Origin: Ktedonobacterales bacterium
GTDB lineage: Bacteria > Chloroflexota > Ktedonobacteria > Ktedonobacterales > JADMIN01
Direction of reading: 5' to 3'
DNA: 32,000 nucleotides
Assembly: GCA_030167145.1 (NCBI GenBank)
Contig: CP126532.1
Location: 1,800,001-1,832,000 of the forward strand
The translations under genes were made by a program, and so were the position numbers. A model generated the notes under the pieces. That model was not told the DNA's origin, searched no databases, and worked only from the letters and a program-made list of their open reading frames with translations. Positions 1 to 32,000 of the stretch are shown here, one piece after another (position 1 is the first letter of the stretch; each line of letters begins with the position of its first letter).

Positions 1-1255
1 TCCACTTCGGACCCCGCCCCACATTCAGCGCATCGAAAGCGTAGAACCAGCCGTTCTTGTTGGTCGCGCCGACGAAATATTCGGTGGCCCCATTCCATGT
101 TGCCGTCCACAATTGCGGGCTGGACCCCCAATCGCTATCGTAAACCAGTTGGCCCGACGGCACCGACCACCGGCCCAGCAGGCTGAAATCACTGGTGCTC
201 AGCGAGATAATGGATTCTCCGTAAATCTCCGGAGTCGGGCAGCTTCCGCCCGTCGGCGTACCCGCGCTCACGCATCCCTGTGGAGTGTTGCACGTGCCGC
301 TATTGCCGGTGGCGAAGTAGAGCGCCCCATGCTGTTCATCCACGGCGATGCTGCCCCAGACACTCGCGCCAATGCAGCCACTGGGCACCGTGTAGAAGGT
401 CTGCTCAACCTGTCCCGTGGTCGCGTTCAGCGCGTAGACGCGGCCCTGTACCAGCGGGCAGTCCCCCAGCGAGGCCATACCCACGTAGATATGCCCATTA
501 CTGACCGTAGGCGAACTCCACAGATACTCCCCCACCGACGGATCGCCCAGCGTCGTCTGCCACAAGATTGCGCCGGTCAGCGCGTCCAGCGCATAGAACA
601 CGCCCGCGCCGCCGCTGATATACAGCACGCCATTGGCGATGGTGGGTGTCGCGGCAATGCCAATACTCGATGGCCGGCACTGCGCCGCCTGCATCGTACC
701 CAAAAACTGCGACCAGACAAGCACACCTGCCGTGGTATAGGCGTATTCATTGCCATCCCACGCGCCGATGTAGACCATCCCATTCACCACCACCGGCTGT
801 GCCGACAGCGTATTCGGCAGCGTCAGCGTCCATGCGGGCGCCAGCGTGCTCGCGGTCTGCCCCGTCAGCAGCGTCTCATCGCCGTTATAGCTGGTGTGGC
901 CGAGGTCGTGCAGATACGTGGTCCAGACACTATCCGCCTGCGTCGCGGGCGTGGACGCGCCTGATCCGCCATGCGCCGTCTGCTTGGCTCCAGATGTGCT
1001 CGTGGCCGTAGGCGTCTTCGCGGGCGGCATAGGTGTGCGCGTGGATTGCGGGTGTTGTGCTGCCCCCGCAGCCGAGCCAGCCGCCGAGCCAGTGCTGGCA
1101 CGTGCGTTCACAGGCGCGTTGGCCCCTTGCGCTGGCCGCATATGGCCCGCGGCCAAACCACCTAGCGTCAAGATGCTGGTGAACATCAGACAGATAGCCA
1201 CGGCAATCGCCAGCAGACGGCGTCGCGGCCATGCGGTGAATGGAAACAAATGCAT
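1..1255 (-). CDS. secreted PQQ-like (BamB-like) beta-propeller repeat protein; the N-terminal part is in the window and the ORF runs off the left edge
   Basis: Own translation of the minus strand from ATG 1255-1253, with a GGAG RBS just upstream (ctataGGAGatgacATG). It reads MHLFPFTAWPRRRLLAIAVAICLMFTSILTLGGLAAG (signal-peptide-like), then an Ala/Thr/Ser/Pro-rich linker. Repeated blade motifs follow: NGMVYIGAWDG, NGVLYISGGAGVFYALDALTGAILW, NGHIYVGMASL, GRVYALNATTGQ, GALYFATGN, KNGWFYAFDAL. It is absent from the ORF track because no stop lies in the window. The 113..964 + ORF is its Arg-rich antisense shadow. Confidence 0.7.
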   Translation of the reverse strand, partial: MHLFPFTAWPRRRLLAIAVAICLMFTSILTLGGLAAGHMRPAQGANAPVNARASTGSAAGSAAGAAQHPQSTRTPMPPAKTPTATSTSGAKQTAHGGSGASTPATQADSVWTTYLHDLGHTSYNGDETLLTGQTASTLAPAWTLTLPNTLSAQPVVVNGMVYIGAWDGNEYAYTTAGVLVWSQFLGTMQAAQCRPSSIGIAATPTIANGVLYISGGAGVFYALDALTGAILWQTTLGDPSVGEYLWSSPTVSNGHIYVGMASLGDCPLVQGRVYALNATTGQVEQTFYTVPSGCIGASVWGSIAVDEQHGALYFATGNSGTCNTPQGCVSAGTPTGGSCPTPEIYGESIISLSTSDFSLLGRWSVPSGQLVYDSDWGSSPQLWTATWNGATEYFVGATNKNGWFYAFDALNVGRGPKW

Positions 1256-1440
1256 GTCATCTCCTATAGCAAAGGAAGAAGTGCGGTCATGCAATGCGGA
1301 CAAAGCGGGAGAGGATGGCCTATCGAGGTGGTTCGTGAAACCATGATGTTAGCGCGGCTTCTTGTTCGGCGATTGGGTTTCCGAGCGCCGATGCGCCGTG
1401 TGCGAGCCGCTCAGCCAAACCGGCATCGCTGCGCTCGATG

Positions 1441-1514
1441 CTTCCCTTCCTCTATACTAGAGACGCGCAAAGGGAAGAAACGGAACGGGACGCTCCCACG
1501 CTGGGGAACGTCCC
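1441..1514 (-). terminator. two adjacent stem-loops downstream of rplI (possible terminator)
   Basis: CTTCCCTT(1441-1448)/AAGGGAAG(1470-1477) enclose an inner CTCTA-TAC-TAGAG palindrome. A second hairpin is GGGACG..CGTCCC at 1487-1514. On the minus strand the second hairpin is followed by gttccgtttcttcccttt, which is only moderately U-rich. Confidence 0.3.
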
Positions 1515-1589
1515 GTGTATTCTTCGTCTCGGTTGTGCAGTGATTGCGCCTGGTACGCGCAGGCCGCTTGCGCGGCAAACGCGACCGCG

Positions 1590-2108
1590 CTACGCTTCCG
1601 CGCCTTCTTCGTCCACAGCCTCTTCCGTGGCCGTTACGTCTGCGCCAGTCTCTTCCAATGTCTCCTTGGAGACGATGCGCACCTTGACCTTCGGCTCAAC
1701 ACCCTGGGCGATACGCACCGGCACCTCGAACTCTCCAAGCTGGCGCAGCGGCTCGCGCAGGTGGATCAGCCGACGATCAATGTTGATGTCTTCCAGTTCG
1801 AGCAATGCTTCCGCGATGTTCTGGCTGGTGACCGAGCCATAGAGGCGGTCGCCCTGACCTACCCGCACGGCAAAGGTCAGCACGCTCCGTTCGATACGCG
1901 CGGCCAGCGCCTCATTCGACTCGCGCTGCCGCTGCACACGTCGCTGCGCGGCGGCGACGCGCTCGCGCAGATTGGCCAGCTCACTGGCGGTTGCCGCCGT
2001 CACCAGTTGGCGCGGCAGTAAATAGTTGCGGGCGTAGCCGTTGGCCACATCCTTCACGTCACCCGGCTGGCCCAGCCCGGGCACCTCGTGCAGCAGAATA
2101 ACCTTCAT
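1590..2108 (-). CDS. rplI: 50S ribosomal protein L9
   Basis: MKVILLHEVPGLGQPGDVKDVANGYARNYLLPRQL... is the canonical L9 N-terminal domain. A long helical linker and C-terminal domain follow. An AGGGAG RBS lies upstream. Confidence 0.93.
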   Translation of the reverse strand: MKVILLHEVPGLGQPGDVKDVANGYARNYLLPRQLVTAATASELANLRERVAAAQRRVQRQRESNEALAARIERSVLTFAVRVGQGDRLYGSVTSQNIAEALLELEDINIDRRLIHLREPLRQLGEFEVPVRIAQGVEPKVKVRIVSKETLEETGADVTATEEAVDEEGAEA

Positions 2109-2227
2109 CTTCGGATTTCGCTCCCTTTATCGCCCGGCACGCGCGCGCCACGGCATCTGATCTTCTCTCGTCTACGTTCATCTCGTGGGCATGGGTCTAC
2201 GCGCGGCCTTTCAGGCACACTCTTTGG

Positions 2228-2256
2228 AGTATACACCCCCCGCGCCCGATGGGCAA
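2228..2256 (-). promoter_or_regulatory. candidate sigma70-type promoter for rplI (TTGCCC-17 nt-TATACT)
   Basis: On the minus strand, TTGCCC is at 2256-2251, a 17-nt spacer follows, and TATACT is at 2233-2228. This is about 120 nt upstream of the rplI start. Motif evidence only. Confidence 0.35.
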
Positions 2257-2302
2257 GCGGTATAGCCTCATAGCGGCCAGTCGCCCATCTACTTGCCCAT
2301 CA

Positions 2303-2689
2303 TCAGCGAATCACCGTGACGGTGATGCCAGGCACGAGTGCGTTCCAGCTACGGTCAGTGGTCAGCGCCGCCAGGCCAAGCTGCTGCGCCAGCGCCAGGC
2401 AGGCTCTATCGCCGAATGACAACCCTGCGGCGCGAGTGAGCGGGCGGAGAAATCCCGCCGCGAATGCCAGGGCACTATCGAAATCCACGACCGTGATGCC
2501 GAGCGCGAGCGTTGTTGTCCGCGCCGCCGTCTCTGGGATGCCGCGCTCACGAAGCTTGGCCACCACTTCGGATAGGTTGACCGCGCTGATTACCGCGCCA
2601 GCGGCAAGGGCGGCGGCAACGGTAGCGCTGCCTGGCTCGTTATACAACAGCGCCAGCATGGCAGAGGCGTCGAGGACGGACTTACTCAC
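2303..2689 (-). CDS. vapC: PIN-domain ribonuclease toxin VapC
   Basis: The tracked ORF (2303..2815) is trimmed to the GTG at 2689, which overlaps the vapB stop in GTGAGTAA. The protein reads VSKSVLDASAMLALLYNEPG...VNLSEV...SFGDRACLALAQQLGLAALTTDRSW. This shows the PIN acidic-residue pattern (D near the N-terminus, E, D, TxD near the C-terminus). Confidence 0.85.
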   Translation of the reverse strand: MSKSVLDASAMLALLYNEPGSATVAAALAAGAVISAVNLSEVVAKLRERGIPETAARTTTLALGITVVDFDSALAFAAGFLRPLTRAAGLSFGDRACLALAQQLGLAALTTDRSWNALVPGITVTVIR

Positions 2690-2927
2690 GGTCGGCCTCG
2701 GCGTGGCGTTCCCGTACCAGTTCGTCGGCGGCGGAAGCCCCATCGGGGTCATACTGGCGCACGATCTCCTGCGCACGCTCGATAGCACGCTGAAGGGTGA
2801 AGATGCGCAGCTCACCGTTCTCTAGCTGAAGGATGACTTCGTCACCCACCTGGAGGCCCAGGGCGCGGCGATACTCAGCGGGTATGACGATACGGCCGCC
2901 CTCGGTCAGGCGCGTAACATCTGGCAT
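2682..2927 (-). CDS. vapB: AbrB/SpoVT/MazE-fold antitoxin VapB
   Basis: MPDVTRLTEGGRIVIPAEYRRALGLQVGDEVILQLENGELRI is a swapped-hairpin AbrB-like DNA-binding motif. It lies immediately upstream of the PIN gene and is overlap-coupled to it. Confidence 0.85.
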   Translation of the reverse strand: MPDVTRLTEGGRIVIPAEYRRALGLQVGDEVILQLENGELRIFTLQRAIERAQEIVRQYDPDGASAADELVRERHAEADRE

Positions 2928-3122
2928 ACTGACGACTACCCTTCTACTTGCATGGTATCATAGCGGCTAAGAGACCCCGGCGCAGCGTATGCCATGTACC
3001 GTGATTCATGCCAGTCCAGTACAATAGTGGCATAAATCGAACACCATGTCAATTTACTCATCGCCAGCTTCATGTGCTGAAGACCGGTTTCCACGTCGCG
3101 GTGGTATTCGGGGAGGTGCCAG

Positions 3123-3638
3123 GTGAAGCGATTCGTATCCTTCGCATCGCTGGTGACAGCGGTGTGGCTCGTCTGCGCGTTGGCGGGCTGCGCCGAGGTG
3201 GCGCGCCAGTCGGTTCCGGTCAGCATACCTCCGGCAACCTGCGCCGCCACCGACCAGGATCAGTATGTCTACGACCCCCGGCGGCTCCAGGTCGTCCAAT
3301 CCTGCATCCACGTCACCGGCATTGTCGAGGCGGTGGAGATCGAGCCGGACGGCGACGCCAACCTTTTCCTGCGTCCCGACCCGCAATATCGCGACCTGCT
3401 CACCCCAGCCAGCATCCAATACGAGCAGGGCAATCTGGTCATCGAGCCGGTCTGTGTCGGCCAGCCGGTGCAGTCGAACGTGATGCTGCTCTGCGCCGGT
3501 GATCCCGATCCCTTCACGGGGTCGTTCCCCGCCGCCGGAACCCATGTCTGGATGGAGGGGCGCTACGTGCTCGACCTGCATCACGAAGGCCACGCCGAAC
3601 TGCATCCCCTCTACCGCATGGGCACGCTGTCGTCCTGA
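3123..3638 (+). CDS. putative lipoprotein, unknown function
   Basis: GTG start preceded by a [10 protein letters not shown]. The N-terminus MKRFVSFASLVTAVWLVCALAGC has a signal peptide plus an L-A-G-C lipobox. Several Cys and His residues sit in the mature part. Confidence 0.7.
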   Translation: MKRFVSFASLVTAVWLVCALAGCAEVARQSVPVSIPPATCAATDQDQYVYDPRRLQVVQSCIHVTGIVEAVEIEPDGDANLFLRPDPQYRDLLTPASIQYEQGNLVIEPVCVGQPVQSNVMLLCAGDPDPFTGSFPAAGTHVWMEGRYVLDLHHEGHAELHPLYRMGTLSS

Positions 3639-3666
3639 TGAACGGACGCATAGAAAGGATGCCACC

Positions 3667-4317
3667 ATGACTGCCGCGCATGTCTCCGCCACACCACGCC
3701 CACGATTCGCACCTGGATGGATCGGCGCGGGTGTGCTAGGTTACGCCGCTGGTTTCGCGCTCTGGCTCTCGGTGTTTCCGGCGTTGCGCCCCGTGCTGGG
3801 CCGCCTGCTCGGCGGGAGTGTCAGCGTAGCGGCGTTCGGCGCGACGGTGGGGCTGTGCGTCGGCGTCGCGCAAGTGCTCCTCGTGCGGTGGCTTGCCCCA
3901 GCGCGGCTCTGGATTCCCGCGACCATCCTCGGCCTAGCGACTGGCTTCGTGCTGGCGGCGTGGTCCGGGCTGCTGCTGAGCGAGGCATTTGGAGGGTCCG
4001 GCGTCGGCGTCTACCTCAGCGACGCCGTCGAAGACCTCACCTTCGGGCTGCTGCTCGGCCTCTGCGTCGGCGTTGCGCGTGCGTTCGCGTTGCGCCAAAG
4101 CCAGGGAACCGCGCTCGCACGACGCTGGATTATAGCGAGCGCCGTCGGGCTGATGGTGGGCTACGCCGCCTCGCTGGGCATCCTCGAACTACTTCCCGCG
4201 CTGCCCTCAACGCTGATCGGCGCGGTCTTCGGCGCGTGTGTCGGCGGCATCGCCGCGCTGCTCGAATGGCTGATCGTGGGTCGGCTGGTCGCGCGGACAG
4301 GTGCGGCTGCTATATAG
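3667..4317 (+). CDS. polytopic membrane protein with internally repeated G-x-C-V-G-V-A helices
   Basis: Trimmed to ATG 3667 (AAAGGA RBS). The sequence is hydrophobic with repeated FGATVGLCVGVAQ / FGLLLGLCVGVAR / FGACVGGIAAL segments. The other-frame 3717..4409 ORF is Arg-rich junk. Confidence 0.6.
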   Translation: MTAAHVSATPRPRFAPGWIGAGVLGYAAGFALWLSVFPALRPVLGRLLGGSVSVAAFGATVGLCVGVAQVLLVRWLAPARLWIPATILGLATGFVLAAWSGLLLSEAFGGSGVGVYLSDAVEDLTFGLLLGLCVGVARAFALRQSQGTALARRWIIASAVGLMVGYAASLGILELLPALPSTLIGAVFGACVGGIAALLEWLIVGRLVARTGAAAI

Positions 4318-4402
4318 CGCTTGCACGCCATTATGGGTGTGCATGTGCGATAATGACCAGGCCGCGAGGCACAGGGGGCGCGATCCAGGAAAACAAGGAC
4401 AA

Positions 4403-4681
4403 ATGGTAATGAACGAGCCGAAGTACACTATAGAAGAGGTTGCTGACATCATCGGCGTGAAGGTTGCAACAGTGGAAAACTGGGTGCGACGCGACATCGT
4501 GCGCGGCTACAAACTCGACGGACGCATCGTCATTCCCTGTTCCGAAGTTGACGATTACCGTCCAATGGCCGAAGCATCGAAGGCGCTTGACCCGACACCG
4601 CCAACCGAGGAGATTGTCGAGGCGATACAACGCGGACGGCGGAAGTGGGTATGGCCAACTGAAACAGAAGAGAAGCAGTAG
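4403..4681 (+). CDS. excisionase/MerR-type helix-turn-helix DNA-binding protein
   Basis: Trimmed to ATG 4403. YTIEEVADIIGVKVATVENWVRRDIVRGYKLDGRIVIP matches the HTH_17/excisionase-family pattern. A possible extended -10 (TGcGATAAT, 4346-4354) lies upstream. Confidence 0.7.
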   Translation: MVMNEPKYTIEEVADIIGVKVATVENWVRRDIVRGYKLDGRIVIPCSEVDDYRPMAEASKALDPTPPTEEIVEAIQRGRRKWVWPTETEEKQ

Positions 4682-4853
4682 TGACCTCGCCCAACTCCTC
4701 CAGGCACAGCTTCAGCACATCCCCCAGATTGACACGCAATTCGTCCAGGGTTTCGCCCTGGCTGTGCGCACCCGGGATTCCAGGCACAATGCCAACGTGG
4801 AGCTTCGTTTCGGGATCATATTCGACGTAGGCCGTGAATGAGCGTATGGTCAT
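4530..4853 (-). CDS. HicB-like (UPF0150) antitoxin-family protein with an aberrant C-terminus
   Basis: MTIRSFTAYVEYDPETKLHVGIVPGIPGAHSQGETLDELRVNLGDVLKLCLEELGE is a typical HicB N-terminal domain, with a GGAGGTGA RBS. After about residue 57 the reading frame runs antisense through the 3' end of the HTH gene (4530-4681) and looks unlike family members. No hicA partner was seen. Confidence 0.55.
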   Translation of the reverse strand: MTIRSFTAYVEYDPETKLHVGIVPGIPGAHSQGETLDELRVNLGDVLKLCLEELGEVTTASLLFQLAIPTSAVRVVSPRQSPRLAVSGQAPSMLRPLDGNRQLRNRE

Positions 4854-4883
4854 CGCCTCACCTCCGCCCCGATTATACGCGCG

Positions 4884-7800
4884 CTATGCCCCCTCCCGAT
4901 ACATCCCCACCGGCAGCACTGCATAGCCGCCCGCGTCCGCCAGCGCCTCCACCACCGCGCGTGCGGTATCCAGTGACGTGAGACAAGGGATGTTGTGCTC
5001 CACGGCGGCGCGGCGAATCTGGAAGCCATCCTGTATCTCGATGCCCTCGCGGATCGGACCGCGCCCGCCGGTGATCGTATTGATAACGAGCTGCACCTTG
5101 CGCGTGCGGATCAGATCGAGAATCGTCGTGTGGCCCTCGCTGATGCGCCCCACCGAACCCGCGCGGATGCCTTGCTCGCTCAGCAGCCGCGCTGTGCCTG
5201 GCGTCGCGTAGAACATATAGCCCGCATCCGCCAGCGCCCGTAGAATCGGCATCGCTTCGCTCTTATCGCGGTCGGCGATAGAGACATACGCACACCCATC
5301 GCGTTCGGGAACGCTGATGTTCGCCGCCAGCAGCGCCTTGCGCAGCGCCGCCGCATATGTCTTATCCACGCCCATCACCTCGCCAGTGCTCTTCATCTCC
5401 GGGCCGAGCGCCATCTCGCCGCCAATAATCTTCTGCATCGAGAAGACCGGACCCTTCACCGCCACCAGCGGCTGCGCGGGCCACAGGCCATCGGCATAGC
5501 CCGCGTATCCCTGCTCCGCCAGCGTCACGCCCAGCATGATCCGCGTCGCCAGCGTCACCATCGGCACCCCCGTCACCTTGCTCAAGAAGGGCACTGTACG
5601 CGAAGCGCGCGGGTTGACCTCGAGGATATACACGTTCTCGCCCGGCGCGCTTCCATTCGGCTCCGTCAGCACGAACTGCGCGTTCATCAGCCCGCGCACC
5701 CCCAGCGCCAGCGCCAGCGCCCGACTGTAGCGCGCGATGGTGGCGGTCTCCTCGCCGCTCAAGCTGCGCGGCGGATACACCGCGAAGCTATCGCCGGAAT
5801 GCACCCCCGCCCGCTCCAGATGCTCCATGATGCCAGGAATCAGCACATCTGTCCCGTCGCAGATCACATCCACCTCCACCTCGCGTCCACTGAGGTAGCG
5901 GTCAATCAGAATCGGATGCTCGCCAAACTGCTCCACCACCCGCGTCACATAGCGTTCCAGCGCCGCCTCGGTGCGCACGATCTCCATTGCGCGGCCCCCC
6001 AGCACATACGACGGACGCACCAGCACCGGATAGCCAATCTCGTTTGCCACCGCCATCGCCTCGCCCACCGTGCGCACGCCCCCACCCTTCGGACGTGGTA
6101 TATTCAGCCGTTCGAGCACATCATCGAAGCGGCGGCGATCCTCAGCCAGATCAATGCTCTCCACCGATGTGCCCAGCAGCGGCGTGCCAGCGGCGGCCAG
6201 CGGCGCGGCCAGCCCGATAGCCGTCTGCCCGCCAAACTGTGTGACCACCGGCGGCAAGGAAGCGCCCGTTTCCGCCTCGTTTTCGAGGATGTTCAGCACG
6301 CTTTCGCTGTCGAGTGGCTCAAAGTAGAGCCGGTCCGACATATCGAAATCCGTGCTGACCGTTTCGGGATTCGAGTTGACCAGGATGCTCTGCACCCCGG
6401 CAGCGCGTAGCTCCTGGGCCGCGCGCACCGAACAATAGTCGAATTCGATGCCCTGGCCGATGCGAATCGGGCCGGAGCCGAGCACCAACGCCTTTTCGCC
6501 AGCCAGTGGCTCTGCCTCGTTCTCCTGCTCATACGTGCTATAGAAGTACGGCGTGCGCGCGGCGAATTCGGCGGCGCAGGTATCCACCATCTTATAGGTC
6601 GGCAGGATGCCCCACGCGTGGCGCAGCGCGCGAACGTCATGCGCGCCAGTGTCCGGCGCGGCGGAATCACCGGCGATGCCTGGGATCAGCGCCGCGATCT
6701 GCGCATCGGCGAAACCCATCCGCTTAGCCTGGCGCAGCAGCGACGGCGTCAGCGGGCGGCTGGCCAGCTTCTCTTCCAGCTTGACGATGTTACGCAGCTT
6801 GGCGAGAAACCACAGATCAATTCCGGTTTCGCGGTGCAGGTCTTCCAGCATGCCGTCGGCAGTATCGCAGCGGATCGTATCCAGCAACCGCCAGAGCCGC
6901 TGGTCATTCGGCTCGAATTCGCGGCCTTCGGGCACCTCCGCGCCGTCTTCGGGTTGCGCGGGCTTCAGCGCGTCCGGGCGGATCTCCAGCGAGCGCATCG
7001 CCTTTTGCAGCGCCGCCTCGAAGGTGCGGTCAATCGCCATCACCTCACCGGTGGCCTTCATCTGCGTGCCCAGGTTGCGGTCGGCCAGCGGAAACTTATC
7101 GAACGGCCAGCGCGGAATCTTGACCACCGCGTAATCCAGCGCAGGCTCGAAGGCGGCGACCGTCTTGCCCGTGATTTCGTTGCTGATCTCGTCCAGCCGC
7201 AGCCCAATGGCAATCTTCGCGGCAACGCGGGCGATGGGATACCCCGTCGCCTTCGACGCCAGCGCCGAACTCCGGCTCACGCGCGGATTCACCTCGATCA
7301 CATAGAACTGGAACGACTGTGGATCCAGCGCGAACTGCACGTTGCAGCCGCCCTCCACGCCCAGCGCGCGGATGATTCGCAACGACGCGGTGCGCAGCAT
7401 CTGATACTCGCGGTCCGAGAGCGTCTGGCTCGGCGCGACGACGATGCTATCTCCAGTGTGGATGCCCAGCGGATCGAAGTTCTCCATGTTGCAGACGGTG
7501 ATGCAGGCATCCGCGCTATCCCGAATCACCTCGTATTCGATCTCCTTCCAGCCCTTCAGATACTGCTCGATCAATACCTGCCCAATGGGGCTGGCGCTGA
7601 GTCCCGATGCGGCGATGCGCTCCAGATCAGCGCGCGTGCGCGCCACACCCCCGCCCGTGCCGCCAAGCGTGAACGCTGGCCGCACCACCACCGGCAGGCC
7701 GATCTCCTCCGCGAAGGTCAGCGCGTCGGCGACAGCAGTGACGGTCTTGCTGGGCGGTGCGCCAATCCCCAGGTCCAGCAGCAGTTGCTTGAATAACTCG

Positions 7801-8186
7801 CGGTCTTCGGCCTTCTGAATCGTCGCCAGCGGCGTGCCGAGCAGCTTGACGCTGAACTCGTCCAGAATGCCCGCCTCGTGCAGTTCGACGGCGAGATTGA
7901 GGCCCGTCTGTCCGCCCAGCGTCGCCAGCAGTCCGTCGGGGCGCTCGCGCTCGATCACGCGGCGCAGCACCTCCACTTTCAGCGGCTCGATATAGGTCAC
8001 GTCGGCCACGCCCTCGTCAGTCATGATCGTCGCTGGATTCGAGTTGACGAGGATTACACGCTTGCCCTCTTCGCGCAGCGCGCGGCAGGCCTGTGTCCCC
8101 GCGTAGTCGAACTCAGCCGCCTGACCGATGACAATCGGCCCTGAGCCAATGACGAGCACGCTCTCGATATCTTTCCGTACCGGCAC
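4884..8186 (-). CDS. carB: carbamoyl-phosphate synthase large subunit
   Basis: 1100 aa. It starts [33 protein letters not shown] and has two ATP-grasp halves (the second begins [21 protein letters not shown]). An MGS-like C-terminal domain is present. GTG start at 8186. Confidence 0.97.
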
Positions 8187-8221
8187 GTTGACCTGAACTC
8201 TCTAGCCCCTTGCGGGGAATC

Positions 8222-8246
8222 GGGCGTCCACCGGACGCCCCTACGG
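8222..8246 (-). repeat. REP2 hairpin repeat copy (GGGCGTCC-ACC-GGACGCCC-CTACGG)
   Basis: Reverse complement of the CCGTAGGGGCGTCC-NNT-GGACGCCCG units at 27414 and 29835. It sits in the 54-nt gap between the GNAT stop (8241) and the carB start (8186). Confidence 0.8.
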
Positions 8247-9113
8247 TATATCCACGAAGCTATACACATCCACATCACACACCGGACGGTAGCCGATCTG
8301 CTGGTAGATATGGTTCGCGGTTGGATTGGCGAGATTGGTATAGAGGAAGCAGAAGCGCCGCCCTTCATCCAGCAGCGCCTGGCTGGCAGCGGCAGTGCAT
8401 GCGCTGGCGTAACCCTTGCGCCGCAGTTCCGGCGGTGTATAGACCGGCCCGATACGCATGCCATTGGGCGTGGGACCCGTGAAGCCGACCATCGTCACCG
8501 GCTGGCCGTCCACTTCCCAGAGATACATGCCCCGCACCGGCGAATTGAAGACGCGATCTACCACCGCCTCGATGTCGGGTGGCGGACCGGGCAGCGGCCC
8601 CGCATCGTCGAAGAATCCAGCGGTCCAGGCGGTGAGTACCGCACGGTCGGCCTCGGTCGCGCGGCGCATACCGCCGGGAACGCCCGCCACTGGAACAACG
8701 GTATCAACTTGATAGATGCGCTCATTGATACTCAGGTGATAGGCCTGCCCTGTGCCCACCTGCCACATCTGCGCGAATTGCTTGCTCTGAGCGCTTGGCC
8801 CGTTCACACCTGGCAACTGATCGCCGTAAACGTTGCGCAAGTTATGCATGAACTGCTGGCCCGCTAGAAAGGCGATGCGCTCGTCAGCCGTGTACGCGAG
8901 AATCACCAGATGTGGCGGCGTGCGTATGGCTGCGGCCACCACCTCATCCCCCTCCGTCACCACCGCCAGATACGGCGGCTGCTCGTACTCATTGCTGTGC
9001 ATCAGCGACGAGCAGATGCCCAGCATCAGGTTGTTTTCCGCCTCGTGCGCCAGCAGAAATGACTCCGCCCGCTGATAAAACGCAGCGGCATCATCAAAGC
9101 GCGTCAACTCCAT
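8241..9113 (-). CDS. GNAT-family N-acetyltransferase (two-domain, about 290 aa)
   Basis: The C-terminal half has the acetyl-CoA motif PPELRRKGYASA plus LYTNLANPTANHIYQQIGY. The N-terminal MELTRFDDAAAFYQRAESFLLAHEAENNLMLGI is typical of this long GNAT subgroup. Confidence 0.8.
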   Translation of the reverse strand: MELTRFDDAAAFYQRAESFLLAHEAENNLMLGICSSLMHSNEYEQPPYLAVVTEGDEVVAAAIRTPPHLVILAYTADERIAFLAGQQFMHNLRNVYGDQLPGVNGPSAQSKQFAQMWQVGTGQAYHLSINERIYQVDTVVPVAGVPGGMRRATEADRAVLTAWTAGFFDDAGPLPGPPPDIEAVVDRVFNSPVRGMYLWEVDGQPVTMVGFTGPTPNGMRIGPVYTPPELRRKGYASACTAAASQALLDEGRRFCFLYTNLANPTANHIYQQIGYRPVCDVDVYSFVDIP

Positions 9114-9649
9114 GGCCGACCTCCTTCACCCACTCGCTTCTCATAGCGCGCGGCGATACGACGCGGCAGGGCGCGCTCCCCGCTATCCACAAAGCCGGCG
9201 CGCACGTAATACGCCCGCAGCGCCGGATTGTCCGCCATGCAATCCAGCCGCACATACGTTTTGCCTTCGCTCGCGGCGACACGCTCGGCCCACGCGAGCA
9301 TCGCCAGCCCAATCTCCTTGCCCGCGAAGCTGCGCGCCACCGCCAGCCCATGCACATACAGCGCGTCATCAGTGGCAGCTTCCGGCCACACCTCGCGGTC
9401 GTCGGCTTCCAGTGTGATCGTCCCAGCGGGTGCGCCATCGAGACTGGCGAGATAGATGACGCCCCGCGAAATCCGGCGGGCAACGATCTCGCGCATCGGC
9501 ATCGGCGGCAGACCCGGCGGCATGCCGCGCGCCTTCTGCCATTCGACCGCATCATCGTAGATCACCGTGAGCGCATCGGTATCCGCTGGCCGCGCCTGCC
9601 GGATATCCAATTCGCCATGTGGCGTGGTGATATTTTCGTCTCGTGTCAT
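9104..9649 (-). CDS. GNAT-family N-acetyltransferase (about 181 aa)
   Basis: Trimmed to ATG 9649, because the tracked 9892 start would overlap carA. Motifs are LYVHGLAVARSFAGKEIGLAMLAWAE and NPALRAYYVRAGF. A 10-nt ATGGAGTTGA overlap joins it to the next GNAT gene. Confidence 0.8.
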   Translation of the reverse strand: MTRDENITTPHGELDIRQARPADTDALTVIYDDAVEWQKARGMPPGLPPMPMREIVARRISRGVIYLASLDGAPAGTITLEADDREVWPEAATDDALYVHGLAVARSFAGKEIGLAMLAWAERVAASEGKTYVRLDCMADNPALRAYYVRAGFVDSGERALPRRIAARYEKRVGEGGRPWS

Positions 9650-9677
9650 GCGTTCCACTCGCTTCTTGCGGCGCACT

Positions 9678-9702
9678 GGGCGCACGCCGCGCGCCCCTAC
9701 GA
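9678..9702 (-). repeat. degenerate REP2-like copy (GGGCGCACGCCGCGCGCCCCTACGA)
   Basis: About 19 of 25 positions match the 8222 copy in the same orientation when aligned by eye. A GGGCGC...GCGCCC stem is retained. It lies in the 91-nt gap between the carA stop and the first GNAT gene. Confidence 0.45.
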
Positions 9703-9740
9703 CAGGTGCGGGCGCAGCCTGCCGCGCGCTATACGCCGTC

Positions 9741-10937
9741 TCATCCGGCCAGAGCAACGGTGTTCCGTTCGCGCGCCACCATCTCTGCGAAGCGGTCGAA
9801 GAGATAGCGGTTGTCTTCCGGGCCGGGGGCGGCTTCGGGATGATACTGCACCGAGAAGACCGGCAGCGTCTCGTGCGCCAGCCCCTCCACACTGCCGTCC
9901 GAGAGGTTGATGTGGCTTACATACAGGCCGCTCTCCGCCGGAATACTCACCGTATCCACCTGAAAGTTATGGTTCTGCGATGTCACCGTCACCCGTCCCG
10001 TCCGCACTTCGCGTACCGGATGGTTTGCGCCGTGGTGGCCGAAGGGGAGGCGGCTGGTACGCCCGCCCGCCGCCAAGCCGAGTATCTGGTGCCCCAGGCA
10101 GATGCCCATCAGCGGCATCCGCGCCTCCCACACCAAATGCCGTGTCAGCGCGATCAGTCCCGCGACGCTCTCCGGGTCGCCAGGACCATTCGAGAGCAGC
10201 ACACCATCCGGGCGCAGCCGCCGCACCATTTCCAGATCCACATCGTGCGGCGCCAGCACCACCTCGATCCCGCGCTCCGCCAGGCACCGTGCGATGTTGC
10301 GCTTGAACCCCGTATCAATCAGCAGCACCCGTGCCCGCTCCGCTCCACCCTCCCCTTCCCTACGAGGGAAGGGGTCGGGGGTTAGGTCTTCCCATTCCTC
10401 GACCTCGGCGCTTGAGACATCGCCTACAACATCCAGATCCGAGACCGAACGGACCTGTTTCGCTTCGGCGACCAGCGCCGCGATATCTGGCGTCTCGCCA
10501 GGAGCGTAGGCGCGCATCACGCCGCGCAGCGTGCCGTTCGCCCGCAGGTGCCGCGTCAGCGCGCGGGTATCGAAGTCGCACATCCCAGGAATCCCATTCG
10601 CGGCCAGATAGTCGTCGAGCGACGCCGCCGCGCGCCAGTTGCTATATTCATCGCAATATTCGCGGACCAGCAGCGCCGAGAGCCACGGACGGCGCGACTC
10701 CACATCCTCTTTGGCGACGCCATAATTGCCGATCAGCGGGTACGTCAGGCAGACCATCTGCCCGCGATACGATGGGTCGGTGCAGATCTCCTGGTAGCCA
10801 GTCATGCCCGTGGCAAACACCACCTCGCCGCGTCGCCCATCGCGCAGCGCATCCACCGCGCCGAACGGACGCCCGTAGAAGACCTTGCCATCTTCCAGCG
10901 CCAGCACCGCGAACGTTTCGCTCCGCTCTATCTCCAT
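9741..10937 (-). CDS. carA: carbamoyl-phosphate synthase small (glutaminase) subunit
   Basis: The N-terminal domain begins MEIERSETFAVLALEDGKVFYGRPFGA...GEVVFATGMTGYQEICTDPSYRGQ. The class-I GATase has MPLMGICLGHQIL (catalytic Cys) and VQYHPEA. A GGAGG RBS is present. Confidence 0.96.
   Translation of the reverse strand: MEIERSETFAVLALEDGKVFYGRPFGAVDALRDGRRGEVVFATGMTGYQEICTDPSYRGQMVCLTYPLIGNYGVAKEDVESRRPWLSALLVREYCDEYSNWRAAASLDDYLAANGIPGMCDFDTRALTRHLRANGTLRGVMRAYAPGETPDIAALVAEAKQVRSVSDLDVVGDVSSAEVEEWEDLTPDPFPRREGEGGAERARVLLIDTGFKRNIARCLAERGIEVVLAPHDVDLEMVRRLRPDGVLLSNGPGDPESVAGLIALTRHLVWEARMPLMGICLGHQILGLAAGGRTSRLPFGHHGANHPVREVRTGRVTVTSQNHNFQVDTVSIPAESGLYVSHINLSDGSVEGLAHETLPVFSVQYHPEAAPGPEDNRYLFDRFAEMVARERNTVALAG
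10350..10389 (+). repeat. REP1 hairpin repeat copy located inside the carA coding sequence
   Basis: ctCCCCTTCCCTacgAGGGAAGGGGtcgggggttaggtct. It matches the intergenic copy at 10971 at 36 of 40 positions. In carA it is translated on the minus strand as DLTPDPFPRREGE. Confidence 0.85.
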
Positions 10938-10970
10938 CGTCGTCTGCCTCCGTATGTGGCCCTTAGTGTC

Positions 10971-11010
10971 CTCCCCTTCCCTCGTAGGGAAGGGGCCGGG
11001 GGTTAGGTCT
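10971..11010 (+). repeat. REP1 hairpin repeat copy in the pyrC-carA spacer
   Basis: ctCCCCTTCCCTcgtAGGGAAGGGGccgggggttaggtct. It has a perfect 10-bp stem and a 3-nt loop. It fills most of the 75-nt gap between the pyrC stop (11013) and the carA start (10937). Confidence 0.85.
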
Positions 11011-11012
11011 GC

Positions 11013-12410
11013 TCAGTTCCCCGCAGCGTAGACCAGCTTGCCGCCGAGCCAGGTCTGGCGCACGCGCCCGTGCAGCGTCAGCCCAGTCAGCGGCGTATTC
11101 TTCCCCTTCGAGGCGAAGCGCGCCGGATCCACGACCCATGCCTCGTTCGGATCGAAGACCGTGATATCCGCATGCGCCCCCACCTTCAGCGTGCCCGCAT
11201 CCAGATTCCACGCCCGCGCCGGCCGCACCGTCAGCGCCGCGACCAGCGTAGCCAGATCCAGCCGCTCAACATGAACCAGCGCCAGCAGCGACGCCAGCGC
11301 CGTTTCCAGCCCAGAGATGCCGAACGCCGCTTCGCCATACTCACAGGCTTTATCGGTCAGTGTATGCGGCGCATGGTCGGTGGCAATGGCGTCAATCGTG
11401 CCGTCGCGCAGCCCCGCCAGCAGCGCCGCGCAATCCTTCGCTGTTCGCAGCGGCGGATTCACCTTGGTATCCGTGTCGTAGCGTTCGCCGGGCAGCACCG
11501 GCACGCCAATCTCCGCCAGCGCATCCGCCAGCGGGCCAGTGCGCTCCCCCGCCACCCAGGCGTCGGTCAGCAGCAGGTGATGCGGCGTGACCTCAGCGGT
11601 GACGGGCAGCCCTTCGCGTTTCGCCTGGCGAACCAACTCCACCGCTCCGGCGGTGCTGAGGTGCGCCGCGTGATACTTCGCGCCGGTCAGCCGCACTAGC
11701 GCCAGGTCGCGCGCCAGCATCACCTCTTCGCCCTCCGCTGGCCAGCCCTTCAGCCCCAGCAACGTCGAAATCTGCCCCTCGTGCATCACCCCGCCGCCAA
11801 CCAGATCCTCATCCTGGCAATGCTCCACCACCGGCAGCCCCAGCGGCGCGGCATATTCCAGCGCCGAGCGCATCAGCTTGCTGCTGGCTACCGGGCGCCC
11901 ATCGTCCGAGAAAGCCACCACGCCCGCCTGCGCCAGTTCCACCATCTCACTCAGCTCATGCCCGTCCTCGCCCTTGCTGATCGCCGCGATTGGCCCAATG
12001 CGCACAGGCGCGTTCTCAGCCGCGCGCAACACATACTCTAGCGTCGCGCGTGAATCAATCACCGGCTGCGTGTTCGGCATGCAGCAGATCGTCGTGAAGC
12101 CGCCGCGCGCCGCCGCTTCGGCCCCCGTGGCGATCGTCTCTTTCGCCTCGAATCCGGGCTGGCGCAGATGCGCGTGCAGGTCTACGAACCCTGGCGCAAT
12201 CACGCTTCCCGCTGGCTGGCGCAGGGTCATGCGCTGCTCAGGCCCAATGTCCAGTTCGCTCAGTTTCGCTTCCACATCCTGCTCGCTGCCAATCGCGGCG
12301 ATGCGCCCATCTACGATCAGCAGCGCGCCGGAGCCATCCATCCCCTGACTTGGATCGAGGATGCGCGAACCAGCCAGGATGATCGCGGCGTACTCTTGCG
12401 GCTCTCTCAT
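11013..12410 (-). CDS. pyrC: dihydroorotase (long, allantoinase-like class)
   Basis: Contains VIAPGFVDLHAHLRQPG (HxH metal site) and ATDHAPH. It sits between pyrB and carA. Its start codon directly abuts the pyrB stop. Confidence 0.93.
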   Translation of the reverse strand: MREPQEYAAIILAGSRILDPSQGMDGSGALLIVDGRIAAIGSEQDVEAKLSELDIGPEQRMTLRQPAGSVIAPGFVDLHAHLRQPGFEAKETIATGAEAAARGGFTTICCMPNTQPVIDSRATLEYVLRAAENAPVRIGPIAAISKGEDGHELSEMVELAQAGVVAFSDDGRPVASSKLMRSALEYAAPLGLPVVEHCQDEDLVGGGVMHEGQISTLLGLKGWPAEGEEVMLARDLALVRLTGAKYHAAHLSTAGAVELVRQAKREGLPVTAEVTPHHLLLTDAWVAGERTGPLADALAEIGVPVLPGERYDTDTKVNPPLRTAKDCAALLAGLRDGTIDAIATDHAPHTLTDKACEYGEAAFGISGLETALASLLALVHVERLDLATLVAALTVRPARAWNLDAGTLKVGAHADITVFDPNEAWVVDPARFASKGKNTPLTGLTLHGRVRQTWLGGKLVYAAGN

Positions 12411-13778
12411 CTATTCTCCCCGCTTCTGATCCGCGCCAGCGACTAGTTCCAGCGCCGCCATGCGAATCGCGACGCCGTTGGTCACCTGCTCTTCGATGAC
12501 CGACGCGTCGCCGTAGGCTACCGCCGGATCAATCTCCACGCCTTCATTCATCGGGCCTGGGTGCAGCACCAGCGCACCTGGATTCGCCAGCTTCAGCCGT
12601 TCCGGCGTCAGCCCCCACACTGCGCTATACTCGCGTATCGAAGGCAGCAGCCCCGCCTGCTGGCGCTCGCGCTGCAGCCGCAGCGCCATCACCACATCCG
12701 CGCCCTCCAGCGCCCGCTCGATATGCGGCTCCACGATCACCTCGCGCCGCGCATCCGTGCCAGGAACTGGCCGCGCGGCGTAGAGATCAGCGGCGGCGGG
12801 CGGCAGCAGCGTCGGCGGGCCGCACAGCACCACTGTCGCGCCCATCGCCGTCAGCGTCCAGATATTCGACCGCGCGACGCGGCTGTGCAGGATGTCGCCG
12901 AGAATCACGATACGCCTGCCCCGGACCGGACCCAACCGCCGCACAATCGTATATAAATCCAGCAGCGCCTGCGTGGGATGCGCGTGCCACCCGTCGCCCG
13001 CGTTCAACACCGAACCGTCAATATGCCGCGCGATTAAATCCGGCGCGCCCGCCTGGCTGGAGCGCACCACCACAATCCGCGCGCCCAACGCCTGAAGCGT
13101 GCGCACCGTATCTATCAGCGATTCACCCTTGGTGACGCTGCTCGCCGAAGCCGTCACATTGGTCACATCCGCGCCCAGCTTCTTGCCCGCTAGCTCGAAC
13201 GAGACGCGCGTGCGTGTGCTGTTCTCATAAAACAAATTGACCATCACCTTGCCGCGCAGCGTATCTAGCTTCGTCTCAGGCCGCGCCAGCGCCGCGCCCA
13301 TCGCGTCCGCCCGCGCGAACAGCGCGCCAATCTCGCTCGCGCTCCAATCGTCCACGTCCAGCAGATGCTTGCGCACGCCGTCGGCAGATGAGGGTGCGTG
13401 TGTCTGCTCCGCATGCCCATGTGCGGCTGGATTCCGCTCCTCCTCGATGATCTGCAGGCAGAGGTCAACGCATTCGTTGCAGATATGCACCCCACCCGGC
13501 CCGGCAATCATCGCATTCACCTGCTCACGGCTCTTGCCGCAAAAGGAGCAGCGCACCAGCCCGCCCACTTTCTCCTTATACGGGTCAGCGGCGGTGAGCA
13601 CGCGCGTATGCGCGGGTAGCGCCAGCGCCGATTCCGCGTTCGCCAGCACCTCGGTGAAGGCGTGCGTACACTCGTCGCAGACATAGACCCCGCCCGGCCC
13701 GGCGATCAGGCGCTGCACTTCGTTCTGCTCTTTGCCGCAGAACGAGCAGCGATACGTTATGCGTGTCGTCTTCGCCAT
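12411..13778 (-). CDS. pyrB: aspartate carbamoyltransferase catalytic chain fused to two N-terminal ClpX-type C4 zinc-ribbon domains
   Basis: The ATCase core (about 13376-12411) has [21 protein letters not shown] and [12 protein letters not shown]. The N-terminal 134 aa contain two units, [21 protein letters not shown] and [25 protein letters not shown], each C-x2-C-x19-C-x2-C. It is a single uninterrupted ORF with a GGAAGG RBS, 11 nt after the pyrR stop. Confidence 0.9.
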
Positions 13779-13789
13779 CTGCGCCTTCC

Positions 13790-14365
13790 CTACTCCGGTT
13801 CGCGGCTGAGCAGCACCGAATCGAAGCCGTCGGTCTCGCGCAGCCGCACACGGATGCTCTCGCTGCTTGCGGTCGGCACATTCTTGCCAGCGTAGTCGGC
13901 CCGAATCGGCAACTCGCGGTGCCCACGATCCACCAGCACCGCAAGCTGAATCTTGCGCGGGCGTCCGTAGTCCAGTAGCGCCTCGATGGCCGCCCGTGTG
14001 GTGCGCCCCGTATACAGCACATCGTCCACCAGCACGATCACCGCGCCCGAAATCTCCACCGCCAGCGGCTCGCGCGGCTTGCTCAGGCGTTCGGCGCGTT
14101 CGGGCAGGTCGTCGCGATAGTTCGTGGCATCCAGTTCGGCCACCGGCACGGCCACGCCCTCAAACTCGGCGATGCGCGCCGCCAGCCGTTGCGCCAGCGG
14201 ATAGCCGCGTGTACGCATGCCCACCAGCGCGAGACCCGCCGCGCCGCCGTTGCGCTCCACAATCTCATGCGCGATACGCGAGATTGCGCGGCGCATCTCA
14301 TCTTCATTCAAGATGGTCTTATCCTGCCCATCCTGTCTGCCGCTCGCCGTCGAATCGCCGCTCAT
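13790..14365 (-). CDS. pyrR: bifunctional pyr-operon attenuation regulator / uracil phosphoribosyltransferase PyrR
   Basis: Contains [30 protein letters not shown] and the PRPP-binding [18 protein letters not shown]. It is the first gene of the operon, with a GGAGG RBS. Confidence 0.94.
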
Positions 14366-14394
14366 ACAACCTCCTGCTCACCGGCCCAGAGCAT

Positions 14395-14434
14395 AAAAAA
14401 ACCTTCACAGCCACCACCATTGGTGACGTGAAGG
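14395..14434 (-). terminator. intrinsic terminator (attenuator) in the pyrR leader
   Basis: The minus-strand RNA reads CCUUCAC-gucaccaaugguggugg cu-GUGAAGG followed by UUUUUUU (the A-run at 14395-14401 on the plus strand). It lies 30 nt upstream of the pyrR start. Confidence 0.8.
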
Positions 14435-14494
14435 CATCTTCTGGGCCGCCGATTCGCCCCCGCATACTGGGCGCGCGCATACGCCATCGGTCTA

Positions 14495-14528
14495 CTCCTT
14501 TCCAGCCTCACGGGACTGGTCTTAAAGG
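14495..14528 (-). promoter_or_regulatory. PyrR-binding RNA motif (anti-antiterminator loop)
   Basis: The minus strand reads CCUUUAAGACCAGUCCCGUGAGGCUGGAAAGGAG. This fits the conserved PyrR binding-loop pattern (UUUAA..CAGUCC.G.GAGGCUG..AAGGA). CGUGAGGC could alternatively pair with the terminator 5' arm GCCUUCACG, forming the antiterminator. Confidence 0.7.
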
Positions 14529-14543
14529 AACTTCTGAGATAAG

Positions 14544-14572
14544 AGTATATCACCCCGCAGGCTACCGCGCAA
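14544..14572 (-). promoter_or_regulatory. candidate pyr operon promoter (TTGCGC-17 nt-TATACT)
   Basis: On the minus strand the -35 is at 14572-14567 and the -10 at 14549-14544. This places the transcription start a few nt before the PyrR-binding motif. Motif evidence only. Confidence 0.4.
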
Positions 14573-14774
14573 ACGTCTGGTCATCCTCAGCCAGCGCTTC
14601 TGCCGCCAGTATTTCCAGTGCTTGCGGAGTGAGCGGGTCCGCAAATAGCGCATCCCATTTTGCGTCATCGTCTAAGGTCTGCATAATGACAGCAGCCAGA
14701 GCCGCCTGTTCCTCTTCGGATTGCTGCGCGGCACGGTCAAAGGCCTGTTTGAGGGCATCAATCATGGTACTCAT
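14562..14774 (-). CDS. small acidic helical protein (70 aa), antitoxin-like, unknown function
   Basis: Trimmed to ATG 14774. The sequence is MSTMIDALKQAFDRAAQQSEEEQAALAAVIMQTLDDDAKWDALFADPLTPQALEILAAEALAEDDQTFAR. No adjacent toxin-like partner was seen. Confidence 0.45.
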   Translation of the reverse strand: MSTMIDALKQAFDRAAQQSEEEQAALAAVIMQTLDDDAKWDALFADPLTPQALEILAAEALAEDDQTFAR

Positions 14775-14969
14775 GAGCGCAGTATCTTTCTCTACTCGAT
14801 TGTGTCTTGTGAAGTGACGCTTACTGCTCACTGAACGCAGTATATCACGCCATCTGCCGGCTACCTCTCTAGCGCCCCCTTGACAACGAAGCCTTAATAT
14901 CGCACAATACTTCATAAAGTGAAGTGTGTGCCGCTAATGCCATTCACGACCCGAAAGGCCGACAATCCC

Positions 14970-15854
14970 ATGACCGATACCACCAGCATCACCGCAGCCA
15001 CAATTGCGCCCGAAACCCACATGGGCACGGCGCACCTGAAGGTCGCCGACCTCGAACGCTCCGTCCGCTTCTATACCGACGTGCTCGGCTTCCGCGTCCT
15101 CGACAGCCAGGGCACGGATAGCGCCATCCTCACCGCCGATGGCGCAACACCGCTGCTCGCGCTGAGTGTCCCGCCCGATGCCCAGCCGAAGCCACCGCGC
15201 ACCACCGGCCTCTACCACATCGCCATCCTCACGCCCAGCCGCGCCGCCCTCGCCCGCACGGTGCGCCGCCTCGCCGAGACGCGCTATCCGCTGGGGGGCG
15301 TCGCCGATCACGGCGTCAGCGAAGCGCTCTATCTCTCCGACCCCGACGACAACGGCCTCGAAATCTACCGCGACCGCCCACGCGCCGAGTGGCCATACGC
15401 TAACGGCGCGCTCACCATGACCACCGACCCGCTCGACGTAGAGGCGCTGCTCGCCGAGGGGCTGGCCGATCCGCGCCCGTGGGACGGTCTGGAGCCAGAG
15501 ACGCGCGTAGGCCACATGCACCTGCAAGTGAGCAACCTTGACGCGGCGGTAGCCTTCTATCATGATGTGCTGGGCTTCGACCTGATGGCGCGCTATGGAC
15601 CCAGCGCGGCGTTCCTCTCCGCTGGTGGCTACCACCACCACCTCGGCCTCAACACCTGGGGCACCCGCAACGCCCCATCCGCCCCTGCCAACGCCGTGGG
15701 CCTGCGGCAGTTCGACATCCTGGTTCCGGACGCCGCCGAGCTAGCGCGCATCGCGGACCGCCTGCGCGACGCCGGGATCACCTTCGAGCAGAGCGCCGAC
15801 GCGCTCACCGTACACGACCCATCCGGCAACCTGGCACGGGTGATAGTGGCATAG
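14970..15854 (+). CDS. two-domain VOC (glyoxalase/bleomycin-resistance/extradiol dioxygenase) family protein
   Basis: Two repeats of the VOC module are present: GTAHLKVADLERSVRFYTDVLGF and VGHMHLQVSNLDAAVAFYHDVLGF. The start is set at ATG 14970 (GAAAGG about 10 nt upstream). The upstream alternatives 14937 and 14919 cannot be excluded. Confidence 0.75.
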   Translation: MTDTTSITAATIAPETHMGTAHLKVADLERSVRFYTDVLGFRVLDSQGTDSAILTADGATPLLALSVPPDAQPKPPRTTGLYHIAILTPSRAALARTVRRLAETRYPLGGVADHGVSEALYLSDPDDNGLEIYRDRPRAEWPYANGALTMTTDPLDVEALLAEGLADPRPWDGLEPETRVGHMHLQVSNLDAAVAFYHDVLGFDLMARYGPSAAFLSAGGYHHHLGLNTWGTRNAPSAPANAVGLRQFDILVPDAAELARIADRLRDAGITFEQSADALTVHDPSGNLARVIVA

Positions 15855-15867
15855 CAGGGCAGTTGGC

Positions 15868-16236
15868 CTACAACGGCAAGAAGATGCGCCGGTCGCGCCA
15901 CTTATCAGGGTTGCTAGCCTCCCAGATCAGCAGCAAATCCTCGATGGTTGGTCCAATCGGCGCTTCCTGTGCGACTAGGAACAAGCCAGGGCTATGCTGA
16001 CCGCTGGCAAGAAACGCATCAAAGTCCGCAATCATCGTGTTAACATCATGACTAAGAAGGATACGGTCATGCTCAGCGGCAAATACAAGCACCTGAGGGT
16101 CGTGCATCCCTAAATTATGTGCCTCAGGTGTGGTCAAAATATCCATCCCCGGCTGCCTGCGACGCAATCCCCGGACAATAGCGGCCCGAAAGTTTTCATC
16201 GGTCAGAAAGCGGATGGAGCCGCCCAGGTCGCTCAT
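15868..16236 (-). CDS. DUF5615-type PIN-like domain protein (putative toxin)
   Basis: Contains IRFLTDENF...GMHDPQVLVFAAEHDRILLSHDVN. A 4-nt ATGA overlap joins it to the upstream DUF433 gene. Confidence 0.7.
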   Translation of the reverse strand: MSDLGGSIRFLTDENFRAAIVRGLRRRQPGMDILTTPEAHNLGMHDPQVLVFAAEHDRILLSHDVNTMIADFDAFLASGQHSPGLFLVAQEAPIGPTIEDLLLIWEASNPDKWRDRRIFLPL

Positions 16237-16625
16237 ATCCTGAGTGACTCCGCTTCATGTTCTTCGACGGCAGGACTATCCGGCTCACGTGGCGGCATAC
16301 CCAGGCGCACCCGTGCCTCCGCGAGTCGTTTCCGCATGTTCGCATAGAACTCCGGGTCGGCAGCCTCAGCTTTGGCACGCTCAACACGCCACTTCTCGTC
16401 TATCTCGCGAAGATAGTGATCTACCTCCTCACGGTGGTCGAGGTAGTAGGCAACAGTGCCATAGATTGCGGCAAGCGATACCGTTGGAAAATCCTCATGA
16501 ATCTGTTCAGGCGTCTGGCCCATCCTCCAAAACCGGACAATCGTATCCAGCGTCACCCGTGTTTTTCCGATGTACACGTTGCCATTGCGGTGTTGTACGT
16601 ACTCATTCTCATTTTCGTGATTCAT
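16233..16625 (-). CDS. DUF433 domain protein (putative antitoxin/regulator) with a C-terminal extension
   Basis: Trimmed to ATG 16625. IGKTRVTLDTIVRFWRMGQTPEQIHEDFPTVSLAAIYGTVAYYLDHREEVD is the DUF433 signature. Confidence 0.75.
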   Translation of the reverse strand: MNHENENEYVQHRNGNVYIGKTRVTLDTIVRFWRMGQTPEQIHEDFPTVSLAAIYGTVAYYLDHREEVDHYLREIDEKWRVERAKAEAADPEFYANMRKRLAEARVRLGMPPREPDSPAVEEHEAESLRI

Positions 16626-16732
16626 AATAATTCCCCGGTTCTCTGCTCGCACCCGCTTATATTCTATTATAGGACAGGTTTAGGGCGACATTCGTATCGA
16701 GGAGGATGCTAATCGCCGTCCCACGCTCCGCG

Positions 16733-17002
16733 CTAGCCACCGAATTTCTCAATTCTCGCCTCATCAAGCCACTGCGCTACCAGTTCATCTGAAGGTGGCT
16801 CTTGACCATTTGAGAACAACCCGGCAAGATCACGCCAACTGACCCATCCCGGTTGCCCAGGGCTTGGCGGCATTGTCTCTGTGTGGTGCATGCTCTGCAC
16901 ATAGGTTCGCACCACTTCTTCGGCGACAGCACGTTGTTCATCTTGCGAAAGATCACGGAAAGCGTCGAGAATTGCTTTACCCTTTGGCGAAATCGCGGCC
17001 AT
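16733..17002 (-). CDS. small hypothetical protein (89 aa)
   Basis: Trimmed to ATG 17002, which has a GGAGGA RBS. The sequence begins MAAISPKGKAILDAFRDLSQDEQRAVAEEVVRTY. I did not recognise a family. Confidence 0.45.
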   Translation of the reverse strand: MAAISPKGKAILDAFRDLSQDEQRAVAEEVVRTYVQSMHHTETMPPSPGQPGWVSWRDLAGLFSNGQEPPSDELVAQWLDEARIEKFGG

Positions 17003-17126
17003 CGTGTTTCCTCCGGTTCGAGAGTCTTGCGGTTCCTTGCACATGTGCTTCGGCTCTGCTGTGCCTGCGCTTTGGCACATTGCCCTGCGAAAGCACCCGC
17101 TCGCATTCTACCACAGCCCCACCGAG

Positions 17127-18227
17127 CTAGGGCTGTGGTGTCGCGCTGGGCTTCGCCGGGCTGACCTCCTCCATCAGCGCCACCAACTCGCGCATCCAGC
17201 GCAGCAGCGACTCCAGGTCCGCATCCCGCGCCGAGAGGCCGCGATACGTCACGCGCGTATAGCTCAGACCAAACGGCGTCGCACGCACGATGTCGGTCTT
17301 GCCTGGTAGGAACCCGCGACCCGCTTCGGCGACCTGCCTCATCCGCTCCAGAAACGTCGCCGGAAGCGCCTGCCCTGATTCCGGCAGCACATAGTAATAC
17401 AGTGTTGGCTTGCGCGCCACTTCGCTCGTACCGCCAACCATGCGTCCCTGGAACTGTTGCTGTGTCTGCTTTGGCGCGGGTTCTGGGCTGATGCGAAATG
17501 AGAGAATGTCGCGCGGCGACCCCATCTGCGTATTCAGCGTGTAGGTGACGCTAGCGCTGCTGCTCAGCACGAAGACCGTCCCGCTGGAGACCTTCACCGG
17601 GTGCTGTGGATCATAGTCCCCAGAGAGCATGAGCGCCGCCTGCCGTCCCACCGGTCCGCGCACGCTCCAGCCGTGCGCCGATGCGAAATCGCGCACCGCG
17701 CGCAGATGCTTCAGACGGCCCCAATAGATCAGCGAGAATCGCGCGAGCGGTGCACCTATCGGTGGCGCATCGCCAACCGCCAGCACCAGCGCGAAGATTG
17801 CCAGCGGAATCGAGGCAATGATGCTCAAGGTGGTCACGAGATTGAGCGCATACTGGCCGCCACCCTGAAAAACCGCGCCCGATGCTAAAGCGAGCGCAAA
17901 CGTTGCCGCGCTAAAGGTCGCCACCAGCGAGAATCGCCCAGGGAGTGGCGTCAGCGTCAGCAGCGCCGTAACCGCCGCGACCACGGTCAATAGCATCAGC
18001 CATCCAGCGCCACCACCATGCTGGGTGTATTGCCAGAGACCGGTTACGCCCGGCACGCGCGCTGTGGTCCAGAAAAACGCGCTCGCCACCGTGATGAATA
18101 CCGAACTAGCCAGCACAAATATCAAGCAGATCGCGCGGATCGCACGGTTGTGCGAGAGGCCGCCCATCCTTTCGATGCTGTCGCCAAACAATGATTGCAG
18201 CAGATTTTGCAATACACCACTGAGCAC
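17127..18227 (-). CDS. membrane protein (about 6 TM segments) with a soluble C-terminal domain of about 190 aa, unknown function
   Basis: GTG start at 18227 preceded by GGAGGTGGAG. The N-terminal half is hydrophobic. The C-terminal half (FASAHGWSVRGPV...RWMRELVALMEE) has no motif I recognise. Confidence 0.6.
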   Translation of the reverse strand: MLSGVLQNLLQSLFGDSIERMGGLSHNRAIRAICLIFVLASSVFITVASAFFWTTARVPGVTGLWQYTQHGGGAGWLMLLTVVAAVTALLTLTPLPGRFSLVATFSAATFALALASGAVFQGGGQYALNLVTTLSIIASIPLAIFALVLAVGDAPPIGAPLARFSLIYWGRLKHLRAVRDFASAHGWSVRGPVGRQAALMLSGDYDPQHPVKVSSGTVFVLSSSASVTYTLNTQMGSPRDILSFRISPEPAPKQTQQQFQGRMVGGTSEVARKPTLYYYVLPESGQALPATFLERMRQVAEAGRGFLPGKTDIVRATPFGLSYTRVTYRGLSARDADLESLLRWMRELVALMEEVSPAKPSATPQP

Positions 18228-18551
18228 ACTCCACCTCCGCCGTCCCTAAGCAAGCCATTGCACCAGTATTCGCCACCCACAGAGCCCGAATCATGCGGGT
18301 GCGAAACTACTCTCGCAAAACGGGGCGCATGTGTCAAGCATGGTCGCGAGTCTTGGCGAAAAAGAGCAATGCCCGCGCTGTGGCATACAGAATGCGTCAT
18401 TTCAGGCGCAGCGACGAAGCGTCTTCTGGCGGCATCGCACCCCACCGCGCCCGTGCCTCACCCGCACTGTGCCCGCACTGCGCCCAACGAAGACAGCGTC
18501 CGCACCTATGTACCGCCCAGGACGAGGTTTCATGACGAGGAGTTGAAGGAC

Positions 18552-20042
18552 ATGGCGACCCTTAGCCCGCCGGAGAGCGAGTACGATACACATCCCATCC
18601 ACACCAGCGCCGAAACCACCGTTGAGGATGCCCCCACCGCTACACCCGCCCCTACCCCTGAGCCGCCGCATGCGCCACGCAAACAAGTGGTGGGGAGTCT
18701 GATTCTCGCCGGGATGATGGTCGTGCTCTTCTGGGCAGGCTTCAGTGGGCAAGTGCGCCCACCCGTAAACGGCTCCTGGGGCGACATCTATCGCTATCAG
18801 TGTTTCGCCTCGTCGTTCTGGGGTGGCGAGCAGGCGATGAAGGGTGCGTTCGCCATACAATGCGCCGACGTGCGAGTGACATACGCCCGTTACCCCGCGC
18901 AGGTGCTCGCTTCGCCACTGCTGCCCGATGCTCTGGGACGCTGGATCGTCGCGCACGGCTCACTCGCCACGCCGCTGCACACCCTGCCAATCGAATATCC
19001 AGTGCTCTCGCTGATCCCATTCTCGCTGCCGCTGCTCGCGCCACCCGCGTACTACACCGTCGTCTTCGGCATCATCATGACACTACTCACCCTTGCCGTC
19101 TATGCGCTGCTCGCCCGCTTCGCCAGTTGGAACGCGGCAGGCTTCTTCGCCCTCTGCATGGGCATCGGCGCATACAGCACCGGCGCCGAACGCTTCGACA
19201 TCCTGCCCGCCGGGCTGACGCTGGCCGCACTGCTGCTCGCCGAGCGTCATCGGTGGCTGTGGGCCTACATCCTGATCGCCCTCGGCACATTCCTCAAATA
19301 CTATCCAATCGTGCTCCTGCTGCCGCTCGTGGTGATGCATCTGCGCGCGCTGCCGGGCGGCTGGCGCGAACGGCTGCGAGGCATCGCCAAACCGCTCGGC
19401 GTCTTTGCTGGTATCTGCGTGACACTCCTGTTCATCACCGCGCTCATCAACCCGATGATCCTCTATCGCCAGGTCTCCACCCTTGCGCGCCGCCCAATTG
19501 AAGTAGAATCGGTCTCCGCGACCTTCGCCTGGCTCGGCTCTCAGCTCGGCATCCCGATGGAGCCGTTTGTGCAGTTCGGCTCCGACAACGTCAACACCCC
19601 CTTGGCATCCGCGCTCACACTGCTCGCGCTATTGGCTCTGGTTGCCGGACTAGCGCTGCTGCTCTTCAGCCTCTGGCGCGGCGCTATCTCCGCGCGACAG
19701 GTGTGGCTGGTCACGCTGCTGCTGGTGGCCGTCACGGGCAAAGTATTCAGCGCCCAATACTTAATCTGGCTGCTCCCATTCGCGGCCTATGTGGTCGCGC
19801 TTGAAGGGATGACGCCGCTGCTCTGGCTGGCCGCCTGCGCACTCACCACCTTTGGCTACCCATTCCTCTGGCGCGAGGATAGCGGTGGCTGGCACGCGAT
19901 CATCGCCCTCCGCAATCTGGTGATGCTCTGGCTCGTGCTGACCTACCTCCCACTGCAAGACATACCTGCCTTGCTCCGCTCCCTGCGCGCGGCAGGCGAT
20001 ACAGCGCGTGCGCGCTTTCGAGTTCGTGTGCGCTCCGGCTGA
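18552..20042 (+). CDS. polytopic GT-C-like membrane glycosyltransferase (DUF2029/GT87-like)
   Basis: Trimmed to ATG 18552 (GAGGAG RBS). A Pro/Thr-rich N-terminus is followed by about 10 or more TM helices. PIEYPVLSLIPF and FLKYYPIVLLLPLVV resemble DUF2029-type mannosyltransferase-like proteins. Confidence 0.5.
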   Translation: MATLSPPESEYDTHPIHTSAETTVEDAPTATPAPTPEPPHAPRKQVVGSLILAGMMVVLFWAGFSGQVRPPVNGSWGDIYRYQCFASSFWGGEQAMKGAFAIQCADVRVTYARYPAQVLASPLLPDALGRWIVAHGSLATPLHTLPIEYPVLSLIPFSLPLLAPPAYYTVVFGIIMTLLTLAVYALLARFASWNAAGFFALCMGIGAYSTGAERFDILPAGLTLAALLLAERHRWLWAYILIALGTFLKYYPIVLLLPLVVMHLRALPGGWRERLRGIAKPLGVFAGICVTLLFITALINPMILYRQVSTLARRPIEVESVSATFAWLGSQLGIPMEPFVQFGSDNVNTPLASALTLLALLALVAGLALLLFSLWRGAISARQVWLVTLLLVAVTGKVFSAQYLIWLLPFAAYVVALEGMTPLLWLAACALTTFGYPFLWREDSGGWHAIIALRNLVMLWLVLTYLPLQDIPALLRSLRAAGDTARARFRVRVRSG

Positions 20043-21895
20043 TGCTGCCTATGATGACCACTCACCGCACGGCTGGTACTGCACGCGACGCTGGCGCATC
20101 GCCCCATCTGGCGGCGTGTGCGCGCGTCTTCGCGAGATCACCCATCGTCGTCGGCGCGCTGGTCTACGCCGTCGCATTCTGCGTGATCCTACAAGCCAGT
20201 CTACAGGTGATGTCCCGCATCTCGCTCACCGGTGATGAGCCGTGGTACATCCTCCAGGCGCTTTCGTTGCTGCGCTATCATAGCGTAGATGTCACTCCCT
20301 TGCTGCATAACCACGCCGTCTATGACCCACTCGTGCGCCACTGGGACGACCACACCCGCGATTACGCCGGCAACGGCGAGCATGTGCTGCCCAATCTGCC
20401 CGGCTACGCCGCGATCATCGCCCCGTGGTATCAACTCGGCGGCCATGCAGGCATCGTCGTCTTTCAGGTCGCCGTCTCCGCGCTCACCGCGACACTGATC
20501 TTCGACGAAGCGCGGCGGATGTTCGCATCCCCTGTCGCGGCGCTCTTTGCGCTTCTGGCCTATCTGCTGGCGCTGCCAGCCCTCCTCTATGCGGAACAGG
20601 CCTTTCCGTCCACAGTCGCGTCGGGGGTCGCGTTCCTGGCTTTCGTGCTAGCGGCGCGGACAATACCATCGGCGCGTGGCTGGCACGTGTGGCTGCTGGC
20701 ATGCGTCACAGGGCTACTTGTAGCCGCGTTACCCTGGATTCACTTCAAGTATGCGCTGGCTGCCATGGCGCTGGTTGGGGTCGCCGCGCTGGCGCTGCAT
20801 CCGCCGCTGCGACACTGGCGCGCGCTCGATGGCAACGCCCGTCGCGCCTGGGCCATACTCATCATCATCGCCGGTTCGCTATCTATCAGCCTCCTGCTCA
20901 TCAGCCTCTATAGCAGCCGCTACTTCGGCGTCTGGACGCCGCAATACTCCTCCGTGCCCAACACCGCGCCCGATTTCGCCCATCCCAATCTCCAGCGCCT
21001 CGGCATCCTCTTCTGGGATGTCTTCTTCGACCCACAAAGCGGGCTGCTGCCGTGGGTTCCACTCTACTTCCTCGTGCCGTTGGGCCTGGCGCTGCTCTGG
21101 CGCCGTCAGCGCCGCTGCGCGCTCATGCTGCTGTTCATGCTGGTGGGCTTCCTCAGCGCGTTCCTTCCGGCGCTCGTCACCAATCAGATTGTCCAGGGCT
21201 ACGCGCTGCCCTCGCGCTTCAGCGTCGAGTGCGCGCCCTACCTCACTCTGGCCGTCGCCGCCGTCTTCGCCGCCACCAAACCGCGCCGCTGGCTGCTCGC
21301 CCTCCGCAGCCTCCGGAATCGCGCCGCGCGGGCCGCCAGCCCGCGCATGCCGTGGGCACGAGTAGCCACGCAGGCCAGCATAGGGTTGCTGTGCATCGCG
21401 CTGCTCGCGACCGCTGGCTGGTTCACCATCATGGGCGTGCGCGACCCAGAGTTGCTCTATCATAGTCTGGCCGGGCCGCGCCTGGTAGAGAAATACCCTC
21501 AATTGCTGCCCGCCTGGTGGTTCGGTCTCTTTCCCCCAAGCACCGGCCCGCTCGACTATCAGGGAGCCATGCCGCTCATCGCTGGCCCCGCCTCCAGCCA
21601 GCGCAGCGCGCTCGCGCAACCCATCCCCCCCGGCGCGTACATCGCCACGTTCCATTTCGCCTGTATGCACGCCGCTCCGGCGCGGCTGCGCCTGGCGGCT
21701 GAGGTAGACATCGGCACGCATGCCACCGTGACACGACCCCTGTCAGCGCTGCGCTGTCAGCAACCTGGCATGGAACTGCCCACCATGTCCGTGCCATTCG
21801 TCAGCGCGGGCTATGAGCCGGTCAGCTTCCTCACCCACCTGCCGGAAGGCGCTCCATTGCTCTCGGTCATCGTCACCTTTGCGCCCACACGCTAG
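20042..21895 (+). CDS. polytopic GT-C-like membrane glycosyltransferase (ArnT/PMT, GT39/83-like)
   Basis: A TGATG junction links it to the upstream gene. A first-loop motif LTGDEPWYILQA (the acidic DE typical of GT-C loop 1) is present. There are many TM helices and a C-terminal soluble domain of about 150 aa. Confidence 0.5.
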   Translation: MLPMMTTHRTAGTARDAGASPHLAACARVFARSPIVVGALVYAVAFCVILQASLQVMSRISLTGDEPWYILQALSLLRYHSVDVTPLLHNHAVYDPLVRHWDDHTRDYAGNGEHVLPNLPGYAAIIAPWYQLGGHAGIVVFQVAVSALTATLIFDEARRMFASPVAALFALLAYLLALPALLYAEQAFPSTVASGVAFLAFVLAARTIPSARGWHVWLLACVTGLLVAALPWIHFKYALAAMALVGVAALALHPPLRHWRALDGNARRAWAILIIIAGSLSISLLLISLYSSRYFGVWTPQYSSVPNTAPDFAHPNLQRLGILFWDVFFDPQSGLLPWVPLYFLVPLGLALLWRRQRRCALMLLFMLVGFLSAFLPALVTNQIVQGYALPSRFSVECAPYLTLAVAAVFAATKPRRWLLALRSLRNRAARAASPRMPWARVATQASIGLLCIALLATAGWFTIMGVRDPELLYHSLAGPRLVEKYPQLLPAWWFGLFPPSTGPLDYQGAMPLIAGPASSQRSALAQPIPPGAYIATFHFACMHAAPARLRLAAEVDIGTHATVTRPLSALRCQQPGMELPTMSVPFVSAGYEPVSFLTHLPEGAPLLSVIVTFAPTR

Positions 21896-21908
21896 CGCCC
21901 ACACGCTA
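21881..21908 (+). repeat. 14-bp tandem duplication (gcgcccacacgcta x2) spanning the stop codon of the 20042..21895 gene
   Basis: Positions 21881-21894 and 21895-21908 are identical. A diverged third unit (gcgcccagcccgcacgccta) follows. Confidence 0.8.
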
Positions 21909-21925
21909 GCGCCCAGCCCGCACGC

Positions 21926-22264
21926 CTAGCGATTATCCCCATCGCCCTGGATCTGTCCGCGCTCCAGCCGCGAAAAGAGCTTCTCGATGTTCGCGGCGGC
22001 CACCTCCGCCAGTGTGAGATCAAGCTCCGTGCAGATCTGTGTGAGATACCACAACACATCGCCTAGCTCGTGCTTCAGCGCCTGCCGGTCTTCCTCGGCG
22101 AGATTGCCACCCTTATCGCGGAAGATTTTCTTGATCTTCCCCGCCACTTCACCCGCCTCATTCACCAGCCCCAGCGTTGGATACACAATCGCGCTATCCA
22201 TCGCAATCACATTCCACGTCTTGCGCGACTCCCGCTGATACGTCGCGAAATCTTCTATCTCCAT
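21926..22264 (-). CDS. MazG-like nucleotide pyrophosphohydrolase (small, single-domain)
   Basis: Trimmed to ATG 22264. LGLVNEAGEVAGKIKKIFRDKG...LKHELGDVLWYLTQICTELDL is the EExxE...ELGD MazG signature. Confidence 0.8.
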   Translation of the reverse strand: MEIEDFATYQRESRKTWNVIAMDSAIVYPTLGLVNEAGEVAGKIKKIFRDKGGNLAEEDRQALKHELGDVLWYLTQICTELDLTLAEVAAANIEKLFSRLERGQIQGDGDNR

Positions 22265-22502
22265 GTCGCGTTTCTCTTTCACTATTTCCCCACAGAGCGG
22301 CATCTCATGCCTGCCAGTATAGCAAGGTGAAGCAACCGCATCGCGACGCATGCCTGTCTGGAACGCCTCACAGGATTCAGCATGGGCGACAAACTCCCAA
22401 TGTATAGTGCCGGGCTGGCATGTCGCGTGCTTCATGCGGGGCGGACGTCAGCGCCCGGCGACACCAGATCTATCCGGGCCGGTAGATGGGAGGGGGCCTG
22501 CT

Positions 22503-22820
22503 ATGCCATTGCTGCCATTCGTTCTCTCGCTTGCGGACATCACCGTGAAATTCACATTGAACAATCTCGCCCTGTTCCTGATTCTTGGCGGCGTCATCGG
22601 CCTGGGCACCGGCTATCTGATGAAAAGCAAAGGCGTGACCATCCTGGGCGATGTCGTCTTCGGCCTCATCGGCGCGCTCATTGGCGCCTACGTGCTCACC
22701 CCCGCGCTCGACATCGGGCGCGGGCTGCTCGGCCAGTCGCTGGCCTCAGTCTTTGGCTGCGTGCTGGCCGTCGCCATCCTCCACTTCGTCGTCGTCGTCC
22801 GCCAAAAAGCAAGAGCCTGA
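22503..22820 (+). CDS. GlsB/YeaQ/YmgE (transglycosylase-associated) family small membrane protein
   Basis: Trimmed to ATG 22503 (GGGAGGGGG RBS). It has Gly-rich TM helices: LILGGVIGLGTGYLM, GDVVFGLIGALIGAYV. Confidence 0.65.
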   Translation: MPLLPFVLSLADITVKFTLNNLALFLILGGVIGLGTGYLMKSKGVTILGDVVFGLIGALIGAYVLTPALDIGRGLLGQSLASVFGCVLAVAILHFVVVVRQKARA

Positions 22821-22843
22821 TTCCCCAGCGCCCCTTCCGGTGG

Positions 22844-22863
22844 GGCGAACATTCTTGTCCGCC
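22844..22863 (+). repeat. REP3-like hairpin (GGCGAACA-ttct-TGTCCGCC)
   Basis: Related to GGCAGACA-ttcc-TGTCTGCC at 27496. It overlaps a further CGCCCC-ttccggt-GGGGCG hairpin at 22829-22847. Confidence 0.55.
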
Positions 22864-22868
22864 CACCT

Positions 22869-22907
22869 GCTCCCCTTCCCTGGTAGGGAAGGGGTTGGGG
22901 GTTAGGT
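22869..22907 (+). repeat. REP1 hairpin repeat copy between convergent genes
   Basis: ctCCCCTTCCCTggtAGGGAAGGGGttgggggttaggt. Its tail GGTTAGG-ttcc-CCTAAC forms a further small hairpin that abuts the stop of the 22912 gene. Confidence 0.85.
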
Positions 22908-22911
22908 TCCC

Positions 22912-24231
22912 CTAACTATGCGCCGTCCAGATGTTGCCGGGGCCAGCGTAGCTGCTCGACTCGCCCCACGCAATCTGCGTCGCGCCCGTGCTATCCACCG
23001 CCATCTCGAAGTAATCGCCATACGGCAAACCGAAGCCGTTCGTGGTCAGATAGCTGTACCCCGGCACATAGCCCGACACCTGCGACTCACCACTCCAACT
23101 CGCGCCGCCATTCGTGCTGGACCGGTAGTACAGATTCCAGCTTCCCGTGCGCGTGTCCGTCCAGCCGATGCGCACATCGCCCGCGCTCGACCCCGTCGTG
23201 ATCGCCGGAAAGCAATGTTCCACCCCTTGCGCCGCCAGCGACACATCCTGTCGCGCGGAATAGCTCGCGCCATGATCCGTCGAGCGCGCGAAGTAGATGC
23301 GTTCCGGCGCGTAGTCCGTCTGGTCCGCTGTCGCATTCCACAACACATTCACGCTATCATCGCTGCCAACCGCCATCGTGATCTGCGCCCCCAGGAACGC
23401 GAAGCCGCAATTATCGCAGGGATAGGGCGCGCCGCTCACGCCCAGCAGCGTCTGCGTCCACGTCGCGCCGCCATCGCGCGACTCGCTCACATACAGGTTC
23501 ACCGGACCCTTCGCCTGGCCATTCTGCGTATAGCCGTCGAACGAAAAGTAGATGTTGCCCTGGCTATCAATGCCGCCCCCACCACCGAGCGACCAACCAA
23601 GCTGATTGCTGCCATTGCTGATGAGCGAATTGACCCAGGTCGCGCCGCCATCGTGCGAGACCGCCGCATAAATCTTCTGCACCGCATTGTAGGCGACGGC
23701 CACCGTCTGCCCACGCACCGCCAGAATGTCTTTATCCGTCGCCCGCTGGAGGTTCTCCACAATGGTCGGCCCGCTCCACGTCTGCCCAAAATCCGTAGAC
23801 TTCATCACCGCGATAGATGACTTGCTATTCTGCAAGAACGACGCCCAGACGGTTTTGCCGTCCACCGGGTCCACGGCAATCTGCGAATCGTACTGGCCAG
23901 TGGTCGGCTCCGGGTCAATCGCCCTCGGCGCACCCCACGTTTGCCCACGGTCGCCAGAGACCTGGAGCAACACGTGCAAGTCGCAATTGGCGCAGGTGCC
24001 GCCGCCCGCCACATCGTAATGCTTATAGAGCGTATAGACGTGCCCATAGCGGTCAGCAGCCACCGACGTCTCCCAGTCATCGCCCGATTGAAAGCCCAGC
24101 CGTGTCTGTGTGGTGAAGCGTGTCGCACCGCCCGCCCGCGCGCCGCGTGGCGCCAGCGCCACCAGCAAACCAGCGATCACCACCAGTGTCAGCGCGGGCA
24201 GCAGCAAGAAACGCCAGGGTACGCGACGCAT
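22912..24231 (-). CDS. secreted BNR/Asp-box repeat beta-propeller protein (sialidase-fold, glycosidase-like)
   Basis: Trimmed to ATG 24231 (GAGGAGG RBS). The signal/TM segment is MRRVPWRFLLLPALTLVVIAGLLVALAP. Six Asp-boxes are present: SGDRGQTW, STDFGQTW, SHDGGATW, SRDGGATW, STDHGASY, STNGGASW. Confidence 0.75.
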   Translation of the reverse strand: MRRVPWRFLLLPALTLVVIAGLLVALAPRGARAGGATRFTTQTRLGFQSGDDWETSVAADRYGHVYTLYKHYDVAGGGTCANCDLHVLLQVSGDRGQTWGAPRAIDPEPTTGQYDSQIAVDPVDGKTVWASFLQNSKSSIAVMKSTDFGQTWSGPTIVENLQRATDKDILAVRGQTVAVAYNAVQKIYAAVSHDGGATWVNSLISNGSNQLGWSLGGGGGIDSQGNIYFSFDGYTQNGQAKGPVNLYVSESRDGGATWTQTLLGVSGAPYPCDNCGFAFLGAQITMAVGSDDSVNVLWNATADQTDYAPERIYFARSTDHGASYSARQDVSLAAQGVEHCFPAITTGSSAGDVRIGWTDTRTGSWNLYYRSSTNGGASWSGESQVSGYVPGYSYLTTNGFGLPYGDYFEMAVDSTGATQIAWGESSSYAGPGNIWTAHS

Positions 24232-24315
24232 AGCACACCTCCTCGATCTGTTCGTCATCCACCGCTTTGTCATAATAACGGGCACGCCCCGATTTCGTCT
24301 CGCCATCTCACCATA

Positions 24316-25485
24316 CTAGCCGCCATACTCCTTCAGCAGCCGCAGCGCGCTCGCCGCCAGCAGCGCCGTCCCCACTGGCAGCGCCGCCTCGTCCAGCGTG
24401 AAGCGCGGATCGTGGCACTCGTAAAACCCCTCGCCGCCATTCACCCCCAGGAACCAGTAGCACCCCGGAGCCTGTGTCGCCAGCACCGCGAAGTCGTCCG
24501 CGCCGCACTGCGGCTCCTGCACATGCACCCGCTCCGCGTCGAAGAGCGCCAGCGCCTCCTCGCGCACCAGCCCCGCGATCCGCGCATCGTTCTCCACCGG
24601 CGGGCACACCCCGCTAATCTTCAGCTCGTAATCCCCGCCGAATGCGCGCGCAATGGCGCAGGCTTCGTGCAATCCCTGGCGCAGCCGTGCCCGTGTCGTT
24701 TCGTCAAATGTGCGAATCGTGCCGGAAAGTGTCACCTCCGACGGGATGATGTTCTCAGCCGTCCCGCCATGCACCGTGCCCACGGTAATCACCGCGTGCG
24801 CCGTCGGCGAGGCCAGCCGTCCGCGCAGCCCATAGATCGCATTGAGCACCTGCGACGCCAACCAGATCGCGTCAATGCCCGTCTGCGGCGAGGCCGCATG
24901 CGTGCCCTGCCCCTTGATCGTCGCCCAGAAGGCGTCAGGCGCGGCGGCGATGGGGCCAGCCGACACATGCACATGCCCAACTTTCGCCGAAGGGTCCACA
25001 TGCTGCCCGATGATCGCCCGCACCCCCTCCATCGCGCCATCCTCGATCATCCGGTGCGCGCCGCTCTTGCCCTCATCATCTTCCGTCTCTTCGCACGGCT
25101 GAAACAGAAACCGCACTCGTCCGGGCAGATCCCCCCGCTGATGCAGCAGATACGCCGCGCCCAGCGCCATCGCCGCATGCGCATCGTGTCCGCAGGCGTG
25201 CATCCGCCCCGGCGTCAGCGAGCAAAACGCCACACCGCTCTCTTCGGTAATCGGCAGCGCATCTATATCCGCGCGAATCGCCACCAGCAGCCCATCCCCG
25301 CTGCCCACCTCCGCCACCACGCCCGTCCGGCCCACGCCCGTCCGCACCGGAATACCCAGCGGGCGCAGCGTCTCCGCAATGAAGTTCGCCGTCTCATGCT
25401 CCGCAAAACCCAATTCTGGGTGCTGATGCAGATGCCGCCGCCATCCGCTGATCTGCCCGCTCAACGCATGCGCTTGTTCCAGCAT
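24316..25485 (-). CDS. M20D-family amidohydrolase (N-acyl-amino-acid amidohydrolase / hippurate-hydrolase type)
   Basis: Contains WRRHLHQHPELGFAEHETA, IRADIDALP, MHACGHDAH and FLFQPCEE. Confidence 0.88.
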   Translation of the reverse strand: MLEQAHALSGQISGWRRHLHQHPELGFAEHETANFIAETLRPLGIPVRTGVGRTGVVAEVGSGDGLLVAIRADIDALPITEESGVAFCSLTPGRMHACGHDAHAAMALGAAYLLHQRGDLPGRVRFLFQPCEETEDDEGKSGAHRMIEDGAMEGVRAIIGQHVDPSAKVGHVHVSAGPIAAAPDAFWATIKGQGTHAASPQTGIDAIWLASQVLNAIYGLRGRLASPTAHAVITVGTVHGGTAENIIPSEVTLSGTIRTFDETTRARLRQGLHEACAIARAFGGDYELKISGVCPPVENDARIAGLVREEALALFDAERVHVQEPQCGADDFAVLATQAPGCYWFLGVNGGEGFYECHDPRFTLDEAALPVGTALLAASALRLLKEYGG

Positions 25486-25520
25486 AGGATAGCCCTCGCT
25501 TGAATGTTCAACAACACACC

Positions 25521-25790
25521 TTAGCGTCCTGCCTCCACCGGAGGCAGCGGCGTCGCCTGTGGCGTCGTATCGCGCCAGGTATTCACATCAGGAGCCGCAA
25601 GCCACCACCCACCATCATCGTGAATGACCGTCGCCTCGACCTCCAGGCCGTCGTAATCATACAGGATAACGCGCTCGCCTTGCTGCAAAGGCGGAAGTTG
25701 CTGTTCTTGCCACGACCCTGGCGCCGCCAGTTTCACCAGATCAACTGGCGCGCTGTCAAGGGTATTGAAGTCGGCTATGATGCGTTTCAT
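25521..25790 (-). CDS. small hypothetical protein (89 aa), second gene of a coupled pair
   Basis: Trimmed to ATG 25790. The sequence is MKRIIADFNTLDSAPVDLVKLAAPGSW...ERVILYDYDGLEVEATVIHDDGGWWLAAPDVNTW. The start lies 1 nt after the upstream gene's stop codon. Confidence 0.55.
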   Translation of the reverse strand: MKRIIADFNTLDSAPVDLVKLAAPGSWQEQQLPPLQQGERVILYDYDGLEVEATVIHDDGGWWLAAPDVNTWRDTTPQATPLPPVEAGR

Positions 25791-25791
25791 A

Positions 25792-26226
25792 TCAGGGTTG
25801 CCTCCTCGGCACGCGGTACGGATTCGGCATCCGCTTGAATGTTGCGGCAAGCGCCTGCGCCACATCCGCGGGGAGCACTGTCTGCAGCGTACCAGTCGCA
25901 TCATACAGCACACAGAACGTGTGGTGATAGCCCTTGCCAGGGCTGCTCACGAGCCGCAGGTGATAACCAAGAGGCGCAATCGCATGCTCAAGCGCAGCCT
26001 CATCTTCGTAGCTTATCGTCGCATTGGGAAATTGTCCTGCCGCTGCCAATTCCTCCACACGTTTGCCAGGTGCATATTGCACCGAAAAGCCATGCAATCC
26101 AGGGACAAGCCGGTGTGGAGCATAACCCTGGATGAGGTCTATCGCTTTGGCCTCACCCGCCCGCACAACGTAACCCACCGTATTCTCTCCCATAATCTCC
26201 AAGTGCGTTGCTCTTGCCCTCGTCAT
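25792..26226 (-). CDS. hypothetical protein (133-144 aa), first gene of a coupled pair
   Basis: Trimmed so that it does not overlap the DUF5684 gene. ATG 26226 or ATG 26193 are possible starts, and the latter has a GGAGA RBS. The sequence includes GYAPHRLVPGLHGFSVQYAPGK...GKGYHHTFCVLYDATG. I could not assign a family. Confidence 0.5.
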   Translation of the reverse strand: MTRARATHLEIMGENTVGYVVRAGEAKAIDLIQGYAPHRLVPGLHGFSVQYAPGKRVEELAAAGQFPNATISYEDEAALEHAIAPLGYHLRLVSSPGKGYHHTFCVLYDATGTLQTVLPADVAQALAATFKRMPNPYRVPRRQP

Positions 26227-26311
26227 CTTCCAAGAGCAAAGAAAAGGCGCGCATGCGGCGATGCCCTCTCGCACCACCTCACGCGCGCCCTGAGTCCGCG
26301 AAATATCCGCG

Positions 26312-26698
26312 TTATCCGACCCGAACCATCTGGCCCTGGGCCACATAGCGCGAATCACCGAACGCCAGAATCGGGAAGAAGATCACGCCCAGGAACCACA
26401 GCCCCAGCGCGAAGCCTGCGCTCCTCCCGAAAACCCGCGCCAGGTCAAACAGCAGAATGATCGCGATGATCGGGGCAAAGAAGATGTACAGAATGATCCA
26501 CCAGAGAGGCCGCTGGCAGACCTGCAACAACACGATGATGTTATAGATCGGAATGATCGCCGCCCACCCTGGCTGACCGGCCTTGGCAAAGATCTTCCAC
26601 ATACACGCGATATAGAACACGGCAATCGCCAGAACGATCAGCAGAAAGACCAGACCGCCGCCAACTAACAAGCCTGCGCTATCTCCATTGGAACCCAT
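26312..26698 (-). CDS. DUF5684-type small membrane protein
   Basis: MWKIFAKAGQPGWAAIIPIYNIIVLLQVCQRPLWW plus a C-terminal FGRSAGFALGLWFLGVIFFPILAFGDSRY match my memory of the DUF5684 pattern. A GGGAGG RBS is present. Confidence 0.6.
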   Translation of the reverse strand: MGSNGDSAGLLVGGGLVFLLIVLAIAVFYIACMWKIFAKAGQPGWAAIIPIYNIIVLLQVCQRPLWWIILYIFFAPIIAIILLFDLARVFGRSAGFALGLWFLGVIFFPILAFGDSRYVAQGQMVRVG

Positions 26699-26899
26699 CG
26701 CCGTTCATACCTCCCAAAACGTACTCAAGAAAATACCTGTGGCCGGATCACCGCCCGCGCATCATGCCCACGTGTGAGCCGCATCGTTCTCTCACGAGCA
26801 TGCGGTAACTGGCATACGCGCGATTCGCCCAGCCTTCACACATCAGCAAACGCACAGCGATACACATACACCGCTGGACCGCTCACCTGATGCGAGGCA

Positions 26900-26928
26900 A
26901 TTATAGCGCACGAATGCAAGCGTGTCAC
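26900..26928 (-). promoter_or_regulatory. candidate promoter (GTGACA-17 nt-TATAAT) about 200 nt upstream of the DUF5684 gene
   Basis: On the minus strand the -35 GTGACA is at 26928-26923 and a perfect -10 TATAAT is at 26905-26900. Motif evidence only. Confidence 0.4.
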
Positions 26929-27096
26929 GTGGCAATTTGCATGCGTGACGTTTCGGGGGGAATATTGACGCAACGGCGATGGTCGCATCCTTGCGCTCAC
27001 ATCGTCACCACCGAATGAGGCGCCCGCGCCACCTTGATGCTGGCGTCCTCGCTACGCTGGGGAGATCTATTCGGAAATGTGGGACGGCATCGCCGC

Positions 27097-27258
27097 TCAG
27101 GCAGAATGCGCCCTTTGCGCCGCCTCTTCCACCGCCAGGCCCTCCGCCATCTCGCGGTCATGCTCGTGCGCCGCGAACCGCCCCACCAGCAGCGCCATCA
27201 CAAACACCGCCGCCCAGATCACACACACAGCCAGTATCCAGCCAAGCCCACCAGACAT
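27097..27258 (-). CDS. small single-TM protein (53 aa)
   Basis: Trimmed to ATG 27258 (AAGGATGG RBS). The sequence is MSGGLGWILAVCVIWAAVFVMALLVGRFAAHEHDREMAEGLAVEEAAQRAHSA. Short ORF with no homology evidence. Confidence 0.4.
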   Translation of the reverse strand: MSGGLGWILAVCVIWAAVFVMALLVGRFAAHEHDREMAEGLAVEEAAQRAHSA

Positions 27259-27413
27259 GGTGCGCCATCCTTTCTTTCGCGAAGCTGTGCCGGGCAACTC
27301 CACCGGCTGCCCTCTACTCTATGCTCCGCGACTCACAGATGACTCACAAACCCATGCGCACGCCACACAATTCGCTCACAGCCAGCGAACGTCTTTCCTC
27401 CCATCACGCCTGC

Positions 27414-27462
27414 CCGTAGGGGCGTCCGGTGGACGCCCGTCGCTCGGTGGACGCCCGTCGCG
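27414..27462 (+). repeat. REP2 hairpin repeat with an 18-nt tandem duplication of its 3' half
   Basis: CCGTAG-GGGCGTCC-ggt-GGACGCCC-gtcgc is followed by a second cggtggacgcccgtcgc unit. The two units (27427-27444 and 27445-27462) match at 17 of 18 positions. Confidence 0.8.
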
Positions 27463-27495
27463 CGATTTCGACCACCCGTCCCCGCTCCTGGGTAG

Positions 27496-27515
27496 GGCAG
27501 ACATTCCTGTCTGCC
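27496..27515 (+). repeat. REP3 hairpin (GGCAGACA-ttcc-TGTCTGCC)
   Basis: Perfect 8-bp stem with a 4-nt loop, about 35 nt downstream of the REP2 unit. A related copy lies at 22844. Confidence 0.6.
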
Positions 27516-27624
27516 GCCGCTCCGCCCTAATGCGCCCTCTTGCCTACGCTGCTATACTTGAGATGACACGTCGCGGCGCAATCATCCCTTTGCCGCCATG
27601 CCCATGCCGCCGAGGAGCATACAT

Positions 27625-28746
27625 GTGAGCATTTTCCTCTTTTGGCTCTTGTGGATCGCCGGGTTCGCCGTATTTACCGCGACACGATTTCTCATTCTGC
27701 TCTTCACTACGCCAGCCTTTCGGCGAAAATATCTCCCGGCAACCATCGTCTATTCGCTGGTTGGCACATTTGCTCTCGGCGGCGGGATTCTGCAACTCCA
27801 ATCGCTGACGCCATCCGCGCAGACGCAATCCATCGGCCCGTTGGGTATCTTTGTGATCTTCTGTCTGCTTGTCGCCATAACAATCCAATTGATACGCGAT
27901 ACATTCGGCGCCACTGTGCGTGGGTTGGCGACGAAGGGCAACCGCCTCGTGCGCCTTTCCAAATACGCGGACGCACTGACGGCCTATGACCGCGCATTGA
28001 TAGGCGCGCGGTGGTATCCAAACAACCAGGTGAGAGCAAACATCCGAATCGGTAGAGCAGGCGCGCTGCTCGCCTTGGGTCGCTACGATGAAGCCCTCGC
28101 CGCATGCGACCAGGCGCTCGCCCTTGCTCCGGCGCTCGCTCTCGCCTGGACGCTCAAAGGCGCGGTATTGACAAACCAGCTACGTTATTCGGAAGCGATA
28201 CCTATCTACGAGCACGCGCTCACCCTCACCGCAACAGATCCACAGCTATGGGCGCTCATGGCCTATGCGCTCGAACGGGCAGACCGCACCGACGACGCGC
28301 TCGCGGCCAGCGAGAAGGCGCTTCAGCTTGCCGCCGCCCCCGGCCTCACCACCCCAGCGCCGCTCGCCACCACCCCGCCACCCACATGGCTCCTATTCGC
28401 CTGGATCGCTCATGCCCGCGCGCTCAACACCCTGGACCGCTCCGACGAGGCGCTCACCGCCGCCGAGCGGGGCGTAGAGCAGTTCCCCCACTTCGCCGCA
28501 ATGCAACTGACCAAAGCGCAAGTCCTCACGCGCCTCCATCGCGCCGATGAGGCCCAGGCCACAGCAGCAGAGGCCGTCCACGCCGCAGATCAACAACTGG
28601 CGAAGCTGCCTCATGTCGTCCCCGTCCTCGTCGCGAAAGCGAACGCCCTGCGCCTGCTCGGCCACGACACCGAAGCCGAAGCCATCGAGGCCCAGGTGCG
28701 TGCCCTGCTGCCCAACCTCACCATCGTTGATGGCCGCGCCGTCTAA
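27625..28746 (+). CDS. membrane-anchored TPR-repeat protein
   Basis: The best start is GTG 27625, 7 nt after GAGGAG; the ORF opens at ATG 27598. The N-terminus has 3 TM helices (SIFLFWLLWIAGFAVF...). TPR-like units follow (YADALTAYDRAL, YDEALAACDQALALAP, YSEAIPIYEHAL, TDDALAASEKAL). Confidence 0.7.
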   Translation: MSIFLFWLLWIAGFAVFTATRFLILLFTTPAFRRKYLPATIVYSLVGTFALGGGILQLQSLTPSAQTQSIGPLGIFVIFCLLVAITIQLIRDTFGATVRGLATKGNRLVRLSKYADALTAYDRALIGARWYPNNQVRANIRIGRAGALLALGRYDEALAACDQALALAPALALAWTLKGAVLTNQLRYSEAIPIYEHALTLTATDPQLWALMAYALERADRTDDALAASEKALQLAAAPGLTTPAPLATTPPPTWLLFAWIAHARALNTLDRSDEALTAAERGVEQFPHFAAMQLTKAQVLTRLHRADEAQATAAEAVHAADQQLAKLPHVVPVLVAKANALRLLGHDTEAEAIEAQVRALLPNLTIVDGRAV

Positions 28747-28895
28747 CTGGACATCAGCGCCGCCAACTACGCCGCACTTATGAAATGCTCTCGTGATAGA
28801 ATGTCCTTGGCAATCACGATTTCTGTTACCGTTCTGTCGTCAGACACACATTGCTAAGATGCGCACATGCCGCTGCACTCGCATGTGAGAGGTTG

Positions 28896-29624
28896 ATGCC
28901 AAATCATCTCGACTACCGCCGCCGTCTTCTATCCATCGTCACCGCCTTCCAAGACCCAACAGCCGCCGACCATGTCCGTGCCCGCCGCCTCGTCGAACGC
29001 CTCTACCACGATCCTAGACGCCGCTTGCAAACCTTAGATGACCTTGTCTGGGGTGGCTTTGTAAGCGAGCTTACCGATTCCGTGTTCTATGAGCTCCCCG
29101 AATACCTGCAAGCTACACGCGAAGTGCTGCTCCACGGCTCGACGGAACTGCATCGCGCATACCTCAGTTTTGACTTTCGTTCAGACTTCACCGAGGTCGA
29201 ACACAACTGGCATGCCCAATTGCTAGATTTGGCAGTATGGCTCCAGCGCGGCGTTTTCGATAACGCTGGGGCATCTCAAGCAGAGTACGAGCGCCGCGTC
29301 GAGACAATCTCCGCCCTTTCGCATCTCACACCGCCACCTCCCCATGTGGGCGAGGAGACCCTATACCATTACATCCTACGAACCGCCGAGGCCGTACTCA
29401 CCGGTATTGAATCCAGGAGTTTCGGCCAGATCCCCTATCTTGTGGCGGCGGCTCCCTGGGTCCAGGTTTATTGGAACCCCGACAATGCGAATGATCGTCC
29501 CTGGCCTGATGCCACCGCAAGCGTTTCCTGGGCCGAACGCGCGCTGCGCTCGATCATACGCCAGGAGTGGGTATGGGTGACATGGCAGATTACGAATGCC
29601 GCATATCTCATCTCAATCCACTGA
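28896..29624 (+). CDS. hypothetical protein (242 aa), no recognisable domain
   Basis: Start set at ATG 28896 (GAGAGG upstream). The coding look is plausible: no Arg bias, and mixed Trp/Tyr/Glu composition. An extended -10-like TGaTAGAAT lies at 28794-28802. The region looks AT-richer than its neighbours and uses TTA Leu codons. Confidence 0.5.
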   Translation: MPNHLDYRRRLLSIVTAFQDPTAADHVRARRLVERLYHDPRRRLQTLDDLVWGGFVSELTDSVFYELPEYLQATREVLLHGSTELHRAYLSFDFRSDFTEVEHNWHAQLLDLAVWLQRGVFDNAGASQAEYERRVETISALSHLTPPPPHVGEETLYHYILRTAEAVLTGIESRSFGQIPYLVAAAPWVQVYWNPDNANDRPWPDATASVSWAERALRSIIRQEWVWVTWQITNAAYLISIH

Positions 29625-29834
29625 TTGATCCGTCATCCCAACATGTGTGGCGTCATTTGCCCATACGCCACGCATACCGAACCGAGATTACCCGCGGCAT
29701 TTATGCCGCTCGCCGGCAATTGGAGTTACACACCGGGCATTCATGCCATCATCGCTGTGCTCCGGCCATTGATGGCCGAGGCTGGCCCCCGCGCGTGATA
29801 CCATATTGCTACCGCTCGCCCGCGCGGCATCCAT

Positions 29835-29860
29835 CCGTAGGGGCGTCCACTGGACGCCCG
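29835..29860 (+). repeat. REP2 hairpin repeat copy flanked by direct repeats
   Basis: The core is CCGTAG-GGGCGTCC-act-GGACGCCC-G. cgcggcatcc occurs on both sides (29823-29832 and 29861-29870). With the core end included, it extends to gcccgcgcggcatcc. Confidence 0.8.
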
Positions 29861-29894
29861 CGCGGCATCCTATCCCATCCCAATAAGGCAACCC

Positions 29895-30716
29895 ATGCAA
29901 GACGACACCCTACAACTCGCCCCCACCGCCCTGCCCCTGCGCCACGTCAGCGCCACCCGCTACGTCACACCGCTGCGCGAGGGTGGCTCCGTCCCCGCCA
30001 TCGTCGAAGCCGACGACGACGGCCTCTACGTCCTCAAGTTTCGCGGCGCCGCCCAGGGCGTCAAAGCGCTCATCGCCGAACTCGTCGCCGGTGAGATTGG
30101 CCGCGCGCTCGGCCTGCTCGTCCCCGAAATCGTCTACATAGACCTTGACCCCATCCTCGCCCGCTCCGAAGCCCACGGCGAGATTCAAGACCTCATCCGC
30201 GCCAGCGCTGGACTCAACATCGCCCTCGATTTCCTCCCCGGCGCGCTCGCCTTCGACCCGCTCGCCAGCCCGACGCCAGACCCCGCGCTCGCCTCCGCCA
30301 TCGTCTGGTTCGACGCCTACACCACCAACGTAGACCGCACCGCCCGCAACACCAACATGCTCTGCTGGCATCAGCGCCTCTGGCTCATAGACCACGGCGC
30401 GGCCCTCTACTTCCACCACGGCCGCAGCGTCTATCCACCGCAGGGCCGCCTGCCCTTCCCCAGCATCGCCGACCACGTGCTGCTGCCTCATGCCACTGAC
30501 CTCGCCGCCGCCGACACCGCTGCGCACGAACGGCTGTCACCCGCGATACTGGCCGCCATCACCAGCGCCATCCCCGCCGCCTGGCTCGACACCTCACCCG
30601 ACGCCGCCAGCATAGACGATCAGCGCGCCGCCTATCTGGACTACCTCACCGCACGCCTCGCTGCGTCTCATCTCTTCGTCGAGGAGGCAACCCATGCCCG
30701 CGCGCGGCTCGTTTGA
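29895..30716 (+). CDS. HipA-like (HipA_C-type) serine/threonine kinase-fold protein
   Basis: A catalytic-loop-like NVDRTARNTNML and the metal-binding LIDHGAAL are present. Upstream, YVLKFRGAAQGVKALIAELV carries a candidate ATP-binding Lys. The gene overlaps the DUF3037 gene by 23 nt. Confidence 0.65.
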   Translation: MQDDTLQLAPTALPLRHVSATRYVTPLREGGSVPAIVEADDDGLYVLKFRGAAQGVKALIAELVAGEIGRALGLLVPEIVYIDLDPILARSEAHGEIQDLIRASAGLNIALDFLPGALAFDPLASPTPDPALASAIVWFDAYTTNVDRTARNTNMLCWHQRLWLIDHGAALYFHHGRSVYPPQGRLPFPSIADHVLLPHATDLAAADTAAHERLSPAILAAITSAIPAAWLDTSPDAASIDDQRAAYLDYLTARLAASHLFVEEATHARARLV

Positions 30717-31257
30717 CTACGCCATCATCCGCATCATCCCGCGTGTCGAGCGTGGCGAGCGCATCAACGTCGGCGTCGTGCTGCACTCCCGCGAGCACGC
30801 CTTCCTGGCCGCGCGCATCGCCTTCGATCCCGCGCGCCTCCTTGCCCTCGCCCCCGAACTATCGCCCACCGAAATCGCCGAGATCGCCGCCCACCTCGAT
30901 AGCATCCCTCGCATCTGCGCGGGCGGCGAAGACGCTGGCCCCATCGGACGCCTCACCCTGGCCGAACGCTTCCACTGGCTCGTCTCGCCGCGCAGCACCA
31001 TCATCCAGCCCTCGCGCGTCCATTCCGGCATCTGCGCCGACCCCACCGCTGCCCTCGATCACCTCGCCCGCATCCTGCTTCCCACTCCCACCAGCATCCC
31101 GGCTAGCATCATCCTCCCTCGCGCTGACTACGATACCGCCCTCGCGACATTGCGCCGCTCCCTCGCGCCCAATCGCACCCCCGCGCAGATGCGCCGCGAC
31201 ATCACCGCCGCCCTCGCCGACCTTGAGCGCATGAGCAATAGCGAACGCCCAGAGTAA
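30694..31257 (+). CDS. DUF3037 domain protein with a C-terminal extension of about 60 aa
   Basis: FDYAIIRIIPRVERGERINVGVVLHSRE...GPIGRLTLAERFHWLVSPRSTIIQPSRVHSG matches my memory of the DUF3037 signature. Confidence 0.7.
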   Translation: MPARGSFDYAIIRIIPRVERGERINVGVVLHSREHAFLAARIAFDPARLLALAPELSPTEIAEIAAHLDSIPRICAGGEDAGPIGRLTLAERFHWLVSPRSTIIQPSRVHSGICADPTAALDHLARILLPTPTSIPASIILPRADYDTALATLRRSLAPNRTPAQMRRDITAALADLERMSNSERPE

Positions 31258-31268
31258 AGGCAAAGACG

Positions 31269-31820
31269 ATGACGCACCTTCAGCAACCGACTACGGCGAA
31301 AACTTGGCGGCGCGTCTGGTGGCGGCGGACGCTCCAGCGCACGCTCACTTCGCTGCACATCGCATGTTATCGCGCAACTAGCGGACTCATCGGCCATCGC
31401 CTGGGACCACTGCCCAATCTGCTGCTCACCACCACTGGCCGCCGATCAGGCAAGCCACGCACCACACCCCTCACCTACATCGCCACTGATGGCCTGCTCG
31501 CCCTCATCGCCTCGAACTTCGGCAGCCGCACTCCGCCGCAGTGGTATCGCAACCTCCTCGCCCACCCCCAGGCGACCGTGCAGCTCAAGCGTCGCCGCTG
31601 GTCCGTCCACGCGCGTCCCGCCACCTCCTCCGAGCATGAGCGCATCTGGTCGGCGGCGCTGGTAATCTGGCCTGCCTGGGCCAGCTACGCCGACCGCGCC
31701 CAACGCGACATCCCCATCGTCGTGCTCGATCCTGCGCGCGAAACTCCGCATCCCCCGCCGCACGTGCAGACATCCAACCCCAAACCCCACACCGACACAA
31801 ATCGAGCAATAGCGGAATAA
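31269..31820 (+). CDS. DUF385-type (deazaflavin/F420-dependent nitroreductase family, split beta-barrel) oxidoreductase
   Basis: Contains LLLTTTGRRSGKPRTTPLTYIATDGLLALIASNFGSRTPPQWYRNLLAHPQATVQL. It starts 11 nt after the DUF3037 stop. Confidence 0.75.
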   Translation: MTHLQQPTTAKTWRRVWWRRTLQRTLTSLHIACYRATSGLIGHRLGPLPNLLLTTTGRRSGKPRTTPLTYIATDGLLALIASNFGSRTPPQWYRNLLAHPQATVQLKRRRWSVHARPATSSEHERIWSAALVIWPAWASYADRAQRDIPIVVLDPARETPHPPPHVQTSNPKPHTDTNRAIAE

Positions 31821-31843
31821 AGTACAGGTAAAATTGAGCGCAT

Positions 31844-31872
31844 TTGACATTCTACATGAAGCGTCGCATAAT
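31844..31872 (+). promoter_or_regulatory. candidate promoter (TTGACA-17 nt-CATAAT)
   Basis: A consensus -35 TTGACA is at 31844-31849, followed by a 17-nt spacer and CATAAT at 31867-31872. It sits in an AT-richer spacer about 70 nt upstream of the next ORF. Confidence 0.5.
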
Positions 31873-31942
31873 AGGTGCATTCCAGCGGGCTACCTTTCTG
31901 GGAATACATCGCTATTCGCATTCTACGGGAATGGAGCATCAT

Positions 31943-32000
31943 ATGGCCCTCTCGACCACACGCTGGCTATTCTGGCTCTCGATTGCCATCACCGTGCTAG
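31943..32000 (+). CDS. start of a membrane protein (the ORF runs off the right edge)
   Basis: GGAG lies 6 nt before ATG 31943. The sequence MALSTTRWLFWLSIAITVL is hydrophobic. Only 19 codons are visible. Confidence 0.35.
   Translation, partial: MALSTTRWLFWLSIAITVL

Follow-up and report, generated by a model that had tools for sequence, protein, structure and literature searches.

Tandem ClpX-type zinc ribbons fused to the aspartate carbamoyltransferase of a Ktedonobacterales bacterium

Introduction

Aspartate carbamoyltransferase (ATCase) is a textbook case of enzyme regulation, and the bacterial enzymes known to us either use PyrI, have a dihydroorotase (DHOase) as partner or go unregulated. 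Most bacterial ATCases do without PyrI, as established for the class A and class C enzymes. In the class B enzyme of Escherichia coli the catalytic chain is combined with PyrI, whose Cys4 zinc domain is rigidly docked on it and which also has a nucleotide-binding allosteric domain. The ATCases of Bacillus subtilis (class C) and Aquifex have no PyrI, and their chains of ~290-305 aa are without an N-terminal zinc module. In B. subtilis, glucose starvation makes PyrB a target for degradation by ClpCP (PMC5746743).

The zinc-binding domain (ZBD) of ClpX, which in the complete protein is joined to an AAA+ unfoldase, is a constitutive dimer (1ovx, 2ds5; PMC7804408). A hydrophobic pocket of this dimer, comprising F16 and I46, binds trigger factor and overlaps the lambda-O site, and the same hydrophobic region is bound by SspB and RssB (PMC7804408). 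Degradation of MqsA by ClpXP is controlled by the zinc occupancy and oxidation of the MqsA zinc domain (PMC8808172). Finally, cyanobacterial σ70 factors bear a zf-C4_ClpX accessory domain (PMC11119718).

Here, a pyrB gene is described in which two ClpX-type ZBDs precede an ATCase, found in a window of 32,000 nucleotides (the whole stretch of DNA analysed) from an uncultured soil Chloroflexota bacterium (Ktedonobacterales). The author of an initial annotation of this DNA knew of no characterised ATCase with this architecture, and indeed no paper describing it was found; literature searches on ATCase with ClpX, on zf-C4_ClpX or the ClpX C4-type zinc finger and on ClpX in Ktedonobacteria yielded nothing relevant. 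What is new is the combination, the ClpX-type ZBD and the ATCase being already known as such. It is close to certain that this PyrB is a genuine, lineage-specific and PyrI-independent catalytic chain, with self-contained N-terminal tandem ClpX-type ribbons on a disordered leash of ~20-30 residues. The explanation taken whole, in which this structure is joined to a docking role, falls somewhat short of being probable.

Gene, domains and operon

The pyrB gene is, as first annotated, a single unbroken frame of 455 codons (Table 1). Scans against Pfam and NCBIfam upheld the reading of two ClpX-type ZBDs ahead of an ATCase, with all three profiles proposed for the check (zf-C4_ClpX, OTCace_N and OTCace) matching the ORF: zf-C4_ClpX (PF06689) scored 122 bits (cutoff 27, E=8.7e-36) over two separate stretches, OTCace_N covered residues 137-278 and OTCace residues 287-445. 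At the level of the whole enzyme, PRK00856 (ATCase catalytic subunit) scored 368.6 bits (cutoff 263) over residues 137-446, and TIGR00670 292.9 bits (cutoff 237). The fusion of ClpX-type ZBDs to ATCase is thus real. The catalytic core is intact, as had been claimed, with the motifs STRTR (187-191), HPTQ (267-270) and LHPGP (405-409); the three sites are invariant in a 67-sequence alignment, save that T269 is Ser in some homologues. The core model matches the B. subtilis ATCase 3r7l (TMt 0.90, E=1.2e-27) and the Aquifex chain 3d6n_B (TMt 0.92) in Foldseek, at 35-39% identity to the B. subtilis and Aquifex enzymes. Pfam detected no AAA domain in the pyrB ORF, and the two NCBIfam ClpX models, with cutoffs of 359 and 371, reached only 77.5 and 69.4 bits, in the ZBD region alone; judged by these models, the protein does not belong to the ClpX AAA+ unfoldases.

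The gene sits in an operon which, like that of B. subtilis, includes pyrR and pyrC. The initial annotation had seen no pyrI there, and this stands for the genes scanned (pyrR, pyrB, pyrC, carA, two GNAT genes and carB), none of which has PyrI domains in Pfam; the fused PyrB/PyrI model PRK13376, whose cutoff is 800 bits, scored 71. As far as these profiles tell, PyrI is neither beside nor fused to pyrB, as it is in class B regulated holoenzymes. The abutting of pyrC on pyrB and the resemblance of the core to 3d6n_B bear on a possible class A or Aquifex-type complex of ATCase trimers with DHOase (or DHOase-like) dimers. Upstream of pyrR, the full model of RF00515 (positions 1-115) aligns at 48.3 bits (E=3e-5), below the gathering score of 54, and nothing in Rfam reached the gathering threshold. 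The GNAT pair between carA and carB also occurs in three related loci (L081-L083).

Table 1. Features of the pyrB locus, in coordinates of the 32,000-nucleotide window
Feature	Coordinates	Strand	Basis or remark
PyrR-binding-site-like leader RNA, upstream of pyrR	14392..14532	(-)	Rfam RF00515, below gathering score
pyrR-like phosphoribosyltransferase, 191 aa	13790..14365	(-)	Pfam Pribosyltran, E=6e-22
pyrB, ZBD-ZBD-ATCase ORF, complete	12411..13778	(-)	455 codons + stop, ATG start
ZBD1, residues 8-46	13641..13757	(-)	ClpX-type C4 zinc ribbon; helix diverged (C37-THAFTEVL)
ZBD1 Cys4 unit	13668..13748	(-)	ligands C11/C14/C34/C37
Inter-ZBD linker, residues 47-73	13560..13640	(-)	conserved motif; pLDDT 70-84
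ZBD2, residues 74-115	13434..13559	(-)	canonical ClpX-type zinc ribbon + helix; Pfam best stretch 76-113
ZBD2 Cys4 unit	13470..13550	(-)	ligands C77/C80/C100/C103
Disordered tether from ZBD module to ATCase core, residues 116-135	13374..13433	(-)	pLDDT <50
ATCase catalytic core, residues 136-455 + stop	12411..13373	(-)	OTCace_N, OTCace, PRK00856, Foldseek
pyrC, dihydroorotase, 465 aa	11013..12410	(-)	Pfam Amidohydro_1 + DHOase; start abuts pyrB stop
carA, carbamoyl-phosphate synthase small chain	9741..10937	(-)	Pfam CPSase_sm_chain + GATase
Two GNAT acetyltransferase ORFs, carA/carB interval	8241..9892	(-)	Pfam Acetyltransf_1 in both
carB, carbamoyl-phosphate synthase large chain	4884..8186	(-)	Pfam CPSase_L_D1, D2, D3 + MGS

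The annotated ATG is preceded at 5 nt by GGAAGG and follows the pyrR stop by 11 nt, and an SD-like sequence precedes it in all seven loci compared. Composition does not set the module apart either, GC3 being 0.792 in module and core alike, so that the module is native by this measure. A GTG at 13376 had been raised as a possible second start giving a ZBD-less isoform. The codon is indeed present and in frame, coding for V135, but such an isoform finds no support, as no SD-like sequence lies upstream of the GTG, nor is it kept at this position in six related loci. No conserved internal start was found across the loci, where the candidates mostly lack an SD-like sequence and two have a weak 4-nt match. 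An artefact, or two genes taken for one, was ruled out, given the unbroken frame, the spread of the fusion over at least 54 clusters of more than one source and a GC3 like that of neighbouring genes.

The zinc-ribbon module

Both units show the C-x2-C-x19-C-x2-C spacing first noted for them, and across all frames of the window they are the only two to do so, both within the pyrB ORF; the spacer from CSFCGK to (L/M)IAGP, previously given as 8 residues, is actually one of 7. Seven of the eight Cys ligands are invariant among 17 two-ZBD homologues, and the remaining one, C103, is conserved in at least 90% of them with a single exception (P0011). In the same set, A53 and P55 of the linker as well as F79, L106, C107 and I110 of ZBD2 are invariant, and L54 and T58 of the linker are at least 90% conserved. 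The equivalents of the ClpX ligand-pocket residues F16 and I46 are conserved in the module too, and conservation of such residues, F16 for example, may serve folding instead of ligand binding.

The module has its family (PF06689) and Cys spacing in common with the E. coli ClpX ZBD (1OVX, 2DS5-2DS8), at ~50% identity. ZBD2 matches the E. coli domain (1ovx, 2ds5) with E=2.4e-13 in phmmer, in an alignment that spans CSFCGKS, LIAGP, ICxECVDLC and IIxEE, and its model superposes on 2ds5/2ds8 with TMt 0.87-0.90 and an rmsd of 0.6 Å over 40 residues in Foldseek. The predicted ZBD fold is a beta-hairpin zinc ribbon with a C-terminal helix (AF2 pLDDT 90-96; Foldseek rmsd 0.6-1.2 Å against 2ds5/2ds6/2ds8), and the linker is predicted to form a short helix and a strand. 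In addition, AF2 modelled residues 1-125 with a pTM of 0.74 and a pLDDT of 82. Two independent 45-residue domains would be expected to give a pTM of ~0.4, and a fixed arrangement of ZBD1 and ZBD2 is therefore predicted, in which, by the pTM and the 17-sequence alignment, both pack together as one compact unit. The ClpX ZBD pairs between two chains and is joined to an AAA+ unfoldase, whereas the PyrB tandem, without such an unfoldase, is predicted to pair within one chain and has an asymmetric first unit; it would correspond to a ClpX ZBD dimer made asymmetric and built into a single chain. The tether that follows is modelled at a pLDDT below 50 over residues 121-132, and homologous tethers average 32 aa, with 82% small, polar or Pro residues and little conservation. 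A nucleic-acid-binding role was also considered and dropped, the GATA-type Foldseek matches being insignificant (E >0.04, TM <0.3).

Distribution, gain and loss

The ZBD-ATCase fusion occurs in at least 54 independent protein clusters (at 90% identity), of which 17 have two ZBDs and ~37 have one, so that one enzyme family carries ZBDs in two architectures, either as one ClpX-like unit or as the tandem pair. Together with the E-values given above, this recurrence goes beyond chance. The named carriers are all uncultured Ktedonobacterales, and the six GTDB species representatives with the fusion are all of Ktedonobacterales type. Ligands and pocket residues are kept across these clusters at 64-72% identity.

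Orthologues without ZBDs have cores 81-88% identical and occupy the same pyrR-pyrB-pyrC-carA operon. In one such pair, P0009 with two ZBDs and P0062 without any, the cores are 88% identical and the loci are syntenic, at 84-86% nucleotide identity; in another, P0001 and P0029, core identity is 81%, and pyrR abuts pyrB in the member that lacks ZBDs. Forms with and without ZBDs are interleaved across the core tree, there are recent indels, and at the L002/L082 junction the exchanged segments do not align at the DNA level. No separate ZBD gene lies upstream of pyrB in the ZBD-less relatives L007-L010, L070 and L081-L083, and in L081 and L083 pyrR directly abuts pyrB. By these comparisons the module is an accessory recently gained or lost and, because near-identical orthologues exist without it, one that is dispensable for catalysis. 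Frequent gain and loss could point to a weak selective value.

The module beyond ATCase

The asymmetric tandem module is abundant in Ktedonobacteraceae in the form of free-standing proteins of ~100 aa, which have the same order of units, a first one with a degenerate helix and a second one with the canonical LC-EII-EE helix. These 'ClpX C4-type zinc finger proteins' (e.g. P0339 and P0359) are 45-54% identical to the PyrB module over ~90% of its length; they are 97-135 aa long and carry no enzyme, whereas the PyrB module sits in a pyr operon. To our knowledge, none of the free-standing tandem proteins has been characterised, nor has any other ZBD fusion. In three contexts their genes are located downstream of an ECF σ factor gene and a candidate anti-σ gene. 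The module is also fused to TPR, Hsp70+Sel1, Clp_N, LuxR and MshEN proteins. Thus, the tandem ZBD is a widespread, portable module not specific to ATCase, a point absent from the initial annotation. The cyanobacterial σ70 factors likewise have a terminal ClpX ZBD on a non-Clp protein, although the host protein is a different one, and they too are uncharacterised in this respect. Commonly regarded as belonging to ClpX, this ZBD is, by the present searches, a widespread mobile module, often tandem and often free-standing.

Possible roles of the module

A link between the module and the ClpX adaptor and substrate network is plausible, given the conserved ligand-pocket residues of the ZBDs and the fact that B. 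subtilis PyrB is a Clp substrate (PMC5746743). As a tentative proposal, which we favour without holding it to be probable, the tandem module may serve as a platform for peptide docking which, on its tether, connects ATCase with the Clp adaptor/protease network. Its docking pocket would comprise the equivalents of F16 and I46, which in the ClpX ZBD dimer bind adaptor tails and degrons, and the outcome could be conditional turnover of ATCase, or protection from turnover, in starvation or differentiation. Such docking would add a post-translational layer on top of PyrR attenuation of the operon. The C-terminal tails of PyrR, PyrC and PyrB, considered as candidate ligands of the ZBDs, are alike in loci with and without ZBDs, and terminal extensions of PyrR and PyrC do not co-vary with the ZBDs either. 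The PyrB-Clp link described in B. subtilis is one with ClpC and from Firmicutes, whereas the present proposal would concern ClpX and Chloroflexota, and we know of no characterised precedent for a ZBD carried by a substrate. An ATCase bearing ClpX-type docking domains for substrates or adaptors would represent a fourth arrangement for bacterial ATCases, and the fusion suggests that control is through docking between proteins or through proteolysis and not through nucleotide allostery. It also offers an easy entry to the study of the module, with a simple enzyme assay and natural, near-identical ZBD-less controls.

A broader version, which takes in the free-standing copies beside ECF σ/anti-σ pairs, is unlikely but deserves mention: the tandem ZBD would imitate the ClpX N-domain dimer within a single chain and in portable form, providing on many Ktedonobacteria proteins a hitherto undescribed kind of regulated proteolysis that is encoded in the substrate. 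A housekeeping enzyme would in this way read the ClpX adaptor and degron code through a docking site of its own, with a dimeric adaptor bridging the ZBD of the enzyme and that of ClpX, or with the zinc or redox state gating an N-terminal degron.

The last of these ideas can be considered separately from docking, as an improbable alternative in which the zinc-loaded ribbons are folded and inert, until oxidative stress or loss of zinc unfolds them into a floppy tail of ~130 residues by which AAA+ proteases engage ATCase; the ribbons would then be a gated degron or sensor. The eight conserved Cys ligands and the N-terminal position of the module on a disordered tether are in keeping with this, as is the ClpXP substrate MqsA, likewise with an N-terminal zinc domain whose folding state could gate proteolysis (PMC8808172), and one-ZBD and two-ZBD forms are accommodated equally well. 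The zinc domain of MqsA is, however, unrelated to the ClpX ZBD, and it is the N-domain of ClpX that recognises MqsA; in ZBD-PyrB, by contrast, the candidate substrate itself bears a ClpX-type N-domain. Moreover, a gated degron leaves two things unexplained, the recurrence of ribbons that are specifically of ClpX type and keep their ligand pocket, and the conserved motif of the inter-ZBD linker.

The initial annotation had proposed a built-in oligomerisation or allosteric module in place of PyrI. In its oligomeric form this would have the ZBDs dimerise between chains and bridge catalytic trimers into hexamers or larger assemblies, with altered cooperativity or nucleotide sensitivity, for which the constitutive dimerisation of the ClpX ZBD, the lack of pyrI in the operon and the one-ZBD forms (~37 clusters), in which every chain of a trimer has a ribbon left unpaired that could pair across trimers, may be adduced. 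We consider it quite unlikely. In the two-ZBD forms, pairing of the ribbons is predicted to take place within the chain (pTM 0.74), which would leave no free valence for cross-linking trimers, and a long disordered tether takes the place of a docked interface and is a poor fit to rigid allosteric coupling. The zinc domain of PyrI, from another family, is docked rigidly, and neither a PyrI allosteric or zinc domain nor a nucleotide-binding domain was detected with ZBD-PyrB. Replacement of PyrI is unsupported because the same operon is also found with a ZBD-less orthologue (81-88% identity), leaving nothing to replace, and PyrI is missing from most bacterial ATCases anyway. An allosteric subunit is therefore disfavoured, as judged from sequence comparison and models.

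With an equally small chance, the module could be a scaffold for a non-Clp partner (DHOase, carbamoyl-phosphate synthase, PyrR or a free-standing ZBD protein), in a metabolon or for sequestration of the enzyme. The presence of ZBDs on TPR, Hsp70, LuxR and MshEN proteins, where they behave as general protein-protein interaction units, the abutting pyrC and the likeness of the core to 3d6n_B, the Aquifex ATCase chain in a complex with DHOase, would agree with a scaffold, whereas the termini of PyrR and PyrC are alike in ZBD-containing and ZBD-less loci and no partner motif was found.

Least likely of all is a near-neutral accretion without a specific role in ATCase, or a mis-called gene with an internal start, as the interleaving of ZBD-containing and ZBD-less forms, the recent indels and the in-frame GTG at V135 might suggest, against which stand the SD-like sequence at the annotated ATG in 7/7 loci and the pyrR stop only 11 nt from it, internal candidates mostly without such a sequence and none conserved in position, ligands and pocket residues conserved over at least 54 clusters at 64-72% identity, and the attachment of both single-unit and tandem ZBD architectures to the same enzyme family.

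Architecture and reality of the fusion

The gene at 12411-13778 on the reverse strand is a single, uninterrupted open frame of 455 codons, whose product carries two ClpX-type C4 zinc ribbons (ZBD1, residues 8-46; ZBD2, residues 74-115) ahead of the catalytic chain of aspartate carbamoyltransferase (ATCase). The Pfam scan of this ORF matches zf-C4_ClpX (PF06689) over two stretches with 122 bits against a cutoff of 27 (E=8.7e-36), and the C-terminal 320 residues correspond to PRK00856, the NCBIfam equivalog of the ATCase catalytic subunit (368.6 bits against a cutoff of 263). The NCBIfam ClpX models matched the ribbon region alone, with scores far under their cutoffs. The ATCase motifs STRTR, HPTQ and LHPGP are all found, and a six-frame scan for C-x2-C-x(12-30)-C-x2-C places ClpX-like ribbons in no other ORF of the window. 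ZBD2 matches 1OVX and 2DS5, structures of the ZBD of E. coli ClpX, at E of about 1e-13. The domain models, cysteine spacing and catalytic motifs thus bear out the initial annotation, which described two ribbons joined to an ATCase; its ribbon consensus holds overall, except that the spacer reads CSFCGK-x7-LIAGP instead of x8.

Positions of features in the window and in related loci
Feature	Position	Strand	Basis or location
First ribbon Cys ligands C11/C14/C34/C37	nt 13668-13748	-	pattern scan
Second ribbon Cys ligands C77/C80/C100/C103	nt 13470-13550	-	pattern scan
OTCace_N	residues 137-278	-	Pfam
OTCace	residues 287-445	-	Pfam
RF00515-like element	14392-14532	-	Rfam, under gathering score
GNAT region	8241-9892	-	window
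GNAT region	7603-8661		L081
GNAT region	7700-8212		L082
GNAT region	7662-8543		L083
ORF without Pfam match	17127-18227	-	window
ORF without Pfam match	18195-20042	+	window
ORF without Pfam match	20042-21895	+	window
Free-standing tandem ZBD genes	5001-5318, 5001-5381, 5001-5315		L084-L090 (locus positions)

The ATG at 13778 lies 11 nt 3' of the pyrR stop codon and is preceded, 5 nt upstream, by GGAAGG; an SD-like motif precedes the long-form ATG in all six related loci with DNA. An internal GTG at 13376 had been raised as a possible further start, a suggestion disfavoured by the related loci compared, since in-frame starts in the tether (the disordered stretch before the core) mostly lack an SD-like sequence and none is conserved in position. 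GC3 is 0.792 in both the ribbon module and the ATCase core (pyrR, 0.797; pyrC, 0.796), and an identical protein is already on record from a "Ktedonobacterales bacterium" MAG. This is a genuine, conserved and so far uncharacterised fusion.

Both parts belong to known families, namely the PF06689 ZBD and the PyrB catalytic chain, but their combination falls outside every described ATCase class. In contrast to class B enzymes, no PyrI was found when the ORF and the operon genes were scanned, and the core is like that of class C or Aquifex-type ATCases. The literature search returned no mention of the ZBD-ATCase architecture, nor of free-standing ZBD proteins, with the sole exception of a survey of accessory domains in cyanobacterial sigma factors.

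Distribution and recent history

A search with the full protein gave, in its 120 best 90%-identity clusters, 17 two-ribbon forms (426-479 aa; including P0011, in which one Cys of the second ribbon is lost), about 37 single-ribbon forms (379-423 aa) and about 66 without a ribbon (310-375 aa). In GTDB species representatives, two ZBDs occur in three loci (L001-L003) and one in another three (L004-L006), all six being Ktedonobacterales-type MAGs, while the remaining Ktedonobacterales, Dehalococcoidia and Chloroflexota loci encode plain ATCases. One of these loci, L004 (JAJPIU010000111.1), is labelled "Proteobacteria bacterium", and its single-ZBD pyrB is Ktedonobacterales-type and 69% identical to the query; the contig is probably mis-binned or the MAG mislabelled. 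An exhaustive phmmer search of 1.84 billion representatives with ZBD2 placed only two ATCase-bearing 50%-identity clusters (P0008, P0203) among the top 150 matches, so the fusion is phylogenetically narrow.

ZBD-bearing and ZBD-less forms intermingle when the catalytic cores are placed in a neighbour-joining tree, built without support values. The two-ZBD P0009 and the ZBD-less P0062 share 88% identity across 319 core residues, and the corresponding loci (L002 and L082) show synteny, with 84-86% nucleotide identity either side of a difference confined to the replaced pyrR-pyrB spacer and the N-terminal leader. The window protein shares 81% core identity with the ZBD-less P0029. In the ZBD-less loci, pyrR adjoins or overlaps pyrB (L081, L083) or ends 52 nt 5' of it (L082), no separate ZBD ORF was found, and the order pyrR-pyrB-pyrC-carA-GNAT-carB is common to those compared. 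On these comparisons, the module is an accessory, gained or lost recently. Since near-identical ZBD-less cores keep the same operon order, ATCase function and operon organisation are independent of the module, which counts against the earlier proposal that the ribbons replace PyrI. The initial observation is confirmed, and its interpretation partly supported, PyrI replacement being disfavoured.

The module outside ATCase

The ZBD2 search recovered 13,115 representatives at E<=1e-3. Top-scoring matches are short, at 90-300 aa, and hold two to six ribbons, and longer ones combine tandem ribbons with TPR arrays, Hsp70 ATPase and Sel1, Clp_N, LuxR/GerE HTH or MshEN. Residues 1-125 retrieve hundreds of free-standing proteins of 97-135 aa (about 90% coverage, 45-54% identity), those named being [quoted passage not shown]. 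Judged from these searches, the module is portable and unexpectedly widespread.

Compared with 156 free-standing proteins, ATCase ZBD1 is nearer their first than their second ribbon (119.5 versus 100.2), and ZBD2 nearer their second than their first (112.9 versus 95.0). The free-standing proteins are likewise asymmetric, with a degenerate helix in unit one and a canonical one in unit two. The single ribbon of one-ZBD ATCases is nearest genuine ClpX (139 to E. coli; 60% identity). This tentatively suggests that ZBDs came to ATCase in two architectures; repeated fusion, if true, would point to selection.

Free-standing tandem ZBD proteins of 104-126 aa were seen in three contexts on Ktedonobacteraceae contigs (L084-L090). 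An ECF sigma factor (186-188 aa) lies 5' of each gene, one to four genes off on the same strand, accompanied by a 266-272 aa protein without a Pfam match that may be an anti-sigma factor, which could indicate a part in sigma/anti-sigma control. The ZBD2 search also returned P0138 (268 aa), a ClpX fragment with a near-verbatim repeat of the ZBD and the beginning of the AAA+ module; it is either a true N-terminal ClpX duplication or an assembly artefact.

Predicted structure

The AlphaFold2 model of the full protein (67-sequence alignment) has a mean pLDDT of 87.4. Both ribbons score 90-96, the linker between them 70-84 and residues 121-132 below 50; values are generally high in the core, which matches the ATCases of B. 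subtilis (3r7l, TMt 0.90) and Aquifex (3d6n_B, TMt 0.92). The best ribbon match is 0.6 A over 40 residues to 2DS5/2DS8. Modelled alone (17-sequence alignment), residues 1-125 give a pTM of 0.74, against about 0.4 expected for two independently placed 45-residue domains; the ribbons are therefore fixed relative to each other in the model, and the pair may be read as an intramolecular pseudo-dimer. The linker between them has a conserved motif (A53 and P55 invariant, L54 and T58 at least 90% conserved), which resembles the SALPTPHEI segment after the ZBD of E. coli ClpX.

The pair is asymmetric in sequence: ZBD2 keeps the canonical helix C-V-x-L-C-x-x-I-I-x-E-E with invariant L42, C43 and I46 equivalents, and in ZBD1 the L42 position is occupied by Ala in 15 of 16 sequences and that of I46 by Val or Ala. 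In one subclade of two-ZBD ATCases (L003, P0013, P0015, P0016), ZBD2 has MALAA or MALTA in place of the LIAGP loop, a degeneration that spares all four Cys ligands and suggests relaxed or altered constraint on this loop.

Family-wide, the tether averages 32 residues, is 82% small, polar or Pro, and is weakly conserved. Most one-ZBD and two-ZBD ATCases (P0002-P0012, P0021-P0030) carry in it a W-(Q/R/T/I) motif about 10 residues past the last ZBD helix (e.g. GARWR, STWQIR, AEWQAK). It may serve as a short linear motif for binding and is absent from the window protein.

Possible functions

The analysis shows an accessory and portable pair of ClpX-type ZBDs on a flexible tether. The equivalent of Phe16, a pocket residue of the ClpX ZBD dimer, is invariant in 67 of 67 fused ribbons, and that of Ile46 is conserved in ZBD2 and in single ribbons. 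In ClpX, F16 and I46 make up a hydrophobic pocket of the ZBD dimer to which trigger factor binds; the trigger-factor effect depends on this pocket, the lambda-O site overlaps with it, and SspB and RssB bind the same region (PMC7804408); PyrB is a ClpCP target in B. subtilis under glucose starvation (PMC5746743). From this we infer, with less than even confidence, a tethered peptide-docking platform that would connect ATCase to the Clp adaptor/protease network. Such a link would give conditional turnover, or protection, of the enzyme and would complement transcriptional control by PyrR.

Alternatively, ZBDs of different chains might dimerise and so bridge trimers, an idea more credible for single-ZBD forms. 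The module could also be a zinc- or redox-gated degron, for which MqsA is a precedent (PMC8808172), or a scaffold for a non-Clp partner. Near-neutral domain accretion is a further rival. Close relatives dispense with this accessory, and the mechanism is inferential.

Surroundings of the operon

Across the window, every Rfam family stays under its gathering score; a full-length PyrR-binding element (RF00515) 5' of pyrR is sub-threshold (48.3 bits against 54, E=3e-5). Pfam gave no match at E<=1e-5 for three large ORFs (366, 615 and 617 aa). Finally, one or two GNAT acetyltransferase genes lie between carA and carB, an arrangement conserved in related Ktedonobacterales pyr operons.

Follow-up and report, generated by a model that had tools for sequence, protein, structure and literature searches.

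A kinase/DUF3037 gene pair in a Ktedonobacterales chromosome as a probable minimal member of a toxin-antitoxin-type family

Results

Gene pair and surroundings

The ORF list of the window (the whole 32,000-nt stretch of DNA that was analysed) contains the following genes.

29895..30716, + strand: HipA_2-family atypical Ser/Thr-kinase-like gene, 273 aa, ATG start; presumed toxin/effector
30694..31257, + strand: DUF3037 gene, 187 aa, ATG start; presumed antitoxin/regulator
31269..31820, + strand: F420H2-type reductase gene, 183 aa, 11 nt 3' of the DUF3037 gene

The same three calls were made on the source contig by an independent gene caller (JGI). The kinase matched Pfam HipA_2 (PF20613, E 1.4e-16, 61 bits against a cutoff of 27 bits), and HipA_N, Couple_hipA and HipA_C gave no Pfam match at E ≤ 0.1. 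The original prediction that the kinase lacks the N-terminal HipA domains therefore stands; the HipA_C-like core that it described holds at the level of fold and motif, but the sequence family is HipA_2 and not HipA_C. An HMM scan, which the prediction had proposed, confirmed the DUF3037 assignment (PF11236, E 4e-40, residues 9-126). The 183-aa protein, predicted as a DUF385-type reductase encoded 11 nt further on, is indeed the neighbour and belongs to F420H2_quin_red (PF04075, E 2.7e-35; also TIGR00026).

The surrounding genes are of the housekeeping kind (pyr operon, M20 peptidase, ABC transporters and a luciferase-like oxidoreductase). Neither a prophage nor an evident defence island was seen around the pair; a mobile or island setting is typical of such systems and does not define them. 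No tRNA was found in the window, no RT, ncRNA or HTH gene lies near the pair, and the upstream ORF at 28851-29624 had no match in Pfam or NCBIfam. A search for sigma-70 promoters and intrinsic terminators around the pair gave nothing above shuffled expectation. A perfect palindrome, GGGCGTCCA-C-TGGACGCCC, is located 35-55 nt upstream of the kinase start with 16-nt direct repeats on its flanks. It was rejected as an autoregulatory operator: its core recurs at two other window sites (intergenic positions 8222 and 27420) and is present in 0 of 81 related loci, and it is a genome-specific REP-like element.

Pairing across genomes

We retrieved 80 genomic loci, from at least 10 phyla, by DUF3037 patterns alone. 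In the neighbourhood statistics suggested by the original prediction, a kinase gene adjoins DUF3037 immediately upstream on the same strand in 80/80 loci, so that the pairing is not due to chance; DUF3037 likewise lies downstream of all six kinases that were looked up by exact sequence. A strong association of DUF3037 with HipA-like kinases has been reported (PLoS Biol 2025, PMC12548924) and is reproduced independently by these 80 loci. The pairwise identities of kinase and DUF3037 correlate (r = 0.59), and the nearest neighbour belongs to the same phylum for 68 of 78 loci, which fits mostly within-phylum inheritance. Among 185,579 species genomes, at least 586 confirmed stretches were counted, in a patchy distribution. 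The clade of the window type comprises about 159 clusters at 50% identity in at least 10 phyla, and about 60% identity is kept throughout.

No third gene recurs around the pair among the related loci, and even within Chloroflexota the genes on either side show no conservation between loci. Variable flanks without a conserved third gene are expected of a self-contained module, and unconserved flanks combined with a patchy distribution are a pattern typical of accessory modules. The seven annotated contexts of the pair are housekeeping or metabolic, with variable neighbourhoods. Of 80 related loci, a single one has a relative of the F420H2 reductase near the pair, encoded on the other strand, which places the reductase outside the module. 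A functional link to this reductase, to the upstream 257-aa ORF or to the TPR protein was accordingly discarded, since none of them recurs in related loci. Carriage of the window-type clade by phages or plasmids was also considered and found to be essentially absent: there was no DUF3037 match in IMG/VR viral contigs, one weak match in phage records, and a presence on 8 of 72,556 plasmids, with occasional megaplasmid copies.

Junction of the two genes

30681..30687, + strand: Shine-Dalgarno sequence GAGGAGG for the DUF3037 gene, within kinase codons V262-E-E-A265
30694..30716, + strand: 23-nt kinase/DUF3037 overlap, interpreted as a translational-coupling junction

The predicted 23-nt overlap agrees with both the ORF coordinates and the independent JGI calls. 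The kinase stop codon TGA (30714-30716) consists of the last T of DUF3037 Phe7 (TTT) and the GA of Asp8 (GAC), and the GGAGG core of the embedded Shine-Dalgarno sequence ends 6 nt 5' of the ATG. Among 79 scorable junctions (78 loci and the window), the overlap is exactly 23 nt in 43 and 4-20 nt in 32; the identical 23-nt overlap occurs in Bacteroides, Blastocatellia and Chloroflexia loci. In 71/78 loci, the 20 nt that precede the DUF3037 start contain a Shine-Dalgarno-like motif, and the GAGGAGG context recurs across phyla. Judged by these sequence patterns, the junction is taken as conserved translational coupling.

Kinase

29979..29990, + strand: Gly-rich loop E29-G30-G31-S32; E, G and S each in 77/78 independent loci, invariant in alignment A4
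30036..30038, + strand: Lys48 in LKFRG, putative ATP-anchoring lysine; 78/78 loci, aligning with K of 'YVLKSK' in the kinase DS-6A
30327..30356, + strand: catalytic loop N145-V-D147-R-T-A-R-N152-T-N154; D147, N152 and N154 invariant in 78/78 loci
30387..30398, + strand: I165-D166-H167-G168, Mg-binding 'DFG-like' motif; D166 in 78/78 loci, aligning with LIDHN of DS-6A

The motif NVDRTARNTNML was located as predicted, with no offset (kinase residues 145-156, nt 30327-30362). LIDHGAAL is also present, at residues 164-171, but occupies nt 30384-30407, 3 nt away from the predicted 30381-30404. Ser32 of the Gly-rich loop may serve as an autophosphorylation site.

The AF2 model of the kinase (pLDDT 80, pTM 0.83) has kinase-fold matches to Fam20C, CtkA, PI4KIIalpha, VPS34 and HipA, so that a kinase match was obtained by structure as well as by the HipA_2 HMM. 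The top structural matches are the protein kinases Fam20C and Helicobacter pylori CtkA, which are the closest solved structures and share the atypical protein-kinase fold (Foldseek E 2e-4 to 1e-3, TM about 0.5). However, these proteins are secreted or of eukaryotic type, have 12-14% identity to the window kinase and lack a DUF3037 partner, and they are therefore structural analogues only. HipA (4pu5) matches at the fold level (E 0.015), and a profile search of PDB sequences with the kinase retrieved no Hip kinase; PDB searches detected no solved structure by sequence for either protein family. For the kinase, mean identity reaches 0.62 among members of one phylum and 0.59 among members of different phyla, a conservation that is unusually high for a defence or toxin-antitoxin gene. 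We propose that the 273-aa HipA_2 protein is an active atypical Ser/Thr-type kinase.

DUF3037 partner

30694..31083, + strand: DUF3037 domain, residues 1-130; Pfam E 4e-40, AF2 pLDDT > 90 throughout the domain
31084..31257, + strand: clade-specific C-terminal tail, residues 131-187 and stop; disordered linker, then a pair of predicted helices at 143-156 and 163-183

Y9, R20, E22, N25, R92, W95, S101 and H110 of the DUF3037 domain are invariant in 78/78 loci. The domain had no match in the PDB, by fold or by sequence, and its fold did not match HipS or HipA N-subdomain 1. The extra C-terminal tail of about 60 aa noted in the original prediction is real: partners across the relatives are typically 126-143 aa long (median 130.5, most about 130 aa), and the 57-aa tail is common only to a few close relatives (P0004, P0005, P0007, P0014 and P0030). 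The AF2 block-mean pLDDT of the tail is 46-82. Its best Pfam hit, DUF5955, was set aside as not significant (E 0.021), and no similarity was found between the tail and the C-terminal domain of the DS-6 partner, DS-6B.

Comparison with known systems

The original prediction considered the pairing uncharacterised, which is out of date. The pair is modelled as the PADLOC candidate PDC-M66, matched by both window proteins, and distant relatives were shown in 2025-2026 to act as a toxin-antitoxin-type anti-phage system. The accompanying guess of a toxin/antidote or defence module agrees with the experiments on these distant homologues (PMC12548924, PMC13092281). In the Retron-Sda1 operon, deletion of the HipA-like kinase abolishes defence against phage Bas51 and deletion of DUF3037 is toxic; the kinase/DUF3037 pair acts as a stand-alone system whose kinase is needed for defence (PMC12548924). 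The D139A substitution in the kinase of E. coli DS-6 (HipAD) abolishes defence, and a kinase-DUF3037 complex is predicted by AlphaFold3 (PMC13092281). Both pairs gave their phage protection in E. coli, and of the two, Sda1 is the one for which kinase toxicity and its neutralisation by DUF3037 are known. As stated by DeWeirdt, Mahoney & Laub (Science 2026), HipAD was independently discovered by Brenes & Laub (2025) in a study of E. coli prophage defence (PMC13092281).

DS-6 is the tested system with which the window proteins were compared residue by residue (DS-6A, WP_000389051.1; DS-6B, WP_000210934.1). The kinase is 26% identical to DS-6A (E 8e-11; hhalign probability 97.7%), and the DUF3037 domain is 25% identical to the N-domain of DS-6B (BLASTP E 5e-6), with an hhalign alignment that spans residues 7-131 only. 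The gene layout is alike, a HipA_2 kinase followed on the same strand by an overlapping DUF3037 gene, although the overlap is 4 nt in DS-6 and 23 nt in the window. The two kinases can be aligned at the catalytic 'N-x-D-R-T' and 'L-I-D-H' motifs, and kinase D147 falls on D139 of DS-6A both in the sequence alignment and in hhalign. The partners differ in that DS-6B (275 aa) ends in a DUF1829-like predicted DNA-binding domain, which the window partner lacks, having the two-helix tail instead. The settings also differ, HipAD coming from an E. coli prophage defence study whereas the window pair is chromosomal and amid housekeeping genes.

Retron-Sda1 has the same two domains in the same order (HTH, HipA, DUF3037, ncRNA, RT), but there the pair sits inside a retron operon, behind an HTH gene, whereas no HTH gene lies near the window pair. 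The C-terminus of the Sda1 DUF3037 protein is similar to a DNA-binding protein of type III-A1 retrons, a domain that is missing from the window partner. The DS-6 proteins match PDC-M66A and PDC-M66B, as do the window proteins. PDC-M66 (PADLOC-DB v2.0.0) is a bioinformatic candidate and not an experimentally defined system. The window kinase matches PDC-M66A over profile positions 7-244 of 270 (E 7.2e-22), and the partner matches PDC-M66B over positions 3-125 of 281 only (44%; E 1.8e-7), because PDC-M66B expects a C-terminal half that the window protein does not possess. As most relatives are about 130 aa long, a C-terminal domain on DUF3037 may be a trait of the tested examples and need not define the family.

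The window pair resembles canonical Hip systems in having a presumed kinase toxin, equipped with Gly-rich loop, catalytic Asp/Asn and Mg-binding Asp, and a separately encoded presumed neutraliser. Canonical HipBA, however, has a HipA_C (PF07804) kinase with HipA_N and Couple_hipA, none of which is found in the window at E ≤ 0.1, and an upstream HipB of the XRE-type HTH family; no HipB or other HTH gene lies near the window pair, and the partner is a downstream DUF3037 protein. The antitoxin of HipBST is HipS-like and resembles HipA N-subdomain 1, a fold without a match in the window DUF3037. The window layout has a precedent in the short core Hip kinases HipG/M/I/J, in which HipA N-subdomain 1 is absent and the antitoxin is encoded downstream (Gerdes et al. 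2021, PMC8262856).

Discussion

Collectively, the evidence suggests that the pair is probably a two-gene, translationally coupled kinase toxin and DUF3037 antitoxin of the same kind as PDC-M66, DS-6 and the Retron-Sda1 pair. The pairing itself is already known, and the window pair adds a slimmed-down member: by its domain content it is a 'minimal' form, whose partner lacks the putative DNA-binding domain of the DS-6B/Sda1 type and has a short two-helix tail in its place. In the proposed mechanism, the free HipA_2 kinase would phosphorylate a conserved cellular target and thereby arrest growth. The DUF3037 domain, whose synthesis would be coordinated with that of the kinase by the overlap at its start and by the Shine-Dalgarno sequence inside the kinase gene, would bind the kinase and hold it inactive until a perturbation frees it; in the characterised relatives this perturbation is phage infection, and the outcome would resemble abortive infection. 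Because identity to the tested systems is 25-26%, we infer function for the window pair by analogy: kinase-dependent defence, the need for the catalytic Asp and toxicity on DUF3037 loss would extend to the Ktedonobacterales pair, and a defence role in its clade is plausible. Neutralisation by direct DUF3037 binding, and the target and trigger proposed for the window kinase, are likewise put forward as presumptive steps.

Several observations were counted against this explanation. The partner lacks the DS-6B C-terminal domain and covers 44% of the PDC-M66B profile. The surroundings are of the housekeeping kind, the clade gave no DUF3037 match in IMG/VR viral contigs, is close to absent among phages and is rare on plasmids, and the kinase is unusually conserved.

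It is possible, but in our estimation unlikely, that the pair is instead a chromosomal physiological switch, in which, within this strongly conserved clade of soil bacteria, the kinase and a DUF3037 regulatory subunit control growth or translation under stress (starvation, dormancy). The two would then form a persistence-type module or a signalling pair and would take no part in phage defence. The variable housekeeping or metabolic neighbourhoods of the seven annotated contexts would suit such a switch, but many validated defence systems also sit outside defence islands (PMC13092281), and flanks that are unconserved even in Chloroflexota, in a patchy family of at least 586 stretches among 185,579 species genomes, speak against it. 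The very strong conservation, in which neither catalytic nor partner residues vary, the 68 of 78 nearest neighbours from the same phylum, the scarcity on mobile DNA (no viral-contig match to DUF3037, one weak phage match, 8 of 72,556 plasmids) and the lack of a DNA-binding domain in most partners (median 130.5 aa) are consistent with a physiological role; nevertheless, both tested relatives are stand-alone defence systems, and both window proteins match models of a defence candidate.

A selfish addiction cassette, whose own loss is lethal by post-segregational killing and which gives the host no benefit, appears improbable. The self-contained, translationally coupled two-gene layout in variable contexts and the occasional megaplasmid copies would be in keeping with it, yet the pair is rare on plasmids and phages. 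Chromosomal addiction cassettes often decay. Here about 60% identity is retained in at least 10 phyla and no catalytic residue varies, a pattern that speaks for lasting purifying selection on function and against such decay. Loss of DUF3037 is toxic in a relative (PMC12548924), but the relatives confer defence (PMC12548924, PMC13092281). It is very improbable that the pair represents a small-molecule or lipid kinase and a DUF3037 enzyme of a metabolic pathway, with the invariant polar residues (R20, E22, N25, R92, S101, H110) as an enzyme-like active site and a possible link to the F420-dependent reductase 11 nt downstream, for although the lipid kinases PI4KIIalpha and VPS34 are among the structural matches, the best ones are the protein kinases Fam20C and CtkA, the reductase occurs in 1/80 loci and on the opposite strand, no metabolic gene recurs, and the relatives behave as toxin/antitoxin pairs in E. 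coli (PMC12548924, PMC13092281).

The systems tested so far derive from E. coli and from an environmental isolate that carries a retron. The kinase/DUF3037 module also occurs in soil phyla including Chloroflexota, Acidobacteriota, Myxococcota and Actinomycetota, where it is far more conserved. In these phyla the partner consists of nothing but the DUF3037 domain, which points to that domain, and not to the variable C-terminal domains, as the conserved kinase-handling part. The analysis also documents the conserved junction taken as translational coupling, and it identifies residues worth mutating: K48, D147, N152 and D166 of the kinase, and R20, E22, N25, R92, W95, S101 and H110 of DUF3037.

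We raise more tentatively the idea that, in a deeply conserved chromosomal 'minimal' clade, a bare 130-aa DUF3037, for which solved structures offer no detectable relative and whose invariant residues (R20, E22, N25, R92, W95, S101 and H110) form an enzyme-like set, controls the kinase without a DNA-binding module. If so, the way in which DUF3037 neutralises or senses would differ from that of HipB and HipS; it could, for instance, act as a pseudosubstrate by means of the invariant basic-Ser/Thr loop P99-R-S101-T102. The clade might also serve a conserved physiological growth arrest in soil bacteria and not phage defence.

Kinase and DUF3037 genes and their products

The original prediction described a kinase gene that overlaps a DUF3037 gene by 23 nt, with a reductase gene 11 nt further 3'. 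The overlap is borne out by the ORF list and by the raw sequence, the reductase ORF is listed as starting at 31269, and for the source contig the JGI annotation has identical calls for these three genes (kinase, DUF3037, reductase). Exact protein match gave the locus tags OJF49_001711 and OJF49_001712.

Features of the kinase/DUF3037 locus
29895-30716 (+): kinase gene, 273-aa ORF, Pfam HipA_2 (PF20613), E 1.4e-16
30327-30362: kinase motif NVDRTARNTNML, residues 145-156
30384-30407: kinase motif LIDHGAAL, residues 164-171
30694-31257 (+): partner gene, 187-aa ORF, Pfam DUF3037 (PF11236), E 4e-40, residues 9-126
31269-31820: reductase gene, 183-aa ORF, F420H2_quin_red / TIGR00026 match

Both quoted kinase motifs were found in place, and the DUF3037 assignment, made from sequence pattern, was confirmed by the Pfam match. 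The Pfam scan found no HipA_C, HipA_N or Couple_hipA match in the kinase at E ≤ 0.1. The protein thus lacks the N-terminal HipA domains, as predicted; its HipA-like core stands on fold and motifs, but its Pfam family is HipA_2 rather than HipA_C. The predicted structure (pLDDT 80, pTM 0.83) bears out the proposed kinase fold, matching the atypical kinases Fam20C, H. pylori CtkA, PI4KIIalpha and VPS34 (E 2e-4 to 1e-2) and HipA (4pu5, E 0.015). Since a profile search found no relative of the kinase among PDB sequences, only fold and motifs link it to HipA. K48, D147, N152, N154 and D166 are invariant in 78/78 independent loci, E29, G30 and S32 of the E-G-G-S loop are kept in 77/78, and mean kinase identity is 0.62 within and 0.59 between phyla. 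The kinases of this clade are strongly constrained and, judged by these residues, predicted to be active enzymes.

The DUF3037 model is confident for residues 1-130 (pLDDT >90), followed in the model by a disordered linker and helices at 143-156 and 163-183. Partners are usually 126-143 aa long (median 130.5); the C-terminal tail of the window protein is common to only a handful of close relatives and has no significant Pfam family match. DUF3037 also has an invariant set of its own, described as polar (Y9, R20, E22, N25, R92, W95, S101 and H110). The family comprises 2,666 clusters at 50% identity (E ≤ 1e-3), with 159 window-like at E ≤ 1e-30. No solved relative of the DUF3037 fold was detectable by Foldseek (best E 0.8, TM 0.19) or by sequence-profile search of the PDB, so that mimicry of HipS or of HipA N-subdomain 1 is not supported. 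A weak fold likeness to a few viral proteins was seen (E about 1e-4, TM about 0.45).

Association of the two genes and conservation of their junction

Related loci were retrieved with patterns built on the DUF3037 alignment alone, which kept the kinase from biasing the set. The pattern scan confirmed at least 586 stretches, and in all of the best 80, taken for analysis, a HipA_2-type kinase ORF lies directly upstream on the same strand. Represented among the loci are Chloroflexota, Actinomycetota, Acidobacteriota, Myxococcota, Gammaproteobacteria, Nitrospirota, Bacteroidota, Ignavibacteriota, Abditibacteriota and other groups. Conversely, a DUF3037 gene follows 6/6 kinases looked up by exact sequence, as it does in the annotated plasmid matches in Bacteroides, Parabacteroides and Chondrinema. 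Across loci, kinase and DUF3037 pairwise identities correlate (Pearson r = 0.59), as expected if the two proteins are inherited together.

The overlap is exactly 23 nt in 43 of the 79 scorable junctions (78 loci and the window) and 4-20 nt in 32; one junction has a 1-nt gap, and in the remaining three (79, 91 and 433 nt) the kinase ORF seems to be frameshifted or to run on. The TGA stop of the kinase (30714-30716) takes its T from the end of the DUF3037 Phe7 codon (TTT) and its GA from the start of the Asp8 codon (GAC), which explains why the 23-nt overlap is so constant. The kinase C-terminus V-E-E-A is near-invariant, and its coding sequence, GAGGAGGC, puts a Shine-Dalgarno core 5-6 nt ahead of the DUF3037 start (30681-30687 in the window); a Shine-Dalgarno-like motif precedes this start in 71/78 loci. 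The junction therefore appears to provide translational coupling, which would tie partner synthesis to kinase synthesis. The same 12-nt context, GGCAACCCATGC, surrounds the start codons of the kinase (29884-29899) and DUF3037 (30683-30698) genes, a match that could reflect a common initiation context or simply chance.

Genes and elements outside the pair

In all-against-all clustering of flanking ORFs from 81 loci, no flanking gene proved to be a recurrent companion of the pair; 16/81 loci, the window not among them, fell into the best cluster. The F420H2 reductase has relatives in 1/80 loci, on the opposite strand, and is irrelevant to the module. At the 80 loci there are no relatives of the upstream 257-aa ORF or of the TPR gene. 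The region's only strong sigma-70-like promoter match (TTGACA-17-CATAAT, 11/12; 31844-31872, +) sits just past the reductase gene, ahead of the next ORF, and is compatible with one transcript of kinase, DUF3037 and reductase ending before it.

8222-8240, 27420-27438 and 29841-29859: intergenic palindrome GGGCGTCC-N3-GGACGCCC

The palindrome occurs three times in the window, where 0.03 occurrences are expected. Upstream of the kinase (29841-29859) it is perfect and is flanked by a 16-nt direct repeat, CGCCCGCGCGGCATCC, in two identical copies at 29817 and 29855. Because it recurs between other genes and was not found at the 81 related loci, we rejected it as an operator of the pair and regard it as a genome-specific REP-like element.

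Relation to HipAD and PDC-M66

The original prediction presented the pairing as a candidate uncharacterised module, a view that is outdated. The strong association of DUF3037 with HipA-like kinases is known, and PADLOC lists it as the candidate system PDC-M66 (PLoS Biology 2025, PMC12548924). In the Retron-Sda1 operon, the kinase/DUF3037 pair alone defends against phage Bas51, the RT and ncRNA being dispensable; deletion of the kinase abolishes defence and deletion of DUF3037 is toxic (PMC12548924). DefensePredictor (Science 2026) led to the validated E. coli system DS-6, renamed HipAD, in which a HipA-related kinase, DS-6A, is paired with DS-6B, a protein with DUF3037 and DUF1829 (PMC13092281). 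Defence was abolished when a residue of DS-6A predicted to be catalytic was mutated (D139A in the supplementary strain list), and AlphaFold3 predicted a DS-6A/DS-6B complex (ipTM 0.76-0.79) and, more weakly, DNA binding by DS-6B (PMC13092281). Gerdes et al. 2021 (PMC8262856) documented short core Hip kinases with an antitoxin gene downstream and did not describe the kinase/DUF3037 pairing.

In a comparison with the DS-6 sequences (Table S8 of PMC13092281), the kinase of the window shows 26% identity to DS-6A (E 8e-11, hhalign 97.7%); D147 aligns with D139, and LIDHG with LIDHN. Identity between the DUF3037 domain and the DS-6B N-terminal domain is 25% (E 5e-6). No part of the window protein aligns with the DS-6B C-terminal domain. 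The window proteins match the PADLOC models M66A (kinase, E 7.2e-22) and M66B (DUF3037 protein, E 1.8e-7, only the N-terminal 44% of the profile), as do DS-6A and DS-6B. The window pair is thus a new, divergent member of these known systems, and adds evidence that their core is a bare DUF3037 domain with a conserved coupled junction.

Proposed function and genomic context

The pair probably consists of a kinase toxin and its DUF3037 antitoxin, as a minimal form of the HipAD/PDC-M66 kind. We infer toxicity, direct neutralisation, target and trigger from relatives about 25% identical, and a defence role is plausible. The original guess of a toxin/partner or defence module was a good one by this measure, agreeing with the published experiments on relatives.

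The window is ordinary chromosome: besides pyrR-pyrB-pyrC-carA-carB, it encodes MazG, a GNAT protein, an M20 peptidase, GT87-like membrane proteins, a BNR protein and a TPR protein. Downstream come genes for ABC transporters, for a luciferase-like oxidoreductase and for a methyltransferase. The window has no tRNA, and neither an integrase nor a phage gene was seen. Six further annotated contexts are similarly varied and mostly metabolic or housekeeping, one having an IS605-type element about 5.6 kb from the pair. The kinase gave one weak match in 50,697 phage records and 8 in 72,556 plasmids, and the DUF3037 of the window clade had no match in IMG/VR. Given this chromosomal housekeeping context, the rarity on mobile elements and the unusual degree of conservation, a physiological, non-immune role is a real possibility, which we nevertheless consider clearly less probable than a toxin-antitoxin function. 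A purely selfish addiction cassette is unlikely, and a metabolic kinase/enzyme pair very improbable.

Large STAND-type NTPase/TPR regulators (NB-ARC/AAA_16/HTH_77, MalT-like) lie a few kb upstream of the pair at two related loci (L087 1-5654, L088 1-3789). RimI-type acetyltransferase domains and TsaD-family (tsaB-like) domains are encoded 0-5 kb from the pair in two phyla, Blastocatellia and Chloroflexia (L084 9195-10416, L086 13266-15310), with TsaE and a class-I aminoacyl-tRNA synthetase also close by in L086. The TsaD family is a t6A tRNA-modification family, and the translation apparatus is a known target of HipA-family kinases; with two cases only, this proximity may be coincidence.

Within the window, a MazG-type nucleotide pyrophosphohydrolase ORF (21926-22435, -; Pfam MazG E 4.6e-11) lies about 7.5 kb from the pair and is by position unrelated. 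A likely vapBC-type toxin-antitoxin pair occupies 2303-2927 (-): a PIN-domain ORF (2303-2815, Pfam PIN E 1.1e-14), its start overlapped by an 81-aa ORF (2682-2927), by eye a candidate AbrB/SpoVT-type antitoxin. The pyrB (aspartate carbamoyltransferase) ORF (12411-13778, -) is extended at its N-terminus by about 135 aa that include a pair of ClpX-type C4 zinc fingers, CSFCGK...CDEC and CSFCGK...CNEC (Pfam zf-C4_ClpX, E 8.7e-36, two stretches), a fusion unusual for a pyrimidine-biosynthesis enzyme.
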